Shown one piece after another: positions 1 through 40,736 of a stretch of DNA of 40,736 nucleotides. Source of the DNA: a virus; the UHGV virus genome UHGV-2023338; one strand, 5' to 3'. Made by a program: the position numbers and the translations under genes. Positions within the stretch are counted from its first letter, which is position 1; each line of letters begins with the position of its first letter. The notes beneath the pieces are model-generated. The model searched no databases. It was not told where the DNA came from and saw only the letters and a list, made by a program, of their open reading frames with translations.

Positions 1-516
1 ATGAAATTTAAAAAATGTCTTCTGCCTGTGGCAATGTTAGCGTCATTCACTCTGGCAGGATGCCAGTCAAATGCTGACGATCATGCCGCCGATGTTTATC
101 AAACCGATCAACTGAATACCAAACAAGAAACTAAAACCGTTAATATTATTTCCATTCTTCCCGCAAAAGTTGCCGTAGACAACTCCCAAAATAAACGGAA
201 CGCACAAGCCTTCGGCGCGCTTATTGGCGCAGTCGCTGGCGGTGTTATCGGCCACAACGTCGGTTCTGGCAGCAATTCCGGAACGACGGCAGGGGCAGTT
301 GGCGGCGGAGCTGTAGGCGCGGCAGTGGGTTCTATGGTGAATGATAAAACCTTAGTGGAAGGTGTTTCTTTAACATATAAGGAAGGCACCAAAGTGTATA
401 CCTCTACCCAGGTGGGTAAAGAGTGCCAGTTTACGACAGGTTTAGCCGTTGTTATTACCACAACGTATAACGAAACGCGTATTCAGCCAAATACTAAATG
501 TCCTGAAAAGAGCTAA
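1..516 (+). CDS. Glycine-zipper outer-membrane lipoprotein (SlyB/YcfJ-like); probable host-flank gene
   Basis: Signal peptide with lipobox LAGC; Gly/Ala-rich stretch GALIGAVAGGVIGHNVGSG typical of glycine-zipper 17-kDa-antigen-type lipoproteins; opposite strand to adjacent phage lysis genes. Confidence 0.55.
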   Translation: MKFKKCLLPVAMLASFTLAGCQSNADDHAADVYQTDQLNTKQETKTVNIISILPAKVAVDNSQNKRNAQAFGALIGAVAGGVIGHNVGSGSNSGTTAGAVGGGAVGAAVGSMVNDKTLVEGVSLTYKEGTKVYTSTQVGKECQFTTGLAVVITTTYNETRIQPNTKCPEKS

Positions 517-531
517 TAATCAGGAGGAGTC

Positions 532-1071
532 ATGAAGAAAGTTTTTCTTTGCGCCATCTTGGCCTCCTTAAGCTATCCGGCTATCGCCTCATCATTGCAG
601 GATCAACTCTCTGCTGTAGCAGAAGCTGAACAGCAAGGTAAAAATGAAGAGCAAAGGCAGCATGACGAATGGGTCGCGGAGCGCAACAGGGAAATCCAGC
701 AAGAGAAGCAACGTCGCGCAAATGCCCAGGCCGCCGCTAACAAAAGAGCGGCAACGGCAGCGGCAAATAAGAAAGCTCGTCAGGATAAACTGGACGCCGA
801 AGCCTCTGCGGACAAAAAACGCGATCAAAGTTATGAAGATGAGCTACGCAGCTTAGAGATTCAGAAACAAAAACTGGCGCTGGCAAAAGAAGAAGCCCGC
901 GTTAAGCGAGAAAACGAATTTATCGATCAGGAACTGAAGCACAAAGCTGCGCAAACCGATGTGGTGCAATCTGAAGCTGACGCCAACAGAAATATGACTG
1001 AAGGCGGTCGCGATCTGATGAAAAGCGTGGGCAAAGCAGAAGAGAACAAATCGGACAGCTGGTTTAATTAA
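532..1071 (+). CDS. Secreted, highly charged coiled-coil protein of unknown function
   Basis: N-terminal signal peptide (MKKVFLCAILASLSYPAIA), K/E/R/A/Q-rich remainder; RBS AGGAGG 8 nt upstream; 16-nt spacing after previous gene. Confidence 0.5.
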   Translation: MKKVFLCAILASLSYPAIASSLQDQLSAVAEAEQQGKNEEQRQHDEWVAERNREIQQEKQRRANAQAAANKRAATAAANKKARQDKLDAEASADKKRDQSYEDELRSLEIQKQKLALAKEEARVKRENEFIDQELKHKAAQTDVVQSEADANRNMTEGGRDLMKSVGKAEENKSDSWFN

Positions 1072-1115
1072 TCGATGTTAGTAACTTCAAGCCTATGATT
1101 CTTGAAGATAAAAAA

Positions 1116-1144
1116 CCCTCTGTAGTAACAGAGGGTTTTGTTCA
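1116..1144. terminator. Rho-independent terminator (bidirectional candidate) between flank genes and phage lysis cassette
   Basis: AAAAA-CCCTCTG-tagtaa-CAGAGGG-TTTTGTT: 7-bp GC-rich stem flanked by A-run and T-run. Confidence 0.55.
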
Positions 1145-1257
1145 TTCATAGTGCAGGGATTAAAATCATTCCCACTCAATTATTTACGACAAACATAACC
1201 AATTGAGTGATAACAACTTTCTCATAACTTACTTCCACCGTACCGTTCTATATACCG

Positions 1258-1758
1258 TCACAGGTTAATGGTGCCCCGCTTTTTCAGTGCGTCATACTGC
1301 TGCTCACAGGACTCACCTGCAACCCTATATCGCTCAGCTTCTTCTGCTGTTGCGACGTAAGCTCGGTTGCTTTCTTCAAGCATGTCGGCGAGCACACTGA
1401 TGACCTTGCTGGCTGGCGTGCCAGTGGGGAAAGTTCCGGTATAGTGTTCGGCGATTCGCTTGATCTTGTCAAGTTCTGACTGCAGGCGGCCAGAAGAGGC
1501 AGCAGCAAAATCAGCATCAGCCCGCGCAGACTCAATACGGGATAGCGCATCACGTTCAATTTGTGTTTTCTCCTTATCTCGTTGTGCCCGGGCCTTATCA
1601 TCAGCCTGTTTCTGATCTGACTGCGCCTGCGCGTACCCGGCGTCATACTGCCGGTCACCATGGATATTCCAGGCAACAACGCAACTGATAACCAACGCAG
1701 CAAGCATCACGACAATAAGCAACTGTTTCCAGTATGCTTTCACGAATACCCAGATCAT
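1258..1758 (-). CDS. Rz-like i-spanin (inner-membrane spanin subunit)
   Basis: N-terminal TM helix followed by charged coiled-coil periplasmic domain; directly downstream of endolysin with ATGA overlap; contains embedded lipoprotein ORF. Confidence 0.6.
1284..1550 (-). CDS. Rz1-like o-spanin (outer-membrane lipoprotein) embedded in alternate frame of Rz
   Basis: Alternate-frame ORF entirely inside Rz; signal peptide [23 protein letters not shown] with lipobox LAAC, Pro/Ser-rich mature part; start chosen at internal Met of the 139-aa track ORF. Confidence 0.45.
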   Translation of the reverse strand: MRYPVLSLRGLMLILLLPLLAACSQNLTRSSESPNTIPELSPLARQPARSSVCSPTCLKKATELTSQQQKKLSDIGLQVSPVSSSMTH

Positions 1759-2381
1759 AAAAGCACCTTACTGGCGGTGATATACCGCGCGCGCCGGTCA
1801 TCGATGCCGTTCTGCCCACCATTAATGATCTGCGTGACGCGCACCATATCGCCGGTGTACTTCATACAGCCCTTGGTGGCGAAGAACCACGCCGCGCTGC
1901 GGGCCGCATATTCGTCCTGCGTCAACAGCTCAGGATTCTCCAGCAGGTCCACTTTTAGACCGTTTCCGCAGTCACGATAGTTATTCAAACCGGTAATCTG
2001 GATAAGCCCGCGCCCACGGTAAAACCAGCCGTCAGTCGGCCCGTTGTTCCCCATGCGCTTGCTATACACCAGATTGGCGATCGCACGCTGGCGCTCCAGC
2101 GGTAACGATGGCTCACCAGCACGACGGCCCAGCGCATTGGCCTGGCCCTGAGTGAGGCGCCCGGAACGGACGAATCCCGCCAGCCCGGTCACGCTGTAGT
2201 TGAAGTTCTCCTGCAGCCGGGTGAAGCCTCCAGACTCATGCCCGACCTGAGCAATAAACATTGCCTGATCTTCTGGTTTGCTGATACCAAACTCTTTCAT
2301 CGCAGAAGTTATATGCGAGAACCAGCGTGCGGCCAGCGCCTCGCTAATACCAGCAGCTCGCTGGAATTGTTTAATCTCCAT
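1755..2381 (-). CDS. Endolysin, glycoside hydrolase family 19 (chitinase-like) type
   Basis: Motifs [12 protein letters not shown] and [11 protein letters not shown] resemble GH19 catalytic core; sits between holin and spanin genes. Confidence 0.8.
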
Positions 2382-2679
2382 GTTTAGACCTCGTTATTTT
2401 GAAAATCTGAACGACGTTACCGCGAGTTTTAAGAACCGCAGCAAGCATGACAGCATTGATAATGACCTCAGATAAATCCACAGCCATTGGCGTGCGTAAC
2501 CAGATTGCATAGACGACACGAACAGGAATACTGGCCGCAGCAACAATAAGGAAATAAGCAAGCCACCCTCCCCACCTTCGATGTTGTGAACCGTTACGCC
2601 GGAATGTGACAACACGAATTGCTATGCCAGTACAAATAAGTGCATTGGTGATAAGCAAAACAAGCTCATTAGTTACCAT
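2371..2679 (-). CDS. Holin (three predicted TM segments)
   Basis: 102-aa protein with three hydrophobic helices and charged C-terminus, immediately upstream of endolysin (overlapping). Confidence 0.55.
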
Positions 2680-3079
2680 CGCCTTTTCTCCCCGGAATTA
2701 ACTCGCGTGGATTATCGGAACGGTGATAGAGCCAGATGCCAATTCGAACTGCAACGATTGCTGACACGAATGCACCAGCAGAGAAAACAATCCCTTTCTC
2801 GAAAGAGTCCTGCGTGATGGTAGGGATCAGGCTGGCTACGCCGATAAGGATGGATGCAGTTGGTTTGTAGAAGAGAAGGCCGCAGAGAAAGCTGAGCATC
2901 GACAGGAGAACCCGGCGGCGGATCGGGTATTCGACAGCCGAGGTAACAAAGATTACCGCGCCTGCCAAAGACCCCAACGCCACTTCTGGCGGGACACCAG
3001 CGATTACCGCAGCGAGCGAACCCATACTAAGCCACTGATTTAAAGACTCACTTGTTAGCCCGGCTGACATAATGACCAC
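2669..3079 (-). CDS. Holin-like multi-TM membrane protein (holin/antiholin partner candidate)
   Basis: 136-aa hydrophobic protein with 3-4 TM segments, first gene of lysis cassette, overlaps next gene. Confidence 0.5.
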   Translation of the reverse strand: MVIMSAGLTSESLNQWLSMGSLAAVIAGVPPEVALGSLAGAVIFVTSAVEYPIRRRVLLSMLSFLCGLLFYKPTASILIGVASLIPTITQDSFEKGIVFSAGAFVSAIVAVRIGIWLYHRSDNPRELIPGRKGDGN

Positions 3080-3160
3080 CGTTTACTGTGCATAAAGAAC
3101 CTCCTTAGTTGGTTCTCATATCATACACAATAAACCATATGTGTTTTAATTTGGTAACAA

Positions 3161-3200
3161 ATGAAAAAGCCCTTTAGTGAAAAACATTCATTAAAGGGCT
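3161..3200 (-). terminator. Candidate intrinsic terminator after tail-fibre gene (minus strand)
   Basis: GCCCTTTA (3170-3177) pairs with TAAAGGGC (3193-3200), followed on minus strand by TTTTTCATT. Confidence 0.4.
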
Positions 3201-3210
3201 AGATATTTAC

Positions 3211-5955
3211 TTAACCTTTAGAAAAAACAGACAGTAACGGAAGTGTAAAAGTCGACACACCAGTATTCATCATGCAGGTTTTACCACCTGAGTATCCAGA
3301 TATGGTTTGCGAAACTGGACTTCCTGTTGTTGGGAAAATGGTGATTTCATCCCCCCCCTTCAATACTCTAACTTTGCCTGTAACATCAACCGATGAACTT
3401 GAAACAGACGTGAGAGATCCATTGGTCATTGTATAAAAGTTTATAGTTCCTGTTGCTGTTCTGCTTACACCACATCCTGATTTTTGCTTCTGTTTATAGT
3501 TAAACAATACCAGCAGGCCAACAGGCATTGACTCAAGCTCAACTGCTGTAGACTGGTAGGTCTTACTGCCGTTTCTCATGTCAGGAGCCTCATCATCTGG
3601 ATCAGAAAAATTATACCCAAGAGTTAAATCATTAACCGTGGCATTATTCCCTGTTATTCCTTTGACTTGATTAACACTTAACGGTATGTAATTAAACCCT
3701 GCAAAAAGCGGTGTTAACTTTTCTCTAAATAAAAGGCCTGGTGGGTATACTAACGAAGGTGTACCATCATATGTCACTGAGATAATATTAAGTCCCTTTT
3801 TAAGGGTTCCAATGCACGTTGTTTGTTTGCCTGTAAATGATGTTAGCCCATTGCTGGCAACTTTACCTGATAGATAAGAAGAGTTCCTGATGTCATTGAG
3901 AATGACATTGAACTGGTTAACACGATCTGATGAAGTATAAGTTGGGTTATATGGCTCAAATAATGTTACAGAGATATCGCTTGTATCACTCCATACAAAA
4001 TACCGACAAATAACATTTTCATTTGAAGGCGTAATCCTTCCCCATCCACCAAGTGCATCAAGATAATCACCTCCACTTAATATCGAAATTGATGGGTAGT
4101 ATCTGGTATTTGAAGGGTATCCAATACCAATAAATGAAAGTTGCGTAGTAGGGATTAGGTTCTTATTTTTTACAGCTGTATAAACGCGCTCTTTTAATAC
4201 CTCTTTTGCAGCATAAGCACCGATGTATGCATGTCCTATCGTTGATGGATGGCTCTGGTCAAAGACAGTACCGCCGTCACGTTTGGCAACATCAGATATA
4301 GAGTACGCGCCTATATCTGCATAAGCGTCAGTCGTGGCAATGGACAAATCCAAAAACTCGACCTTTGGGAAAAGGCGTTCGATACGCTTCTTAATGGCTG
4401 ACTCCAGGAAAGCCTTTGGCGCATCGTTATTGTTTACAGTAACAAAGCATATCGGACAACCATATCCCCATGATTTTCTAATCAACTTTTCAAACTCATG
4501 AAAATACGCTTCAAATCCTATTGTTGGAAGTATTCCATTGTCATTAAAACCAAGGCTTATAAAAAGAACATCAGGAGCTTTTTTTCCATACGCAGCATTC
4601 TGGAAAAATCCATAGTCGAAGTTTTCATAACCCCAACCTGTCGCAAGTGACTTGCCAGACGATCCGCAGTTATATGCTTTAAAAATATTATCCGTGCTGT
4701 CGGATAGCATATTGAGGCAATCAGTAAAAATTCTGAACCATGAATGCTTACCGCCATTTAAATTATGATTGTAGTTGGTAGAGTTAAGATTTCCATCGCT
4801 ACCAGTCGGGTTCGGGGTCCATCCTGAACTATAGGCTCCATCCGTTATAGAATCACCAATGATACCTACATGGCAATCTTCTACAGTTGATGGGTAACCC
4901 TGCTTATTTGCAAATTTAGCAATTGTTCCAAGAGCAGTAAAATCAGGGCCATTGTTAGATAGCCCAACATCAAAAACATGCTCATTACCCCATTTGTCTC
5001 TTGTGAGAATTTTACCTTCTCCAAGAAATTTAGTCACATCATCTGACGGTAAAAAATTACACCTGATGGTTACATCTTTTGGGATGTAAATCTGACCAGG
5101 GAAAGCATAAATTGCACTTCTGTTGTCAGTTGTCGTGTTAATAACGACATTTGGAACATAAAATATTGACGTTGCGTCAGTTCTATATTGTCCGTTAACA
5201 AGCTCAGATCTGAGAACCGCATCCCCAACACCTCTCCAAGCGCCAGGACCAACACCACCAGTAGTGGTAGGAGTTGATCCTGGAGGAACTACTTTGGGCA
5301 GTGGCCCGTCCCATCTGTAGTATTCGCCGTTGCTTTCCCAGAGAAGAACATCGTTAAGATAGATGATGGTATTACCCAACTCAAAAGATTTCTTCGTGTT
5401 ATAGCCATACAATCCATTTTCTAAGGTTTCAATAATGGTGCTAAGTATGGTACTAAATTTTGCATAAAGATCATCAGTATATTTTTTTGTAGCAGCATCT
5501 TGGGGAAGAGATGGATCACGAAGATTTCTAATATAATTTGAAAGCGCGTCATAAAAAATTGCTACGTCATTTGGCTTTCTTAAAGCCAACTTATCATTTC
5601 TTAATGATTGTTGAATGAGCATAGTAAGTTTATCAAACGCATCCTCATGTACCTCAGCGAAGAACTTACCCTGATTACGTAAATCCGTTTCCTGAGTAGC
5701 TGGTAGTTCTCGTGATATAGATATCTGATGACCGTTAGCCAACGCCTTCGAGAGAATTACATTACCGCCGTTATATCCTCCAGCCCCGGTAACTGTGTAA
5801 TCAGTATCAAGAGCCAGCACAGCGATATTTTCGTCAAGGTCAACCACCTGTACTACCAGATCAGATTTATTGAAAACCCTAAAGGTGTACGGAAATGATG
5901 TCGTAACGCCGTTACCTGTGTATTCGTTGTGGTCAACTTCGGTTGAGACCGTCAT
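3211..5955 (-). CDS. Tail fibre/tailspike with central SGNH (GDSL-type) hydrolase motif; candidate receptor-deacetylating esterase
   Basis: 914 aa; conserved phage tail-fibre N-terminal anchor (YTGNGVTTSFPYTF); HVGIIGDSITDG matches GDS(L) block I of SGNH esterases; AT-rich relative to neighbours; last virion gene before lysis genes. Confidence 0.8.
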   Translation of the reverse strand: MTVSTEVDHNEYTGNGVTTSFPYTFRVFNKSDLVVQVVDLDENIAVLALDTDYTVTGAGGYNGGNVILSKALANGHQISISRELPATQETDLRNQGKFFAEVHEDAFDKLTMLIQQSLRNDKLALRKPNDVAIFYDALSNYIRNLRDPSLPQDAATKKYTDDLYAKFSTILSTIIETLENGLYGYNTKKSFELGNTIIYLNDVLLWESNGEYYRWDGPLPKVVPPGSTPTTTGGVGPGAWRGVGDAVLRSELVNGQYRTDATSIFYVPNVVINTTTDNRSAIYAFPGQIYIPKDVTIRCNFLPSDDVTKFLGEGKILTRDKWGNEHVFDVGLSNNGPDFTALGTIAKFANKQGYPSTVEDCHVGIIGDSITDGAYSSGWTPNPTGSDGNLNSTNYNHNLNGGKHSWFRIFTDCLNMLSDSTDNIFKAYNCGSSGKSLATGWGYENFDYGFFQNAAYGKKAPDVLFISLGFNDNGILPTIGFEAYFHEFEKLIRKSWGYGCPICFVTVNNNDAPKAFLESAIKKRIERLFPKVEFLDLSIATTDAYADIGAYSISDVAKRDGGTVFDQSHPSTIGHAYIGAYAAKEVLKERVYTAVKNKNLIPTTQLSFIGIGYPSNTRYYPSISILSGGDYLDALGGWGRITPSNENVICRYFVWSDTSDISVTLFEPYNPTYTSSDRVNQFNVILNDIRNSSYLSGKVASNGLTSFTGKQTTCIGTLKKGLNIISVTYDGTPSLVYPPGLLFREKLTPLFAGFNYIPLSVNQVKGITGNNATVNDLTLGYNFSDPDDEAPDMRNGSKTYQSTAVELESMPVGLLVLFNYKQKQKSGCGVSRTATGTINFYTMTNGSLTSVSSSSVDVTGKVRVLKGGDEITIFPTTGSPVSQTISGYSGGKTCMMNTGVSTFTLPLLSVFSKG

Positions 5956-6059
5956 GTTAAATCTCCAGATAGTCGCAGCACCCGTTGCGCCGCATATCTG
6001 GTTATTCTATTACCAGAAAAACCATATATGGATATATAGCTCATGAATACGAACAGATA

Positions 6060-6074
6060 TTACCTTTCAGGTGA
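6060..6074. promoter_or_regulatory. Operator-like palindrome TTACCTTTCAGGTGA (14/15 match to TTACC-N5-GGTAA)
   Basis: Read directly from sequence; about 40 bp upstream of LexA box. Confidence 0.35.
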
Positions 6075-6111
6075 TTCGCAAAACGTGCTGGATAGCAAAC
6101 AAATTATTTGC

Positions 6112-6130
6112 TACTGTATATTTATACAGT
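6112..6130 (+). promoter_or_regulatory. LexA (SOS) box
   Basis: TACTGTATATTTATACAGT = CTGT-N8-ACAG with AT-rich spacer, near-identical to E. coli LexA consensus TACTGTATATATATACAGTA; 21 bp upstream of ATG at 6151; -35-like TTGCTA at 6108-6113. Confidence 0.7.
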
Positions 6131-6150
6131 TATTGCTTGGAGAAGATAAG

Positions 6151-6408
6151 ATGCAGCAGTATCACTATCCACTGGAAGACGGATTTACCGAAAGGATTCA
6201 CACGCCGGGAGGCGTCAGGTCACTGGTGGAGGGATCGCACTTGATGAAATTACTCCGGGCTCTCGATAAGGATGGATTTAATGTCGATGGCCCACTTGCC
6301 GAACTGACTGCACTGATTAACTACGTCACCAGCTCACAGATGTCTATGCAGGATCTGCAAACACATCTCGACTATTGTGCCGAACAATTACGAAAACAAA
6401 TCAGGTAA
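6151..6408 (+). CDS. Hypothetical 85-aa protein, SOS-box-associated moron (candidate antirepressor)
   Basis: Internal Met of track ORF 6043-6408 preceded by GGAG RBS; only plus-strand gene inside minus-strand virion operon; function inferred from context only. Confidence 0.45.
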   Translation: MQQYHYPLEDGFTERIHTPGGVRSLVEGSHLMKLLRALDKDGFNVDGPLAELTALINYVTSSQMSMQDLQTHLDYCAEQLRKQIR

Positions 6409-6431
6409 ATTTAAGGGCCGCGAAAGCGGCC

Positions 6432-6445
6432 TGTGACATGTCACA
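6432..6445. repeat. Perfect 14-bp palindrome TGTGACATGTCACA (copy 1 of 3)
   Basis: Directly read; immediately preceded by hairpin GGGCCGC-GAAA-GCGGCC (6415-6431). Confidence 0.8.
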
Positions 6446-6451
6446 CTCAAG

Positions 6452-6592
6452 CTATGACAAACCTATGTACCCTGCTACACCAGATAATATCAAAACAACT
6501 GCTACAGCAAATTCACCGTCTTCAATGATACATTTACGATTCATAACGCCAAGGGCAACAAGCACAAATACAACAAGAATAAAAGCAATCAT
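6452..6592 (-). CDS. Small hydrophobic ORF (46 aa), possible membrane peptide
   Basis: Hand translation MIAFILVVFVLVALGVMNRKCIIEDGEFAVAVVLILSGVAGYIGLS; AAGGA RBS 6 nt upstream; not in track (under 60 aa); could be spurious. Confidence 0.25.
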   Translation of the reverse strand: MIAFILVVFVLVALGVMNRKCIIEDGEFAVAVVLILSGVAGYIGLS

Positions 6593-6601
6593 TTCTCATC
6601 C

Positions 6602-9076
6602 TTATTGCGGAGTGACATCCTGTGGTCGCCACCAGTATGTCTGGTTAAACTCTTTCTTCGAACGTTGCTCCATTTTACGCAAATAGCCTGGTGAAAAATA
6701 CTCCTGCATCTGGTTAAAGATCATGTGATCAAGAGCTGCCTTCAAGTACCAGAGATTCGCACCTGGCATCAGCCCTTTCCCAAGTTTCACCAGATCACCA
6801 CCAGTCTGCTCGTTCTTCCCTTCCACAGCATTTAATGGTATGCCCTGAGCTATCTTCACTACGTCATCAACCAGGCCAGCTACCGGGCCAAGCATCGACG
6901 CCAGCGCGCCGCTTCCGTATCTAGTGTGATCTGACAATAAAAAGTCACCGTAAAGGCCAAGACCACCACCTTTCAGTAGAGCACCAAGCCAAAATTTAGC
7001 AGCATCTTCTCCTGTCATCTCGCGAGGATTACGACCAGACGCAAGGTCGTTAAGTTGCTGCGACAAAGCGCCAAGAATGGTCGTACTAGCAATAAACGTC
7101 GCAATATATGCCGCACGCCCACCAGCAGACGGCATACCCATAGCGCGTGACCAGTGACGCATAACCACCGAGATAGGGAACGATTTAAACAGGAAAACAC
7201 TTCTCGTTAATTCACCTTTCCATGTTCCACGCTGAATACCAGAACCGGTTATCAGTTGCTCACGTGCTCCCGGTGTAATAACAGCCATATCAACTTCTTC
7301 AGTTACGGCACCGAGCAGTTTACGCATTGCCTCAAATTTCACGCGTTCAGGCTCACCAAGATGTTTAACTGCTGAATCAGGGATACGCATAATGCTTTCC
7401 GGTGTCAGCATCGTATTATTACCGTTCCCCCAGTCCTCCTGTTGCGCCAGCTTCCATACGCTCCAGTCTGTGTCAGTAATCCCTTTGCTTTTCAGAATAC
7501 GAAAATCAGAGTCATCGAGGCTACGAAGGTCTGGTGTCCGTGACACTACTTCTCCCAGGCTTCCCATCATGGTTACGCCATAGGCGCGCTTGTGCGCATC
7601 TGACCATGCTGTAAGCCCACTGGCACGCATTACCGCCGTTGCCGCCCAACGAGACACTGACGGCCCCATATTATCCATCGCCCAGCGGTTAACGCTGCCA
7701 AGTAGAGATTCCATCGCCAGACCAGCGCGTCGCGCCCGCGCAAGCTCAGTACGGTTCGTTGGGTCCATAGCTTCAAGCTGGTTGCGGAATAACTGGTTCA
7801 TTGGAAGGTTGGTCACCTTCGCAGACAGATACATGGTTCCAAGATCAGAGAACGATGACAGCAACGCGGATCCGAGTCTGCTGGCAACCAGCCAGTTGCG
7901 GATATTGTCAGACCATTGCGCGATGTGCGGATTCGCTACAGGCTGTGTCTTTCCGGAAATAAAGTTGTACAGATTCTCTGTGTTGTTCGCCAGCCGCTCG
8001 ACTTTACCGGTTTTACTCGGGTTAGCTGTTGCCGTTTCTGCCTTAACCTGATCAAGAAGTGAGCGGAAAACATGATCGGGGTTTGGACCATATGTTTCCA
8101 CCAGAGAAATATCTTTACTGATACCTTCCAGGTGACCGACCATGATTTCCCATAGAGAGCGATCGCCATAAAGTTGTTGATATTGGAGATAGGAATCTGC
8201 ATCTTTGAAATGTATCTGTCGTGATGCATTACCACGGTTAGCACGTGCGCCGGAAATTCGCATTCCGGTATCAGTAAGCTTATTCAGCCCACCAGTAGCG
8301 ATCGTGTTATAAGCCTCTCCAAGAAATGCAGACAACTCGGCATCGTTCATCAGTTGTCCATCGGATCGGGTATAATATTTGCGATCCAGCTTACCTATAA
8401 CATCGCTAACCCACTTATCCTTTGATACCGCCCCAACCTTTTCCATAGAATGATGTTGAGGGATCCCCCAGTTTTCGAGATAGCCAATGTCCCCACCAGC
8501 ATCATTAAACCGGCGGCGCAGCAGCTCTGTAACTTCTCTCCACGCCTTAGCACCTTTTCTTGCTTTAGCATTGCCAGTATTTTGCCCCCGCATTTCATAT
8601 ACCAGGTCACGTACGCCCGCTTCATCTTCAAACAGACCAAAAAAGCGAGGATCAACTGCTTCAAATGCCTCCTGCAATTGACTCAATGCATAATCACGAG
8701 TGGCTTTTGTTCTGGATTCAACAGAGAGGAAATTCGATTTACCGTCTGCATTAAAAGCAATAGTACGGTTAAGAGCGCCAAGTTTCCCATCAGCCCCTTG
8801 ATAGCTATTGATAAATTTATCCAATCTCTGACGTGCGGCTATAGTGAGAGCCACACGACGTTTCTTTAATGCCGCTTCTCGCTGTAATTCTTCAGATGCC
8901 AATTGTGCTGCACGATACAACCGTTCTGATTCGGAAAGTTGTCGCCACGACATCGGGTCATCACGAGCAATGGAGCGCATATTTCGATAAATGCGGTCTT
9001 CAATGTTCTGTATTTCTCGCGCCGTTAACGTGCGCTGCGCCGCCTGCTGGACCGCTTGTATACATTCCTGTCTCAT
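6602..9076 (-). CDS. Large internal virion/ejection protein (T7 gp16-position)
   Basis: 824 aa, last of a run of large structural genes before tail fibre; position-based assignment. Confidence 0.6.
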   Translation of the reverse strand: MRQECIQAVQQAAQRTLTAREIQNIEDRIYRNMRSIARDDPMSWRQLSESERLYRAAQLASEELQREAALKKRRVALTIAARQRLDKFINSYQGADGKLGALNRTIAFNADGKSNFLSVESRTKATRDYALSQLQEAFEAVDPRFFGLFEDEAGVRDLVYEMRGQNTGNAKARKGAKAWREVTELLRRRFNDAGGDIGYLENWGIPQHHSMEKVGAVSKDKWVSDVIGKLDRKYYTRSDGQLMNDAELSAFLGEAYNTIATGGLNKLTDTGMRISGARANRGNASRQIHFKDADSYLQYQQLYGDRSLWEIMVGHLEGISKDISLVETYGPNPDHVFRSLLDQVKAETATANPSKTGKVERLANNTENLYNFISGKTQPVANPHIAQWSDNIRNWLVASRLGSALLSSFSDLGTMYLSAKVTNLPMNQLFRNQLEAMDPTNRTELARARRAGLAMESLLGSVNRWAMDNMGPSVSRWAATAVMRASGLTAWSDAHKRAYGVTMMGSLGEVVSRTPDLRSLDDSDFRILKSKGITDTDWSVWKLAQQEDWGNGNNTMLTPESIMRIPDSAVKHLGEPERVKFEAMRKLLGAVTEEVDMAVITPGAREQLITGSGIQRGTWKGELTRSVFLFKSFPISVVMRHWSRAMGMPSAGGRAAYIATFIASTTILGALSQQLNDLASGRNPREMTGEDAAKFWLGALLKGGGLGLYGDFLLSDHTRYGSGALASMLGPVAGLVDDVVKIAQGIPLNAVEGKNEQTGGDLVKLGKGLMPGANLWYLKAALDHMIFNQMQEYFSPGYLRKMEQRSKKEFNQTYWWRPQDVTPQ

Positions 9077-9081
9077 TTAAT

Positions 9082-10884
9082 TTAACCTCTCAAGAAACAC
9101 GCCACAGCAACATCAAACAGGCTGGAATCCTGTATTGCCTGCTCACTTTCCCTGTTCGCTTCATCCAGTACTTCACGCGCACTGCGCGATTGTGGATTAC
9201 CATCATCATCCAGCACGGTGATTATCATGTCCGGAGATTCAAGCAGCGAGTCTTCAGCTATACGCAGATCAATATCTCCTGCCGGATCTGCCATCATTTT
9301 TTGTTCTGTCTGTTGCAATATCTTACCGGGCTCAAAAGGAGCTACTTCGTCTGGCGTCCTGACCTCTGCTGTTTTATAGAATGAAACAGCCTGAGCATTA
9401 AGTTCACTTTCTGCCTGCTGTCGTCGTGCCAGTTCTGCTCGAGCTTCAAAAAACTGACCGCCAGGCTCATGCGGTGCCAACGCGTTACGGGAAAATTCCA
9501 GGCGCTCTTGTGCCTGCCGGATTCGTTGGTCAATATCGCGAAGTCTGACCTGTTTATCTGATCGAGCACGAGACAAAGCTTTACCGCTACCGTTTGGCTC
9601 TTCTGCAAGAATTTGTGCGCGCTGTTCAGTGAGATTTTCAATAATTCGTTGGCTATTAGCGATTTCAGACTGGTAAACCTGTCTATCGCCACGCGGCAAA
9701 AGCTGCGCGGCCTGTTCTTCAAGCAACCGATTTTCTATAGCGCGCGCCGTTACTCCATCATCTACAGATGACAGAGCCTCATTAACTGCCTGAGACAGCA
9801 GACTCTTGCGCCCAGGAATTTCACTGAAAGATGCAGACTCAACAATGCTGGCAACGTCTACAGGTCTCCCCTCGCTAACATCAGACATAGCTTTTCTCAG
9901 AGCCTGAATGTGAGAATTGCGCGAAAGCACGTTGATCGGCACGCCGGGCGCAATATCAATTTCAGCATGATGAGCGGCATTCGCCGCCAGTGCAGCATCA
10001 ACATCAACTGGTGAAAAATTTGCTGCGTTTGTAGACTCGCCGCGAGAGTTAATAAATCTGCCGACACCACCAAACGCCACCCCAAGAACAGCATCAATAG
10101 CAATTGCCTGTCGATCCAACACATCATACTGGTTAGCCATTTCGCTATAGCCACCATCACGAAGCGTTTTTGCAGTAAGCCCACGCTGTGCCATACCGAA
10201 CGCAATATTTGTACCTGCGGCATAGGCAATATCTGGCGTTGCACGTACTGCTGTTGCTGCGGCGCGTCGCACTGAACTCTCACCCGTCCGCGCAAGCTGA
10301 GCCGCCACACCTTCCGCCAGCGCACCACCAGCACGTAACCCGAGGCTCATAGGGATCAGTGTTCCGGCACCAGCAGTAATGCCCTGCACTAATCCCGCTT
10401 CCTGCGCCGTCCTGAAATCAACACCCTGTGCTGTCAGCCGTTCAAACTCAGAAAAACCCTGTAGCGAAGTTACCGCCGCTGCACCTCCGACAGGACCACC
10501 GAGCGTTGTACCGACAACAGCCTGCCCGCCCATATCGAACAACCCATAAAGAACCTGCCCGGCGGTTCCGGTTGTCGCGGCATCAGGCGTCAGCTGCTTA
10601 ACCTGCTGCTCTGCTAGTTTTCTCTGCTCGGCAATGTATGAAACTGAAGTGTCATTGAGCGAGGTGTTTTCGTTAACAAACTGAGCAATCGGGGATACGA
10701 TTTTATCCATCCCTGCCCAGAGCAACTGATCTGGCTTTGCCACCAGCCCGGAGTACAAACCAGACAATGCCGCTCCTACAGCATTGTCGAAAAAACCAAC
10801 ATCGCTGTTAAAACCAGCTGGATTTGATGCTGCTTCGTCAAGCTGCTGATTCTGGTTTACTGGATTAAGGCCAAAGTAACTCAT
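9082..10884 (-). CDS. Internal virion protein, Gly/Ala-rich
   Basis: 600 aa; Gly/Ala-rich low-complexity N-terminal half; within structural operon. Confidence 0.55.
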   Translation of the reverse strand: MSYFGLNPVNQNQQLDEAASNPAGFNSDVGFFDNAVGAALSGLYSGLVAKPDQLLWAGMDKIVSPIAQFVNENTSLNDTSVSYIAEQRKLAEQQVKQLTPDAATTGTAGQVLYGLFDMGGQAVVGTTLGGPVGGAAAVTSLQGFSEFERLTAQGVDFRTAQEAGLVQGITAGAGTLIPMSLGLRAGGALAEGVAAQLARTGESSVRRAAATAVRATPDIAYAAGTNIAFGMAQRGLTAKTLRDGGYSEMANQYDVLDRQAIAIDAVLGVAFGGVGRFINSRGESTNAANFSPVDVDAALAANAAHHAEIDIAPGVPINVLSRNSHIQALRKAMSDVSEGRPVDVASIVESASFSEIPGRKSLLSQAVNEALSSVDDGVTARAIENRLLEEQAAQLLPRGDRQVYQSEIANSQRIIENLTEQRAQILAEEPNGSGKALSRARSDKQVRLRDIDQRIRQAQERLEFSRNALAPHEPGGQFFEARAELARRQQAESELNAQAVSFYKTAEVRTPDEVAPFEPGKILQQTEQKMMADPAGDIDLRIAEDSLLESPDMIITVLDDDGNPQSRSAREVLDEANRESEQAIQDSSLFDVAVACFLRG

Positions 10885-13394
10885 TGCGGAATATCTCCGG
10901 AGAATCTCTGACGCTTCTGTGTCAGATCAAGAACAACGGGAGAACCATCATCTTTTAGCAGATAACCAGTACCAAGTTTCACCAGGTACTGACTATCGCC
11001 GTAACTTTGCAAACCATACTGACCAGGCGGTGTTTTTATCCCTGTGCCAACAACTTGTTCATTCCAAGCCTGATTAACCTGCTTATCGAATTGCTCTGCA
11101 GACATTCCCCACGGCAAAAGAACATTCCCCATTCCGTTATAGTCATGCACGCCACCTGTAGCTACGTTAACAGCCTGTTTCCAGATATCATTGTCAATTT
11201 CGCCTGATACCACGCCTTTTTTCGCCATCACACCAGCGTAATAGTCCTTTGCGATCTCGTATGCCATTGATGCCCCCTGAGCATCACCAGCAAATGCATC
11301 CTTCACCATGTCAGAAAACTCAAGGCGAAGATCAGCATCTTTAGGCATCGGAATACCTTTCGCGTCATCAGTACCTTTACGAGCCGCCGCGCCAGCAAGA
11401 ATTGTCTGCGCAGCGGTTTCAGGAGACACGGAAACATCCGGATTAAACCAGTTTTTTTCTGCCAAAATACCACCTGGCTTATCCATCAGTATCCCGGCAA
11501 CGGCAGCAGATGGAGCGTTGGCACTGATCTGCTGTAGTGCTGACATATACACCTGCCCACCACCAGTGCTCTGCCTGATGGTATCGAGATATGCTGCCTG
11601 TTGGGAAACGGGCGCATCACGAAAGAAAACACCGATCTGATTGGCCTCGTCTTTGGAAAAGAACGTCAGTGGAGTGCCATATGACTTAGCAAGGTCACTG
11701 ACCTGAGCAGCACGCAAGGCAACGCTCTGTCCAAAGTTATCCTTATTGCTCATGTCGATAGGCTTTGCCTGTCCGGCGGCAAGAGAGAACTGTACAGGAT
11801 CAGCCTGTCGCTGCTTTATCACCTGACTTGCAGCCGACACAACGTTGTCATAAAGAGCGGCTCGTGCCGCATAACCCTCCCCTGTCTCACCAGTATCCGG
11901 GCGTAATTGCTCAACATATGCTGTAATGCTGCTTGTCGGCATGTTGCGGAAAGAGCCTATATACTGTCCGGCGATTTGCGTATTTCTGAACTCGGTATAT
12001 CGCAGGTTTCCTTCTCTGACTCCATAAGCTGCAATAAAATCAGCCTCACCAGGTGGGTTAGGAAATTCAACGCCACGCATATACGCAGCTGTCGCATCGC
12101 GAACCTGGCTGTCAATCATCGTTTTATATTCAGCCTGCTGCTGCCGACGCAGTTGATCCGCCTGTCGCATAAAACTTGCCTGCGCCTCAGAAGATGCCGC
12201 ATCGAATGCTGCATTACCGGTATAGCGTTTGGTGTTGGTTGGAATTGTTGATAAACCAAGTGCTGCACTGACACCAGCAGTTAACTGCTGATCACTGTAT
12301 GGCTGGCTACCGTTCTCATGATGGATAATGGCTGCACAAAGCGCCTTCAGGGTATCAGGATTAGATGCATCGAGAGGCTCATCAGCAGAAACGCCAAGTT
12401 GTTCGCACACTGCTTTGATATACGACATAGTGTCATTTTTATCAGTAGGCGGTGCCCAGCGATTAATTATCTCGCTGACGGTATCGATACCCTGCCGCTG
12501 ATACGACATCAGGTTACGCCCTAATGCACGAATCCCGTGCTCAGGTGTTTCGAATTTAGCAAATCGACCATCATCACCGGTCTGGCCTACCCACGGATTA
12601 GTTTTGCTGTATTCGAGATTTCCTGGGTTATTGTTGCGTATGCCACGGGCACGCTCGGAAGAGTCACTATCTGCTACAGCACGGCGAGCTCCAGCAGCAA
12701 TATCACTTAACTCGCCATTACTTTGGATGAATGCGGTCGCATTGTTTGCCGACCACTGGGACAATGCGGCATCAGCAACCTTCTCTTTAAACTCGATTTT
12801 CTTGGCCTGTATTTGCTCGTCGCTCCAGCCATGCGCAATGCCATAATCCTCAATTTGCTGGAAAGTTTGCTTATTAGCCAATACGTATGCGGCGTTGTCG
12901 CCATACAATGCTGCGGCATTTTTACCATTGTTCAGCAGCGTCGCCTGAAACTGGCCTTCTTCGTAGGCATTTATTTGCCCTATCTCGTGCCGCCCGGCCT
13001 GCATAGTGAACTGAATACGCTGCTGCTGCGCCTGCTGCATGAAAGCATTACGAGCCTGTTCATCCGGCAGCGACATAGCCAGTTGTTCGACCTGAGCATC
13101 AAACTGCTGCGTATACTCATGGCCTTTTCCAATAGCATTTTTCCCTTTCAGGTTAAGCAATCCTGTTTCAGGATTATTCAGCAGATCGCTGCTTATCTGA
13201 CTGAGGTTAAGAGATGCCTCCTGAGCCAGAGCGATATTGGCACGCTGTTTTGCCTGCCCCAAAACATCAATTGCCTCTGTCCCTGCCCGAACAAAAGCAT
13301 CACCAATACCTTGCTGAGAAAACGTCTGCAAGCCTGCTGACTGAACTCCACGACTCTCAACCTGACGTCCGGATACTGTTGGTACGACTGGCAT
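10881..13394 (-). CDS. Internal virion (core) protein (T7 gp15-position)
   Basis: Start trimmed to internal Met (MPVVPTVSGRQ) that abuts upstream gene; 837 aa; contains conserved-looking block GIRNNNPGNLEY. Confidence 0.6.
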   Translation of the reverse strand: MPVVPTVSGRQVESRGVQSAGLQTFSQQGIGDAFVRAGTEAIDVLGQAKQRANIALAQEASLNLSQISSDLLNNPETGLLNLKGKNAIGKGHEYTQQFDAQVEQLAMSLPDEQARNAFMQQAQQQRIQFTMQAGRHEIGQINAYEEGQFQATLLNNGKNAAALYGDNAAYVLANKQTFQQIEDYGIAHGWSDEQIQAKKIEFKEKVADAALSQWSANNATAFIQSNGELSDIAAGARRAVADSDSSERARGIRNNNPGNLEYSKTNPWVGQTGDDGRFAKFETPEHGIRALGRNLMSYQRQGIDTVSEIINRWAPPTDKNDTMSYIKAVCEQLGVSADEPLDASNPDTLKALCAAIIHHENGSQPYSDQQLTAGVSAALGLSTIPTNTKRYTGNAAFDAASSEAQASFMRQADQLRRQQQAEYKTMIDSQVRDATAAYMRGVEFPNPPGEADFIAAYGVREGNLRYTEFRNTQIAGQYIGSFRNMPTSSITAYVEQLRPDTGETGEGYAARAALYDNVVSAASQVIKQRQADPVQFSLAAGQAKPIDMSNKDNFGQSVALRAAQVSDLAKSYGTPLTFFSKDEANQIGVFFRDAPVSQQAAYLDTIRQSTGGGQVYMSALQQISANAPSAAVAGILMDKPGGILAEKNWFNPDVSVSPETAAQTILAGAAARKGTDDAKGIPMPKDADLRLEFSDMVKDAFAGDAQGASMAYEIAKDYYAGVMAKKGVVSGEIDNDIWKQAVNVATGGVHDYNGMGNVLLPWGMSAEQFDKQVNQAWNEQVVGTGIKTPPGQYGLQSYGDSQYLVKLGTGYLLKDDGSPVVLDLTQKRQRFSGDIPQ

Positions 13395-13939
13395 TATAAT
13401 CCTCCGGGTAATCTGGTTCCTGCTGCTGCCACGATTGGCGCAGGAGTGCTTTGAGTAAACGGACTCCACGTCCCACCAAACATCTGGTACGCACCGTATG
13501 CCTTCAGAGGCGCAGTGAGCAATGTTGTTGCTGCTCCCACATTCCCCTGTTTACGGGCTGAACTGGCTTCTGCTTTATAGTTGGCAGCCTGAACCTGATA
13601 ACCGTAAGCCTCGCGTTGCGCGTTATTCACCGTCGTCAGCGAATCAAGAGCGCCAAACTGAGCAGTGTCACCAAATATATCCAGCGCATTACCGGTAGAT
13701 AAATCAGCGCCGGTAGCCCCCATTGTCGCCGCCTGTGTACCAAGCCGCTGTCGAGTCTCTCTGCGCCGTTGCTCAGCTTCAGCGTTACCCCTGTTTATTG
13801 CATCATTTGCCTGAGCTGTGGCTATATCTGCGTTCGCTTCTGCAGCCGTCGAGGCATACTTTCCCTGTTGGTACTGGGTGTATGCCTGAATGCCACTCAT
13901 GGCGAGCATTGCGCCACCAGCAATAACCGGATCGCACAT
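13394..13939 (-). CDS. Internal virion protein (T7 gp14-position)
   Basis: 181 aa, Ala/Gln-rich; position between nozzle-like gene and core proteins. Confidence 0.45.
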   Translation of the reverse strand: MCDPVIAGGAMLAMSGIQAYTQYQQGKYASTAAEANADIATAQANDAINRGNAEAEQRRRETRQRLGTQAATMGATGADLSTGNALDIFGDTAQFGALDSLTTVNNAQREAYGYQVQAANYKAEASSARKQGNVGAATTLLTAPLKAYGAYQMFGGTWSPFTQSTPAPIVAAAGTRLPGGL

Positions 13940-14403
13940 TATTTTCTCTCCATGTGAAATCTGTGGAAATTAAGACCAAGTGCACCATAAGGCGCGGCTT
14001 CTTCAAGCCTGAATCCAAGCCAGTGCAGCCATGCTTTGGCAACATGGTTTCGCTCATCGACATAGTTTTCCAGGCGCGGATAAACTGCCAGCATCTGCTG
14101 CAATACAGGGCGGCAGTGGCGCAGAAATGTCTTCTGATATTTTTCAATACGGCTGGTCCCGACCAGCCAGGGCGTACCATTGCCACCGATCATTGACGCC
14201 GGAGATACGCCAAACATGGTTGCCAGTTCTCCGTTCGCGAACCCTGACCAGGCCATAGTCGCAGTGCGCAGACCAACACGCAGCGCATCTTCGGTAGTCA
14301 TCAGCGATACCGCATACAGTTCGTCAATATCAGCCTGACGAACATCCGGCAAAATCATCTGAAGATGCTCTTCGGTAGCGGGAATAATTTGAACGTCGAT
14401 CAT
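13939..14403 (-). CDS. Putative internal virion protein (T7 gp13-position)
   Basis: 154 aa; tightly packed (shared boundary nucleotides) in structural operon. Confidence 0.4.
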   Translation of the reverse strand: MIDVQIIPATEEHLQMILPDVRQADIDELYAVSLMTTEDALRVGLRTATMAWSGFANGELATMFGVSPASMIGGNGTPWLVGTSRIEKYQKTFLRHCRPVLQQMLAVYPRLENYVDERNHVAKAWLHWLGFRLEEAAPYGALGLNFHRFHMERK

Positions 14404-16874
14404 CAGAATCCCCCAACAGTAAGGCGAGGAATAACGGCAAGAACAGACAGCGGCAACGGGTCAAGCTGACGGATTTTTACACGTCCGTTTTTGCCCCAGT
14501 TACTGTCAAGTTTCACTTCTACTTTTCCGGTAGCATCATCAACAGGATCATCGTAGAACTCGAATTCACGCTGTGGATATTCGTACCATTTACCGCCGGG
14601 CGTAGTCGCCCAGATGCCGCGACTGGCATTCACAACCAGAGTAACGGACGGGTTCACCTGTTTTTTGTCCAGCAGCGTTTCCTGTCCGTTAATGTTGATA
14701 TCCAGTGTTTCGAATTCAGCAGTTATTGGCAGGCCGATGTGCACTACAGCCCCCGGAGATTCCAGCGTGACGGCACCTCCGGAAACCACTTTCTGTGGTT
14801 CCACGTTCGCATCAGAGAGAATGTTTACGGTCTGGCCTTCAAGATGAGACAGGCCTCCAAATGTCCGGCGCGCCATCTGCCAGTTCGTGGTGGCCACATT
14901 CCTGAGGGATGGCGGGACGTTCCTGTTGGCACGAACCACTACAGCGGTATTGCTGGTTACAGAAATAATGTCGCAACGTAATTCTTTTGACACTTCATCG
15001 CCAGTATCAGGAACAGTTCCGGTATAAGGGAACTGTAGTTGCGCGCCGACATCACTACTGGTGAAGTACGCACCACCAGAAACACTGATTGTATATTCCG
15101 CACGGTAATCCCATTCACCAGAACCACCAGTGATGGTCATCGTTCTGTCAGACGTATTTCTTCCATCATAGCTAAGGCCAGAATCAACAAAGAAAGCATC
15201 TTCATCGCTGGTAAATAAACGGCTGGACAGTCTCTCGATGTATCTCACTGTTTTCCCGTTAACGGTTCGGTTAACGACGAAATACACCGCATCTTCATTG
15301 CCTTCGCTGATACTGCATGTGCTTTCATATTTTCCGGTACTGGATTGTGGTGCCCATGCAAAAACCTGCTGATCACGCAAATAGGTCATCACCAGTAATT
15401 TACCGTCATCACGAATGCAGAAGGCGCTGGAGTAAGGGACAATCGAGAAGCACCAGTCAACAATGCTGTGCTTCTGAAAAAGATGATTGGCAAGGATGGT
15501 CAGGTCGTTCCCCTGATAGCCGTCAACATCGAATGAGTAGGCCAGATCACGGACAACACTGCCTTTCTCCTGGACGAACAGAGCAATATTCGCCACGGCA
15601 ATTGGTGGGACATTGCTCGAGCCATTTGATCCCTGAGAGCTGAATGCAAATGATGATGGGGTAAGCACTTTGTTCTGGTCGCCAGTGATGACGTACTCAC
15701 CTCCGGAAGTCAGCGCCACCAGCGAACCAACATCAATCAGGTGACGGATCTCATTAACCTGACGCCCGGCATAGGTGTAGATAATTCTGTCGTCATCCTG
15801 CGTAGGATTGCTTTTGCCAAAATCCTTATAATCCCCGGTACGGCTGGCCCAGATAGTCTGAGGGAACGCAGTCGATGCGGCGAAGTAAAGGCGTTGTTGA
15901 TAATAAACAACAGTGCCAGGATAACCGTTAATACTGTTCCAGGCATATTTAGCCCATTTATAGCTGGCATTATCCTCGCCAACTACCTGCGAAGGGATAT
16001 AGGAAATCACCTCGGCAGTTGCAGTAGTTCCATTTGCAGCAGAGATACGGGCAATGCCAAAACCACTGTGCAGATACTCCCACTCAATGCCGGTATCATC
16101 ATCACCGGATCCGCCCCAGCCATCCCATGATGTGCCTTCTGTATGCGAAGGGCGCAAAGTGCCTGTTTTGCCTGCTGTAACGGCGCGATAGTAGTTACTG
16201 TCTGCACGGCGAATATCGCCAATCGACGTACTCTTACTGGTTTCCCATACCGGCACAGAATCCACTGCAGGCTGTTCCAGATAGAACAATTTGCCTACCT
16301 GCTCCGCGCCAAAAATTGAGGCGCTTGCCGTTAACGTAATTGTCCCGGTGCTGGCGCTGGCATAAACCGTCACTGACTCGTCAATATTGATATCTTCAAA
16401 TGGCCCGTTCTTCGTTACCACATCAACCAGTTGCCAGTTGTCATGCGCATAGCGGCGCAACTCTTTCGGCGGGTATGCCGGGTGAACCAGCGTAAGCACG
16501 TCTGCGCTTTGCGTGAATTTAATTCGGAACAGATCGGCTTCAGTATATGGCGTGGCAATTTCATAAATAACATTGCTGCTGTTCAGCACCAACGCACCAT
16601 CTTTGATAACGCGCATGTACTGGTGTCCGAACTCCAGAGCGTAGGTCTGAACCGTCGAGAACTGGAACGGGATCAGGCGGCATTTCCGATTTGGGTATTT
16701 GGCGGCACCGACAAAACGCGTACCAGGTCGATTCTCAACGCCGCCATACTGCCGCACGATAAAGTTATCGCACTTGCGCAATGCCACCTGGTACTTCGCC
16801 ATGTCGATACGACCGTACAACGACGGTCCAATCTCACCACCGGCAAAGCTGGGCTGGATCCAACTGATAGCCAT
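14403..16874 (-). CDS. Tail tubular protein B / nozzle-like protein
   Basis: 823 aa immediately after adaptor-like gene, matching size/position of podovirus gp12-type nozzle. Confidence 0.55.
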   Translation of the reverse strand: MAISWIQPSFAGGEIGPSLYGRIDMAKYQVALRKCDNFIVRQYGGVENRPGTRFVGAAKYPNRKCRLIPFQFSTVQTYALEFGHQYMRVIKDGALVLNSSNVIYEIATPYTEADLFRIKFTQSADVLTLVHPAYPPKELRRYAHDNWQLVDVVTKNGPFEDINIDESVTVYASASTGTITLTASASIFGAEQVGKLFYLEQPAVDSVPVWETSKSTSIGDIRRADSNYYRAVTAGKTGTLRPSHTEGTSWDGWGGSGDDDTGIEWEYLHSGFGIARISAANGTTATAEVISYIPSQVVGEDNASYKWAKYAWNSINGYPGTVVYYQQRLYFAASTAFPQTIWASRTGDYKDFGKSNPTQDDDRIIYTYAGRQVNEIRHLIDVGSLVALTSGGEYVITGDQNKVLTPSSFAFSSQGSNGSSNVPPIAVANIALFVQEKGSVVRDLAYSFDVDGYQGNDLTILANHLFQKHSIVDWCFSIVPYSSAFCIRDDGKLLVMTYLRDQQVFAWAPQSSTGKYESTCSISEGNEDAVYFVVNRTVNGKTVRYIERLSSRLFTSDEDAFFVDSGLSYDGRNTSDRTMTITGGSGEWDYRAEYTISVSGGAYFTSSDVGAQLQFPYTGTVPDTGDEVSKELRCDIISVTSNTAVVVRANRNVPPSLRNVATTNWQMARRTFGGLSHLEGQTVNILSDANVEPQKVVSGGAVTLESPGAVVHIGLPITAEFETLDININGQETLLDKKQVNPSVTLVVNASRGIWATTPGGKWYEYPQREFEFYDDPVDDATGKVEVKLDSNWGKNGRVKIRQLDPLPLSVLAVIPRLTVGGF

Positions 16875-17479
16875 CAGGACAACCTCGCAATGGTAAACTC
16901 GTCAACCGGTGGCTGTGGTTCCTGTGATTCATTCTGGCTATGCGAGCCAGCACTAAGAATCACGCGATTGTACATATTGAGGGCAAACGTACCGAGGTCT
17001 GCATTCCCAGTCAGCGCCATGTTAATAGCTGCCGCAAGACGCCAGGCCAACGCCTCCATAAAAATGGCATCAAACATGTTCACATCTGAAACGCGAGAGA
17101 CATACTTGAGCCATGCCTGCGGCTGGTCTGTGTAGATCAACTTTCCTGTTCCGTTGGTGTCTGCACCAACTTCGTACTGAACGCGCATTGCTGCTGTTGG
17201 ATTGCGTACACCAGGAAGCATAATTTCAGTAATGCGCAGACAATCGGACGGGTACTGGTACGCATATTCCCAGTCAGGCGGTGGATTGCTCGTATCTGCA
17301 AGCGCCACGCGTTTGGTAGCAAAGTTCCAGTCAAAATCAGAAAGCACAGCATCACGGCAGGCCTCAAAGTGCAGCGAACATTCCCCCGCTTCCTTGCTGG
17401 CTTCCGTCAGGCTGTTAATGCTGCGGCTGTTGCCAATATTGGACAGCGCACGATTGCAGATCTCTACTACAGAGGCCAT
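16874..17479 (-). CDS. Tail tubular protein A / adaptor-like protein
   Basis: 201 aa; N-terminal region resembles T7 gp11-type adaptor by recollection; position upstream of nozzle-like gene. Confidence 0.5.
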   Translation of the reverse strand: MASVVEICNRALSNIGNSRSINSLTEASKEAGECSLHFEACRDAVLSDFDWNFATKRVALADTSNPPPDWEYAYQYPSDCLRITEIMLPGVRNPTAAMRVQYEVGADTNGTGKLIYTDQPQAWLKYVSRVSDVNMFDAIFMEALAWRLAAAINMALTGNADLGTFALNMYNRVILSAGSHSQNESQEPQPPVDEFTIARLS

Positions 17480-17808
17480 TACTCACCCCCATTGCCGTAC
17501 AGAGTTTCAGCCGCTGATTTTTCTACATCACCGGAAACAGGAGCGATTGCCATATCAGTGATCTGCAGATCGGCGCTGCGATTAACGCCATCGTCAGTTT
17601 CTCTGGCAGACAGGCCTCGAATAACAGCCTTTGCAGTTATCATCACTTCTGTTCCGACGCCCTGAGGTTGCGCCTTCAGCTTATTCAATGTGTCGTTATT
17701 CAGCGTGATGCACAGCCCCCATGGGTATTCATCGCGAGTTCTGGTTTCTCCGCTCTCATCCTGGTAGCTGTCAGTGCCGGTTTTGAGGTTTACGAGTTCC
17801 ATATACAC
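17479..17808 (-). CDS. Hypothetical virion-associated protein
   Basis: 109-aa ORF in structural operon, contiguous with neighbours. Confidence 0.45.
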   Translation of the reverse strand: MYMELVNLKTGTDSYQDESGETRTRDEYPWGLCITLNNDTLNKLKAQPQGVGTEVMITAKAVIRGLSARETDDGVNRSADLQITDMAIAPVSGDVEKSAAETLYGNGGE

Positions 17809-17852
17809 TCCTGCAATAAAGGGGCCGAAGCCCCTTGTCTGATTCGCGAGGC

Positions 17853-18197
17853 TTACACGCCCAGTTCTTTACGCTTATCTGCGATCTTCTCGCGGAGCGT
17901 TTCAGCTTTGGCGTTATGGTGTGGCTTCTCGTTAAAGAGCAATTCGTACTCTTCACGGAGCTTATCCAGTTCACCATCATCTGACACATCGTTGATGATT
18001 TTGGTGCTGGTTGCTGCCATTGACACCTTTCCTGCAACTTTTGCTTTTGCCTGTCTGGCTGCATCGTTAACAGGTTCCAGTGCGCTACCAGGCTCACCTT
18101 CGTATTCGATTTCTGCCCCCTCCGGCCACAGAGTGTTATGGATATGAGAGAGGCGCAGAACGCGGTATCTTGGTTTCTCACCTGACATCGATATCAC
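17853..18197 (-). CDS. Hypothetical protein (structural operon)
   Basis: 114-aa charged ORF between decoration-like and adaptor-like genes. Confidence 0.45.
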   Translation of the reverse strand: MISMSGEKPRYRVLRLSHIHNTLWPEGAEIEYEGEPGSALEPVNDAARQAKAKVAGKVSMAATSTKIINDVSDDGELDKLREEYELLFNEKPHHNAKAETLREKIADKRKELGV

Positions 18198-18198
18198 C

Positions 18199-18636
18199 TT
18201 AACCAGTTACTTTTGAGCGGATCGGATACGGCGTATTGGCATCAACATCAAGACTGATACCAGCAGTGAATTCGCCAGCCGTTAGTGGGCCAGTTGCGAC
18301 GGAGTAGTTAACACGCAGATATCGCTGAACACCGGCAGGCACCTTTGCAGAAACAACTCGTTTACCTGCTGTCAGGGCGGTCTTTGCCAGTGCGCCACTA
18401 TCATAAATAGTGGTCCATGAGCTGTTATCCTCACTCGTCTGCAACTGGATGTTTACAGTTGCATCACCGCTTGCCGCGGCGGCTGTGTTAACCAGCGCCC
18501 AAAACTCAAGCGGGTAACCCACGCCGATATCACGACGTTTTCCGTCAATTGGACCGAGATCGATTACGTCAGTAGAAGCCGCGGTATTCGTAACCGCCTG
18601 AGCTTCGGAGAACATCAACAGTTTGTCGGTGATCAT
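18199..18636 (-). CDS. Putative capsid decoration/minor capsid protein
   Basis: 145 aa directly downstream of major capsid gene; beta-rich composition. Confidence 0.4.
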   Translation of the reverse strand: MITDKLLMFSEAQAVTNTAASTDVIDLGPIDGKRRDIGVGYPLEFWALVNTAAAASGDATVNIQLQTSEDNSSWTTIYDSGALAKTALTAGKRVVSAKVPAGVQRYLRVNYSVATGPLTAGEFTAGISLDVDANTPYPIRSKVTG

Positions 18637-18687
18637 CTTCTTTCTCCATTAGTGGGTCTGTTACGACCCACAGGTTAATAACAGGCG

Positions 18688-19680
18688 TTACACCACACGG
18701 GCTTCTGTTTCCAGAAGCGCATCAGTCTCACGGATTGGTACACCACGGAATGAAGTCCACCACTCGCCTTCTGTCTCTTTTACGCTGATCGCCAGAGATG
18801 TTTTCTCCAGAGATTGCAGATCAAGAGCCTGGCCTACAGTGCGGTTCATGTAGAACACCGGGCGGCCCATGCCACGGTTTGGAATGCGATGCAGTGCTTT
18901 AACCATCAACTTCGCAATATTTGCTGCAGAGGAAGGTTCTGAAAGATTGCTGACATCGATGTTTGCAATGCGAACAACATAACGCCAGTCACGCAGAGCA
19001 AGCCCGTTGTCCCATTTGTAATGGGTACGGTAGCCTTCGTACTTGCCGCCATTCGCATCTTCCAGTGTCACCTGGCCTTTATCTTCCATCTGGATGCCAG
19101 CCTTCTGCCCTTTCGGGAAGATGCCATGCACGGTGTTTTCGCCCCACACCACTAACCAGATTGAGGTGTTATCTGTACCCGTGCCACCAGCATCAATGAT
19201 GTTCTGAGCATTACCCGCAGACAGGCTGGAATAGCGGGAGGACAGTCCCATAAACTGCTGAGGGTTAACGCTGGAATCACCATAAAACAGCGTCTGCGCC
19301 ATCTGCTGATTCATCGCTTCAATAAATGCGCGGTCTTCAGACAGGCGGAATTCGGCGGTATTGCCGTTCAGATCAGCCAGTGACTTATCGACTTCAGCAT
19401 AGGTTTCCAGCATGCCAACGGAATCGGTTACCTGCACTGTGGTTGATTTGCTTGGCTGTACGCCATAGTTCAGCAAACGCCAGGTAGCTGAAGGTAAACC
19501 AGAACGAATGGTGGTTCGGTGTCCGGTAGGAAGGTTCCCTTCGACAAAAGGCATATCCTGAAGGATCGGGTTAGTTTGACCGAGAAGCTCGATAATCTTA
19601 TCGACTTTCCCGTTTGGATCGACGCGCTTACCCCAGTCAGCCAGCGTTAGCGCAGTTAAGCCTTTAACAGCCATTGTCAT
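18688..19680 (-). CDS. Major capsid protein
   Basis: 330 aa downstream of scaffold-like acidic protein and portal; size and order typical of HK97-fold major capsid proteins. Confidence 0.75.
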   Translation of the reverse strand: MTMAVKGLTALTLADWGKRVDPNGKVDKIIELLGQTNPILQDMPFVEGNLPTGHRTTIRSGLPSATWRLLNYGVQPSKSTTVQVTDSVGMLETYAEVDKSLADLNGNTAEFRLSEDRAFIEAMNQQMAQTLFYGDSSVNPQQFMGLSSRYSSLSAGNAQNIIDAGGTGTDNTSIWLVVWGENTVHGIFPKGQKAGIQMEDKGQVTLEDANGGKYEGYRTHYKWDNGLALRDWRYVVRIANIDVSNLSEPSSAANIAKLMVKALHRIPNRGMGRPVFYMNRTVGQALDLQSLEKTSLAISVKETEGEWWTSFRGVPIRETDALLETEARVV

Positions 19681-19688
19681 TTCCTCTC

Positions 19689-20390
19689 TTATTTGCCATA
19701 GAGCACTTCGGCCGCACTACGCTGGCCTTCATTACCACCGGTGACCATGCCATCTTCAGACATCGCCTTTCCGATTTTCACGAACGTCTTGACCAGATCA
19801 GGGTGATTACCCAGCCCGGTGGTGTTCAGATATTCTTTGAGTTCAGGTGTCCCGAACTGGTCAAGCGCACGCTGTGCGGCGCTAAGGTTAGAAATCAACT
19901 TGTCGCCACCGATTTCTTTGTCAGCTTTTACATCCGCAGCCCACTGCTCGGTTGTTTTCTGCCAGGCTTCTGCCTGGCGCTGCTGAACACCTGCCAGAAT
20001 CTTCGGATAAGCATCAACCAGCTTTTGCGCTTGCTCGTTGGTCAGGTTAAGTTCTCGCGCCACCGGCTCGAATTCCTTCAACGCTTCTGTATCCAGCTCT
20101 ACGCCTTCGGCAGCCTGAAACTCGTACTTCTCCGGCGCACCCTCCGGTTTATCGTCGTCATTTTTTTCACCCTGCTTATCGCTTTCAGGCTTTTTGTCAT
20201 CAGCAGGTTTATCGCCATCAGCAACAGGTTGTGGCTTATCACCTTCCTGTTGTGATGGATCACCAACTGGAGCAGGGTTATCACCTGCAGGCGCTGACGG
20301 TTCTGACGCAGCCGGAGCTACTCCACCATCGACTGGTTGCTCATTGCAAAGACGGCGATACAGCAAACGCTCAAATAAACTCATGATCAC
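19689..20390 (-). CDS. Scaffolding protein (acidic)
   Basis: 233 aa, very acidic Pro/Asp/Glu-rich N-half and helical C-half; located between portal and capsid genes. Confidence 0.55.
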   Translation of the reverse strand: MIMSLFERLLYRRLCNEQPVDGGVAPAASEPSAPAGDNPAPVGDPSQQEGDKPQPVADGDKPADDKKPESDKQGEKNDDDKPEGAPEKYEFQAAEGVELDTEALKEFEPVARELNLTNEQAQKLVDAYPKILAGVQQRQAEAWQKTTEQWAADVKADKEIGGDKLISNLSAAQRALDQFGTPELKEYLNTTGLGNHPDLVKTFVKIGKAMSEDGMVTGGNEGQRSAAEVLYGK

Positions 20391-20683
20391 TCCTGTTCAC
20401 TGGCCTCTTTGGCCATCTTCAAATACTGTTCAGGGCAATGCGCCATAACGCGCTGAAACAGTTCCAGCGCCAGATTGCGTTGCCCCTCATTAAATGCCAT
20501 TGCCATAGCGTCCATCGGCGAGATAGCGGAAAACACACGGCCTTTCTCCAGTACCGACCAGACAACCCGACGCCCCTGTTCACAGCTCATGACAAAGCGA
20601 ATGTCATCAATTTCACGCTGTGCCATGTCACGTTGCTTACGGGCGTTTTCTTCTTTCAGTTGATCGTCTTCGTAATCTGTCAT
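20387..20683 (-). CDS. Hypothetical protein
   Basis: 98-aa ORF overlapping both neighbours by 4 nt. Confidence 0.45.
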   Translation of the reverse strand: MTDYEDDQLKEENARKQRDMAQREIDDIRFVMSCEQGRRVVWSVLEKGRVFSAISPMDAMAMAFNEGQRNLALELFQRVMAHCPEQYLKMAKEASEQE

Positions 20684-22359
20684 TGTGATTGCCCACCCTG
20701 ACCACTAACTGCATTCGCCATAGCTGACAAAACACTCGGATCCGAAGTTTTAGCTTCGCTTAGCGTCTTGGCCCCCTGTGCCGCCGCCATCCCCATCGCC
20801 ATCATTTGTTGCTGCTGTTGCTGCTGTGCCCGTTGCTGGCGAGCCTGCTCAACCTGTTCCTGCGGAACAATGACGGTTGGAGACACTCCGGACATATCAG
20901 CGAATGCATCGATCGCCTGATCAACGTTGAGTTTGTCGAGAGCTTCTGGTTTCGCTTGCGCAAGTTGACCAATGAAGTTAACCGTGGACGCCAGACTGGA
21001 CAGGCCGATAGACTTCTGCGCCTGAGCCATGACGGAAATGTATTCGACCTTCAGGGGCATGCCTTCCATCGCGTCAGGCGGTGGCGGCAGCATGTTTTTA
21101 CGCACCATCATCGAGAAAGCGCGATCAATGAGAGGATTAAGACATTCGTCGTTCAGACGCTCCAGAACCGGCCCCAACATCAGAAGTTTTTCTTCTTTCA
21201 TTTCGATCACCGCTTCAACAGGCATCGAGCGGGTATTGATGTTCTGCAACATCATGAACAGATCGACAAAGTAGGCGCTGTTAATGATTTGGCGAGTGTC
21301 CTGAATGTCTGCCACCAGATCTGCTGTACTGGGGTTAACCAGATAAGCAGGCCTGAAACCATCCTGACCAGTAATCTGATCGATATACGTGATGTCGCCA
21401 GGAAGAAGGGAGGCGCGCTGATTCTTGAGGGAAGTCGGAGCAACCATCGGCGGATTGGTGGCTTTATCAATCAACTGCGACTTGCGCTTCTGGAGAAGCT
21501 GCAATGCCTTAACAGGTCCAAGCGCCAGCATACCCGGGCATGATGATCCATAAACATCTTCGCCGTTAACTTCCCAGCGCGGAGCCATAATTGGAAACTC
21601 ATCGAATCCGGACTCACGCAACAACTTGTCGTTATCGCCACCAACCTCGTAATAAACCGATTTGAATGGCTTGTTCTTGCTATCCAGCTTCGATGTATCG
21701 CGGTCAATGTTCGGGTAAACCGAATGCATCACTTCGATCCACTTCTCGTAGGTGCCGCTTTCCCACATGCTTTTTACGGATTCGCTGACGTTATTTAGCC
21801 CGAACTCCTGAACAAGCTGACGAACAGTCATAGAGAACTTGCGAAAACAGGTGTCAACACTGCCACGAGGTGAGTTAGCCAGGTAGTAACTGCCTATCGG
21901 GAATGGCATTGTGCGAATGATGTCCTCATCATCCTCCAGTACCGCCATTGCACCGGTGCTGTATGTGCCGAGGCTTCCGTATAACTGCGGCAGCGACTGA
22001 TAGAGATTCGACTTATTGAACATATCGTTCATGCGGTTCTGCACCGCCTCAAGCCACAACTTAACAGGGCCATAATCCATCATTTCAGGATCTGGCGTAG
22101 CCAGGCGAAACCACGGACGCGCGGGGCTTGTGATGCCTGACATCATGCCGCTGGCGAGAGTGCGCGCCGCCATAGTCCCGGTCGAATCAATAATGCGTGT
22201 ATTGCGTCGATCGTTACGGTTGACCTCAGAAGTCAGAAAGCGGGAACCACGCGGGTTGATGTAATCACTCAACTCGCGCCAGTGCGGCTCGAACGACTGA
22301 CGCTCGCTTTCAAGTTGTGCGAACTGTTTGTTCAATCGCTCTTTAGTTGTTTCCGCCAT
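20680..22359 (-). CDS. Portal (head-to-tail connector) protein, T7 gp8-like
   Basis: 559 aa; C-terminal Gln/Met/Ala-rich tail (QQQQQQQMMAMGMAAAQGA) resembles T7 gp8 C-terminus; GGAG RBS; precedes scaffold and capsid genes. Confidence 0.8.
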   Translation of the reverse strand: MAETTKERLNKQFAQLESERQSFEPHWRELSDYINPRGSRFLTSEVNRNDRRNTRIIDSTGTMAARTLASGMMSGITSPARPWFRLATPDPEMMDYGPVKLWLEAVQNRMNDMFNKSNLYQSLPQLYGSLGTYSTGAMAVLEDDEDIIRTMPFPIGSYYLANSPRGSVDTCFRKFSMTVRQLVQEFGLNNVSESVKSMWESGTYEKWIEVMHSVYPNIDRDTSKLDSKNKPFKSVYYEVGGDNDKLLRESGFDEFPIMAPRWEVNGEDVYGSSCPGMLALGPVKALQLLQKRKSQLIDKATNPPMVAPTSLKNQRASLLPGDITYIDQITGQDGFRPAYLVNPSTADLVADIQDTRQIINSAYFVDLFMMLQNINTRSMPVEAVIEMKEEKLLMLGPVLERLNDECLNPLIDRAFSMMVRKNMLPPPPDAMEGMPLKVEYISVMAQAQKSIGLSSLASTVNFIGQLAQAKPEALDKLNVDQAIDAFADMSGVSPTVIVPQEQVEQARQQRAQQQQQQQMMAMGMAAAQGAKTLSEAKTSDPSVLSAMANAVSGQGGQSQ

Positions 22360-22373
22360 TTCAATGACTCCGG

Positions 22374-22580
22374 TTACTGACCAAGCAGCGTTTTACCGCT
22401 GGTATTAGCAGTTGATGTGTCGCCCTGAGAACCGGTAAGCAGCGTAGAACTACGACCAGCAGCAGCGCGACGGCGACGTGTTTCTTCGTCGCGGGCATCA
22501 ACAACGGCGGCATCCTGCTCCTGTGGTGCTGCCTGAACTTCTGGTGTTGCAGGCACTGATGGTGAGCTACCCATGCACAT
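22374..22580 (-). CDS. Small hypothetical protein upstream of portal
   Basis: 68-aa ORF with GGAG RBS; competing overlapping ORF in another frame makes call uncertain. Confidence 0.3.
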   Translation of the reverse strand: MCMGSSPSVPATPEVQAAPQEQDAAVVDARDEETRRRRAAAGRSSTLLTGSQGDTSTANTSGKTLLGQ

Positions 22581-22670
22581 ATCAATGACTCCGTACGCAA
22601 TTAAATTATTACCAATTTAACCATATATGATTTATTTATCGTAGGTAGTTGACATTTAACGCACAAATTA

Positions 22671-22685
22671 TTACCTTTAAGGTAA
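22671..22685. promoter_or_regulatory. Operator-like palindrome TTACCTTTAAGGTAA
   Basis: Perfect TTACC-N5-GGTAA; TTGACA hexamer at 22649-22654 lies 17 bp upstream. Confidence 0.5.
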
Positions 22686-23008
22686 GCAAAGGGTTCATTC
22701 CGGTTATTAACCTGACTGGCTTGTCGTTAAATTGAACAGGTGGAGTGAGCTTTTATTTTGAGCAGTACGGCGTATGGCACATGCGCCGATAGCGGTATGG
22801 ATACGTTTAAGGGGCACCCTCCCTTGCTCGGGCAAACGAACCAGGTAGCCGGAATGTGCAAGTCGAGCGGTTTTATTCCGCGCACGGGGATTCACCATCC
22901 CGGCGATTCGGTGTGACGCCTCGGAAGAGACGAGGGTACAACGATGAGAGCATTTATGGAGCTGCGACAAAGTGTGGCGCACTTAACAGGCTAAGTGCTC
23001 TCAGCGTT

Positions 23009-23085
23009 GTGGCATTAGCTCAGTTGGACAGAGCAACCGCCTTCTAAGCGGTTGGTCGCAGGTTCGAATCCTGCATGCCACGCCA
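23009..23085 (+). tRNA. tRNA-Arg (anticodon UCU), phage-encoded
   Basis: Cloverleaf folded by hand: acceptor GTGGCAT/ATGCCAC, D-arm GCTC/GAGC, anticodon stem ACCGC/GCGGT with loop CUUCUAA, T-arm GCAGG-TTCGAAT-CCTGC, encoded CCA. Confidence 0.9.
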
Positions 23086-23128
23086 GAATCACGCCTAAGG
23101 ACCGTGATGCCAGAAGTTCCAGGGGCTT

Positions 23129-23170
23129 GGCGGTGATGGTTTCCCTTGAAGGACTATCACCGCCCTTTTT
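23129..23170 (+). terminator. Candidate terminator downstream of tRNA
   Basis: GGCGGTGAT...ATCACCGCC inverted repeat with long loop, followed by CTTTTT. Confidence 0.4.
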
Positions 23171-23200
23171 ACAGCAGGACGCCATTGCGATGACTTCATG

Positions 23201-23216
23201 CTGTAAACCAGTACAG
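23201..23216. promoter_or_regulatory. LexA-box-like motif CTGTAAACCAGTACAG (weaker)
   Basis: CTGT-N8-ACAG spacing correct but spacer not AT-rich; 68 bp upstream of gene at 23284. Confidence 0.3.
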
Positions 23217-23248
23217 CCACGGAAGGCATAACTCATTGCTTCCAGTTT

Positions 23249-23272
23249 GCCCGGTTCGCCGGGCATTTTTTT
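23249..23272 (+). terminator. Intrinsic terminator/attenuator 12 bp upstream of start codon
   Basis: GCCCGG-TTCG-CCGGGC followed by ATTTTTTT; lies between LexA-like box and RBS of gene at 23284. Confidence 0.55.
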
Positions 23273-23283
23273 AAGGTGAGATT

Positions 23284-23661
23284 ATGAACGACCAGCAAAT
23301 CGAAAAAGAAATCATTGAGAAAGGCAAAACGGCACCGCGAATCACCCCGCAGCACATCGAAGACGTGATTATTAGTGAGCACTATTTCACGGCTGCAGAA
23401 GGGGTTCATGGCGCTAATGAGCTTTTAAAACCGCATGAAAGCCCAATTGACTATTACCAGGAAGCGCACCCTGCTGAGTCACTTCTGACCTTCTGCGTTC
23501 TGGTGCTGCGCAACGGATTTACTGTAACCGGAGAAAGCGCCTGTGCAAGCCATGAAAACTTTGATGCAGAAATTGGTCGGAAGATTGCCCGGCAGAATGC
23601 TGTAAACAAAATCTGGATGCTCGAAGGTTACTTGCTGAAGCAGAAGCTAAGCGAGCAATAA
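23284..23661 (+). CDS. Phage N4 Gp49 / Sf6 gp66-family protein (function unknown)
   Basis: 125 aa; C-terminal pattern VLRNGFTVTGESACASHENFDAEIGRKIA...KIWMLEGYLL matches my recollection of this family; AGGTGAG RBS. Confidence 0.5.
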   Translation: MNDQQIEKEIIEKGKTAPRITPQHIEDVIISEHYFTAAEGVHGANELLKPHESPIDYYQEAHPAESLLTFCVLVLRNGFTVTGESACASHENFDAEIGRKIARQNAVNKIWMLEGYLLKQKLSEQ

Positions 23662-23664
23662 CAC

Positions 23665-23678
23665 CGTGACATGTCACA
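23665..23678. repeat. Palindrome CGTGACATGTCACA (copy 2 of 3)
   Basis: Directly read; 4 nt after stop of gene 23284-23661; followed by hairpin and TTTGTTTT. Confidence 0.8.
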
Positions 23679-23820
23679 AACAGCCGGCCGATGAGCTGGC
23701 TTTGTTTTATCCTCATCAGAGGATATCAACGACATTATCCCCTCATAGGGATACGTTTTTCATAATGACCGAAGATTACCTTAAAGGTAGAATCAGAAAA
23801 AAACCTAAAAGGGCCTGGAC

Positions 23821-24561
23821 ATGCTTGAATCACTTAAAGAATACCTATCTTCAACCGTTAATACCGCTGCGCAAAGGGTCAGAAATCCAGTGTTTGGAGC
23901 GTTCGCACTGTCATGGTGCGCCTTTAACTGGAAGTCGATTTTATACTTACTCCTCAGCGACTCCAGCATCATCGACAAGATCACCTACATTTCCAGCAAT
24001 AGCAGTTGGAAAACGGTATTAGCATTCCCATGTGTTTCAGCAATAATCCTGTGCGGCGGCATGCCCTGGATCAACAACGTGATTTCAAAGTGGCAAGCCA
24101 AACCTCTTGATAATTACGATTCGATAGAGAACCACCGGAAGGCCAAGCGCATTCATCGCGCCACACGCCTGCAGCGCCTGAAGGCAAAGCACGATGTGAC
24201 ATACGACAAAGTTAAGACTGGCGCCGAAAAGGACATACAGGCTATGAAGGAAAGAATTACGGAGTCACAGGCCAGGATGGGTGAGCTAACGTCGGAAAGA
24301 GATAGGCTCTCCGATAAGGTTTTGGAATTGAATAAGAAGCTGGAAAACATGCAATCAGTGGCTGCAGCGTTAAAGATTGAGGCAGAAAAGTCCGCCAGAA
24401 TGCTTGAAGATAGGGAGGCCAAAATAAATAATCTCATACAAGAATTAAAGGAAAAAGAAAAGGAAAGTATCGTATTGCATATGGGCCATGAACCCTTGCG
24501 AAAAACATATACATCACAGGCTGAGAGAATGATTGCTGAAGCCGTGAAAAATAAGCAATAA
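23821..24561 (+). CDS. AT-rich membrane protein with two TM helices and long cytoplasmic coiled coil (candidate superinfection-exclusion/abortive-infection protein)
   Basis: 246 aa; hydrophobic N-terminal segments then K/E-rich heptad-like region; noticeably AT-rich codon usage; converges on terL. Confidence 0.5.
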   Translation: MLESLKEYLSSTVNTAAQRVRNPVFGAFALSWCAFNWKSILYLLLSDSSIIDKITYISSNSSWKTVLAFPCVSAIILCGGMPWINNVISKWQAKPLDNYDSIENHRKAKRIHRATRLQRLKAKHDVTYDKVKTGAEKDIQAMKERITESQARMGELTSERDRLSDKVLELNKKLENMQSVAAALKIEAEKSARMLEDREAKINNLIQELKEKEKESIVLHMGHEPLRKTYTSQAERMIAEAVKNKQ

Positions 24562-24562
24562 A

Positions 24563-26038
24563 TCACGCAAACGGGTCGTAATCTGTGATGGCCTTGCCTT
24601 GCTGGTTCTGCTGACCGGGAATTCGCAGGCGCTTCGACACAGGGAAAGCAAACGTCAGCAATAGCGCATCGCCTTTCCCCGGCGAACGCCCAAGTCGTTC
24701 TTTGATATCTTCCTTCGGTTCGATAACGATTTTACCGTCCACGCGAACTTTGTACTCTGCCGTCGACAGGTCGTCCGCTGTTTCCTGGTCATCCAGCATA
24801 CCGCCCAGCCTCAGCCATGTCTTACATGAGTTGAACATCTCCCCACGCTTGTTGAGCATCTGCGGGTCAGTAGACGCGCCACCGAACGGAACAAGTTGCC
24901 ATGTCCTGCCCCAGCCGTCACCGATGGACTTCAGCCCGGTGCCGTAACCGAAGTCGATGAACACCGCGTCAGCCTGGTACTGGTCTTCAAAGTCGGCGAT
25001 TCGCTTAGCCATAATCAAATCGTCGGTGGTCTTGTTGCCGGTCCAGAGCACTTTGCTGTGCAGCCCCTGCCGCAGGTATATCACCGCGTCATCAACTCCG
25101 GAATACGCCGGGTCGACGCCGATAATCACAGGAGCGTGAGCAACCTGCCCGGCGGTAACCACCCGCTTCATGGCCTCGTCTGTAAGGCCTGTTGGGATAA
25201 ACTGGAGTTCTGACGCGTCAGGGAAGATCCCCCGCACGCGGACCTTCACGAAGTCGCTGTCTTCCCCGTAGTCATCAACCCATTTCTGCAACTGCTGTTT
25301 GTTAGTGCCTTCCACCGTCCGGCTGTCAATCTGCGCAGTTTTCCAGCGGTGTTTATATTTGCGGAAACATTCGCGGAAACGCCCGGTATTACGCGTCGGG
25401 TTCCCGAACGCCACCCAGATGATTTCGGTGTCTTCGTCCGTAAGCGCACCCTCAGCAACTTCCCACACCAGATCCGCAATGTTCGACGCTTCATCGAATA
25501 CCACGATGATGCGTTTGCGCTCGTTGTGTAGTCCGGCGAATGCCTCAGTGTTGTGCTCAGACCAGGGTATTGCGTCAGCCCGCCACCGCTTGTCGTGCCC
25601 AGGATCATTGCTGTACATCGCGGTAGCGGTACAGGTAAACCAGTCTTTCGTGATGGCAAGGTTCGACCACTTGATAATTTCCGGCCAGGTCTTCGTTCGT
25701 AGCTGGTTGTCGGTGTTGGCGGTCACCACGACCTTACAATCCTCGCAAGTGGACATGCCCCAGTTGATCAGCATTGAGATGAATGCGGATTTACCAATAC
25801 CGTGACCAGAAGCGCGTGCCAGCATAAGCGGCTGATAGCGCGTCTCTGGATTCTGCAGGTGATCACGTATCTCTCGGAACGCATCGGCCTGCCACTGACG
25901 TGGACCGGTGGCATGTGCCAGTTCAGTACCCTCTTCCCCCCACGGGAACGCATAGAGGGCATAGCCAAGCGGATCGTGAGTGAACCCTGCAATATCCTCG
26001 ATCAACTGCTCTTCAGGAGATAACGCTGTATCTGTCAC
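24563..26038 (-). CDS. terL: Terminase large subunit
   Basis: 491 aa; Walker A-like ASGHGIGKS and Walker B-like IIVVFDEA; overlaps small subunit by 4 nt. Confidence 0.9.
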   Translation of the reverse strand: MTDTALSPEEQLIEDIAGFTHDPLGYALYAFPWGEEGTELAHATGPRQWQADAFREIRDHLQNPETRYQPLMLARASGHGIGKSAFISMLINWGMSTCEDCKVVVTANTDNQLRTKTWPEIIKWSNLAITKDWFTCTATAMYSNDPGHDKRWRADAIPWSEHNTEAFAGLHNERKRIIVVFDEASNIADLVWEVAEGALTDEDTEIIWVAFGNPTRNTGRFRECFRKYKHRWKTAQIDSRTVEGTNKQQLQKWVDDYGEDSDFVKVRVRGIFPDASELQFIPTGLTDEAMKRVVTAGQVAHAPVIIGVDPAYSGVDDAVIYLRQGLHSKVLWTGNKTTDDLIMAKRIADFEDQYQADAVFIDFGYGTGLKSIGDGWGRTWQLVPFGGASTDPQMLNKRGEMFNSCKTWLRLGGMLDDQETADDLSTAEYKVRVDGKIVIEPKEDIKERLGRSPGKGDALLLTFAFPVSKRLRIPGQQNQQGKAITDYDPFA

Positions 26039-26631
26039 TGATTACCATCCTGACGTTCTTTGAGTCGCTTCCTGGCTGCTGCTATGCGATCAGCAATTGT
26101 CACATTCACATTAACATCCAGGCGTTCTTTGAATGCGTTGACGTCGACGTGCTTACCAATCAGTTCTAGGTTCTTCACCTTGTCAGGCCATTTAATTTTT
26201 TTGAGGATTGTCTCTATCGAGTCCTCGTTCATGTTCATGATGGTCGATGACAGATCAAAGCCGCTAAGCGTAGTGCGCCATATTTTCGGCCACTCGCGGA
26301 TTGGCTTAAGACTCCCATCGTCGTTGAGGATATCAATCACGTCCATCTGGTCGATCTCCACCAGGCGCATGAGAACGTAATCAGCACTGACGCGCATTCG
26401 TTTGTTGCGCTCCTCCATCAACTCGGCAATCCGTTTTTTAATGCGTTCATCACGCATCATGACACTGGCTTTAACTGCCGCTGTATTTGGGGAGAATCCT
26501 GCGTTAATCGCTGCCTGAGTCTGGTTTTCAGGCGTTTTGATGTATGACTGGCAATAAGCCTCCTGCATTGCTGTTAGTGGCTTAAATTGCGTTGATTTGC
26601 GTTTATAGGTTTTAGGTTCAGCAGACATCAT
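26035..26631 (-). CDS. terS: Terminase small subunit
   Basis: Start trimmed to Met downstream of hairpin terminator (track ORF N-terminal extension is Thr/Val/Ile junk); HTH-like FSPNTAA region; directly upstream of terL. Confidence 0.7.
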   Translation of the reverse strand: MMSAEPKTYKRKSTQFKPLTAMQEAYCQSYIKTPENQTQAAINAGFSPNTAAVKASVMMRDERIKKRIAELMEERNKRMRVSADYVLMRLVEIDQMDVIDILNDDGSLKPIREWPKIWRTTLSGFDLSSTIMNMNEDSIETILKKIKWPDKVKNLELIGKHVDVNAFKERLDVNVNVTIADRIAAARKRLKERQDGNQ

Positions 26632-26638
26632 AACCACC

Positions 26639-26667
26639 GTGGTAATAGTTACCGTTGTGGTAATAGT
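26639..26667. repeat. Direct repeat GTGGTAATAGT x2 (18-bp period) containing operator-like TTACCGTTGTGGTAA (26649-26663)
   Basis: Directly read; lies across terS start region, between late-region terminator and terS coding sequence. Confidence 0.6.
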
Positions 26668-26673
26668 ACCATG

Positions 26674-26700
26674 CAAAATAAAGCCGCCATAGTTGGCGGC
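26674..26700 (-). terminator. Intrinsic terminator upstream of terS (minus strand), tR-prime-like
   Basis: GCCGCCA-tagt-TGGCGGC hairpin followed on minus strand by TTTATTTTG. Confidence 0.5.
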
Positions 26701-26740
26701 AGTATTCAAAACCCATCAAATTCATCATGCATAATCTAAT

Positions 26741-26754
26741 CGTGACATGTCACA
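26741..26754. repeat. Palindrome CGTGACATGTCACA (copy 3 of 3)
   Basis: Directly read; overlaps stop codon of gene 26750-27091. Confidence 0.8.
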
Positions 26755-27091
26755 CTATTAATTTCGTTTCATGCCAGCCTTTAGTCACCCAGCATTGCAA
26801 GTCACCATTACACGGACATGAATTAACTGGAACTCTCTCGCCGCACTTACCGCAACATTTTCTGCTGATCGATTTTATACGCCCGCGCACGCGTGCATCA
26901 TCCTGGCGGATCAGTAACGCTATATACTCACCAAATTCGTAAGGCGCACGCCCGGGGCGACGCGTGGCACAGTTACGCTCCAGCATTTCAATTTCCTGAG
27001 CATCAAGCACAATTTCCAGCTTACGCACACCAGATGCAGCTTGTCTGGCTCTCTGAGCGGCTTTGCGCTCTGCTGCTGATTTAGCCATCAA
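26750..27091 (-). CDS. Putative DNA-binding protein with C-terminal Cys-rich zinc ribbon; candidate late-gene regulator
   Basis: 113 aa; basic N-terminus, C-terminal CCGKCG...CPCNG...C cluster; occupies the Q-like position immediately upstream of late terminator and terS. Confidence 0.4.
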   Translation of the reverse strand: MMAKSAAERKAAQRARQAASGVRKLEIVLDAQEIEMLERNCATRRPGRAPYEFGEYIALLIRQDDARVRGRIKSISRKCCGKCGERVPVNSCPCNGDLQCWVTKGWHETKLIV

Positions 27092-27362
27092 TATTTACCT
27101 TTATCGCGTACACCTTTACCGGTTTATCGCCGAAGTGCGGATGTGTGATTGTCTTGATTTCATATCCGTCATACGGGACGTCTATTCTGCGGCTGGAATC
27201 GTCGCGCTTCGGATATCCCTTTGTGATAATCAGGCGGTCATACTCCCGGAACATAATTCGCTTATTCCAGTAGTCATTACACAGGCGATACTCTTCCGTT
27301 TTCTCGCCTGACTTCATCTGGTCGAAATATTCACCGTTAACTGCCAGTTGAAGGTTAGCCAC
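27081..27362 (-). CDS. ASCH/DUF3850-like (PUA-fold) domain protein
   Basis: 93 aa; pattern GEYFDQMKSGEKTEEYR...ITKGY...VKVYAIKV resembles ASCH-type small proteins. Confidence 0.5.
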   Translation of the reverse strand: MANLQLAVNGEYFDQMKSGEKTEEYRLCNDYWNKRIMFREYDRLIITKGYPKRDDSSRRIDVPYDGYEIKTITHPHFGDKPVKVYAIKVNIDG

Positions 27363-28545
27363 GGTTAACCTCCTGCGGCGGTTCTGGTAGAGGCATCCAG
27401 TCGGTTACATTGCGGCTCTGCGTTTCGAAGAACTCCTCACCATTGCGGACAACATCAAAAAACTCACCGTCTCGATATTGTGCATAAAGAACGAATGCAC
27501 CATCACATAAAATAATTACGTGCTGACCATCATCAGGCATTTGCTCACTACAGCTTATCCAACCATCCGGAGTTACCGGAGAATTGCCATTTACCAAGTC
27601 AGCTCGAACATATAGCGTGTCATCATGGTGCTGATTGTGGCTGCACCACGTTAATTCGCTTAACTCGCCATCTTCTGGCCATACTCCAGCTGTTTGCAGC
27701 CAGATATGGGCTGGCGCATCCTGGCAAGGTGTATTAACTGGAAACTTGTAAGTTTGGCTTACAGGTTGGCTACCCTGAAGCATGGCAGCGTGGCAGGCTT
27801 CATCAACCATAGCTTCTACGTTTTCGAGAAGTACGTAACTGTACTGCTGCCCACTAACCCATTCTTTTCTGCGAGGTAATGCGCGTGGGTCCGCTACAAT
27901 GGTTCGCAAACGTTCCAGAACAGCAGGCACTACCGGCTCTACTGCCAACCGACTGGCATATTTGTTAATGGTAACGATAAGCTCTTGCTCAGCCTCATCC
28001 AGACAATCACCGATACCTCGCCTGTCACCGTCAAAATCATCGAAATCGGCACGAATCTTGGCAACCTTCAGGATTGCGGACAACACCTCACTAGGAATTA
28101 CCGGATAGTTGGTTGACGTTTCCGCGATTTCCCGAAAATTATTGGTTGACGAATTCTTGTTTTCCCGAAAGTTTCCGGACTGAAGCATGGCGGCGCGGCA
28201 GGCGTTCCAGCCATCTGCGTAACAATCTCTGTGTGTCTTGAAATATGTCACCGCCCTTGGTACATCGTTTACGTCTATTTCATCCGGCACAACCGGCGCA
28301 GGTGAGTCAGCATAAACAGGAATAACGTCCGGTTGCTCTTTATTGCTTTCATCCGTTAAAGCCCAGAATAATTTCCCGGCCGGATGTTTGAAAATATAAG
28401 CAACTGGTTCTGCTTCCAGCGATGCCAGAGCAATTCGTGCCAGTTCTTCCGCTTCTTCTGCTGGCAGTACAACGTTGCTACCAGGTCCGTATGTTTCGCG
28501 CCACTGCTTGATTGTCAGTAGTCGCTCTTTGGTAATAGTGATCAT
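27355..28545 (-). CDS. Hypothetical protein with C-terminal DUF551-like domain
   Basis: 396 aa; C-terminus WISCSEQMPDDGQHVIIL...VTDWMPLPEPP matches typical DUF551 signature of lambdoid nin-region proteins. Confidence 0.55.
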   Translation of the reverse strand: MITITKERLLTIKQWRETYGPGSNVVLPAEEAEELARIALASLEAEPVAYIFKHPAGKLFWALTDESNKEQPDVIPVYADSPAPVVPDEIDVNDVPRAVTYFKTHRDCYADGWNACRAAMLQSGNFRENKNSSTNNFREIAETSTNYPVIPSEVLSAILKVAKIRADFDDFDGDRRGIGDCLDEAEQELIVTINKYASRLAVEPVVPAVLERLRTIVADPRALPRRKEWVSGQQYSYVLLENVEAMVDEACHAAMLQGSQPVSQTYKFPVNTPCQDAPAHIWLQTAGVWPEDGELSELTWCSHNQHHDDTLYVRADLVNGNSPVTPDGWISCSEQMPDDGQHVIILCDGAFVLYAQYRDGEFFDVVRNGEEFFETQSRNVTDWMPLPEPPQEVNRG

Positions 28546-29057
28546 GCCGCGTTTCCTTCTTTCTTATTAACAATTACACCGTCATATATTTCATTAAGGT
28601 GCCCTCTCAACTCCATGCGCCTTAATGCAGATAACATGTAATCGCATTCAACCTGCTTATTTCCAGTAAATGGCTTATCGTCAGGATTACCCCAACAGCA
28701 ATTACCCTTGGGCCACCCATGTACCTTCCGTACTCTTCCGTTAACAACGTGAAGTAATCCCCAGCCAGGTGGTAAATCCTCAATTGAAATAATTCCCGGC
28801 TCACTAATAAAGAATCGCCAGTCGCCCATTCCAAGAGACGGATTTTTACGAAAACGCTTTTTTCTATCTGCCAACAAGTCAGCACGAGAACACTTCGCCT
28901 CTATCAGGCATGATGCTGAATTTCTGAATCCCATAGCATCTGGCTGTTCTCCGGTACTGGTTACAGCTATAAAGCGGTCATGAAAACAAACCTTGAACCC
29001 GTTGCGCTTAAGGAACTTGTACGCAATCTGACAGAGTTCGCGGTGTGTTAACGCCAT
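28542..29057 (-). CDS. Putative PD-(D/E)XK-type nuclease-like protein
   Basis: 171 aa; QPDAMGF...CLIEAK arrangement is compatible with PD-x(n)-(D/E)-x-K active-site spacing. Confidence 0.4.
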   Translation of the reverse strand: MALTHRELCQIAYKFLKRNGFKVCFHDRFIAVTSTGEQPDAMGFRNSASCLIEAKCSRADLLADRKKRFRKNPSLGMGDWRFFISEPGIISIEDLPPGWGLLHVVNGRVRKVHGWPKGNCCWGNPDDKPFTGNKQVECDYMLSALRRMELRGHLNEIYDGVIVNKKEGNAA

Positions 29058-29058
29058 A

Positions 29059-29424
29059 TCACTCTCCTTTGATGCGAATGCCAGCGGCGCGGATTGCAGC
29101 GATGACTTCAGAAACTTTGTATGCCATTACCGTTTGGTAATCATCGTGAAAATCTGTTCGATGAAGCATGCTGCTACGTTCCGGGAGCGATATTTCCCGA
29201 GCATCCAGTTCCTTAACGCGTTCCTCCAGTTCGTAGACCCTGCATTGTTCTCTATCATCAATCAGATATAACCCAAGACATTCGCTTTCTACCCAACCGC
29301 CAAAATCATGATCGTAACGCTCACATGAAAACTCACCGTCACCGTCCTTTGTTGGAATGGTGTAACTATCTAATGGGCCACCATATGTCGGCACATTCCC
29401 CAATGTTGGATGCTCAATCCACAT
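29059..29424 (-). CDS. Hypothetical protein (reading frame remains open upstream of start)
   Basis: 121-aa track ORF; same frame is stop-free for about 70 codons upstream, see findings. Confidence 0.45.
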   Translation of the reverse strand: MWIEHPTLGNVPTYGGPLDSYTIPTKDGDGEFSCERYDHDFGGWVESECLGLYLIDDREQCRVYELEERVKELDAREISLPERSSMLHRTDFHDDYQTVMAYKVSEVIAAIRAAGIRIKGE

Positions 29425-29534
29425 GAAAAATGCACGTCCGGTTATTGGGCAAATATCTGGCCGCCATTGGTTACGAACAGCCTTGGTTTCGGATAATTCT
29501 TCAGCGTGTTGTTTTACTTCCTCAAGCTCAACTC

Positions 29535-29738
29535 TCAGCTTCCCAACCGTAAGAGCAATATCCTCGTTCTCCTGGTCACGGCGTTTGATGTATTGCTGGT
29601 TTCTTTCCCGTTCATCCAGTAGTGCAGTGCCACCGATGGCGTGAACGCCATACGAAACGCCACAAAATTTTGATGCATAGGTTCTGTTTCTACTGCAACT
29701 GCCGCATCTCGCAGTGCCTGATAGTCAATTTCGCTCAC
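29535..29738 (-). CDS. Small hypothetical ORF (possibly 5-prime part of a frameshifted gene)
   Basis: 67-aa track ORF with GTG start; C-terminal third looks non-protein-like. Confidence 0.3.
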   Translation of the reverse strand: MSEIDYQALRDAAVAVETEPMHQNFVAFRMAFTPSVALHYWMNGKETSNTSNAVTRRTRILLLRLGS

Positions 29739-30042
29739 TGGTTGTCTCCTTTGCTTGGCCTTCTAACTTCTGAGTGGTTGTATCAAACTCAAACAACTTA
29801 ACCACGTCATCAAACAGGACATAATCGCCATCAGAATCTTCAGTCATGTCAGCGCCACAATCCTGACCGCACGAGTCGCAACCTCCCATATCAAGCTCGT
29901 ATCGCTTCAGGTTTGCGATATTTGATAAATTCAGCGCCAGTACAGCTAGGTCATAAACCTCGTCAGCGGTATACCCTGCACCATGTCCATACATTTCAAT
30001 GCGGGATATGATTTCTTCTAACCGTTGTTTTGTGATCGTCAT
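29725..30042 (-). CDS. Hypothetical acidic protein
   Basis: 105-aa ORF, tightly packed in nin-like block. Confidence 0.45.
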   Translation of the reverse strand: MTITKQRLEEIISRIEMYGHGAGYTADEVYDLAVLALNLSNIANLKRYELDMGGCDSCGQDCGADMTEDSDGDYVLFDDVVKLFEFDTTTQKLEGQAKETTSERN

Positions 30043-30044
30043 TT

Positions 30045-30602
30045 TTACTCACCTTCCTGTTCTTCCAGAAAAATACGCATAGCCTCAAGCATCTCTTCGG
30101 TGTCATACGGAGACAGCTTGTCACGCAGGATGTGTTCAATGCTGTTAATGAACTTTCGGATTGCTTTGCGTTCAATTTCAGTCAGGAAAGCATCGGTGGC
30201 TGGGGTGTCTGATTGCAGAGACTTTGCGCGATAGTCATTCCACCCTCTTGCATACATGGGATTAACTCGCACTCCATCTTTTACGCAATATGCCTGACCT
30301 CCACGGTTGATAACCTTGATTTCGTCCATAGCGCCAGACTTCAGCCCCGCATTCTCCGCCGCCAGCGCTGAAAACTTCTCGTGTGCCAACTTAACAGCCG
30401 AATCAGCCTGCTTAATTGACTCAATCGCTTTCTGCTGGTCTTCGGCCAGCGCATTAGCACGCACCAGTTGCACTTCCAGTTGCGTTGCCAAATCGCTGAT
30501 CAGCTTTGCCACACTACGCATATCAACGGCACCACATTCTGCTTTCAGTTCCGAAGCCATCTCATGCCCGGCGGAAACTAACCATTTGATATTACTTTCC
30601 AT
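30045..30602 (-). CDS. Hypothetical protein
   Basis: 185-aa ORF, helical/coiled-coil composition. Confidence 0.5.
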   Translation of the reverse strand: MESNIKWLVSAGHEMASELKAECGAVDMRSVAKLISDLATQLEVQLVRANALAEDQQKAIESIKQADSAVKLAHEKFSALAAENAGLKSGAMDEIKVINRGGQAYCVKDGVRVNPMYARGWNDYRAKSLQSDTPATDAFLTEIERKAIRKFINSIEHILRDKLSPYDTEEMLEAMRIFLEEQEGE

Positions 30603-30663
30603 CTTTACCCTCGCTTATCCACATAACTTATTGATTACATTGATAACTAAAAAGATCGTCGAT

Positions 30664-31011
30664 TCAGAACTCTTCGATGTTCCAGCCGCCACCTGCTTTC
30701 TTTGGTTTAACCGTTACCCCGATGATTCGGAACGGATACTGATCTGCGGCTACTTTGGTTTTCACCCTGGCGTCGTCGGTCCAGAATCCCCCTTTCACTT
30801 CGTGCAGTTCCATCTCTCCGGTGGCGAGCATCACAGCGAAATCGGGCGTATAGAACGTGTTGTCAGCTAACCGCAGCTTGATACCCTCGAATCGATACCA
30901 GGCGATTTCCCCTGCACGTTTACGCTGCTCAAGGTGCTGGCAATACGCAGATTCTGTTTTGTTCATCTGGCCTGTTTTGAGTCGACCAAGAGCCTGTATC
31001 TGTTTTCTCAT
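30664..31011 (-). CDS. DUF1064-like protein (small nuclease-fold candidate)
   Basis: 115 aa; pattern KTESAYCQHLEQRKRAGEI...YTPDFAV...ELHEVKG resembles DUF1064 family by recollection. Confidence 0.45.
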   Translation of the reverse strand: MRKQIQALGRLKTGQMNKTESAYCQHLEQRKRAGEIAWYRFEGIKLRLADNTFYTPDFAVMLATGEMELHEVKGGFWTDDARVKTKVAADQYPFRIIGVTVKPKKAGGGWNIEEF

Positions 31012-31014
31012 GAT

Positions 31015-31091
31015 TTACCTCTAAGGTAATTAAAAACCACATAAGACACGAAATCAATAGAGTTTAGAATATTTTGTTACCTCATAGGTAA
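31015..31091. promoter_or_regulatory. Pair of operator palindromes (TTACCTCTAAGGTAA 31015-31029; TTACCTCATAGGTAA 31077-31091) in P-to-nin intergenic region
   Basis: Both perfect TTACC-N5-GGTAA, 62 bp apart centre-to-centre. Confidence 0.55.
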
Positions 31092-31100
31092 TTGTTGAGG

Positions 31101-31123
31101 CGTAAAAAAATGCGCTATCGCGC
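31101..31123 (-). terminator. Weak candidate terminator after P gene (minus strand), tR2-like position
   Basis: GCGC-gata-GCGC short hairpin followed on minus strand by TTTTTTTAC; 4-bp stem only. Confidence 0.3.
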
Positions 31124-31128
31124 TGGTA

Positions 31129-31929
31129 TTACTTGATAAATCCTGCCGCCTTTCCCCGCCTGTATTCCTCCATCAGCCACTGCGCCGGTGTTATTCCCCC
31201 AAGGGTGGCGGCGTTAGGCATGCACCCGAAACTTCGCCCTGGTGGATGGTAAACGTCTCTCCCTGTGTCCGGAGGTGTACTCATGGGCTCTGGCTTTGCC
31301 TGTATGCTGATCACCGGATCGGGTATCTGCTGTCCGGAAGCCACCTTTTTCGCCCAATCATCGAGCAGCCTGCGCGCGTGTTTCTCAACCTCAATCTCGC
31401 TAAGCTGGCGCTGATACATTGCACGGCGGGTATCACATACGACCCAGTACATAACCGGATGCCGCCACGGGAATCTTTCGGGACCACCAGGATATAAACT
31501 TTTTTCCTTGCTGTACCGGTGAAACTCCGCCATCACATCGTCAATGGTGACGCCAAGAACCATCTTGCTGTCTTTGCACCACTTGATGAATTGCCCTGGC
31601 GACGGCCAGAACGGAGATTCACTGGCGCGGGCGTGGCGCATACCAGCAGAAACCTGTTCACGGGTTCGGATCCCACCTTCGGCAAACGCAGCAATCCACT
31701 GCTGTTTTGCAGCGACTTCCTGCTCTGGCGTCTTCAGGTTGGTTACCACTGCCGCCGGAAACAGTTGTTTCAGCTGTTTGAAAAGGGCATCAACAAGCCT
31801 CTCTGCTGACATGTTCACCACGTTGTCATTGTTGGTGTACTGATGCTCATAACCTGACATGCGAGAAAGGGCTTCTCCGTCACGGTTTTGTATCGCGGTA
31901 AAAACGTTGTTCACAAGAAATCCTCCCAT
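31129..31929 (-). CDS. P: Replication protein P-like helicase loader
   Basis: 266 aa; block SAGMRHARASESPFWPSPGQFIKWC closely parallels lambda P (NAGMRVARRQNRPFLPSPGQFVAWC). Confidence 0.85.
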   Translation of the reverse strand: MGGFLVNNVFTAIQNRDGEALSRMSGYEHQYTNNDNVVNMSAERLVDALFKQLKQLFPAAVVTNLKTPEQEVAAKQQWIAAFAEGGIRTREQVSAGMRHARASESPFWPSPGQFIKWCKDSKMVLGVTIDDVMAEFHRYSKEKSLYPGGPERFPWRHPVMYWVVCDTRRAMYQRQLSEIEVEKHARRLLDDWAKKVASGQQIPDPVISIQAKPEPMSTPPDTGRDVYHPPGRSFGCMPNAATLGGITPAQWLMEEYRRGKAAGFIK

Positions 31930-32726
31930 GCTTCAGGGCTGTTCCAGTGCGGAACGTTGTTATCAGGTAATGTTGATTGCTTCTGTCTGCTAATCTGCAG
32001 CCGCCTTGCCAGCTTCTGCTCCCACTGTGCCTGATGGTATGCCTTACCCTCAGCCATCCAGTAAATTCTGAACTCTGCAAGTTCCTGTGCCGTTGGCAGA
32101 CTGTCCAGGTAGATCCCCTGCAATGAGCTTTTCCGAAGAAAGTCATCTGATGGCTGCCATTGTTCATGCATGACAAATTTGCCTAATTGCCCTGGCCCAC
32201 CAGGAGGAACAAAGTTATTCATCACGGCGTTGTTTGCGCCGGGGTCATGAGGCACAGAATCCCCGCTTTTTGTCCTGCTCTCCCTCTCTTGGTTAAATGA
32301 CTGGTTATATGACTGGTTCTGGATCCCGTTTTTGGGATCATTCAACATCCCGTTTTTGGGATCATTCAACATCCCGTTTTTGGGTATATTCCCGTTTTCG
32401 GTAACATTACCGTTTTCGGGTTCATTACCCCCTTCCCGGTTGCCTTTAATGTTCCCGTTTTTGGTTATATTAAGAGAGAAAACCCGCACTCTTTTCGTCG
32501 CTCCCTTTCTCTCTCCGGTATCTGAAATAAGCCCCATTTTCATGAGCGATATAAGCCCGGCCTGCACGGTTTTTTTGTTCAGGCAAGTGTCTTTAACGAG
32601 GCGTTCTATGCTGGGGTAGCAGAGGTTATATTCATCGGCTCTGTCAGCCATCGAGAGCAGTATGAGCTTTAATGACGAGCTACCTGGATCTGTCTCCCAG
32701 GCCCAATCTGTTGCATGTCTGCTCAT
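31911..32726 (-). CDS. Replication initiator (lambda O-like role) with internal iterons
   Basis: 271 aa; N-terminal HTH-like region; internal peptide repeats NGMLNDPK encoded by DNA iterons; overlaps P start. Confidence 0.7.
   Translation of the reverse strand: MSRHATDWAWETDPGSSSLKLILLSMADRADEYNLCYPSIERLVKDTCLNKKTVQAGLISLMKMGLISDTGERKGATKRVRVFSLNITKNGNIKGNREGGNEPENGNVTENGNIPKNGMLNDPKNGMLNDPKNGIQNQSYNQSFNQERESRTKSGDSVPHDPGANNAVMNNFVPPGGPGQLGKFVMHEQWQPSDDFLRKSSLQGIYLDSLPTAQELAEFRIYWMAEGKAYHQAQWEQKLARRLQISRQKQSTLPDNNVPHWNSPEAWEDFL
32322..32470. repeat. Origin-type iteron array (about 7 copies of CCCGTTTT(T/C)GG, 18-24 bp period)
   Basis: Directly read; first two 24-bp units ATCCCGTTTTTGGGATCATTCAAC identical; lies inside initiator gene as in lambda ori. 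Confidence 0.7.
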
Positions 32727-32741
32727 GATTAATCTCCGCTA

Positions 32742-32942
32742 TCAGCTTGAATGTTGTGGGGAGGAATTAATCATGATCTGCTTAATCTCTGCCCTGATAC
32801 GACGGTTTGATTCCATGGTGCACTCAACACAGTGTCCGTTGTAAACCCAGCGTTCACTGTCATGTCCGTGCTTACATGTTTTTCCGGTGTAGTAGCGTTT
32901 AAGTCCGCGCTTTGCGGCATCAATACGTGTAATGATTTCCAT
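32742..32942 (-). CDS. Small Cys/His zinc-binding protein (cII-position)
   Basis: Start trimmed to internal Met with AGGG RBS; 66 aa; CKHGH...CVEC motif; function not recognised. Confidence 0.4.
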   Translation of the reverse strand: MEIITRIDAAKRGLKRYYTGKTCKHGHDSERWVYNGHCVECTMESNRRIRAEIKQIMINSSPQHSS

Positions 32943-33023
32943 GGTAAGCCCTGCTATTAGTATTGGGATTACGGTCATTTTGTGCTGACACAAAAAAAAG
33001 ATCAACCAGATTTGGTTTTTTAT

Positions 33024-33038
33024 TACCTTTGAGGTACG
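33024..33038. promoter_or_regulatory. Operator-like site TTACCTTTGAGGTAC (14/15)
   Basis: Directly read; just downstream of Cro-region terminator. Confidence 0.35.
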
Positions 33039-33045
33039 AATAGAT

Positions 33046-33070
33046 ATGAAAAGACCGCCGGGTGGCGGTC
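33046..33070 (-). terminator. tR1-like intrinsic terminator between Cro-like gene and downstream early genes
   Basis: GACCGCC-gggt-GGCGGTC hairpin, followed on minus strand by TTTTCAT. Confidence 0.5.
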
Positions 33071-33092
33071 TACAGAGGGTTGTAGCTGGATA

Positions 33093-33323
33093 TCATGAGT
33101 AGAAGAAGTATGCCAGTTCTGCTTTTGAGCGCAGCCATTGTCTTGTTTTACAGGCTTTAAAAAGCCCATTCATCAATACTTTACCTGGCATTTTGCGCTT
33201 ACCTGTTAAGTGAGTCTGGATATAGTGACTCGTCGTTCCGGCTTCCTGTGCGAAGGCTTCACGCTCATCCGGAGTAAGTGCAAGCCAGTGCTTTTTGAAA
33301 TCGAAATGTTCGTTATCGCTCAT
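33093..33323 (-). CDS. Cro-like small HTH regulator
   Basis: 76 aa; HTH-like segment AFAQEAGTTSHYIQTHLTGKRK; first gene of rightward (minus-strand) early operon leading to replication genes. Confidence 0.5.
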   Translation of the reverse strand: MSDNEHFDFKKHWLALTPDEREAFAQEAGTTSHYIQTHLTGKRKMPGKVLMNGLFKACKTRQWLRSKAELAYFFYS

Positions 33324-33477
33324 AGCTATTGCCTGATATTTATTTCAGATAATAAATATTCACCCATAAGGTAACAAAAATCAAGGATAGTTACCTATGG
33401 GGTGCATTTACCTGTTGGGTAATATTGCTTTAAATTGAATCATCTACTGATTCATATATGAGGCGATTTTCCAGAAA
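33324..33477. promoter_or_regulatory. Immunity-region divergent promoter/operator region
   Basis: 154-bp AT-rich spacer between divergent regulators; perfect operator TTACCTGTTGGGTAA (33408-33422) plus two imperfect sites (33360-33374, 33391-33405). Confidence 0.6.
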
Positions 33478-34062
33478 ATGAAAAGTATCCAGGACGTCCG
33501 CAGGCAAAATCTCAACGACTTGATCGACCGTGAATTCAATGGTGTTCAGACGCGGATGGCAGAAAAACTTGGAACTCAGGCAAATCTGGTAAACCGCTGG
33601 GCTCTTGGCAAGAAGGTTATCGGCGACCAGGTTGCGCGAAAAATTGAAGCTGCCGCCAATAAACCACGTAACTGGCTTGATATCGATCGCTCGCTTTCTC
33701 AGGAAGGTTTTCAGCCTGTCGGCCCGAGCGATATAGGTCAGCTGGCGGCTCACAACCTGGAACGCTGGATGAGCGAAAGCCGCGACCTTTCAACACAGGG
33801 AAAACTTCACCGCGCATCCGGCGTCGCCCAGGTGACAATCAGCCGCCTGTTAAACAATGAAGTCAGCGTTTCCATTTCCACCCTGGAGAATGTTGCATCC
33901 GCATTCGGGCGTCACGGCTATGAATTACTGATTCACCCGCACGACCCTGCGACTATCAACTATGATCGCTCGCGCTACGCATTGTTACCTGAAACAGAGA
34001 AGGCAAAGATCGAAAGTTACATTGAATTTGTCATCAACCAGAACGAAAAAAGCAAACAATAA
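33478..34062 (+). CDS. CI-like prophage repressor candidate (two HTH regions, no evident autopeptidase domain)
   Basis: 194 aa; XRE-type HTH MAEKLGTQANLVNRWALGKK and second HTH-like ASGVAQVTISRLLNNEV; no Ala-Gly/Ser...Lys S24-type motifs seen; followed by terminator. Confidence 0.55.
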   Translation: MKSIQDVRRQNLNDLIDREFNGVQTRMAEKLGTQANLVNRWALGKKVIGDQVARKIEAAANKPRNWLDIDRSLSQEGFQPVGPSDIGQLAAHNLERWMSESRDLSTQGKLHRASGVAQVTISRLLNNEVSVSISTLENVASAFGRHGYELLIHPHDPATINYDRSRYALLPETEKAKIESYIEFVINQNEKSKQ

Positions 34063-34082
34063 AATCATATTTTTCAGTAAGT

Positions 34083-34108
34083 AAGCCGCCTCATGGCGGC
34101 TTTTTTAT
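34083..34108 (+). terminator. Rho-independent terminator after repressor gene
   Basis: AAGCCGCC-tcat-GGCGGCTT followed by TTTTTTATT. Confidence 0.65.
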
Positions 34109-34119
34109 TGCCTATGCGA

Positions 34120-34196
34120 TTACCTTATGGGTAATTTTTTTAACTCATATCTATTGACATCAAACCAGATACGCATAATTATTACCTCAACGGTAA
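34120..34196 (+). promoter_or_regulatory. PL-like promoter flanked by two operator palindromes
   Basis: TTACCTTATGGGTAA (34120-34134), TTGACA (34154-34159), -10-like TAATTA, TTACCTCAACGGTAA (34182-34196). Confidence 0.5.
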
Positions 34197-34215
34197 CAGA
34201 CCGAGGTAACAAGTT

Positions 34216-34365
34216 ATGCAGTGGAAAATCATCAACGGTTGGTACTGCGTTACTGCATGCGGATTCATGAGCTGGAAGTTCCGCACCTTACAGGAAGGCA
34301 TTAAGTGGGCTTTCGTCAGCAAAGAAGCTCGCGATGTAGCCAACGATAACGAGATATGGGAGTAG
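34216..34365 (+). CDS. Small Trp-rich ORF (49 aa), first gene of early-left operon
   Basis: Hand translation MQWKIINGWYCVTACGFMSWKFRTLQEGIKWAFVSKEARDVANDNEIWE; GAGG RBS; not in track (under 60 aa). Confidence 0.3.
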   Translation: MQWKIINGWYCVTACGFMSWKFRTLQEGIKWAFVSKEARDVANDNEIWE

Positions 34366-34373
34366 GTTAGCAA

Positions 34374-35408
34374 ATGAGTGAATTATCAATCATCGAAATC
34401 ACACCAGACATGGCACCAAGAATTTACGTTGAAAAAGGGCTGGAAAAGTTTCTCGAGCAGATCCGTGAAGGTGTTAATGAAGTGCCTGACATTAGCACAG
34501 ACAAAGGCAGAAAGCGCATTGCATCTCTGGCTGCGAAGGTTTCAAGAAGTAAAACAGCGGTAGAAAAACCAGGACGTGATTATCTGAAACGCCTGAAAGA
34601 ACAGCCGAAAGTAGTTGAAGCAGAGTTACGACGCTTCGTAACCGAATGCGATCGGCTTCGTGATGAAGTACGCCGCCCACTCACCGAGTGGGAAAATGCT
34701 GAGAAATTACGCACTGAAGCACTGCAACAACGCCTGACAAATTTGCGAGCACTAGCTGACGTGATCGATCTCTCCGGAAACTACTTGCCATCATCTGATA
34801 TTCAGGAACGAATTCAAGAGGCTAAATCAGTAGCACTTGATGAAAGTTGGCAGGAGTACGCAGCAGAAGCTGGAGTAGCCAAGGATTCAACCATCCAGAA
34901 ACTGGAAGAATCACTCGCAGTAGCTCAAAAACGCGAGCGTGAAGCCGCTGAGCTGGAGCGACTTCGCAAAGAAGCGGAGGAAAAAGCGCGCATTGAGCGA
35001 GAAGAGAATATCCGCCGGGAAGCTGCTGAACAGGCCAGGCTCGAAGCTGAACAAAAAGCGAAAGCTGAAATTGAGGCTGCGGCACGCCTGGCGGCGGAAG
35101 AAAAAGCACGTGCAGAAGTAGCAGAACGTCAGCGAATTGAAGCAGAGCAGCGTGCACGACGCGAAAAAGAAGAAGCCGTTGCCGAGGAACGCCGACGCCA
35201 AGAGGCGGCAGAAAAAGCCCGCCTTGACGAACAGAAGCGTATCGCCGACGAAGAAGCGCGCCGAGCTGCAGATAAAGAGCATCGCCGTACCGTTAACCGC
35301 AGAGTAATCGCAGATCTGATAGCCCAAGGCATTCACGAAGAATTCGCGCAGAAAGCAATGTTGGCTATCGCTGGCGGCAAAGTGCAGGACGCGTATATCA
35401 AATATTGA
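34374..35408 (+). CDS. Hypothetical protein with long Glu/Ala/Arg/Lys-rich coiled-coil repeat region
   Basis: 344 aa; residues about 190-300 are TolA-like EAEEKAR-type low-complexity repeats. Confidence 0.5.
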   Translation: MSELSIIEITPDMAPRIYVEKGLEKFLEQIREGVNEVPDISTDKGRKRIASLAAKVSRSKTAVEKPGRDYLKRLKEQPKVVEAELRRFVTECDRLRDEVRRPLTEWENAEKLRTEALQQRLTNLRALADVIDLSGNYLPSSDIQERIQEAKSVALDESWQEYAAEAGVAKDSTIQKLEESLAVAQKREREAAELERLRKEAEEKARIEREENIRREAAEQARLEAEQKAKAEIEAAARLAAEEKARAEVAERQRIEAEQRARREKEEAVAEERRRQEAAEKARLDEQKRIADEEARRAADKEHRRTVNRRVIADLIAQGIHEEFAQKAMLAIAGGKVQDAYIKY

Positions 35409-35409
35409 G

Positions 35410-35715
35410 GTGGGTATGAACGTTAATCAGCAGAAAAATCTTCAAAAAATCATGCTGGCATTCGACAAGGACTACCGTCTGTCAGAACAGCTATATGACC
35501 GACAAGTTGAACTGATTGAGAGTATCCGGCTTCATCAACTGGCATCAACTTTCGACGTTGTAACAGTTAAAGGCGTTCGCCAGGAAGTACTGGAGGCCGC
35601 TAAAGACAGCCCTGAGTTCGAAGAACTAATGGATGCCTACCGGCGCGAGGCAATGGCAATTATCGCCCGCTGGGATCTGGCTGATCAGCTTGATGGGCAG
35701 AGGGACGCGGCATGA
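35410..35715 (+). CDS. Hypothetical protein
   Basis: 101-aa ORF, 1-nt gap after previous gene and 4-nt overlap with next. Confidence 0.45.
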   Translation: MGMNVNQQKNLQKIMLAFDKDYRLSEQLYDRQVELIESIRLHQLASTFDVVTVKGVRQEVLEAAKDSPEFEELMDAYRREAMAIIARWDLADQLDGQRDAA

Positions 35716-36533
35716 AACCGGGAATTTATTTCGACATCAGCAACGAAGACTACCACGCCGGTGACGGCGTGAGTAAGTCGCAACTGGACATGGTTGCCAA
35801 GAATCCGGCGCTTCTTAAATGGGTTCAGGCAGCACCAGAAGACGAAGAGAAAAAGTCTGCACTGGATATGGGAACCGCATTGCACTGTCTGCTTCTGGAG
35901 CCTGGAGAGTTCGACAAACGCTTCATTGTTTCACAGAAATTCGATCGTCGGACGAAACAAGGTAAAGCTGACGAAGAGGAATTTCTTCGTGATGTGGCGG
36001 ATATGGGGATTACGGTACTTGATGCCGAGCAGTGGCGGAAACTGGAGCTGATGCGTGATAGCGCAATGGCTCACCCGGCGGCACGCTGGATGCTGGAAGC
36101 ACCTGGTTACTGCGAAGCATCAATGTACTGGAACGATGAAGAGACGGGGGAGTTGTGCCGAATTCGTCCAGACAAATGGCTGAACGAGCACAACGTGATC
36201 GTCGACGTGAAAAAGGTTGCAGATATGGACCGTTTTGCACGCCACATCGAGGAATTCCGCTACCACGTGCAGGACGCAATGTACCGCGAAGGCGCAATGA
36301 GGGTTACTGGTCAGCCGCATGGTTTTTTCTTTCTTGCCGTGAGCGAAAGCATTGATTGTGGTCGGTATCCGGTACGCGTGTTCGAGCTGGATGCGCAGGA
36401 TGTCGATGCCGGGCACGCTCTGTTCCGCCGGGATCTGAATACCTATCACGAATGCCGCATCAATGATGAATGGGGCGGTGTGGAAATCATTAAACGCCCT
36501 GAGTGGGCACGCAAACAGGATATGTACATATGA
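35712..36533 (+). CDS. PD-(D/E)XK-family exonuclease (exonuclease VIII/RecE C-terminal-like)
   Basis: 273 aa; candidate active-site block VIVDVKKV; translationally coupled (ATGA) to downstream annealing-protein gene. Confidence 0.6.
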   Translation: MKPGIYFDISNEDYHAGDGVSKSQLDMVAKNPALLKWVQAAPEDEEKKSALDMGTALHCLLLEPGEFDKRFIVSQKFDRRTKQGKADEEEFLRDVADMGITVLDAEQWRKLELMRDSAMAHPAARWMLEAPGYCEASMYWNDEETGELCRIRPDKWLNEHNVIVDVKKVADMDRFARHIEEFRYHVQDAMYREGAMRVTGQPHGFFFLAVSESIDCGRYPVRVFELDAQDVDAGHALFRRDLNTYHECRINDEWGGVEIIKRPEWARKQDMYI

Positions 36534-37471
36534 GCAACGACATCGCAAACATCAACGCACCAGTAGACACAGCAATCGCTGGAACTGCTGCAACTATTTT
36601 CAGCCCAGACGGCTTGAACCAACTGATGAAATTCGCCGAGGTAATGGCGCAAAGCCGCGTAACGGTACCGGCGCACCTCGCCGGGAAACCAGCTGATTGC
36701 ATGGCCGTGGCAATGCAGGCTGCGCAGTGGGGAATGAACCCGTTTGCCGTGGCTCAGAAAACCCATGTTGTGAACGGCACGCTAGGTTATGAAGCCCAAT
36801 TAGTAAACGCAGTTATCTCAACGATGTCGCCAACAAAAGATCGCATCAACTACGAGTGGTTTGGGCCGTGGGAACGCGTGATCGGTAAGTTTGTTGAGAA
36901 AACATCCAAAAACGGCAATCCATATATCGCACCAGGCTGGACTCTAAAAGACGAAGAAGGCTGCGGTGTTCGCGTATGGGCAACCATGAAGGGCGAGGAT
37001 CAACCTCGAGTGCTTGAGTTAATGCTGTCTCAAGCACAGGTAAGAAACTCCACACTTTGGGCCAGTGATCCGAAACAACAACTCGCATACCTTGCGACAA
37101 AACGCTGGTCTCGCCTGCACTGTCCTGACGTAATCATGGGCGTCTACACCCCAGACGAATTACAGGAAACGGCACCGCGCGTTGAGCGAGACATTACTCC
37201 GCAAACGACAACTGCTGCGGGAATGAACAGTCTGATCAACGCTAAAACAGTGAAAAAGCCTGATGAGCAAACGCGTAAAGCGGATAGCCGTGATCCAGAA
37301 GAAATGCTGATGGCCTTTACCAGCGCAGCGATGAATTACAGCACTGTCTCCGAACTGGATAAGGCTTACAAATACATTGCACAAAAACTTTCAGATGATG
37401 ACGAACTGCTGGCAAAAGCCACCGACGTTTACAGCGTTCGTCGGGAAGAATTAAACGAAACATCTATGTAA
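36530..37471 (+). CDS. ssDNA-annealing protein, RecT-like
   Basis: Start trimmed to Met overlapping exonuclease stop; 313 aa; pairing with exonuclease typical of RecET-type modules. Confidence 0.5.
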   Translation: MSNDIANINAPVDTAIAGTAATIFSPDGLNQLMKFAEVMAQSRVTVPAHLAGKPADCMAVAMQAAQWGMNPFAVAQKTHVVNGTLGYEAQLVNAVISTMSPTKDRINYEWFGPWERVIGKFVEKTSKNGNPYIAPGWTLKDEEGCGVRVWATMKGEDQPRVLELMLSQAQVRNSTLWASDPKQQLAYLATKRWSRLHCPDVIMGVYTPDELQETAPRVERDITPQTTTAAGMNSLINAKTVKKPDEQTRKADSRDPEEMLMAFTSAAMNYSTVSELDKAYKYIAQKLSDDDELLAKATDVYSVRREELNETSM

Positions 37472-37520
37472 CCACCACCGCGGCGCCACGCGCGCCGCAC
37501 TGCAACCAAGAGAGGTATTT

Positions 37521-37769
37521 ATGAAAGGTGCATTAGGTAAGAAGGAACTCCTGGCGGTGGTGCCACTGTCATGGAGCACTATCGACCGTATGGAGCGCGC
37601 AGGTGAATTTCCTAAACGCTGGTATATCACTGACAAACGCTGCGCATGGAACCGTGACGAAGTTGAGCGTTGGCTTGATGAACGTCAGGCAGCAAGCCCG
37701 GCAGAGTTCCAGGGTAAAAAGCCTCCTGTTCAGCAACGTGTATATCGTCCTGTGAGCAACGCTGCATGA
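37521..37769 (+). CDS. AlpA-family HTH regulator / excisionase candidate
   Basis: 82 aa; LLAVVPLSWSTIDRMERAGEFPKRWYITDKRCAWNRDEVERWL resembles AlpA/Xis-type motif. Confidence 0.6.
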   Translation: MKGALGKKELLAVVPLSWSTIDRMERAGEFPKRWYITDKRCAWNRDEVERWLDERQAASPAEFQGKKPPVQQRVYRPVSNAA

Positions 37770-37878
37770 GTGCGCTGCTAAGGCACTGGAGCAAATGGTC
37801 AGGATGGTACTTATTCCTGGCCTCTGTTTCAGCATGGCTTTATCTGCTGGCATTAATTTTCAGAGAGGGTTGGATTAA

Positions 37879-38178
37879 GTGAGAAAGTTAAGCCGACTTG
37901 AAAAATATCACATGAACAAGGTTTCAATGCGCAGCCCTTCAAAGATTGTCGCCGTTACTCCTGCGGCGATAGAGATCGAAAAACGCGCGATTGAAAGAGA
38001 GAAAAAAGGGCAATTCCGCATTGCCGCTCACCTTTGGCTTCAGTGTATGGATGTTGCTTCTGGTGATGTTGAACGTGCAAGGATCGCGGTTCGCAGGGAC
38101 CAATGTATCACAAAAGGTAACGGCCTTCGCCGTGGCGACTATAGCGGCATAGGATGTTGTGGGGTGGTTTATGACTAA
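37879..38178 (+). CDS. Hypothetical small protein (ANR-family-like regulator candidate)
   Basis: GTG start at 37879 or ATG at 37912; segment EKKGQFRIAAHLWLQCMDVA resembles small prophage regulators; weak. Confidence 0.35.
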   Translation: MRKLSRLEKYHMNKVSMRSPSKIVAVTPAAIEIEKRAIEREKKGQFRIAAHLWLQCMDVASGDVERARIAVRRDQCITKGNGLRRGDYSGIGCCGVVYD

Positions 38179-38821
38179 GAAATACACACTAATCTATGCA
38201 GATCCACCCTGGGTATACCGGGACAAAGCCGCAGATGGTAATCGCGGTGCCAGTTTTAAATATCCGGTTATGAGTGTGATGGATATCTGCCGCCTTCCTG
38301 TGTGGGATTTGGCCGATGAAAACTGTCTGTTGGCCATGTGGTGGGTGCCAACACAACCACTCGAAGCGCTAAAAGTTGTTGAAGCCTGGGGATTCCGTCT
38401 GATGACCATGAAGGGCTTCACGTGGATAAAATGTGGTAGTCGACAACCAGATAAACTGGTTATGGGTATGGGGCACATGACTCGCGCCAATAGTGAAGAT
38501 TGCCTGTTTGCGGTAAAGGGAAAGCTACCTACGCGCATTAATGCAGGGATCGTTCAGTCATTTACCGCACCGCGGCTTGAGCATTCAAGAAAACCAGATA
38601 TCGTTCGTGAAAAACTTGTGCAATTGTTAGGCGATGTTTCTCGCATTGAACTGTTCGCCCGCCAGACGTCTCATGGCTTCGATGTTTGGGGTAATCAGTG
38701 CGAAGACCCGGCAGTGCAACTACACCCTGGATACGCGTTGGATATTGGCGGATTAACAAATGCATTCAGCAATGCTCCGGTGTCACCAATAGACAACCAG
38801 GGGCGGGAGCGTGCAGCATGA
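38171..38821 (+). CDS. DNA N6-adenine methyltransferase, MT-A70 family
   Basis: 216 aa from ATG; N-terminal LIYADPPW catalytic motif; no adjacent restriction enzyme gene, so orphan methylase. Confidence 0.8.
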
Positions 38822-39477
38822 ACCTATATCAACGCATCAATGGCGCTGACTGGTGCAATATCTTCGTCGTCGGCGATCTGCATGGGTGCTACACGCTGCT
38901 GATGAACGAACTCGACAAAGTTTCATTCGACCCGGCGCGCGATTTACTTATTTCCGTTGGTGACCTTGTTGACCGCGGCGCTGAAAACGTCGAATGCCTG
39001 GATTTGATTACTATGCCGTGGTTCCGAGCTGTTCGTGGCAACCATGAGCAGATGATGCTGGATGCACTGGTCAACGGCGGAAGTTTCGGACATTGGATGT
39101 CAAACGGCGGTGGATGGTGGCACCAACTTGATTCTGAGCAGGATGTGCAACTCAAATACCTTCTGCCAAAGATTACCAACCTCCCGATGATTATCGAACT
39201 GGTTACCGGCAATAAGAAGGTCGTCATCTGTCACGCAGACTACCCGCACAACGAATACGCATTCGATAAGCAAGTACCAGAAGAAATGGTGATATGGAAT
39301 CGTGAGCGGGTTAGCGACGCGCAGGACGGTATTGTCTCGGAGATAACCGGTGCCGATTTGTTCATCTTCGGTCATACGCCAGCACATCACCCACTGGTGT
39401 ATGCAAACCAGATGTACATCGACACCGGCGCAGTGTTCTGCGGAAATCTGACGCTTACCAAAGTCCAGGAAGGATAG
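38818..39477 (+). CDS. Serine/threonine protein phosphatase, lambda PP (orf221)-like
   Basis: 219 aa; metallophosphatase motifs GDLHGC, GDLVDRG, GNHE; near-collinear with lambda phosphatase; ATGA overlap with methylase. Confidence 0.9.
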
Positions 39478-39479
39478 AA

Positions 39480-40736
39480 TTATTTATTACTGTCTTCCAT
39501 CCACCTCTCAAACTTCGACGGGGAGAACGGAATCAGATCCGTATGCTCCCCGTTAATCCAGGAATCAATCATATCGGCCCACTGCTGCAACATGTAGGCG
39601 CGCTGTCTGGCGTATTCCGCTTTGTTATATACGGCGCGCACACCTTTCTGCTCATGTGCCAGAGCCTTTTCAATCCAGTCTGAAGGATAACCAGCCTCAT
39701 GCAACAACGTACTTGCTGTACGGCGCATATCGTGTACGGTGAAGTCCTGAATATGCTCACCATCTTCATTTATTATTTTCACCGTTCTGTCGATCAGAGA
39801 GTTCAGCGCGGCATTAGATAATGGCTTCCGGAAATTGTAACGACCAGGAACCAGATATTCACTTCCACCAGCGCACATCTGCAACCCAACCAATATATCC
39901 TGTGCCTGTTTAGGCAGGTAAATAACGTGCGCCCGGCTTCCCTTCATGCGGTCTGGAGGAATTGTCCATGTCCATTTTTTAAAATCTATTTCATCCCACG
40001 TTGCATTGGTGAATTCGCCCTTACGAACCATAGTGATAAGCACCAGTTTTAAAGCCATTTTCATAGTGCCCATAGCACCAATGGCATCCAGCGTGCGGAA
40101 GAACAGGCCAATTTCTTCTGGTGTCAGTGTTCGCTCTCGTGGTTTAAATATGGCGATAGACGAAGGTTTAATGTCAGCCGCAGGATTAAACAAACCATGA
40201 CCACGGTCATTGGCGTGACGGTATACGCTACTGATGATCTCCCTGGCCTGCACTGCTGTTGCCCGGCCACCGCGTTCGACAATCCGGTCACACAAATCAC
40301 GAACCATCGATGTGGTAATTTCAGCCATCATTTTATTGCCAAGAACCGGAAGTATGTCACGGTCGATCACCGCCTGTTTCATTGCGCGGGTACTGTCAGC
40401 CAGGATGACGTGTTTCATATAACTGTCGGTATGTACCGCAAACGTCTCGGCACCACGAATCTTTTTGATACCGTCACGTTTAGCCGCAGCCGGTGACTGG
40501 CCTGCTTTAAGCAGCTTCTTTGCAGCAATCAGTTCTTCTCGCGCTTCTGCCAGGCTGATACCGTCACGCCCATACTGCCCGATTACCAGTGTTTCGCGGC
40601 GACCGTTGATACGGTAGTCATAGCGAAACGAGACCGTGCCTGACGTAAGCACAGCTACATACAGCCCGTCACGATCGGAGACCTTGTACAGTTTGTCCTG
40701 CGGCTTGAGGCTTTTTAATTTTGTATCGGTAAGCAC
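39480..40736 (-). CDS. int: Tyrosine integrase, P4-type; N-terminus at window edge
   Basis: 418 aa; N-terminal MLTDTKLKSLKP...YRINGRRETLVIGQY arm-binding-type region and C-terminal catalytic region with HxxR/Y-type residues; start codon is the last 3 nt of the window so completeness cannot be confirmed. Confidence 0.8.
   Translation of the reverse strand: MLTDTKLKSLKPQDKLYKVSDRDGLYVAVLTSGTVSFRYDYRINGRRETLVIGQYGRDGISLAEAREELIAAKKLLKAGQSPAAAKRDGIKKIRGAETFAVHTDSYMKHVILADSTRAMKQAVIDRDILPVLGNKMMAEITTSMVRDLCDRIVERGGRATAVQAREIISSVYRHANDRGHGLFNPAADIKPSSIAIFKPRERTLTPEEIGLFFRTLDAIGAMGTMKMALKLVLITMVRKGEFTNATWDEIDFKKWTWTIPPDRMKGSRAHVIYLPKQAQDILVGLQMCAGGSEYLVPGRYNFRKPLSNAALNSLIDRTVKIINEDGEHIQDFTVHDMRRTASTLLHEAGYPSDWIEKALAHEQKGVRAVYNKAEYARQRAYMLQQWADMIDSWINGEHTDLIPFSPSKFERWMEDSNK

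What the first reader, a model, noticed from the sequence alone, without database searches (positions are those of the whole stretch)
26639..26754. Late-operon control region: Q-position zinc-ribbon gene, palindrome, terminator, then direct repeats at terS start
Seen in order on the minus strand: stop of gene 26750-27091 inside CGTGACATGTCACA, hairpin terminator 26674-26700, then GTGGTAATAGT x2 containing an operator palindrome at the terS start. Inference: the layout parallels lambda Q / tR-prime, with the repeats as a candidate regulator-binding or pac-associated site.
Basis: partly seen in the sequence, partly recalled or inferred. Interest (0 to 1): 0.45.

Follow-up and report, generated by a model that had tools for sequence, protein, structure and literature searches.

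The report
Prophage repressor operators before terminase gene
The stretch is the joint between the early and packaging genes of an epsilon15/phiV10-type prophage: a terminator followed by a promoter that appears to be shut off by the prophage repressor, not a lambda-Q-type switch. The palindrome at the upstream gene's stop codon looks like the undescribed binding site of that small gene's own protein family.

Summary
All four features are at the stated coordinates and none is a chance match. The window is a Uetakevirus (epsilon15/phiV10-like) prophage with its late genes on the minus strand.

- **The repeats.** The two "direct repeats" are two tandem copies of the 17-bp operator ATTACC-N5-GGTAAT. 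This motif flanks the repressor gene and recurs before each gene block: 9 sites against 0.07 expected. The epsilon15 RefSeq record already marks the equivalent site as repressor-binding. The window's repressor is a homologue of the solved SPC32H Rep (PDB 5D50).
- **The promoter.** A conserved extended -10 (TGnTAnnAT) overlaps the first operator in the same register as at PL. The strong terminator therefore ends the early operon, and terS most likely has its own repressor-controlled promoter.
- **The 113-aa gene.** It is not Q-like. It has no Q homology, it sits in other positions in lambdoid prophages and in phage AH07, and it coexists with annotated Q-like/antitermination genes in N15 and AH07.
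- **The palindrome.** GTGAC-NN-GTCAC overlaps this gene's stop codon from Escherichia to Yersinia phages. It occurs 1-3 times per genome in at least five phage types (0.03-0.05 expected). It is probably the protein's cognate site. That link is new, and its function is unknown.

The parts
26750..27088 (-). Last gene of the early rightward operon, 112 aa from ATG 27088 (the ORF list gives TTG 27091). It belongs to PHROG family phrog_536 ('transcriptional regulator'). The N-terminal half weakly resembles YbfE (annotated 'LexA regulated protein') and may be ribbon-helix-helix-like; the C-terminal part carries a conserved Cys4 motif.
26742..26753 (.). PAL site 1: the perfect palindrome GTGACATGTCAC, overlapping the TGA stop (26752-26750) of the 112-aa gene. 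It is the probable cognate DNA site of that protein family.
26701..26741 (-). Non-conserved spacer. Its 3' part (GATGAATTTGATGGGTTTTGA) is the remnant of a small ORF that is intact at this position in other contigs (e.g. L045). It contains only one weak promoter-like match (9 of 12), which is not conserved.
26675..26700 (-). Intrinsic terminator of the early operon: 7-bp GC-rich stem GCCGCCA/TGGCGGC, loop ACTA, tail TTTATTTT. Hairpin energy -13.8 kcal/mol.
   Evidence: annotated as a terminator in the phiV10 and epsilon15 records
26663..26671 (-). Predicted extended -10 promoter element TGgTACTAT of P(terS). Its last two bases are the first two of operator 1, the same register as at PL.
26648..26664 (.). 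Operator 1: ATTACCACAACGGTAAC on the minus strand, 1 mismatch to ATTACC-N5-GGTAAT.
26630..26646 (.). Operator 2: ATTACCACGGTGGTTAT on the minus strand, 1 mismatch. It overlaps the ribosome-binding site GGTGG (26638-26634) and the first ATG of terS.
26035..26628 (-). terS (Terminase_2 family, PF03592). The conserved start is the second ATG, 26628. terL follows at 26038-24563.
33478..34062 (+). Prophage repressor gene, a homologue of SPC32H Rep (PDB 5D50). Its product is the presumed binder of the operators.
34119..34197 (.). PL operator pair (34119-34135 and 34181-34197), with the PL promoter TTGACA-17-AATTAT at 34154-34182 on the plus strand.
33407..33423 (.). PR-region operator between the repressor gene and the cro-like gene.
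31014..31092 (.). Operator pair (31014-31030 and 31076-31092) located after a terminator-like hairpin with a T-run that follows the replication genes (phiV10 annotates a terminator at the equivalent place). A promoter TTGATT-17-TTTAAT overlaps the operator in front of the next gene.
22670..22686 (.). Operator upstream of the gp3/portal gene block.
6059..6075 (.). Operator upstream of the tail-fibre gene.
23666..23677 (.). PAL site 2. On the plus strand the order is: stop of the Sf6-gene-66-like gene (23661), PAL, then terminator 23682-23701.
6433..6444 (.). PAL site 3. On the minus strand the order is: stop of a small membrane-protein ORF, 7 nt, PAL, then hairpin 6431-6416. This is the end of the structural operon.

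Best explanation
The stretch is the boundary between two transcription units of a Uetakevirus prophage.

1. Shown from sequence: the early rightward operon ends with the 112-aa gene and a strong intrinsic terminator.
2. Inferred: immediately after the terminator lies a sigma-70 promoter of the extended -10 type (TGgTACTAT). It transcribes terS and terL.
3. Inferred: this promoter is overlapped by two tandem copies of the 17-bp operator of the prophage repressor, a homologue of SPC32H Rep. The first copy covers the -10 and the start site. The second covers the leader and the ribosome-binding site. In a lysogen, repressor bound there keeps the packaging genes silent and also blocks any read-through. 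When the repressor is inactivated the promoter fires. From memory of the SPC32H literature, not read here, inactivation in this phage group is by a LexA-controlled antirepressor. This unit is one of about six operator-guarded restarts spread along the genome.
4. Separately: the palindrome GTGACATGTCAC at the stop codon belongs to the 112-aa gene, not to terS. It is most likely the DNA site bound by that protein. A plausible role is to control what RNA polymerase does just downstream of the gene, but the direction of the effect is unknown.
For: Operator identity:
- The motif ATTACC-N5-GGTAAT gives 9 sites at up to 1 mismatch against 0.07 expected. All are intergenic and they cluster at PL and PR around the repressor gene.
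- The epsilon15 RefSeq record annotates this motif as 'protein_bind: repressor', including site 12-27 just upstream of terS.
- The same motif and positions occur in phiV10, Tyrion and SPN1S.
- The window's repressor matches SPC32H Rep, PDB 5D50, at E=3.5e-42 over its full length.

Promoter:
- TGnTAnnAT abuts TACC in 25 of 29 distinct terS-upstream sequences. The other four were mis-registered by my script and also carry it.
- It is kept even where the terminator is absent because another gene ends directly at this block.
- Variation is confined to the operator spacer, the n of TGn and positions 3-4 of the -10.
- The register is identical to PL (TTGACA-17-AATTAT|TACC) and to the 31014 promoter (TTGATT-17-TTTAAT|TACC).

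Terminator:
- Hairpin energy is -13.8 kcal/mol with a T-run.
- A hairpin with a T-run is kept at this place in relatives with a different stem and loop sequence.

Palindrome and gene link:
- PAL overlaps or lies within 12 nt of the gene's stop in 77 of 80 viral contigs. The same holds in N15 (35% identity), a Yersinia P2-like phage (41%), ZF40 and AH07.
- There are 124 copies in 1.29 Mb against about 1.2 expected. Six composition-matched control palindromes give 0-1 copies.
- Ten genomes of at least five phage types carry 1-3 copies each against 0.03-0.05 expected. Phage lambda has none.
Against: - No binding or transcript data exist for this window. The epsilon15 'repressor' features are record annotations whose experimental basis I could not read, because the paper is not held.
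- P(terS) has no recognisable -35 element, so it could be weak or need an activator.
- All relatives share one operator motif, so a covariation test between repressor and terS-site specificity was not possible.
- For the 112-aa protein, the ribbon-helix-helix assignment is weak: E=0.053, below the family cut-off. The structure model is poor, at pLDDT 64.
- The link between the palindrome and the gene is purely statistical co-occurrence.
- phiV10 carries a mutated copy at this site (GTGACATGTTAC). Some homologues have no copy at the stop: the Providencia, Samsonia and Rouxiella loci and the truncated gene in L006, and the Vibrio phage.
Confidence: 0.7

Rival explanations
1. The zinc-ribbon protein is a Q-like late activator or antiterminator. 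It binds the palindrome, modifies RNA polymerase, and lets early transcripts read through the terminator into terS and the late genes.
For: - The gene is the last early gene and sits directly before a terminator and terS.
- In Uetakevirus genomes every palindrome copy lies between a stop codon and an intrinsic terminator.
- No other antiterminator is annotated in phiV10 or epsilon15, although six or so terminators interrupt the co-directional gene array.
- In a Vibrio phage a palindrome copy lies 31 nt before the terS start.
Against: - There is no similarity to Q families.
- Homologues coexist with an annotated Q-like antiterminator gene in N15 and an annotated 'antitermination protein' gene in AH07. 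They sit in the nin region or the leftward operon elsewhere.
- There is no conserved promoter or pause element between gene and terminator. The spacer is a gene remnant of variable length.
- At site 2 the palindrome precedes the terminator of a reverse-oriented accessory gene, where read-through would run antisense into terL.
- In ZF40, AH07 and N15 the extra copies lie inside coding regions.
- terS has its own conserved promoter-like element downstream of the terminator.
Confidence: 0.1
2. The tandem repeats are the packaging recognition (pac) site, or another small-terminase-binding site, rather than, or in addition to, repressor operators.
For: - The repeats always travel with terS, even when a foreign gene is inserted upstream.
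- From general knowledge: in several headful-packaging phages pac lies in or next to the terS gene.
- Public records of this genus are opened at or near this point.
Against: - The motif is the same as at seven other intergenic sites, including the clusters around the repressor gene. That pattern is expected of operators, not of a unique pac site.
- Record start points differ between phages (after the stop codon, in the terminator, at an ORF start). They look conventional, not mapped ends.
- No terminal data are available.
Confidence: 0.08
3. The operators are not on a promoter. They act only as roadblocks ('stoperators', as for mycobacteriophage L5 repressor) that stop polymerases leaking through the terminator in a lysogen. 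On this model terS is transcribed by read-through during lytic growth.
For: - Several operator sites (31076, 26648/26630 and, at 2 mismatches, 33022) lie directly downstream of terminators or terminator-like hairpins, in the direction of transcription.
- P(terS) has no -35 element.
Against: - The TG and TA..AT bases immediately 5' of the operator are invariant across 29 distinct sequences. They are not part of the operator consensus at other sites: for example the 34119 operator has GCG at that position.
- The -10/operator register equals that of PL.
- A -13.8 kcal/mol terminator would leave little read-through to feed the packaging genes.
Confidence: 0.12
4. The palindrome has nothing to do with the 112-aa protein. 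It is an RNA or terminator-associated element, or a conserved junction sequence at which gene cassettes are exchanged between phages.
For: - At least five different genes are found directly after the palindrome in different genomes. Mosaic break points fall on it.
- In one Pantoea prophage the extended palindrome plus a T-run is itself terminator-like.
Against: - The RNA hairpin is weak, at -2.9 kcal/mol.
- Copies occur inside coding regions in ZF40, AH07 and N15.
- Half-sites GTGAC/GTCAC are kept, while the central two bases vary (AT, TG, GC, AC, CT), in genomes that share nothing obvious except this gene.
Confidence: 0.2

Closest known systems
Repressor operators of epsilon15/SPC32H-type phages (Rep repressor, PDB 5D50; 'protein_bind: repressor' features of record NC_004775.2)
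   Same: - Same 17-bp motif ATTACC-N5-GGTAAT.
- Same position just upstream of terS.
- Same clustering at PL and PR, and a homologous repressor.
   Different: - The window has two good tandem sites 18 bp apart. Epsilon15 annotates only the first.
- The overlapping extended -10 element is not annotated in any record I saw.
Lambda Q / PR' / tR' late switch
   Same: A small gene at the end of the early operon is followed by a terminator in front of the late genes.
   Different: - There is no Q homology, no conserved promoter or Q-binding element before the terminator, and no fixed geometry.
- Homologues coexist with annotated Q-like/antitermination genes elsewhere.
- The late unit has its own repressor-guarded promoter after the terminator.
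Mycobacteriophage L5 'stoperators' (repressor sites spread through the genome; from general knowledge)
   Same: There are many repressor sites outside the immunity region, in short intergenic gaps, several of them just downstream of terminators.
   Different: The sites here are symmetric palindromes, few in number (about 9), and at least three overlap promoter -10 elements. They look like classical operators at distributed promoters rather than orientation-dependent elongation blocks.
Ribbon-helix-helix repressors such as CopB/RepA2 and YbfE ('LexA regulated protein'), for the 112-aa protein
   Same: A similar N-terminal sequence pattern (basic helix, short strand, two helices), and a short palindromic candidate site.
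   Different: - The profile match is below threshold.
- There is an extra C-terminal Cys4 module.
- The site lies at the 3' end of its own gene, not in a promoter.

Membership tests
Lambda-type Q antitermination module | The protein is homologous to a Q family. | tested here: not met
   Pfam, PHROGs and NCBIfam give no Q family. The only strong hit is phrog_536 'transcriptional regulator'.
Lambda-type Q antitermination module | A conserved promoter with a Q-binding element and a pause site lies between the Q gene and the terminator. | tested here: not met
   There is one 9/12 promoter-like match, fewer than in shuffles. The spacer is not conserved, its length differs between relatives, and it is a remnant of a deleted ORF.
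Lambda-type Q antitermination module | An intrinsic terminator lies upstream of the late genes. | tested here: met
Lambda-type Q antitermination module | The gene occupies the Q position and is the phage's late regulator. | tested here: not met
   Homologues lie in nin regions, in the leftward operon of AH07, and downstream of an annotated Q-like antiterminator gene in N15.
Epsilon15/SPC32H Rep operator | Match to the 17-bp palindrome ATTACC-N5-GGTAAT. | tested here: met
   Two sites with 1 mismatch each; 9 in the window against 0.07 expected.
Epsilon15/SPC32H Rep operator | The same motif is clustered around the repressor gene of the same genome. | tested here: met
   Sites at 34119, 34181 and 33407, plus weaker neighbours.
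Epsilon15/SPC32H Rep operator | A cognate repressor is encoded. | tested here: met
   The product of 33478-34062(+) matches PDB 5D50 at E=3.5e-42 over its full length.
Epsilon15/SPC32H Rep operator | The repressor physically binds the site. | not testable with these tools
   Needs a gel-shift or footprinting experiment. The papers on epsilon15 and SPC32H are not held.
Sigma-70 extended -10 promoter | TGn followed by a TAnnnT hexamer, conserved among relatives. | tested here: met
   TGgTACTAT at 26671-26663. The TG and TA..AT bases are invariant in 29 distinct sequences.
Sigma-70 extended -10 promoter | A transcript starts 6-8 nt downstream. | not testable with these tools
   Needs 5'-end mapping.
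Intrinsic (Rho-independent) terminator | A GC-rich hairpin followed by a T-run, at a gene end. | tested here: met
   7-bp stem with 6 GC pairs, -13.8 kcal/mol, tail TTTATTTT. A terminator is kept at this place in relatives with other stem sequences.
Ribbon-helix-helix DNA-binding proteins (112-aa protein) | A significant profile match or a strand-helix-helix fold. | tested here: inconclusive
   NF008671 (YbfE) gives E=0.053, 13.9 bits against a cut-off of 62. The AF2 model has pLDDT 64, with helices at 30-42 and 52-67. There are no significant fold or PDB sequence matches.
Zinc ribbon / Cys4 zinc-binding module (112-aa protein) | Four conserved Cys residues in CxxC...C...C spacing. | tested here: met
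   C79 and C82 are invariant, and C91 and C99 are kept, out to the N15 homologue. Metal binding itself was not tested.
pac site (small-terminase recognition site) | Packaging series start here, or TerS binds here. | not testable with these tools
   No virion-end data. The one Uetakevirus paper searched for it (PAS61) says nothing on termini.

The most novel reading that the evidence does not exclude
The 112-aa protein family (phrog_536: a possibly ribbon-helix-helix-like N-terminal half plus a Cys4 module) is an undescribed, widespread phage regulator. It binds the palindrome GTGAC-NN-GTCAC. One copy always lies at the gene's own stop codon, and others lie at operon ends or in front of genes. 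The protein controls what RNA polymerase does there, as a DNA-loaded roadblock/terminator enhancer or as an antiterminator. It thereby gates expression of whatever lies downstream, including, in this phage genus, passage from the early genes into the packaging genes.
Probability: 0.15. Interest if true: 0.7.

Novelty: new member of a known kind. Interest (0 to 1): 0.38.

Why it matters
For this window, the result replaces a speculative lambda-Q analogy with a concrete, testable map: terminator, then a repressor-guarded promoter, then terS.

It also shows that this phage genus appears to keep its genes silent with one repressor acting at about six dispersed promoters rather than through an obvious antitermination cascade. 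That bears on how epsilon15/SPC32H-type prophages, common in E. coli, Salmonella and Klebsiella, time their late genes.

The more interesting by-product is a tight statistical link between a small, widespread, uncharacterised phage protein and a 12-bp palindrome that overlaps its own stop codon. If confirmed, it defines a new regulator-site pair found in podoviruses, P2-like phages, N15-like plasmid-prophages, lambdoid prophages and Vibrio phages.

Tried and rejected
- **Rfam scan of 26300-27200.** It gave only a sub-threshold rseX match (28.5 bits against a 50-bit gathering score), driven by the terminator. I treated it as chance.
- **Structure of the 112-aa protein.** The AlphaFold2 model from a 30-sequence alignment was poor (pLDDT 64). 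Foldseek against the PDB gave nothing below E=2.7. PDB sequence and profile searches gave nothing.
- **Helical phasing between palindrome and -10.** Distances are 59-61, 79-80 and 90 nt, and 310-422 nt when a gene is inserted. There are too few independent classes, and the relation breaks with insertions. The idea of an upstream activator site was rejected.
- **Covariation between repressor specificity and the terS site.** The test was impossible because every relative, including SPN1S, uses the same operator motif.
- **Small RNA from palindrome to terminator.** Rejected because the spacer is not conserved and is an ORF remnant.
- **Literature.**
  - The epsilon15 genome paper and the SPC32H repressor paper are not held.
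  - No held paper contains the palindrome sequence.
  - The ZX5 paper shows only that repressor overexpression abolishes holin and endolysin mRNA, which does not discriminate between the models.
- **Distant-homologue scan of viral contigs.** The narrower profile returned mostly close relatives, so the 80-contig statistics are not independent samples.

Full report
**What the window is.** The 1.4 kb around the finding is 95-98% identical to E. coli O157 typing phages 9 and 10, PAS61, ZX5, TL-2011b and phiV10. The gene order matches phiV10 and epsilon15. The window is therefore a Uetakevirus (epsilon15/phiV10-like podovirus) prophage, and its late genes are on the minus strand. Read on that strand, the order is:
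- a DUF551 gene and an ASCH-like gene;
- the 113-aa gene (27091/27088-26750);
- terS (Terminase_2, start 26628);
- terL (26038-24563).

**Check of the observation.**
- The TGA stop at 26752-26750 lies inside the perfect palindrome GTGACATGTCAC (26742-26753).
- The hairpin is GCCGCCA-ACTA-TGGCGGC followed by TTTATTTT (26700-26675). Its energy is -13.8 kcal/mol.
- GTGGTAATAGT occurs twice, at 26639-26649 and 26657-26667.

None of this is chance. The exact palindrome occurs three times in the window. The motif inside the repeats is strongly over-represented.

**What the repeats are.** On the minus strand the repeats resolve into two tandem imperfect palindromes, 18 bp apart:
- ATTACCACAACGGTAAC (26664-26648);
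- ATTACCACGGTGGTTAT (26646-26630).

The motif ATTACC-N5-GGTAAT occurs 9 times in the window at up to 1 mismatch, against 0.07 expected. At up to 2 mismatches it occurs 14 times against 1.26 expected. All nine good sites are intergenic:
- two at PL (34119, 34181) and one at PR (33407), flanking the repressor gene 33478-34062;
- a pair after the replication genes (31076, 31014);
- the terS pair;
- one before the gp3/portal block (22670);
- one before the tail-fibre gene (6059).

The epsilon15 RefSeq record annotates exactly this motif as 'protein_bind: repressor, lysogeny' at seven places. One of them is bases 12-27, directly upstream of terS. phiV10, Tyrion and SPN1S have the motif at the same places.

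The window's repressor is a full-length homologue of the SPC32H repressor, whose structure is solved (PDB 5D50, E=3.5e-42). A paper that cites that work describes Rep as binding palindromic DNA sites as a tetramer (PMC9638917). This fits paired sites.

The regulator is the prophage repressor, and the equivalent site is already annotated in a public record.

**A promoter under the operators.** In 76 loci with a terS homologue there are 29 distinct upstream sequences. The block TGnTAnnAT abuts the TACC of the first operator in 25 of them. My script mis-registered the other four, and they carry it too.

The invariant bases are the TG, the TA..AT, and the half-sites TTACC and GGTAA. Changes fall in the five-base operator spacer, the n of TGn, and positions 3-4 of the hexamer. 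That is the pattern expected of an extended -10 promoter overlapped by an operator.

The block is kept even where the terminator is missing because a umuD-like gene ends directly at this block (L005, L009).

The register matches two better-defined promoters:
- PL: TTGACA, 17 nt, AATTAT|TACC (34154-34182);
- the promoter before the gene at 31011: TTGATT, 17 nt, TTTAAT|TACC.

Operators that are not expected to sit on a promoter lack these flanking bases; an example is 34119, flanked by GCG. I therefore infer a repressor-controlled promoter, P(terS). Its -10 lies at 26668-26663 and its start near 26656. The second operator covers the leader and the ribosome-binding site GGTGG (26638-26634). This is inference from sequence; no transcript data exist.

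**The terminator.** It is strong and is annotated as a terminator in the phiV10 and epsilon15 records. Relatives keep a hairpin plus T-run at this place with a different stem and loop: AACCGCC-GCTT-GGCGGTT in the Rahnella-type prophages. Wholly different terminators follow the gene in lambdoid contexts.

In phiV10 the long co-directional array from PR to the lysis genes is interrupted by six annotated terminators. Along the window, operator sites follow several terminators or terminator-like hairpins and the reverse-oriented accessory genes, ahead of the next gene block. The terS joint is one instance of this general plan.

**The 113-aa gene is not Q-like.**
- It matches PHROG family 536 ('transcriptional regulator', E=5e-54) but no Pfam family and no Q family.
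- The only other hint is a sub-threshold match of residues 10-49 to YbfE, annotated 'LexA regulated protein' (E=0.053).
- The structure model is poor (pLDDT 64). It shows helices at 5-19, 30-42 and 52-67, and it has no significant fold matches.
- The C-terminal cysteines C79, C82, C91 and C99 are conserved out to the N15 homologue, so a Cys4 zinc module is plausible.

The family has 605 clusters at 90% identity, all in Enterobacterales-type hosts among those listed. Its genomic position is not fixed:
- directly before terS in Uetakevirus-like prophages;
- upstream of NinB-type genes in lambdoid prophages;
- next to integrase genes in others;
- in the leftward operon of Pantoea phage AH07, which also has an annotated 'antitermination protein' gene;
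- six genes downstream of an annotated Q-like antiterminator gene (gene 40) in N15.

Between the gene and the terminator there is only one weak promoter-like match. The 41-nt spacer is the tail of a small ORF that is intact in about twenty viral contigs. Together these points remove the lambda Q / PR' / tR' analogy.

**The palindrome belongs to the gene.** This is the unexpected result. GTGACATGTCAC, or GTGAC-NN-GTCAC, overlaps or closely follows the stop codon of the homologue in most of the 21 genome loci, whatever lies downstream. The same holds in 77 of 80 viral contigs, and two of the three exceptions are contigs that end at the stop codon. Distant homologues show it too:

| Phage | Identity to the window protein | Palindrome at or near the stop |
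|---|---|---|
| N15 (gp46) | 35% | CGTGACTGGTCACG |
| Yersinia P2-like phage | 41% | GTGACGCGTCAC |
| ZF40 | 65% | GTGACATGTCAC |
| AH07 | 57% | GTGACCTGTCAC |

Further copies occur in the same genomes:
- Three conserved positions in the window, epsilon15, SPN1S and Tyrion; phiV10 keeps two exact copies plus a degenerate one at its record junction.
- Three copies in N15.
- Three copies in the first 35 kb of ZF40.
- Two copies in AH07.
- Three copies in Vibrio phage K303. Two of these lie 31 nt before the ATG of terS and of another gene.

Each genome is expected to hold 0.03-0.05 copies, and phage lambda has none. In the 80 contigs there are 124 copies against about 1.2 expected, while six composition-matched control palindromes give 0-1 copies. 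Those contigs are mostly close relatives, so the cross-family comparison is the stronger evidence.

In the Uetakevirus genomes each copy lies between a stop codon and an intrinsic terminator. Site 2 does so on the opposite strand, for a reverse-oriented accessory gene. Elsewhere the palindrome is often followed directly by the ribosome-binding site of the next gene, or it lies inside coding regions. As an RNA hairpin it is weak, at -2.9 kcal/mol.

The simplest reading is that it is the DNA site of the 112-aa protein. I could not determine what binding does there. No held paper contains the sequence.

**Alternatives.**
- A pac role for the repeats cannot be tested here. It is unlikely to be their main role, because the motif is shared with eight other sites.
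- A pure roadblock role for the operators is compatible with their position after terminators, but it does not explain the invariant promoter bases.
- A Q-like role for the protein retains some probability. No antiterminator is annotated in this genus, and the palindromes sit just upstream of terminators. The evidence listed above weighs against it.

**Verdict.** The control region is an ordinary, already partly annotated feature of this phage genus: a terminator followed by a repressor-guarded terS promoter. The one new element is the link between the palindrome and the protein family.

Noticed in passing
L007 3557-5335; L016 3440-5035; L020 3538-5340: In three prophages (Citrobacter braakii, Samsonia, Rahnella) the terL homologue is split by an insertion of about 960 bp after residue ~84. 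This may be an intron, an intein or a homing-endonuclease insertion.
   Followed up: no
window 6114-6129: A perfect LexA-box-like sequence, CTGTATATTTATACAG, lies 40 bp from the operator at 6059-6075. It sits between the tail-fibre gene and the plus-strand ORF 6043-6408. This is the likely control region of a LexA-regulated antirepressor, as I recall being described for SPC32H-type phages.
   Followed up: partly
L004 2850-3240; L005 2850-3300; L009 3050-3500: A gene preceded by its own -35-like element and a consensus LexA box is inserted between the palindrome and the terS promoter. It is umuD-like in L005 and L009; L004 carries a different ORF. In L005 and L009 it replaces the terminator.
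   Followed up: partly
L045 10350-10560 (about 20 viral contigs); window 26701-26741: A small ORF of about 70 aa starts right after the palindrome in many relatives. The window keeps only its last ~20 nt (GATGAATTTGATGGGTTTTGA), so the 41-nt spacer is a deletion remnant.
   Followed up: yes
L025 (phiV10 NC_007804.2) 41-715: The RefSeq terS of phiV10 is annotated from a TTG inside the terminator stem (224 aa). That places the terminator and both operators inside the coding region. Relatives and the conservation pattern support the 198-aa version.
   Followed up: partly
window 34119/34181 and 31014/31076: Two operator pairs have the same 62-bp start-to-start spacing. The terS pair and the PR pairs of epsilon15 and SPN1S are 17-18 bp apart. 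This may reflect two binding geometries of a tetrameric repressor.
   Followed up: no
window 23821-24561 (+): A 246-aa plus-strand gene lies between terL and palindrome site 2. It appears to be an N-terminal membrane segment plus a long coiled coil (my reading of the sequence) and has no Pfam family above threshold. It is absent from phiV10 and may be an accessory or defence gene.
   Followed up: partly
L030 (N15) 28550, 33237, 39269: N15 carries three copies of CGTGAC-TG/CA-GTCACG. One is at the gene 46 stop. One is inside the replication gene repA. One is in the gap between genes 33 and 32, upstream of the operon that includes the annotated anti-repressor gene.
   Followed up: no
window 26676-26761 (-): A sub-threshold Rfam match to the rseX small RNA (28.5 bits, gathering score 50) spans the stretch from palindrome to terminator. 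It is probably chance.
   Followed up: yes
L011, L013, L014, L033 (ZF40): In several unrelated prophages the 112-aa gene lies immediately downstream of what look like large DNA methyltransferase genes. In L011, L013 and L014 this is judged only from the N-terminal sequence; in ZF40 the record annotates them as methylases. A functional link was not examined.
   Followed up: no

What the first reader, a model, noticed from the sequence alone, without database searches (positions are those of the whole stretch)
31012..31128. Operator-flanked internal promoter region between replication genes and nin-like block
Seen: after the P stop there is a weak terminator-like hairpin and then two perfect TTACC-N5-GGTAA palindromes within 117 bp of intergenic DNA. 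Inference: the accessory block downstream (DUF1064 to ASCH) may be separately repressed or activated rather than simply co-transcribed with O and P.
Basis: partly seen in the sequence, partly recalled or inferred. Interest (0 to 1): 0.4.

Follow-up and report, generated by a model that had tools for sequence, protein, structure and literature searches.

The report
Third repressor-controlled promoter in phiV10-like prophage
The two palindromes are extra copies of this phiV10/epsilon15-type prophage's own immunity-repressor operators, laid out around a promoter-like sequence exactly as at its main leftward promoter, so the downstream accessory genes probably form a separately repressed unit; this is ordinary for the family and partly annotated already in phage epsilon15.

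Summary
On the minus (coding) strand, the P stop codon is followed by a GCGC-GATA-GCGC hairpin plus T7. Then come two perfect palindromes, TTACCT-N3-AGGTAA, at 31091-31077 and 31029-31015.

The motif occurs 7 times in the window against 0 in shuffles. The other copies sit at the immunity region: OL/pL, and OR beside a homologue of the SPC32H Rep repressor (PDB 5D50, E 3.5e-42).

The 117-bp spacer has the same layout as pL: operator, 19 nt, TTGAnn, 17 nt, an A/T-rich -10 whose last T begins the second operator. The operator centres lie near -62 and +1.

This cassette is kept in all BLAST-found relatives from Escherichia, Salmonella, Enterobacter and Klebsiella, whichever genes flank it. It is present in 529 of 5,426 complete E. 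coli genomes.

The epsilon15 RefSeq record already annotates the homologous distal site as a repressor-binding site.

Best reading: a third early promoter controlled by Rep and derepressed by the antirepressor Ant. It would drive the resolvase, accessory genes and late-regulator block. The operator identity is strongly supported. The promoter is inferred: its -10 lacks A at -11 and no transcription start site data exist.

Novelty is low: a new member of a known kind. One side observation is unexplained: the distal operator cores are hypervariable.

The parts
31104..31123 (-). Terminator-like element: GCGC-GATA-GCGC, A, then T7, directly after the P stop codon.
   Evidence: Sequence. GCGC-N4-GCGC-R-T7-AC is conserved in 9/9 BLAST-found relatives. 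phiV10 annotates it as a putative terminator. The scan does not call it because the stem has only 4 bp. Fold energy is -8.4 kcal/mol.
31077..31091 (-). Distal operator (Od), TTACCTATGAGGTAA, centred about -62 from the predicted start.
   Evidence: It is the positional homologue of the epsilon15 'protein_bind: repressor' feature 35906-35922. Its half-sites are perfect in all 77 loci with coverage, out of 80 retrieved by Rep protein alone.
31052..31057 (-). -35-like hexamer TTGATT, 19 nt downstream of Od.
   Evidence: By eye. TTGAnn at this exact offset in 9/9 relatives and 102 of 103 standard cassettes. pL has TTGACA at the same offset.
31029..31034 (-). -10-like hexamer TTTAAT (17-nt spacer). 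Its last T is the first base of the proximal operator.
   Evidence: It matches 5 of 6 consensus positions but has T at -11, so the scan does not call it. Relatives have TTAAAT or ATAAAT, which read as TAAATT with an 18-nt spacer. A Scandinavium prophage has TAAATT at 17 nt.
31015..31029 (-). Proximal operator (Op), TTACCTTAGAGGTAA. It covers the predicted +1 (about 31022) and contains the Shine-Dalgarno GAGG (31021-31018) of the DUF1064 gene.
   Evidence: Perfect in 9/9 relatives and in 74/77 loci retrieved by Rep alone.
30664..31011 (-). First gene of the downstream unit: DUF1064 protein (PHROG 'Holliday junction resolvase').
   Evidence: Pfam PF06356. phrog_190, E 1.2e-43. Some relatives carry a RuvC-like resolvase behind the same cassette instead.
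26750..27091 (-). Last gene of the unit: 113-aa 'transcriptional regulator' (epsilon15 gp49 / phiV10 p55 type). A strong terminator follows at 26700-26683.
   Evidence: phrog_536, E 5e-54. Terminator. A gene of the same size and position precedes terS in all annotated relatives.
33478..34062 (+). Immunity repressor Rep, the presumed binder of the palindromes.
   Evidence: Full-length match to the SPC32H repressor, PDB 5D50_A, E 3.5e-42.
34120..34196 (+). pL cassette with the same layout: Od 34120-34134, TTGACA 34154-34159, AATTAT 34177-34182, Op 34182-34196.
   Evidence: The scan calls this promoter with 10 of 12 matches.
33360..33422 (.). OR region between rep and the cro-like gene. Three operator-type sites: 33360-33374 (2 mismatches), 33391-33405 (degenerate), 33408-33422 (perfect).
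   Evidence: PR-like TTGTTA-17-TATTAT on the minus strand.
6114..6408 (+). Antirepressor gene ant (about 6152-6408) with a consensus LexA box, CTGTATATTTATACAG, at 6114-6129. This is the likely route of derepression.
   Evidence: Match to PDB 5D50_E anti-repressor, E 2.1e-45. LexA box.

Best explanation
The 117-bp spacer is a third early promoter-operator cassette ('P3') of a phiV10/epsilon15/SPC32H-type (Uetakevirus) prophage.

**Repressed state (lysogen).** The Rep repressor binds the two 15-bp palindromes. One is centred at about +1 and overlaps the -10, the start site and the ribosome-binding site. The other is centred at about -62. The 62-bp spacing is close to six helical turns, which puts both sites on one face of the DNA. 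A Rep tetramer carries two pairs of DNA-binding domains, so it can probably hold both sites and clamp the promoter between them, as at pL.

**Upstream hairpin.** The short hairpin plus T7 partly insulates the unit from PR transcription.

**Induction.** After DNA damage LexA is cleaved and the antirepressor Ant is made. Ant takes Rep tetramers apart, and pL, PR and P3 open together.

**What P3 transcribes.** A resolvase gene, a variable set of nin-like accessory genes, and finally a conserved small regulator that sits just before the late (terminase) genes.

**Shown here:** the motif identity with OL/OR, the Rep and Ant homology, the shared layout with pL, and conservation.

**Inferred:** Rep binding at these sites, looping, promoter activity, the start site, and partial termination.
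For: 1. The motif is non-random and is shared with the immunity operators.
2. Rep and Ant are full-length homologues of the crystallised SPC32H pair. A consensus LexA box precedes ant.
3. The epsilon15 RefSeq record annotates sites of the same motif as repressor-binding sites, including the homologue of the distal palindrome.
4. The layout Od-19-TTGAnn-17-(-10 overlapping Op) is identical at P3 and pL. Sequence identity outside the functional elements is only about 46%, so the layout itself is maintained.
5. The cassette is present with both operators perfect in 9/9 BLAST-found relatives from four genera. It is also present in 40 of 43 unique cassettes found through the terminator-like motif alone and in 74-77 of 77 loci found through Rep protein alone.
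6. The cassette joins three upstream gene families to two downstream families in all combinations.
7. A compact variant has the operators 18 bp apart and still forms a promoter-like TTGCAA-17-AATTAT, with one operator in the spacer and one at +1.
8. Half-sites have zero entropy while adjacent bases are the most variable in 4 kb. That pattern indicates selection on the half-sites.
9. The SPC32H Rep tetramer has two domain pairs about 100 A apart, and its C-terminal fold has been likened to DNA-looping tetramerisation domains (PMC9986798; PMC9638917).
Against: - The -10 of the E. coli-type cassette (TTTAAT) has T at the critical -11 position, and the consensus scan reports no minus-strand promoter in 30400-31700.
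- The hairpin has a 4-bp stem and fails the terminator scan. PR read-through may therefore be the main source of transcripts.
- Operator-type pairs also occur just before terS without a promoter between them, so operators need not imply a promoter.
- No heteroimmune relative was found. Co-variation of operator sequence with repressor specificity could therefore not be tested.
- No transcription start site, footprint or reporter data could be found. The key papers (Kim & Ryu 2013; Kim et al. 2016; Kropinski et al. 2007) are not in the held library.
Confidence: 0.68

Rival explanations
1. The palindromes are true Rep operators, but there is no functional promoter between them. They act as a roadblock to read-through from PR in the lysogen, or as auxiliary sites that help long-range Rep assemblies with OR/OL. 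The downstream genes are simply co-transcribed with the replication genes.
For: - T at -11 in the -10, and no promoter called.
- Very weak hairpin.
- Adjacent operator pairs before terS lie downstream of a terminator with no promoter between them.
- The sites lie 2.3 kb from OR, a distance comparable to lambda OL-OR (own knowledge).
Against: - TTGAnn is fixed 19 nt from Od and 17 nt from an A/T-rich hexamer in 102 of 103 standard cassettes.
- The layout is identical to pL, which the scan does call.
- The compact and Scandinavium variants re-create better -10 elements (AATTAT, TAAATT) at the right spacing.
- A/T tract at the UP-element position.
Confidence: 0.17
2. The sites are bound mainly by another phage regulator, not by Rep. 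Candidates are the 76-aa Cro-like protein (turn-down of early transcription) or the 113-aa late regulator.
For: - In lambdoid phages Cro shares operators with CI (own knowledge).
- The Cro-like protein shows weak helix-turn-helix similarity to the Rep N-terminus.
Against: - The motif brackets rep on both sides in the OL/OR positions.
- epsilon15's curators assign it to the repressor.
- Binding by Cro in addition to Rep would not contradict the main explanation.
Confidence: 0.08
3. The palindromes work at RNA level. They form hairpins, or a long-range helix between the two copies, that hide the ribosome-binding site of the DUF1064 gene in read-through transcripts.
For: - The proximal palindrome contains the Shine-Dalgarno sequence.
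- The minimum-energy fold of the whole spacer pairs the two palindromes.
Against: - Single hairpins are only -4 kcal/mol, with z-scores of -0.9 to -1.6. The whole region has z -1.97.
- No Rfam family reaches threshold.
- Stems never vary while loops vary freely, and the two cores show no complementarity across relatives.
- The same motif occurs in divergent-promoter DNA at OR.
Confidence: 0.04

Closest known systems
Repressor-binding site annotated at 35906-35922 of Salmonella phage epsilon15 (NC_004775.2), between the replication gene and the resolvase gene
   Same: - Same motif (ATTACC-N5-GGTAAT).
- Same position after a GCGC-N4-GCGC-T7 hairpin.
- Same 62-bp partner site overlapping the next gene's ribosome-binding site.
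- Same -35 offset.
   Different: - Only the distal site is annotated in epsilon15, and no promoter is annotated.
- The flanking genes differ: DnaT-like and RuvC-like there, P and DUF1064 here.
- Nucleotide identity is about 74% over 115 bp.
pL/OL cassette of the same prophage (window 34120-34196)
   Same: Operator, 19 nt, TTGAnn, 17 nt, -10 overlapping the second operator. Centres are 62 bp apart, and a terminator sits just upstream.
   Different: - pL has consensus TTGACA and a -10 with A at -11 (AATTAT), plus a 31-nt leader.
- P3 has TTGATT/TTTAAT and an approximately 11-nt leader.
- There is little sequence identity outside the functional elements.
SPC32H Rep-Ant antirepression switch (PDB 5D50/5D4Z; Kim & Ryu 2013, Kim et al. 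2016, known to me only from abstracts and from citing papers)
   Same: Rep and Ant homologues (E 3.5e-42 and 2.1e-45), and a LexA box at ant. SPC32H carries the same cassette.
   Different: I could not check which operators were tested experimentally in SPC32H. The papers are not held.
Lambda PR - nin - Q arrangement
   Same: Same gene order: cro-like, replication genes, nin-like accessory genes including a resolvase, a small regulator, then late genes behind a promoter-like sequence plus terminator.
   Different: Lambda has no repressor-controlled promoter after P. Its nin/Q region is reached from PR by N antitermination (own knowledge). Here a second operator-flanked promoter appears to do that job.
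Repressors with extra operators outside the main switch: coliphage 186 CI at pB, P1 C1 regulon, N15 CB (own knowledge)
   Same: One immunity repressor directly controls additional transcription units, including one that leads to late-gene activation.
   Different: The proteins and motifs are unrelated. These parallels are recalled from memory and were not tested here.
Promoter clamping by a tetrameric repressor bound to two operators on the same helical face (gal, lac, deo; Rco of pLS20 with 75-bp spacing, PMC9986798)
   Same: Two operators bracket a promoter at an integral number of helical turns, and the repressor is tetrameric.
   Different: Looping by Rep has not been shown. A 62-bp loop would be unusually tight.

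Membership tests
Rep operator of epsilon15/phiV10/SPC32H-type phages | 15-17-bp palindrome (A)TTACC-N5-GGTAA(T) | tested here: met
   Both sites are perfect. The motif is the same as the epsilon15 sites annotated as repressor-binding.
Rep operator of epsilon15/phiV10/SPC32H-type phages | Same motif present at the immunity region flanking the repressor gene of the same element | tested here: met
   Sites at 34120 and 34182 (OL/pL) and at 33408, 33391 and 33360 (OR).
Rep operator of epsilon15/phiV10/SPC32H-type phages | Cognate repressor of the SPC32H Rep family encoded in cis | tested here: met
   PDB 5D50_A, E 3.5e-42, residues 1-190 of 194.
Rep operator of epsilon15/phiV10/SPC32H-type phages | Positional homology with an annotated repressor-binding site | tested here: met
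   BLAST aligns the spacer alone to epsilon15 35875-35989. The annotated feature 35906-35922 aligns with the distal palindrome.
Rep operator of epsilon15/phiV10/SPC32H-type phages | Physical binding by Rep | not testable with these tools
   Needs a gel-shift or footprint experiment. The primary papers are not held.
Sigma-70 promoter | -35 and -10 hexamers 16-18 bp apart, with A at -11 and T at -7 | tested here: inconclusive
   TTGATT-17-TTTAAT matches 9 of 12 positions but has T at -11, and the scan does not call it. The elements are conserved in position. Relatives give TAAATT or AATTAT with A at -11.
Sigma-70 promoter | Mapped transcription start or reporter activity | not testable with these tools
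   No data found in the literature searches.
Intrinsic (rho-independent) terminator | G+C-rich stem of at least 5 bp followed by a U tract | tested here: not met
   The stem is 4 bp (GCGC/GCGC) and the scan finds none. The T7 tract is present. The element is conserved in 9/9 relatives. A weak or leaky terminator is still possible.
SPC32H-type Rep/Ant/LexA antirepression switch | Rep homologue, small Ant homologue, LexA box at the ant promoter | tested here: met
Cis-regulatory RNA element (hairpin hiding the ribosome-binding site, or an Rfam family) | Match to a curated family, stability beyond shuffles, or compensatory changes in stems | tested here: not met
   The only Rfam match is below threshold and biologically implausible: plant snoR12, 25.7 bits against a cut-off of 39. 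Hairpin z-scores are -0.9 to -1.6. Stems are invariant and no compensatory changes are seen.

The most novel reading that the evidence does not exclude
The operator-promoter-operator cassette is a portable unit, used twice (pL and P3), that one Rep tetramer clamps through a 62-bp micro-loop. The uncontacted core (Y-NNN-R) and outer flank of the distal operator are either under diversifying selection or are mutational hot spots created by the bound, bent repressor-DNA complex. If so, otherwise near-identical prophages would differ in how tightly, and in what order, pL and P3 are released on induction.

The evidence does not exclude this. These 15 positions are 4-8 times more variable than 4-fold degenerate sites in the neighbouring genes, while the half-sites never change.
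Probability: 0.15. Interest if true: 0.6.

Novelty: new member of a known kind. Interest (0 to 1): 0.3.

Why it matters
- **Prevalence.** About one in ten complete E. coli genomes carries this cassette.
- **Control of the block.** If P3 is real, this phage family keeps its recombination, accessory and late-regulator block silent by direct repressor control. Lambda instead relies on antitermination from PR.
- **Induction.** A single antirepressor would then open three early units at once.
- **Recombination junction.** The cassette joins replication modules to accessory modules in every combination. This helps explain how cargo genes are swapped in these prophages.
- **Practical use.** It gives a compact, naturally duplicated Rep-controlled promoter design.

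None of this changes current concepts.

Tried and rejected
- **Consensus scans.** The promoter/terminator scan of the region finds neither element on the coding strand. I kept this as evidence against the promoter rather than discarding it.
- **RNA-structure reading.** Folds are weak and there is no Rfam family. The snoR12 hit is chance. No covariation is seen.
- **Co-variation with repressor specificity.** All relatives found carry the same half-sites, including ZX5, TL-2011b and 80 loci retrieved by Rep protein. The test was therefore impossible.
- **Literature.** The epsilon15 genome paper and both SPC32H papers are not held. The ZX5 paper predicts four promoters but gives no positions or operators.
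- **Location of ant.** My first guess was 23284-23661, which was wrong: its only hit is a weak one to Acb4. Ant is at about 6152-6408.
- **Flank/core complementarity.** I looked by eye for complementarity between the hypervariable flank and core and found none.

Full report
**What is there**

The early-right genes of this window lie on the minus strand. The finding covers the spacer between a lambda-P-type replication gene (31929..31129; Pfam Phage_lambda_P, E 1.5e-56) and a DUF1064 gene (31011..30664).

Read on the minus strand, the spacer contains these elements in order:
- the TAA stop of P;
- GCGC-GATA-GCGC-A-T7 (31123-31104);
- ten bases;
- TTACCTATGAGGTAA (31091-31077);
- 19 bases;
- TTGATT (31057-31052);
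- 17 bases;
- TTTAAT (31034-31029), whose last T begins TTACCTTAGAGGTAA (31029-31015);
- ATC, then ATG.

It is not chance. TTACC-N5-GGTAA occurs 7 times in the window and never in 100 shuffles. The relaxed 6+6 form gives 16 matches against 0.85 expected.

**What the window is**

BLAST identifies a phiV10/epsilon15-type (Uetakevirus) E. coli prophage, 97-98% identical to phiv142-3, PAS61 and phiV10.

The 194-aa protein at 33478-34062 (+) is a full-length homologue of the crystallised SPC32H repressor Rep (5D50_A, E 3.5e-42). A gene at about 6152-6408 (+) is a homologue of its antirepressor Ant (5D50_E, E 2.1e-45). It is preceded by a consensus LexA box at 6114-6129. The window therefore carries the complete SPC32H-type Rep/Ant/LexA switch.

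**The palindromes are the immunity operators**

The other perfect copies of the motif are placed as follows:
- two just downstream of rep (34120 and 34182, the OL/pL position);
- one perfect site (33408) plus two degenerate ones between rep and the divergent cro-like gene (the OR position);
- one upstream of terS (26649);
- one upstream of the portal operon (22671).

The epsilon15 RefSeq record annotates sites of the same motif as 'protein_bind: repressor'. These lie at OL, before terS, before gp3 and before the tail-fibre region. One lies at 35906-35922, between the replication gene and the next gene. That last site aligns with the distal palindrome of this finding. The proximal partner is present in epsilon15 but is not annotated.

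**Same layout as pL**

pL reads TTACCTTATGGGTAA, 19 nt, TTGACA, 17 nt, AATTAT, whose last T begins TTACCTCAACGGTAA. The consensus scan calls this promoter with 10 of 12 matches.

The finding has the same spacings throughout. Outside the operators and hexamers, however, only about 46% of bases agree. The resemblance is one of design, not of recent duplication.

With the start site placed 7 nt after the -10, the proximal operator is centred on +1 and the distal one on -62, at both promoters. Sixty-two base pairs is close to six helical turns.

**Conservation**

- A distant BLAST with P, the spacer and DUF1064 showed that the spacer alone is retained where the flanking genes are different. In SPC32H/SPN1S the upstream gene differs, in Tyrion the downstream gene differs, and in epsilon15 and PAT1 both differ.
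- In nine relatives from Escherichia, Salmonella, Enterobacter and Klebsiella, both palindromes are perfect and 62 bp apart. The hairpin-T7, TTGAnn and the A/T-rich -10 sit at identical offsets.
- To avoid circularity I anchored a scan of IMG/VR on the hairpin-T7 motif only. Forty of 43 unique cassettes from loci found only this way have both operators perfect and in register.
- In 80 loci retrieved by Rep protein alone, the P3 distal operator is perfect in 77 of 77 and the proximal in 74 of 77.
- The cassette links three families of upstream gene to two families of downstream gene (DUF1064 and RuvC-like, both resolvase-type by PHROG annotation) in all combinations.
- It occurs in 529 of 5,426 complete E. 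coli genomes.
- It occurs in prophages of Citrobacter, Klebsiella, Pseudescherichia, Scandinavium, Superficieibacter and Candidatus Erwinia dacicola.

**Variants that bear on the promoter question**

- In a compact variant (L076, L132, L137, L180) the two operators are 18 bp apart. The sequence reads TTGCAA, a 17-nt spacer containing the distal operator, then AATTAT overlapping the proximal operator, then ATG. This is a different architecture that still makes a promoter-like element with two operators.
- In a Scandinavium prophage the spacing is one base shorter, which places TAAATT, with A at -11, at 17 nt.
- Most non-E. coli cassettes read TAAATT with an 18-nt spacer.

These variants argue that promoter function, not merely operator presence, is maintained at this junction.

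**Weak points**

- The E. coli-type -10 (TTTAAT) lacks the critical A at -11, and the scan reports no promoter on the coding strand. This version may be weak, or helped by the A/T tract at the UP-element position.
- The hairpin has only four base pairs and fails the terminator scan. Read-through from PR is likely, and P3 may supplement rather than replace it.
- Operator pairs before terS lie behind a strong terminator with no promoter between them. Operators alone therefore do not prove a promoter.
- No heteroimmune relative was found that would allow a co-variation test.
- I found no experimental start-site or binding data. The three key papers are not in the held library.

**RNA alternatives**

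- Each palindrome folds to only about -4 kcal/mol, no better than shuffles.
- The whole-spacer fold pairs the two copies, which is an automatic consequence of two identical palindromes. Its z-score is -1.97.
- Rfam gives only a sub-threshold plant snoRNA match.
- Across relatives the stems never change while the cores vary freely and without complementarity. This is the signature of a protein-binding palindrome.

**Mechanism proposed**

In the lysogen Rep occupies both operators. The proximal one blocks the -10, the start site and the ribosome-binding site. Citing papers describe the SPC32H Rep as DNA-binding only as a tetramer, with its DNA-binding pairs contributed by different dimers. Two domain pairs lie about 100 A apart, and the C-terminal fold is likened to looping tetramerisation domains. 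A single tetramer bridging the -62 and +1 sites is therefore plausible, but it is inferred.

On DNA damage LexA is cleaved, Ant is made and takes the tetramers apart (abstract-level knowledge of Kim et al. 2016). pL, PR and P3 would then be released together.

The minus strand between 31011 and 26750 has no convincing terminator until the strong one at 26700-26683. The unit would therefore run from the resolvase gene through variable accessory genes (Eae-like, DUF551, ASCH) to the conserved 113-aa regulator (phrog_536). That regulator sits directly before a promoter-like sequence, a terminator and the terminase genes. This layout recalls lambda Q-PR'-tR'.

**Novelty**

The operator motif and one of the two sites are already annotated in epsilon15. 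The repressor family is structurally characterised, and repressors with extra operators are well known. New here, as far as I could check, are three points: the twin-operator design shared with pL, its conservation as a module junction, and the compact variant. I rate it a new member of a known kind, with modest interest.

**Side observation, unexplained**

Among near-identical E. coli-type prophages, the most variable positions in 4 kb of early region fall into two groups. One is the central bases of the distal operators of P3 and pL. The other is the 9-10 bases on their promoter-distal side.

| Positions | Mean column entropy (bits) |
|---|---|
| P3 distal operator core | 1.19 (29 different pentamers in 70 loci) |
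| pL distal operator core and the two outer flanks | 0.6-0.9 |
| 4-fold degenerate sites of rep, P and DUF1064 | 0.155-0.19 |
| Operator half-sites | 0.0 |

Possible causes are a deeper genealogy at a recombination junction, diversifying selection on repressor affinity, or a mutational hot spot at repressor-bound DNA. None was tested.

Noticed in passing
window 31082-31086 and 31092-31100; 34111-34119 and 34125-34129: The cores and outer flanks of the distal operators of P3 and pL are the most variable positions in 4 kb of early region among near-identical prophages. Their entropy is 0.6-1.2 bits, against 0.155-0.19 at 4-fold degenerate sites and 0.0 at the half-sites. The cause is unknown.
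   Followed up: partly
L076 6353-6425, L132 195-265, L137 (minus strand), L180: Compact variant of the cassette. The two operators are 18 bp apart, with TTGCAA-17-AATTAT wrapped around them, directly before a RuvC-like gene.
   Followed up: partly
window 26631-26663 and 26683-26700 (minus strand): A strong terminator after the 113-aa regulator gene is followed by two adjacent operator-type sites: TTACCACAACGGTAA, and TTACCACGGTGGTTA with 1 mismatch. They abut the terS start codon. epsilon15 annotates a repressor site at the same place.
   Followed up: partly
window 26724-26753 (minus strand): A perfect 12-bp palindrome, GTGACATGTCAC, overlaps the stop codon of the regulator gene and a promoter-like GTGACA-18-CATGAT just upstream of the terminator. 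The layout recalls lambda Q-PR'-tR', so the regulator may be a late antiterminator or activator.
   Followed up: no
window 6060-6408: Antirepressor gene (homologue of 5D50_E) with a consensus LexA box at 6114-6129 and an operator-type site with 1 mismatch at 6060-6074 upstream. Rep may also act at the ant promoter.
   Followed up: partly
window 23201-23661: A plus-strand 125-aa ORF lies among minus-strand late genes. It has a weak match to anti-CBASS protein Acb4 (E 0.007) and is preceded by a LexA-box-like CTGTAAACCAGTACAG at 23201-23216. It may be a damage-induced anti-defence gene.
   Followed up: no
window 23009-23085: Phage-borne tRNA-Arg (anticodon UCU) on the plus strand.
   Followed up: no
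window 33023-33037: An operator-type site with one mismatch (GTACCTCAAAGGTAA on the minus strand) lies just after the terminator that follows the cro-like gene. It is conserved in phiV10 and Tyrion.
   Followed up: no
window 22671-22685: A perfect operator, TTACCTTTAAGGTAA, lies about 90 bp upstream of the gp3/portal operon. It matches the epsilon15 annotated repressor site at 2931-2947, so Rep may touch late operons directly.
   Followed up: no
L187 (Mesorhizobium caraganae assembly, 422-bp contig, coverage 0.84): This contig carries an E. coli-type copy of the cassette. It is almost certainly contamination of that assembly.
   Followed up: no

What the first reader, a model, noticed from the sequence alone, without database searches (positions are those of the whole stretch)
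32322..32470. Iteron-type origin embedded in the replication initiator gene
Seen: about seven direct repeats with core CCCGTTTT(T/C)GG at 18-24 bp spacing (first two 24-bp units identical) inside gene 31911-32726, mirrored in the protein as NGMLNDPK repeats; P-like helicase loader follows. Established: lambda ori lies within O as iterons. Inference: this is the prophage origin.
Basis: partly seen in the sequence, partly recalled or inferred. Interest (0 to 1): 0.4.

Follow-up and report, generated by a model that had tools for sequence, protein, structure and literature searches.

The report
Prophage replication origin inside initiator gene
A phiV10-like E. coli prophage carries, inside its own replication-initiator gene, an array of six short symmetric DNA repeats that is almost certainly the phage's replication origin, built on the textbook lambda/phi80 plan, so it is a solid but ordinary finding.

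Summary
Window 32323-32467 holds six exact copies of CCGTTTTYGG plus one degenerate copy. They lie inside gene 31911-32726(-) and encode the PKNGMLND peptide repeats. A lambda-P-type helicase loader gene follows.

The origin interpretation is supported by comparison, not by experiment:
- Initiators with the same N-terminal HTH_36 domain were grouped into 23 clusters from Escherichia, Edwardsiella, Vibrio, Acinetobacter and Burkholderia phages and IMG/VR contigs. All carry 3-7 copies of a CC-N6-GG motif at the same place in the gene (20.1 per kb against 0.81 per kb elsewhere).
- In 19 of 23 clusters the motif falls in more than one codon phase, so the DNA is conserved rather than the peptide.
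- The sites annotated as gp15-binding in the phi80 origin (TTCCCGAAAACGGGAA) match a window copy at 15 of 16 bases.
- Edwardsiella phage GF-2 joins this N-domain and array to a lambda-O C-terminal domain.
- Near-identical prophages carry 4-11 copies, always in frame.

Differences from lambda:
- The initiator is HTH_36 plus a DnaT-like C-domain, not Pfam Phage_rep_O.
- The flanking candidate unwinding segment (12-bp repeats and a polypurine tract, 32260-32318) is only weakly AT-rich.

Verdict: new member of a known kind; low to moderate interest.

The parts
31911..32726 (-). Replication initiator gene (271 aa): N-terminal HTH_36 winged-helix domain, Asn/Gly/Pro-rich linker encoded by the repeats, C-terminal DnaT-like domain
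   Evidence: ORF. Pfam HTH_36 (aa 18-67, E 1.8e-10) and DnaT DNA-binding domain (aa 184-252, E 1.2e-15). PHROG 1032 'replication initiation protein', E 1.3e-108.
32472..32726 (-). Coding region of the N-terminal DNA-binding domain (aa 1-85), the presumed iteron reader
   Evidence: 44-58% identical to the N-domains of the PPompW, GF-2, Vibrio Her, AP22, Ab105-2phi and Bcep176 initiators. All of these are HTH_36.
32452..32467 (.). Iteron 1 (promoter-proximal, set apart from the others); coding strand TAACCAAAAACGGGAA
32430..32439 (.). Degenerate iteron remnant (CCCTTCCCGG, 7 of 10 to the core)
   Evidence: Read from the sequence. Most polymorphic stretch of the array in relatives with the same layout.
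32407..32422 (.). Iteron 2; coding strand AACCCGAAAACGGTAA
32389..32404 (.). Iteron 3; coding strand TTACCGAAAACGGGAA (15 of 16 identical to the phi80 gp15 site TTCCCGAAAACGGGAA)
32371..32386 (.). Iteron 4; coding strand TACCCAAAAACGGGAT
32347..32362 (.). Iteron 5; dyad ATCCCAAAAACGGGAT, part of the identical 24-bp units
32323..32338 (.). Iteron 6 (promoter-distal); dyad ATCCCAAAAACGGGAT
32290..32318 (.). Second repeat element: 12-bp tandem units (coding strand CAGAACCAGTCA TATAACCAGTCA TTTAACCA). Candidate unwinding or auxiliary site.
   Evidence: TRF period 12, 2.4 copies. Second least stable 30-bp window of the gene. Relatives carry 1-3 copies. A positionally equivalent RGAAYC-containing 12-13-bp repeat follows the last iteron in 22 of 23 clusters.
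32260..32291 (.). Polypurine (coding strand) / polypyrimidine tract next to the 12-mers
   Evidence: Purine fraction 0.9 in a 30-nt window of the coding strand. Role is inferred only.
31932..32189 (-). Coding region of the DnaT-like C-terminal domain (aa 180-265)
   Evidence: phmmer against PDB: E. coli DnaT residues 85-170, E 6.6e-21.
31129..31929 (-). Lambda-P-type helicase loader gene, overlapping the initiator stop codon
   Evidence: Pfam Phage_lambda_P E 1.5e-56. PHROG 109 'P-like helicase loader' E 2.4e-92.
33093..33323 (-). cro-like first gene of the early operon that runs into the initiator gene
   Evidence: PHROG 35. Promoter-like site 33377-33349(-) and terminator-like site 33071-33052(-). 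The phiV10 annotation has the same order.
33478..34062 (+). Divergent repressor gene (two HTH_3 motifs)

Best explanation
The array at 32323-32467 is the iteron part of the replication origin of a phiV10-like (Uetakevirus) prophage. It works on the lambda/phi80 plan.

Proposed mechanism:
1. The N-terminal winged-helix (HTH_36) domain of the 271-aa initiator binds, probably as dimers, to six 16-bp dyad-symmetric sites (consensus ATCCCAAAAACGGGAT; core CCRAAAACGG). These sites lie in the part of its own gene that encodes the interdomain linker.
2. The resulting nucleoprotein complex destabilises a flanking low-stability segment. The most likely segment is the promoter-distal 12-bp repeats and polypurine tract at 32260-32318.
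3. The DnaT-like C-terminal domain contacts single-stranded DNA and/or the P-like loader encoded by the next gene, which delivers host DnaB.

Shown here: the repeats, their dyad symmetry, their position, their family-wide conservation at the DNA level, the domain content, and the gene order.
Inferred: binding, unwinding, loader recruitment, and which flank opens.
For: 1. The cluster is not chance. Six exact cores lie within 140 bp, against 0.15 expected in the whole window.
2. It is conserved where it should be. In 23 clusters of initiators with under 80% N-domain identity, 114 CC-N6(AT-rich)-GG motifs fall at gene nt 255-500 and 12 fall elsewhere (20.1 against 0.81 per kb). An unbiased most-frequent-9-mer scan picks the same segment in most genes.
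3. The constraint is on DNA, not peptide. The motif occupies at least 2 codon phases in 19 of 23 clusters and all 3 in 10 of them. Bcep176, with 17- and 22-bp spacing, is an example. phi80 reads the same core as FPKTG where the window reads PENG.
4. Dyad symmetry is maintained. Flank positions -2/+2 and -3/+3 are complementary in 0.66 and 0.63 of sites, against shuffle means of 0.54 and 0.39, with 0 of 2000 shuffles reaching the observed values. Arm types include ATCCC/GGGAT, GTACC/GGTAC, GTTCC/GGAAC and ACCCCC/GGGGGT.
5. It matches a known origin. The phi80 sites annotated as gp15-binding, TTCCCGAAAACGGGAA x4, match a window copy at 15 of 16.
6. There is a natural domain swap. The GF-2 initiator has this N-domain (50% identity) and this type of array, fused to a lambda-O-like C-domain, and is followed by P.
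7. Among 43 distinct same-layout relatives, 2 of 60 core positions are polymorphic against 13 of 79 inter-core positions (Fisher p = 0.014).
8. Copy number ranges from 4 to 11 and is always in frame, so the linker tolerates length changes.
9. The context is right: a P-like loader follows, and the gene sits in an early operon beside a repressor/cro-like pair.
10. The two least stable 30-bp windows of the gene flank the array.
11. The same phage appears as a 41,027-bp circular record alongside a chromosomal copy in two complete assemblies.
Against: - There is no experimental evidence for binding or for origin activity.
- There is no lambda-grade AT-rich tract. The 40 bp after the last iteron are 42% GC, against 23% in lambda and 33% in phi80. 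The least stable window has dG -33.5 to -34.9 kcal/mol, against -30.3 in lambda.
- The N-domain is not Pfam Phage_rep_O. Its relation to lambda O is only weakly supported: BLASTP finds nothing and hhalign gives probability 47%.
- The second repeat element keeps one codon phase in 21 of 23 clusters, so peptide-level conservation of that part cannot be excluded.
- The core-versus-spacer polymorphism test is modest, and core versus the rest of the gene is not significant (p = 0.15).
- The CC-N6-GG pattern used for counting was derived from the window and its first relatives.
Confidence: 0.8

Rival explanations
1. The repeats are only a peptide-level feature. They would be an Asn/Gly/Pro-rich flexible linker that grows and shrinks by slippage, with the DNA repeats a by-product that has no cis-acting role.
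For: The array encodes a low-complexity, length-variable linker, with close relatives spanning 263-311 aa. In the window all six cores share one codon phase. Across the family, 76 of 114 motifs are in phase 1.
Against: The same DNA motif occurs in 2-3 codon phases in 19 of 23 clusters. It also occurs in another phase in phi80, giving different peptides. Dyad symmetry of the flanks exceeds shuffles. Cores vary less than inter-core codons. A peptide repeat does not predict a palindromic DNA unit.
Confidence: 0.04
2. The array is a genuine set of initiator-binding sites, but it serves regulation rather than strand opening. It could act in autoregulation, as a roadblock, in copy control or handcuffing, or in exclusion of related phages. 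Initiation would then occur elsewhere.
For: There is no strongly AT-rich tract and no DnaA or IHF consensus next to the array. Copy number is highly polymorphic, 4-11, as might be expected for a titration or incompatibility determinant.
Against: No other tandem-repeat array scoring above 51 exists in the 40.7-kb window. The architecture matches lambda, phi80 and P22, where the intragenic array is annotated as the origin or as initiator-binding sites. The two least stable windows of the gene flank the array. A regulatory role would not exclude origin function.
Confidence: 0.1
3. The array is a decaying remnant. The prophage would be defective, and the repeats would be relics of a formerly functional origin.
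For: One copy is degenerate and variable. Some IMG/VR relatives have truncated initiator ORFs of 182 and 231 aa.
Against: The initiator and P ORFs are intact. The gene is 97-99% identical at the DNA level to those of the isolated phage records phiV10, EC.W1-9, phiv142-3 and PAS61, and its protein is identical to that of EC.W1-9. The window's layout is the modal one, found in 40 of 78 loci. A circular 41-kb form occurs in two assemblies.
Confidence: 0.05

Closest known systems
phi80 origin within gene 15 (GenBank JX871397, four sites annotated as gp15-binding), followed by gene 14 (P-like)
   Same: The iteron core and geometry are the same: TTCCCGAAAACGGGAA against the window's TTACCGAAAACGGGAA and ATCCCAAAAACGGGAT (CC-N6-GG dyad). 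The array lies inside the initiator gene just after the N-terminal DNA-binding domain. A P-type loader gene follows.
   Different: phi80 gp15 has a Pfam Phage_rep_O N-domain, not HTH_36; from the translations its C-terminal part resembles lambda O, whereas the window's is DnaT-like. phi80 has 4 sites at 20-21 bp spacing, the window has 6 at 18-24 bp. The motif is read in a different codon phase. The phi80 flank is more AT-rich (33% against 42% GC).
Bacteriophage lambda ori within gene O (four iterons plus AT-rich region), O/P system
   Same: The origin sits in the middle of the initiator gene. The iterons are dyad-symmetric with an A-rich centre (ATCCCTCAAAACGAGGGA). The order is N-domain, iterons, downstream flank, C-domain. 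A P loader follows, in an early operon next to cro/repressor (PMC7466680). Copy-number variants are known in the class: Stx phages have six iterons (PMC7466680).
   Different: The lambda iteron is 18-19 bp with 9 bp between CCC and GGG, where the window has 6. Lambda has a 23% GC AT-rich tract. There is no significant sequence similarity between the proteins (BLASTP), they fall in different Pfam families, and the profile comparison is inconclusive.
P22 ori within gene 18, followed by the gene 12 DnaB-type helicase
   Same: An annotated rep_origin lies inside the initiator gene. Relatives of the window's family (AP22, Ab105-2phi) likewise pair the initiator with a DnaB-like helicase instead of P.
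   Different: P22 gp18 is Phage_rep_O and its repeats have a different sequence.
E. coli DnaT (primosomal protein I / replication restart protein), C-terminal ssDNA-binding domain
   Same: Residues 180-265 of the window protein align with DnaT residues 85-170 at E 6.6e-21. This explains the database names 'primosomal protein' and 'DnaT-like'.
   Different: The match covers only the C-terminal part of DnaT (residues 85-170). The first 85 residues of the window protein are instead an origin-type winged-helix domain. The protein is a phage initiator, not a DnaT orthologue.
Plasmid iteron origins (Rep/iteron class such as pSC101, R6K, F, P1)
   Same: Both have direct repeats bound by a winged-helix initiator, and copy number of the repeats can matter for control (own knowledge).
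   Different: Plasmid iterons lie outside the rep gene, usually with DnaA boxes and a clear AT-rich unwinding element (own knowledge). Here the array is intragenic and no DnaA box consensus is present.

Membership tests
Lambdoid intragenic iteron origin (ori-lambda class) | Three or more directly repeated initiator-binding sites, each with internal dyad symmetry, spaced about two helical turns apart | tested here: met
   Six 16-bp dyads with start-to-start spacing of 24, 24, 18, 18 and 45 bp. Flank complementarity exceeds shuffles across the family.
Lambdoid intragenic iteron origin (ori-lambda class) | The array lies inside the initiator ORF, between the N-terminal DNA-binding domain and the C-terminal domain | tested here: met
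   The array occupies gene nt 260-404 (aa 87-135), between HTH_36 (aa 18-67) and the DnaT-like domain (aa 180-265). The position is the same in 23 of 23 clusters.
Lambdoid intragenic iteron origin (ori-lambda class) | AT-rich unwinding region directly flanking the iterons on the promoter-distal side | tested here: inconclusive
   The 40 bp after the last iteron are 42% GC, against 23% in lambda and 33% in phi80. It is the second least stable 30-bp window of the gene (-34.9 against a mean of -40.4 kcal/mol) but far weaker than lambda (-30.3). Many relatives have a 20-30% GC tract 41-80 bp downstream.
Lambdoid intragenic iteron origin (ori-lambda class) | The initiator gene is followed by a helicase loader (P) or helicase gene, in the early operon next to the repressor/cro switch | tested here: met
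   Phage_lambda_P E 1.5e-56. A cro-like gene and a divergent repressor lie upstream, with promoter- and terminator-like sites.
Lambdoid intragenic iteron origin (ori-lambda class) | The initiator binds the iterons, and the fragment supports initiator-dependent replication | not testable with these tools
   This needs EMSA or footprinting and a plasmid replication assay.
Pfam Phage_rep_O (PF04492) initiators (lambda O, P22 gp18, phi80 gp15) | N-terminal domain matches PF04492 above the gathering score | tested here: not met
   The window protein matches HTH_36 and DnaT only. Lambda O, P22 gp18 and phi80 gp15 all match PF04492. BLASTP against lambda O is not significant.
Pfam Phage_rep_O (PF04492) initiators (lambda O, P22 gp18, phi80 gp15) | Remote homology of the winged-helix DNA-binding domain | tested here: inconclusive
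   hhalign of 7 against 3 sequences gives probability 47% and E 1.9e-4 over 45 columns (recognition helix plus wing). The aligned stretch ends where the arrays begin in both families.
HTH_36-type phage replication initiators (PHROG 1032 and relatives) | N-terminal HTH_36 domain and a full-length match to the PHROG profile | tested here: met
   PHROG 1032 E 1.3e-108 over aa 1-269. HTH_36 E 1.8e-10.
DnaT (primosomal protein I) orthologues | Full-length DnaT architecture (N-terminal part of the 179-aa protein plus the C-terminal ssDNA-binding domain) | tested here: not met
   Only the C-terminal domain matches (query 180-265 against DnaT 85-170). The N-terminal half is HTH_36 plus the repeat-encoded linker.
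Plasmid Rep/iteron origins | Iterons outside the rep gene, with DnaA boxes and an AT-rich unwinding element | tested here: not met
   The array is intragenic. There is no DnaA box (TTATCCACA, up to 1 mismatch) in 31800-32900.

The most novel reading that the evidence does not exclude
HTH_36-type initiators from Escherichia, Edwardsiella, Vibrio, Acinetobacter and Burkholderia phages, and the sequence-dissimilar Phage_rep_O initiator of phi80, all use essentially one iteron code: a CC-N6-GG dyad, often CCRAAAACGG. If so, the O-type and HTH_36-type origin modules would be one ancient cassette of N-domain plus iterons. That cassette is shuffled onto different C-domains (DnaT-like, lambda-O-like, helicase-coupled). 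The 4-11-copy polymorphism of the array in otherwise near-identical E. coli prophages might then tune replication vigour or cross-incompatibility between co-resident phages.
Probability: 0.3. Interest if true: 0.45.

Novelty: new member of a known kind. Interest (0 to 1): 0.3.

Why it matters
It gives a concrete, testable origin for phiV10-type (Uetakevirus) prophages, which occur in 424 of 5426 complete E. coli genomes. The phiV10 RefSeq annotation carries no origin feature in this region, and database names for the initiator range from 'replication initiation protein' to 'primosomal protein' and 'DnaT-like'. phiV10 is cited in work on phage engineering and reporter phages, where knowing the origin and its minimal fragment could be useful. 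More broadly, the comparison shows that a large family of HTH_36 initiators follows the lambda rule that the origin lies in the linker-coding part of the initiator gene. This allows automatic origin annotation for many prophages. It adds no new principle.

Tried and rejected
Diversity therefore came from IMG/VR and the phage collection only.
- The first IMG/VR scan returned only near-identical relatives. I re-queried with a consensus-first alignment that left out the window and GF-2 sequences.
- Single-sequence AlphaFold2 of the initiator was uninformative (mean pLDDT 38). I made no fold search and claim nothing about linker disorder from structure.
- BLASTP of the window protein against lambda O found nothing. 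The profile-profile comparison was inconclusive.
- There is no DnaA-box or IHF consensus near the array.
- The extra exact core at 36906(-) lacks a dyad context and is taken as chance.
- The terminator-like hits at 32333 and 32357(+) are by-products of the iteron dyads and lie antisense to the gene.
- The antisense ORF 32332-32619(+), 95 aa, is most likely a repeat artefact.
- My first polymorphism count was invalid because one equal-length gene with a different internal layout was included. I redid it with a Hamming-distance filter.
- Literature searches found no description of an origin for phiV10, epsilon15 or Uetakevirus phages, or of iterons for HTH_36 initiators. The library lacks most subscription journals, so the original phiV10 and epsilon15 genome papers could not be checked.
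- An Rfam scan found no RNA family in the region.

Full report
WHAT IS THERE

The window is a phiV10-like (genus Uetakevirus) E. coli prophage or phage genome. Bases 1-25000 match phiV10, PAS61, phiv142-3 and the O157 typing phages at 96-97% identity. The gene carrying the finding is 97-99% identical to the corresponding genes of EC.W1-9, phiv142-3, PAS61 and phiV10. It occurs in 424 of 5426 complete E. coli genomes.

The ORF 31911-32726(-) encodes 271 aa. It has an N-terminal HTH_36 domain (aa 18-67) and a C-terminal DnaT DNA-binding domain (aa 184-252). It matches PHROG 1032 'replication initiation protein' at E 1.3e-108. Residues 180-265 align with residues 85-170 of E. coli DnaT at E 6.6e-21.

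The next gene, 31129-31929(-), is a lambda-P-type helicase loader (Pfam E 1.5e-56; PHROG 109). Upstream lie a small gene, a terminator-like site, a cro-like gene and a divergent repressor. This is the lambdoid early-right layout.

THE OBSERVATION

It is confirmed.
- Tandem Repeats Finder gives 32323-32384 (period 24, 2.6 copies, 100% match) and 32374-32429 (period 18, 3.1 copies).
- Exact CCGTTTTYGG occurs at 32326, 32350, 32374, 32392, 32410 and 32455. It occurs only once elsewhere in the window, where about 0.15 matches are expected by composition.
- The seventh copy is a degenerate remnant, 32430-32439.
- The array encodes ...NIPKNGMLNDPKNGMLNDPKNGIQ....
- Each unit is itself a dyad: ATCCCAAAAACGGGAT on the coding strand.
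- A second tandem repeat (12 bp x 2.4, 32290-32318) and a polypurine tract follow in the direction of transcription.

IS IT A DNA ELEMENT OR A PEPTIDE REPEAT?

I collected homologues of the N-terminal domain from annotated phages: PPompW, Edwardsiella GF-2, Vibrio Her, Acinetobacter AP22 and Ab105-2phi, and Burkholderia Bcep176. I added 80 diverse IMG/VR loci. These were grouped into 23 clusters with under 80% N-domain identity.

- Position. Every cluster has 3-7 copies of CC-N6(AT-rich)-GG at gene nt 255-500. There are 114 instances inside that segment and 12 elsewhere in the genes, that is 20.1 against 0.81 per kb. A motif-free scan for the most frequent 9-mer picks the same segment in most genes.
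- Codon phase. The motif falls in two or three codon phases in 19 of 23 clusters. In Bcep176, with spacing of 17 and 22 bp, the phases run 0, 2, 1, 0, 1, 2, 0. The conserved entity is therefore the DNA, not the peptide.
- Dyad symmetry. The arms are maintained with different sequences in different lineages: ATCCC/GGGAT, GTACC/GGTAC, GTTCC/GGAAC, ACCCCC/GGGGGT. Complementarity at flank positions 2 and 3 exceeds all 2000 shuffles.
- Polymorphism. Among 43 distinct close relatives with the window's layout, 2 of 60 core positions are polymorphic against 13 of 79 inter-core positions (Fisher p = 0.014). The degenerate copy is the most variable stretch. Core against the rest of the gene is not significant (p = 0.15).

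LINK TO KNOWN ORIGINS

- Lambda carries its four annotated iterons inside gene O, and P22 carries its annotated rep_origin inside gene 18.
- phi80 carries four sites annotated as gp15-binding inside gene 15. They read AACCGGAAACGGGAA, TTCCCGAAAACGGGAA, TTCCCGAAATCAGGAA and TTCCCGAAAACGGTA. They have the same CC-N6-GG core. One window copy (TTACCGAAAACGGGAA) differs from the phi80 consensus at a single base. phi80 translates the motif in another phase (FPKTG).
[quoted passage not shown] O forms dimers, and Stx phages have six iterons instead of four (PMC7466680, read).
- The GF-2 initiator is a natural chimera. Its first 139 residues are 50% identical to the window protein and are followed by ATCCCAAAATTGGGAT iterons. 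Its C-terminal half is visibly lambda-O-like, and a P gene follows.
- AP22 and Ab105-2phi couple the same N-domain and array to a DnaB-like helicase, as P22 does.

The N-domain plus array therefore behaves as one origin-specificity module that is exchanged between different C-terminal partner-interaction domains.

DIFFERENCES FROM THE LAMBDA ARCHETYPE

- Protein family. The N-domain is Pfam HTH_36. Lambda O, P22 gp18 and phi80 gp15 are Phage_rep_O. BLASTP against lambda O finds nothing. A small profile-profile comparison gives probability 47% (E 1.9e-4) over the recognition helix and wing, and the alignment ends exactly where both arrays begin. Homology is plausible but not shown.
- C-domain. 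It is DnaT-like rather than O-like.
- Flanking segment. The region that would correspond to the AT-rich unwinding tract is weak. The 40 bp after the last iteron are 42% GC, against 23% in lambda and 33% in phi80. The two least stable 30-bp windows of the gene do flank the array (32445: -33.5; 32285: -34.9; gene mean -40.4 kcal/mol), but lambda reaches -30.3.
- Second repeat element. All 23 clusters have a second periodic element right after the last iteron. It consists of RGAAYC-containing units of about 12-13 bp, often followed by an A-rich tract of 20-30% GC. It keeps one codon phase in 21 of 23 clusters, so peptide-level conservation is not excluded for this part.
- Host-factor sites. No DnaA-box or IHF consensus is present.

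POLYMORPHISM OF THE ARRAY

- Near-identical prophages carry 4 to 11 cores. Both the 18-bp and 24-bp units expand and contract, blocks of several units can be duplicated, and the 12-mer occurs in 1-3 copies.
- Among the intact close relatives, length differences are multiples of 3 bp (263-311 aa).
- The window's layout is the modal one, found in 40 of 78 IMG/VR loci.
- From my own knowledge, the classical lambda ori- mutations are small in-frame deletions in the iterons that leave O active in trans. The tolerance seen here fits that picture.

MECHANISM, WITH STATUS OF EACH STEP

- Shown: a frame-independent, dyad-symmetric, position-conserved repeat array inside an initiator gene that is followed by a P-type loader.
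- Inferred: dimers of the N-domain bind the six sites and form an O-some-like complex. A flank opens, most likely 32260-32318. The DnaT-like domain binds the exposed single strand and/or the P-like protein, which brings in DnaB.
- I put 0.8 on the array being the iteron part of the functional origin.
- Rivals: a purely peptide-level repeat (about 0.04), binding sites that serve only regulation or incompatibility (about 0.1), and a decayed relic (about 0.05).

NOVELTY

The principle is textbook and the iteron core is that of phi80. The new points are these:
- The phiV10 RefSeq record carries no origin feature in this region.
- Database names for the initiator include 'primosomal protein I' and 'DnaT-like'.
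- I found no paper describing iterons for HTH_36-type phage initiators. The library lacks the original phiV10 and epsilon15 genome papers, so this is not proof of absence.

I classify it as a new member of a known kind, with interest 0.3.

Noticed in passing
NZ_CP079771.1 (L172) and NZ_CP079768.1; chromosomal copies in NZ_CP079770.1 and NZ_CP079767.1: Two complete E. coli assemblies (duck strains HL15 and SF10) each list a 41,027-bp record labelled as a plasmid; the HL15 record (pHL15EC-2), the one inspected, is circular. Both records carry this replication module at 99.8% identity, and each strain also has a chromosomal copy.
   Followed up: partly
L002 (PP488543.1, Escherichia phage BP9, 131937-138295): A 138-kb record classified as Vequintavirus carries a phiV10-type early and replication region (repressor, cro-like gene, initiator with one fewer 24-bp iteron, P-like gene) in its last ~6 kb. 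This could be an assembly chimera or prophage contamination.
   Followed up: no
L004 (Edwardsiella phage GF-2, 1501-2343): The initiator is a natural chimera. It has an HTH_36 N-domain and ATCCCAAAATTGGGAT iterons of the window's type, fused to a C-terminal half that closely resembles lambda O, and it is followed by a P gene.
   Followed up: partly
window 32290-32318 and the equivalent position in L003-L008 and L090-L169: A second family-wide periodic element lies directly after the last iteron. It consists of units of about 12-13 bp containing RGAAYC (for example GAATCTATCAAT or GAACCAGTCAT), often followed by TAAAAATAAAAA. Whether it is a DNA element (unwinding or host-factor site) or a conserved QN(Q/L)(S/P) peptide is unresolved, because 21 of 23 clusters keep one codon phase.
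   Followed up: partly
window 23009-23085 (+): A phage-borne tRNA-Arg (anticodon TCT) was found by both ARAGORN and Rfam. The O157 typing phage annotations also list a tRNA-Arg in the matching region.
   Followed up: no
L015, L010, L106-L108, L112 (IMG/VR): Some relatives have truncated initiator ORFs (138-231 aa) that end in or shortly after the repeat region. This could reflect out-of-frame repeat changes or sequencing errors in the array.
   Followed up: no
window 1-25000 against the phage collection: 64 Synechococcus phage records match some part of the first 25 kb, presumably within the 80-90% identity band. This is unexpected for an enterobacterial podovirus. I did not determine which segment matches; the tRNA gene is an untested guess.
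   Followed up: no
window 32742-33005 (-): A small ORF lies between the cro-like gene and the initiator, in the position lambda gives to cII. It matches PHROG 1081 (function unknown) and has Cys/His-rich motifs (KHGHDSERWVYNGHCVEC). phiV10 annotates a shorter version of about 66 aa.
   Followed up: no
window 32332-32619 (+): A 95-aa antisense ORF with the repeat FNIPFLGS is produced by the iterons on the opposite strand. It is most likely not a gene. The terminator-like hits at 32333 and 32357(+) are likewise by-products of the dyads.
   Followed up: partly

Follow-up and report, generated by a model that had tools for sequence, protein, structure and literature searches.

The rep gene and its relatives

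The analysed stretch of DNA (the window) is 40,736 nucleotides long and represents a Uetakevirus genome, with 98% identity to Escherichia phage phiv142-3 and to phiV10. Uetakevirus comprises the temperate podophages of the epsilon15/phiV10 group, and the window shows collinearity over most of its length with phiV10, ZX5, and further E. coli phages of the genus. The ORF map of the window contains an ORF running from ATG to TAA and encoding 194 aa (rep; Table 1), exactly the length and position given in the first-pass annotation. The gene is followed by an intrinsic terminator and preceded by a divergent cro-like early gene, while a gene for a small antirepressor, ant, adjoins the tailspike gene at a distance of about 27 kb.

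Table 1. Features of the rep and ant loci (positions are those of the window)
Feature	Coordinates	Strand	Basis
Rep-type palindrome TTACCTTTCAGGTGA, ant/tailspike divergent intergenic region	6060..6074		pattern search
Putative LexA box TACTGTATATTTATACAGTT (core CTGT-N8-ACAG, 6114..6129)	6112..6131		20 bp upstream of ant ATG
ant, small antirepressor, 85 aa	6151..6408	+	88% identity to SPC32H Ant; PDB 5D50_E; synteny
Divergent cro-like early gene, 76 aa	33093..33323	-	phrog_35 "transcriptional repressor", E = 5.7e-13; 77% identity to SPC32H_042
OR-like predicted operators in the rep/cro-like gap: TCACCCATAAGGTAA (33360), TTACCTATGGGGTGC (33391), TTACCTGTTGGGTAA (33408)	33360..33422		pattern search
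rep, lysogeny repressor (SPC32H-Rep type, without autopeptidase domain)	33478..34062	+	ORF; 5D50_A match; phage homologues
Rep N-terminal HTH DNA-binding domain, aa 1-70	33478..33687	+	weak HTH match; 54% identity to SPC32H Rep
Rep middle HTH_3-like domain, aa 89-152 (dimerisation in SPC32H Rep)	33742..33933	+	HTH_3 match; 5D4Z alignment; 34% identity
Rep C-terminal tail, aa 153-194: tetramerisation/Ant binding (CAD, TetDloop) by homology	33934..34059	+	50% identity to SPC32H
Intrinsic terminator of rep	34083..34108	+	8-bp GC-rich stem and T run
OL-like predicted operators TTACCTTATGGGTAA (34120), TTACCTCAACGGTAA (34182)	34120..34196		pattern search; SPC32H spacing
Predicted promoter TTGACA-17-AATTAT, bracketed by OL-like sites, into recombination/early-left genes	34154..34182		promoter scan

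The translated ORF shares 99.5% identity with proteins annotated as repressors in phiV10 (phiV10p40), ZX5 (ORF21), phiv142-3 (Orf43), and other phages, and is 99-100% identical to the "putative repressor" of E. coli Uetakeviruses generally. Identity is 75-78% to the homologues from Enterobacter phages, ~45% to those from Klebsiella phages, and about 42-43% to the repressors of the Salmonella phages epsilon15, SPN1S, and SPC32H. The 86 homologues found among 5.8 billion proteins are all of about 194 aa, with Serratia and Citrobacter proteins among the more distant of them. The N-terminus MKSI is invariant across many of these proteins, and the abundance of homologues with this common start indicates that the ORF is a real gene. 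In PHROGs the product falls into "transcriptional regulator/repressor" families (phrog_8, E = 4.9e-27); the GenBank note on the phiV10 repressor mentions "two helix-turn-helix motifs," and RefSeq labels the protein "helix-turn-helix domain-containing protein."

The GenBank record of phage BP9 uses another name, "plasmid maintenance system antidote protein VapI," and NCBIfam yields weak matches, all far below the cut-offs, to HigA (E = 1.2e-3) and to HipB-like antitoxins, which would likewise be consistent with a different XRE-family protein, such as an antitoxin of the HigA/VapI type, in place of an immunity repressor. However, no toxin gene adjoins rep, and the location of rep is that of a cI gene, with divergent early operons and operator palindromes on either side. 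Full-length homology to the structurally and functionally characterized repressor Rep of SPC32H also argues against an antitoxin, as does the behavior of the 99.5%-identical protein of ZX5, whose overexpression shuts down lytic genes: free phage was abolished, and the transcripts of endolysin and holin decreased by 99.99 and 99.97%, respectively (PMC9782041). An antitoxin function is thus very unlikely, and the assignment of rep as the immunity repressor gene of an E. coli temperate podophage of the phiV10/epsilon15 type is well supported. An ImmR/ImmA pair was considered and rejected as well: the four ORFs flanking rep (32742..33005, 33093..33323, 34216..34365, and 34374..35408) have no Pfam or PHROG match to COG2856/Peptidase_M78 (ImmA/IrrE).

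Domain make-up of Rep and the search for an autopeptidase

The first-pass annotation had noticed two HTH-like regions in Rep, and both are recovered in the HMM search that it proposed. Pfam HTH_3 (PF01381) matches aa 104-147 with an E-value of 1.2e-9, above the gathering score, and a weaker HTH-type match (YdaS_toxin/HTH, E = 3e-4, below the cut-off) covers aa 20-61; HTH_3 is reported by Pfam over two stretches of the protein. Nearly the entire sequence, aa 1-190, aligns with the chain "Repressor" of PDB entry 5D50 (5D50_A, SPC32H Rep; phmmer E = 3.5e-42, 42% identity), the title of this entry being "Rep-Ant complex from Salmonella-temperate phage," and aa 89-190 align with 5D4Z, a C-terminal fragment comprising residues 92-198 of SPC32H Rep.

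SPC32H Rep is described in PMC9986798 as having an N-terminal DNA-binding domain (DBD) and a middle dimerisation domain (MDD), followed by a C-terminal domain (CAD, with the "TetDloop") that is responsible both for tetramer formation and for contact with the antirepressor Ant. Three segments of the window Rep, corresponding to the DBD, the middle part and the tail, align to SPC32H Rep without large gaps, i.e., the two proteins have the same architecture. Sequence identity is highest for the DBD (54%) and the C-terminal tail (50%), and lower for the middle part (34%) and the linker (22%). By homology, the N-terminal HTH of the window Rep would bind DNA, the middle part would dimerise, and the tail would tetramerise and dock the antirepressor. 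The initial observation therefore holds in that both regions are HTH-like, but the second one corresponds to the MDD and, judging from the SPC32H structure, probably serves dimerisation and not DNA binding (PMC9986798). The segment NLVNRW is conserved between the window Rep and SPC32H Rep and is likely the DNA recognition segment; its conservation fits the operator half-site that is common to the window phage and SPC32H.

The first-pass annotation had also found by eye neither a recognisable autopeptidase domain nor an Ala-Gly cleavage site, and both observations are confirmed here. Even at a permissive threshold of E<=1, Pfam gives no match of Rep to Peptidase_S24 (PF00717), and this domain is present in 0 of the 86 homologues according to their precomputed Pfam domains. 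The dipeptides AG, CG, and GG are absent from all 194 aa of Rep, leaving no Ala-Gly or Cys-Gly site. The S24 domain has a beta fold. The AlphaFold2 model of Rep (mean pLDDT 79.5), built on an alignment of 25 homologues, all of them database homologues, is in turn wholly helical, with no strands, and its C-terminal tail has low pLDDT in this monomer model. Taken together, Pfam, the homologues and the predicted fold reveal no C-terminal Peptidase_S24 domain with a Ser/Lys dyad.

Structural comparison with the PDB agrees with this assignment. Among the best 50 of 391 Foldseek matches, the top 12 are the SPC32H Rep entries 5D50 and 5D4Z (best E = 1.4e-10), followed by HTH_XRE proteins, and these 50 include no catalytic domain of LexA, cI, or UmuD and no S24 structure. 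The one LexA-labelled match among those listed, 2kpj, is a target chain of 94 residues aligned over 79 columns. The full-length TM-score of the model against 5D50 is low, 0.37-0.42, since a monomer model leaves the C-terminal tail and the relative placement of the domains uncertain; the C-terminal half alone gives a TM-score of 0.61-0.69 against 5D4Z.

Relatives carrying the same Rep are inducible by DNA damage, as would be expected of phages with a cleavable repressor. Spontaneous phage release from ZX5 lysogens amounts to 1e7 PFU/ml, compared with 1e9 PFU/ml after mitomycin C, and prophages of the phiV10 species are induced 21- and 47-fold by microcin Mcc1229, which belongs to the bacteriocins grouped as DNA-damaging in the title of that paper (bioRxiv 10.64898/2026.05.26.727859). 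Inducibility of this kind could in principle reflect RecA-stimulated self-cleavage of Rep through a cryptic or highly diverged autopeptidase. Against this stand the lack of S24 matches in Rep at E<=1, in the homologues and among the folds, the all-helical model, and the missing AG and CG dipeptides; furthermore, the three Rep domains seen in 5D50/5D4Z account for the entire length of the protein. Self-cleavage is accordingly given hardly any weight, and Rep is probably not cleaved during the SOS response.

Operators, the LexA box and the antirepressor gene

The palindrome TTACC-N5-GGTAA occurs in the window at 13 sites with no more than one mismatch, against 0.74 expected, and 12 of the 13 are intergenic on reading of the ORF map. 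SPC32H contains 18 such sites, with 0.65 expected. Predicted operators are present on both sides of rep, as in SPC32H and epsilon15 (Table 1). The three OR-like sites in the gap between rep and the cro-like gene, one of which carries two mismatches, have the same layout as the SPC32H sites at 34390, 34407, and 34437, with spacings of 17 and 30-31 bp, and they are overlapped by a promoter-like site on the minus strand (33377..33349). On the other side, the predicted promoter of the recombination genes lies downstream of the rep terminator, and the OL-like sites bracketing it are spaced by 62 bp, as are the SPC32H sites at 33604 and 33666; two OL sites are clear in the window, compared to three in SPC32H. 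The equivalent sites are annotated as "protein_bind: repressor" in the GenBank record of epsilon15, in which the repressor entry cites HHpred 5d50_A. The Rep-type half-site is common to members of the genus from E. coli, Salmonella, Enterobacter, and Klebsiella, whose Reps are about 42-45% identical.

Rep-type palindromes are also found elsewhere in the window, some of them preceding the packaging and structural operons. Another one, TTACCTTTCAGGTGA, is located in the divergent intergenic region between ant and the tailspike gene, ~40 bp upstream of the LexA box of ant. It is kept in 9/9 aligned phages, and its counterpart in epsilon15 is annotated as a repressor binding site. This palindrome may serve ant, forming a mutual-inhibition loop, or just the divergent tailspike promoter.

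The product of ant is 88% identical to Ant of SPC32H and matches PDB chain 5D50_E, "Anti-repressor protein," with an E-value of 4e-46. In both phages the gene has the tailspike gene on one side and, on the other, the last large structural gene, which encodes 824 aa. The antirepressor-based induction route suggested in the first-pass annotation thus has a cognate gene in the window, with the refinement that this gene resides outside the immunity region, 27 kb from rep. Ant matches no Pfam or NCBIfam family, E. coli phage and genome records, as well as RefSeq, label it "hypothetical protein," and in the literature searched the small Ant of E. coli phages is neither annotated nor tested. Apart from ant itself, neither a second Ant copy nor a Bro-N antirepressor was found in the window; given the absence of a Bro-N gene, Ant is the sole recognisable antirepressor there.

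The E. coli LexA consensus is TACTG(TA)5CAGTA. The putative LexA box TACTGTATATTTATACAGTT upstream of ant agrees with it at 18 of 20 positions. The core motif CTGT-N8-ACAG has three matches in the window, where 0.57 would be expected, and only TACTGTATATTTATACAGTT has an AT-only spacer; the matches at 18658 and 23201, with GC-rich spacers and read as lying inside coding or tRNA-adjacent sequence, were put down to chance. When the regions upstream of ant are aligned for nine phages, with hosts in E. coli, Salmonella, Enterobacter, and Klebsiella, the box proves conserved, and its distance from ant is the same in the window phage and SPC32H. The exact 20-mer is absent from the other loci because the spacers differ by 1-3 bases, while the CTGT and ACAG halves are still conserved; the LexA box upstream of the small ant of ZX5 is TACTGTATAAATATACAGTT. 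A simple promoter scan detected no sigma-70 consensus promoter for ant. Read by eye, the box overlaps a candidate -10 element, TACTGT (6112..6117), located 17 bp after TGGATA. This box is probably bound by the host LexA.

Within the same nine-phage alignment, the box of SPC32N differs from that of SPC32H by a single C>A change in the ACAG half. Kim and Ryu reportedly found in 2013 that SPC32N, a sibling of SPC32H, is constitutively lytic owing to one base substitution in the LexA site, and the C>A change in the aligned box shows this mutation directly. They are also said to have found that Rep of SPC32H is not cleaved during SOS and that its ant is repressed by LexA.

Ant is encoded in 35 of the 36 phage records that contain a full-length Rep homologue, the exception with Rep but without Ant being a 138-kb record with rep near its end. 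Among 5,426 complete E. coli genomes, the rep module is present in 539 and the ant module in 529, the modules being counted separately, which corresponds to a prevalence of about 10% for modules of the Rep/Ant type. ZX5 encodes the same small ant together with the LexA box and the upstream palindrome.

Some features of the relatives could nevertheless be taken to mean that, although the Ant-LexA module is present, the diverged Rep is not its target, or not the sole one, and that induction proceeds mainly via another factor: a Bro-N/KilAC-type antirepressor that a second prophage in the same cell provides in trans, or else a loss of Rep through dilution or proteolysis. The presumed Ant-binding tail of Rep is just 50% identical to that of SPC32H, compared to 88% for Ant. 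An extra Bro-N "anti-repressor" gene adjoins ant in phiV10, Tyrion, and ZX5, being located directly downstream of ant in ZX5, and the C-terminus of the phiV10 Bro-N protein shares a 31-aa motif with the N-terminus of Ant (45% identity, E = 1e-6). The "anti-repressor" that was tested in ZX5 is the Bro-N-type protein rather than the small Ant, and its overexpression lowered the prophage titre (PMC9782041). The Bro-N gene is, however, absent from the window, as it is from phiv142-3, while the co-occurrence of Ant with Rep in phage records and the similar counts of both modules in E. coli genomes argue for a partnership of the two proteins. That both ant and its LexA box are conserved in this way further implies that ant is used. 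An induction route that bypasses the Rep-Ant pair is consequently considered improbable, and Rep remains the favored target of Ant.

A proposed switch and its known counterparts

The combined evidence points to a non-cleavable Rep that is switched off by a LexA-controlled Ant, a full account to which we assign a probability of roughly 85%. The antirepressor route put forward in the first-pass annotation agrees at the sequence level with everything that it predicts: the lack of S24, the homology of Rep, a cognate ant and a LexA box. In the lysogen, a Rep tetramer would occupy the TTACC-N5-GGTAA sites on both sides of rep and keep the prophage silent by repressing the operon of the cro-like and replication genes and the recombination operon; it would probably also act at similar sites before other lytic transcription units. 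LexA, bound to the box overlapping the ant promoter, would keep ant off. Since Rep has no LexA-like autopeptidase, it is proposed that RecA* does not inactivate it directly. Instead, DNA damage would lead to RecA*-stimulated self-cleavage of LexA and thereby to synthesis of the 85-aa Ant, which would dock on the C-terminal region of Rep and split the tetramer into weakly binding dimers, allowing the early and lytic promoters to fire.

The last steps follow the SPC32H model. In SPC32H, DNA is bound by Rep tetramers, whereas Rep dimers bind it only weakly, and Ant, also tetrameric, associates with two Rep dimers and breaks up the DNA-binding tetramer (PMC9638917). A review lists SPC32H among the Salmonella prophages in which SOS does not result in cleavage of the repressor, and gives the order of events as LexA self-cleavage, production of the antirepressor and inhibition of the repressor by protein-protein contact (PMC7380047). 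Since the window Rep and its SPC32H counterpart share just 42% identity (middle part, 34%; tail, 50%), we only infer that the former binds Ant, and disassembly of the tetramer by Ant in the window phage is likewise presumed by analogy.

A broader picture can be sketched more tentatively. Reps that are only ~42-45% identical share one half-site, and Ant is far more conserved, a combination suggestive of cross-immunity or cross-induction among members of the genus. The N-terminal motif of Ant may have been taken up by the Bro-N antirepressors of phiV10 and ZX5 as a means of hitting the same surface of Rep. The joint proposal that Rep acts as a silencer across the whole genome and gates ant as well, in a LexA-gated loop of mutual inhibition, that immunity and induction cross host genera, and that Bro-N proteins exploit the Ant motif is possible but doubtful as a whole.

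The proposed switch would account for DNA-damage sensing without a cleavable repressor in a prophage type found in about one tenth of complete E. coli genomes. The analysis supports re-annotation of the RefSeq "helix-turn-helix domain-containing protein" as Rep and of the "hypothetical protein" as Ant. For the construction of obligately lytic phiV10-type reporter or therapeutic phages, it indicates two targets, namely rep, to be deleted, or the LexA box, to be mutated. The system is well supported but ordinary, being common rather than unusual, and raises no new biological question. It is already known: Rep had been deposited at 99.5% identity, annotated and, in ZX5, tested, and the mechanism has been published for the genus-mate SPC32H. 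The SPC32H mechanism and structures reportedly appeared between 2013 and 2016, in the work of Kim and Ryu of 2013 and of Kim et al. of 2016.

Of the known systems, the Rep/Ant pair of SPC32H (PDB 5D50 and 5D4Z) is the closest in type. Both phages belong to the same genus and have the same gene order, three-part Rep, ant locus, distance of the LexA box, TTACC/GGTAA half-sites and OR/OL layout; they differ in the 42% identity of Rep and in the host, which is E. coli for the window phage. All features of the SPC32H Rep/Ant type that can be read from sequence are present in the window, whereas the S24 domain and cleavage site of S24 repressors and, as judged from the four ORFs flanking rep, the adjacent ImmA of ImmR/ImmA pairs are absent. 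phiV10p40, ZX5 ORF21, and phiv142-3 Orf43 represent the same protein in an identical context. The records of these three phages leave the small Ant as a "hypothetical protein," and phiV10 and ZX5, but not phiv142-3, have the Bro-N antirepressor that the window lacks.

Coliphage 186 with its Tum/CI pair and the Gifsy and Fels-2 prophages employ the same logic, combining a non-cleavable repressor with a small LexA-repressed antirepressor that acts by protein-protein contact (PMC7380047). No sequence relationship of Ant or Rep to 186 Tum/CI or to the Gifsy/Fels-2 antirepressors was detected, and the SPC32H type differs from them in working by tetramer disassembly (PMC9638917). With lambda cI, P22 C2, and LexA, the window Rep shares an N-terminal HTH, and the lambda-like arrangement of divergent early promoters, multiple operators and SOS-linked induction is also present. 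Unlike these proteins, it lacks an S24 domain at the C-terminus, an Ala-Gly site and a beta fold, and SOS would be sensed by the window phage indirectly, via LexA and Ant.

Putative Rep operators and the LexA box upstream of ant

A pattern search of the window revealed 13 copies of the putative operator of the predicted lysogeny repressor Rep, TTACC-N5-GGTAA, against 0.74 expected. These putative operators occupy about 12 intergenic positions scattered over the genome, including the clusters on either side of rep (OR and OL); some stand ahead of the operons for the small terminase and for structural proteins, while another lies alongside ant, encoding the small antirepressor Ant. The related Salmonella phage SPC32H carries the motif at corresponding places (18 copies, 0.65 expected), and in epsilon15 the corresponding motifs are annotated as repressor sites.

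In the LexA box upstream of ant, SPC32N (L009) differs from its sibling SPC32H (L010) by a lone C>A substitution, which falls in the ACAG half-site (columns ~166-185 of A1, the alignment of ant upstream regions from nine phages). This single-base difference within the box supports the prediction that the LexA box upstream of ant is functional.

Coordinates of the features and compared regions
Feature	Genome	Position	Strand	Remarks
Glycine-zipper/TraT-like protein	window	1..516	+	
DUF5384 protein	window	532..1071	+	
Region compared for Bro-N gene	window	6409..6600		
Region compared for Bro-N gene	phiV10 (L011)	19646..20230		
Region compared for Bro-N gene	ZX5 (L013)	1774..2469		
tRNA-Arg	window	23009..23085	+	anticodon TCT
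Putative Rep operators, OR	window	33360-33422		TTACC-N5-GGTAA
Putative Rep operators, OL	window	34120-34196		TTACC-N5-GGTAA
Putative Rep operators outside OR/OL	window	6060, 22671, 23776, 26631, 26649, 31015, 31077, 33023		TTACC-N5-GGTAA
344-aa ORF	window	34374..35408	+	phrog_1376, function unknown
RecE-like exonuclease (273 aa), RecT-like protein (322 aa)	window	35712..37471	+	two separate ORFs
AlpA-like regulator, PerC-like activator, MT-A70 adenine methylase, calcineurin-like phosphoesterase	window	37521..39477	+	accessory gene run

Antirepressor genes and spread of the rep and ant modules

In phiV10, ZX5, and Tyrion, ant is directly followed by a Bro-N-type "anti-immunity/anti-repressor" gene, while the window has no such gene. 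With 45% identity across 31 aa (E 1e-6), the C-terminus of the phiV10 Bro-N protein (aa 150-180) resembles the N-terminus of Ant, a hint that the two proteins have a Rep-binding motif in common.

Among 5,426 complete E. coli genomes, 539 carry the rep module (33324..34215) and 529 the ant module (6040..6410), both at no less than 95% identity. RefSeq labels rep only as "helix-turn-helix domain-containing protein" and ant only as "hypothetical protein."

Accessory genes and comparison with related phages

The 344-aa ORF, flanked by a small post-OL ORF and the recE-like gene, has no Pfam match; its C-terminal two-thirds are very rich in E, A, R, and K and coiled-coil-like. Phage phiv142-3 has this ORF as well, whereas phiV10 and most relatives apparently do not, their matches spanning just 62% of the query. 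The RecE-like and RecT-like ORFs are separate, whereas the phiV10 record annotates one fused "recET" gene. The accessory gene run is located 5' of the integrase gene. As in the window, tRNA-Arg (TCT) occurs in phiv142-3 and SPC32H.

The TraT-like and DUF5384 ORFs, both missing in phiV10, may represent lysogenic-conversion or exclusion cargo, since they adjoin the lysis genes, roughly where O-antigen-modifying genes occur in phiV10 and SPC32H.
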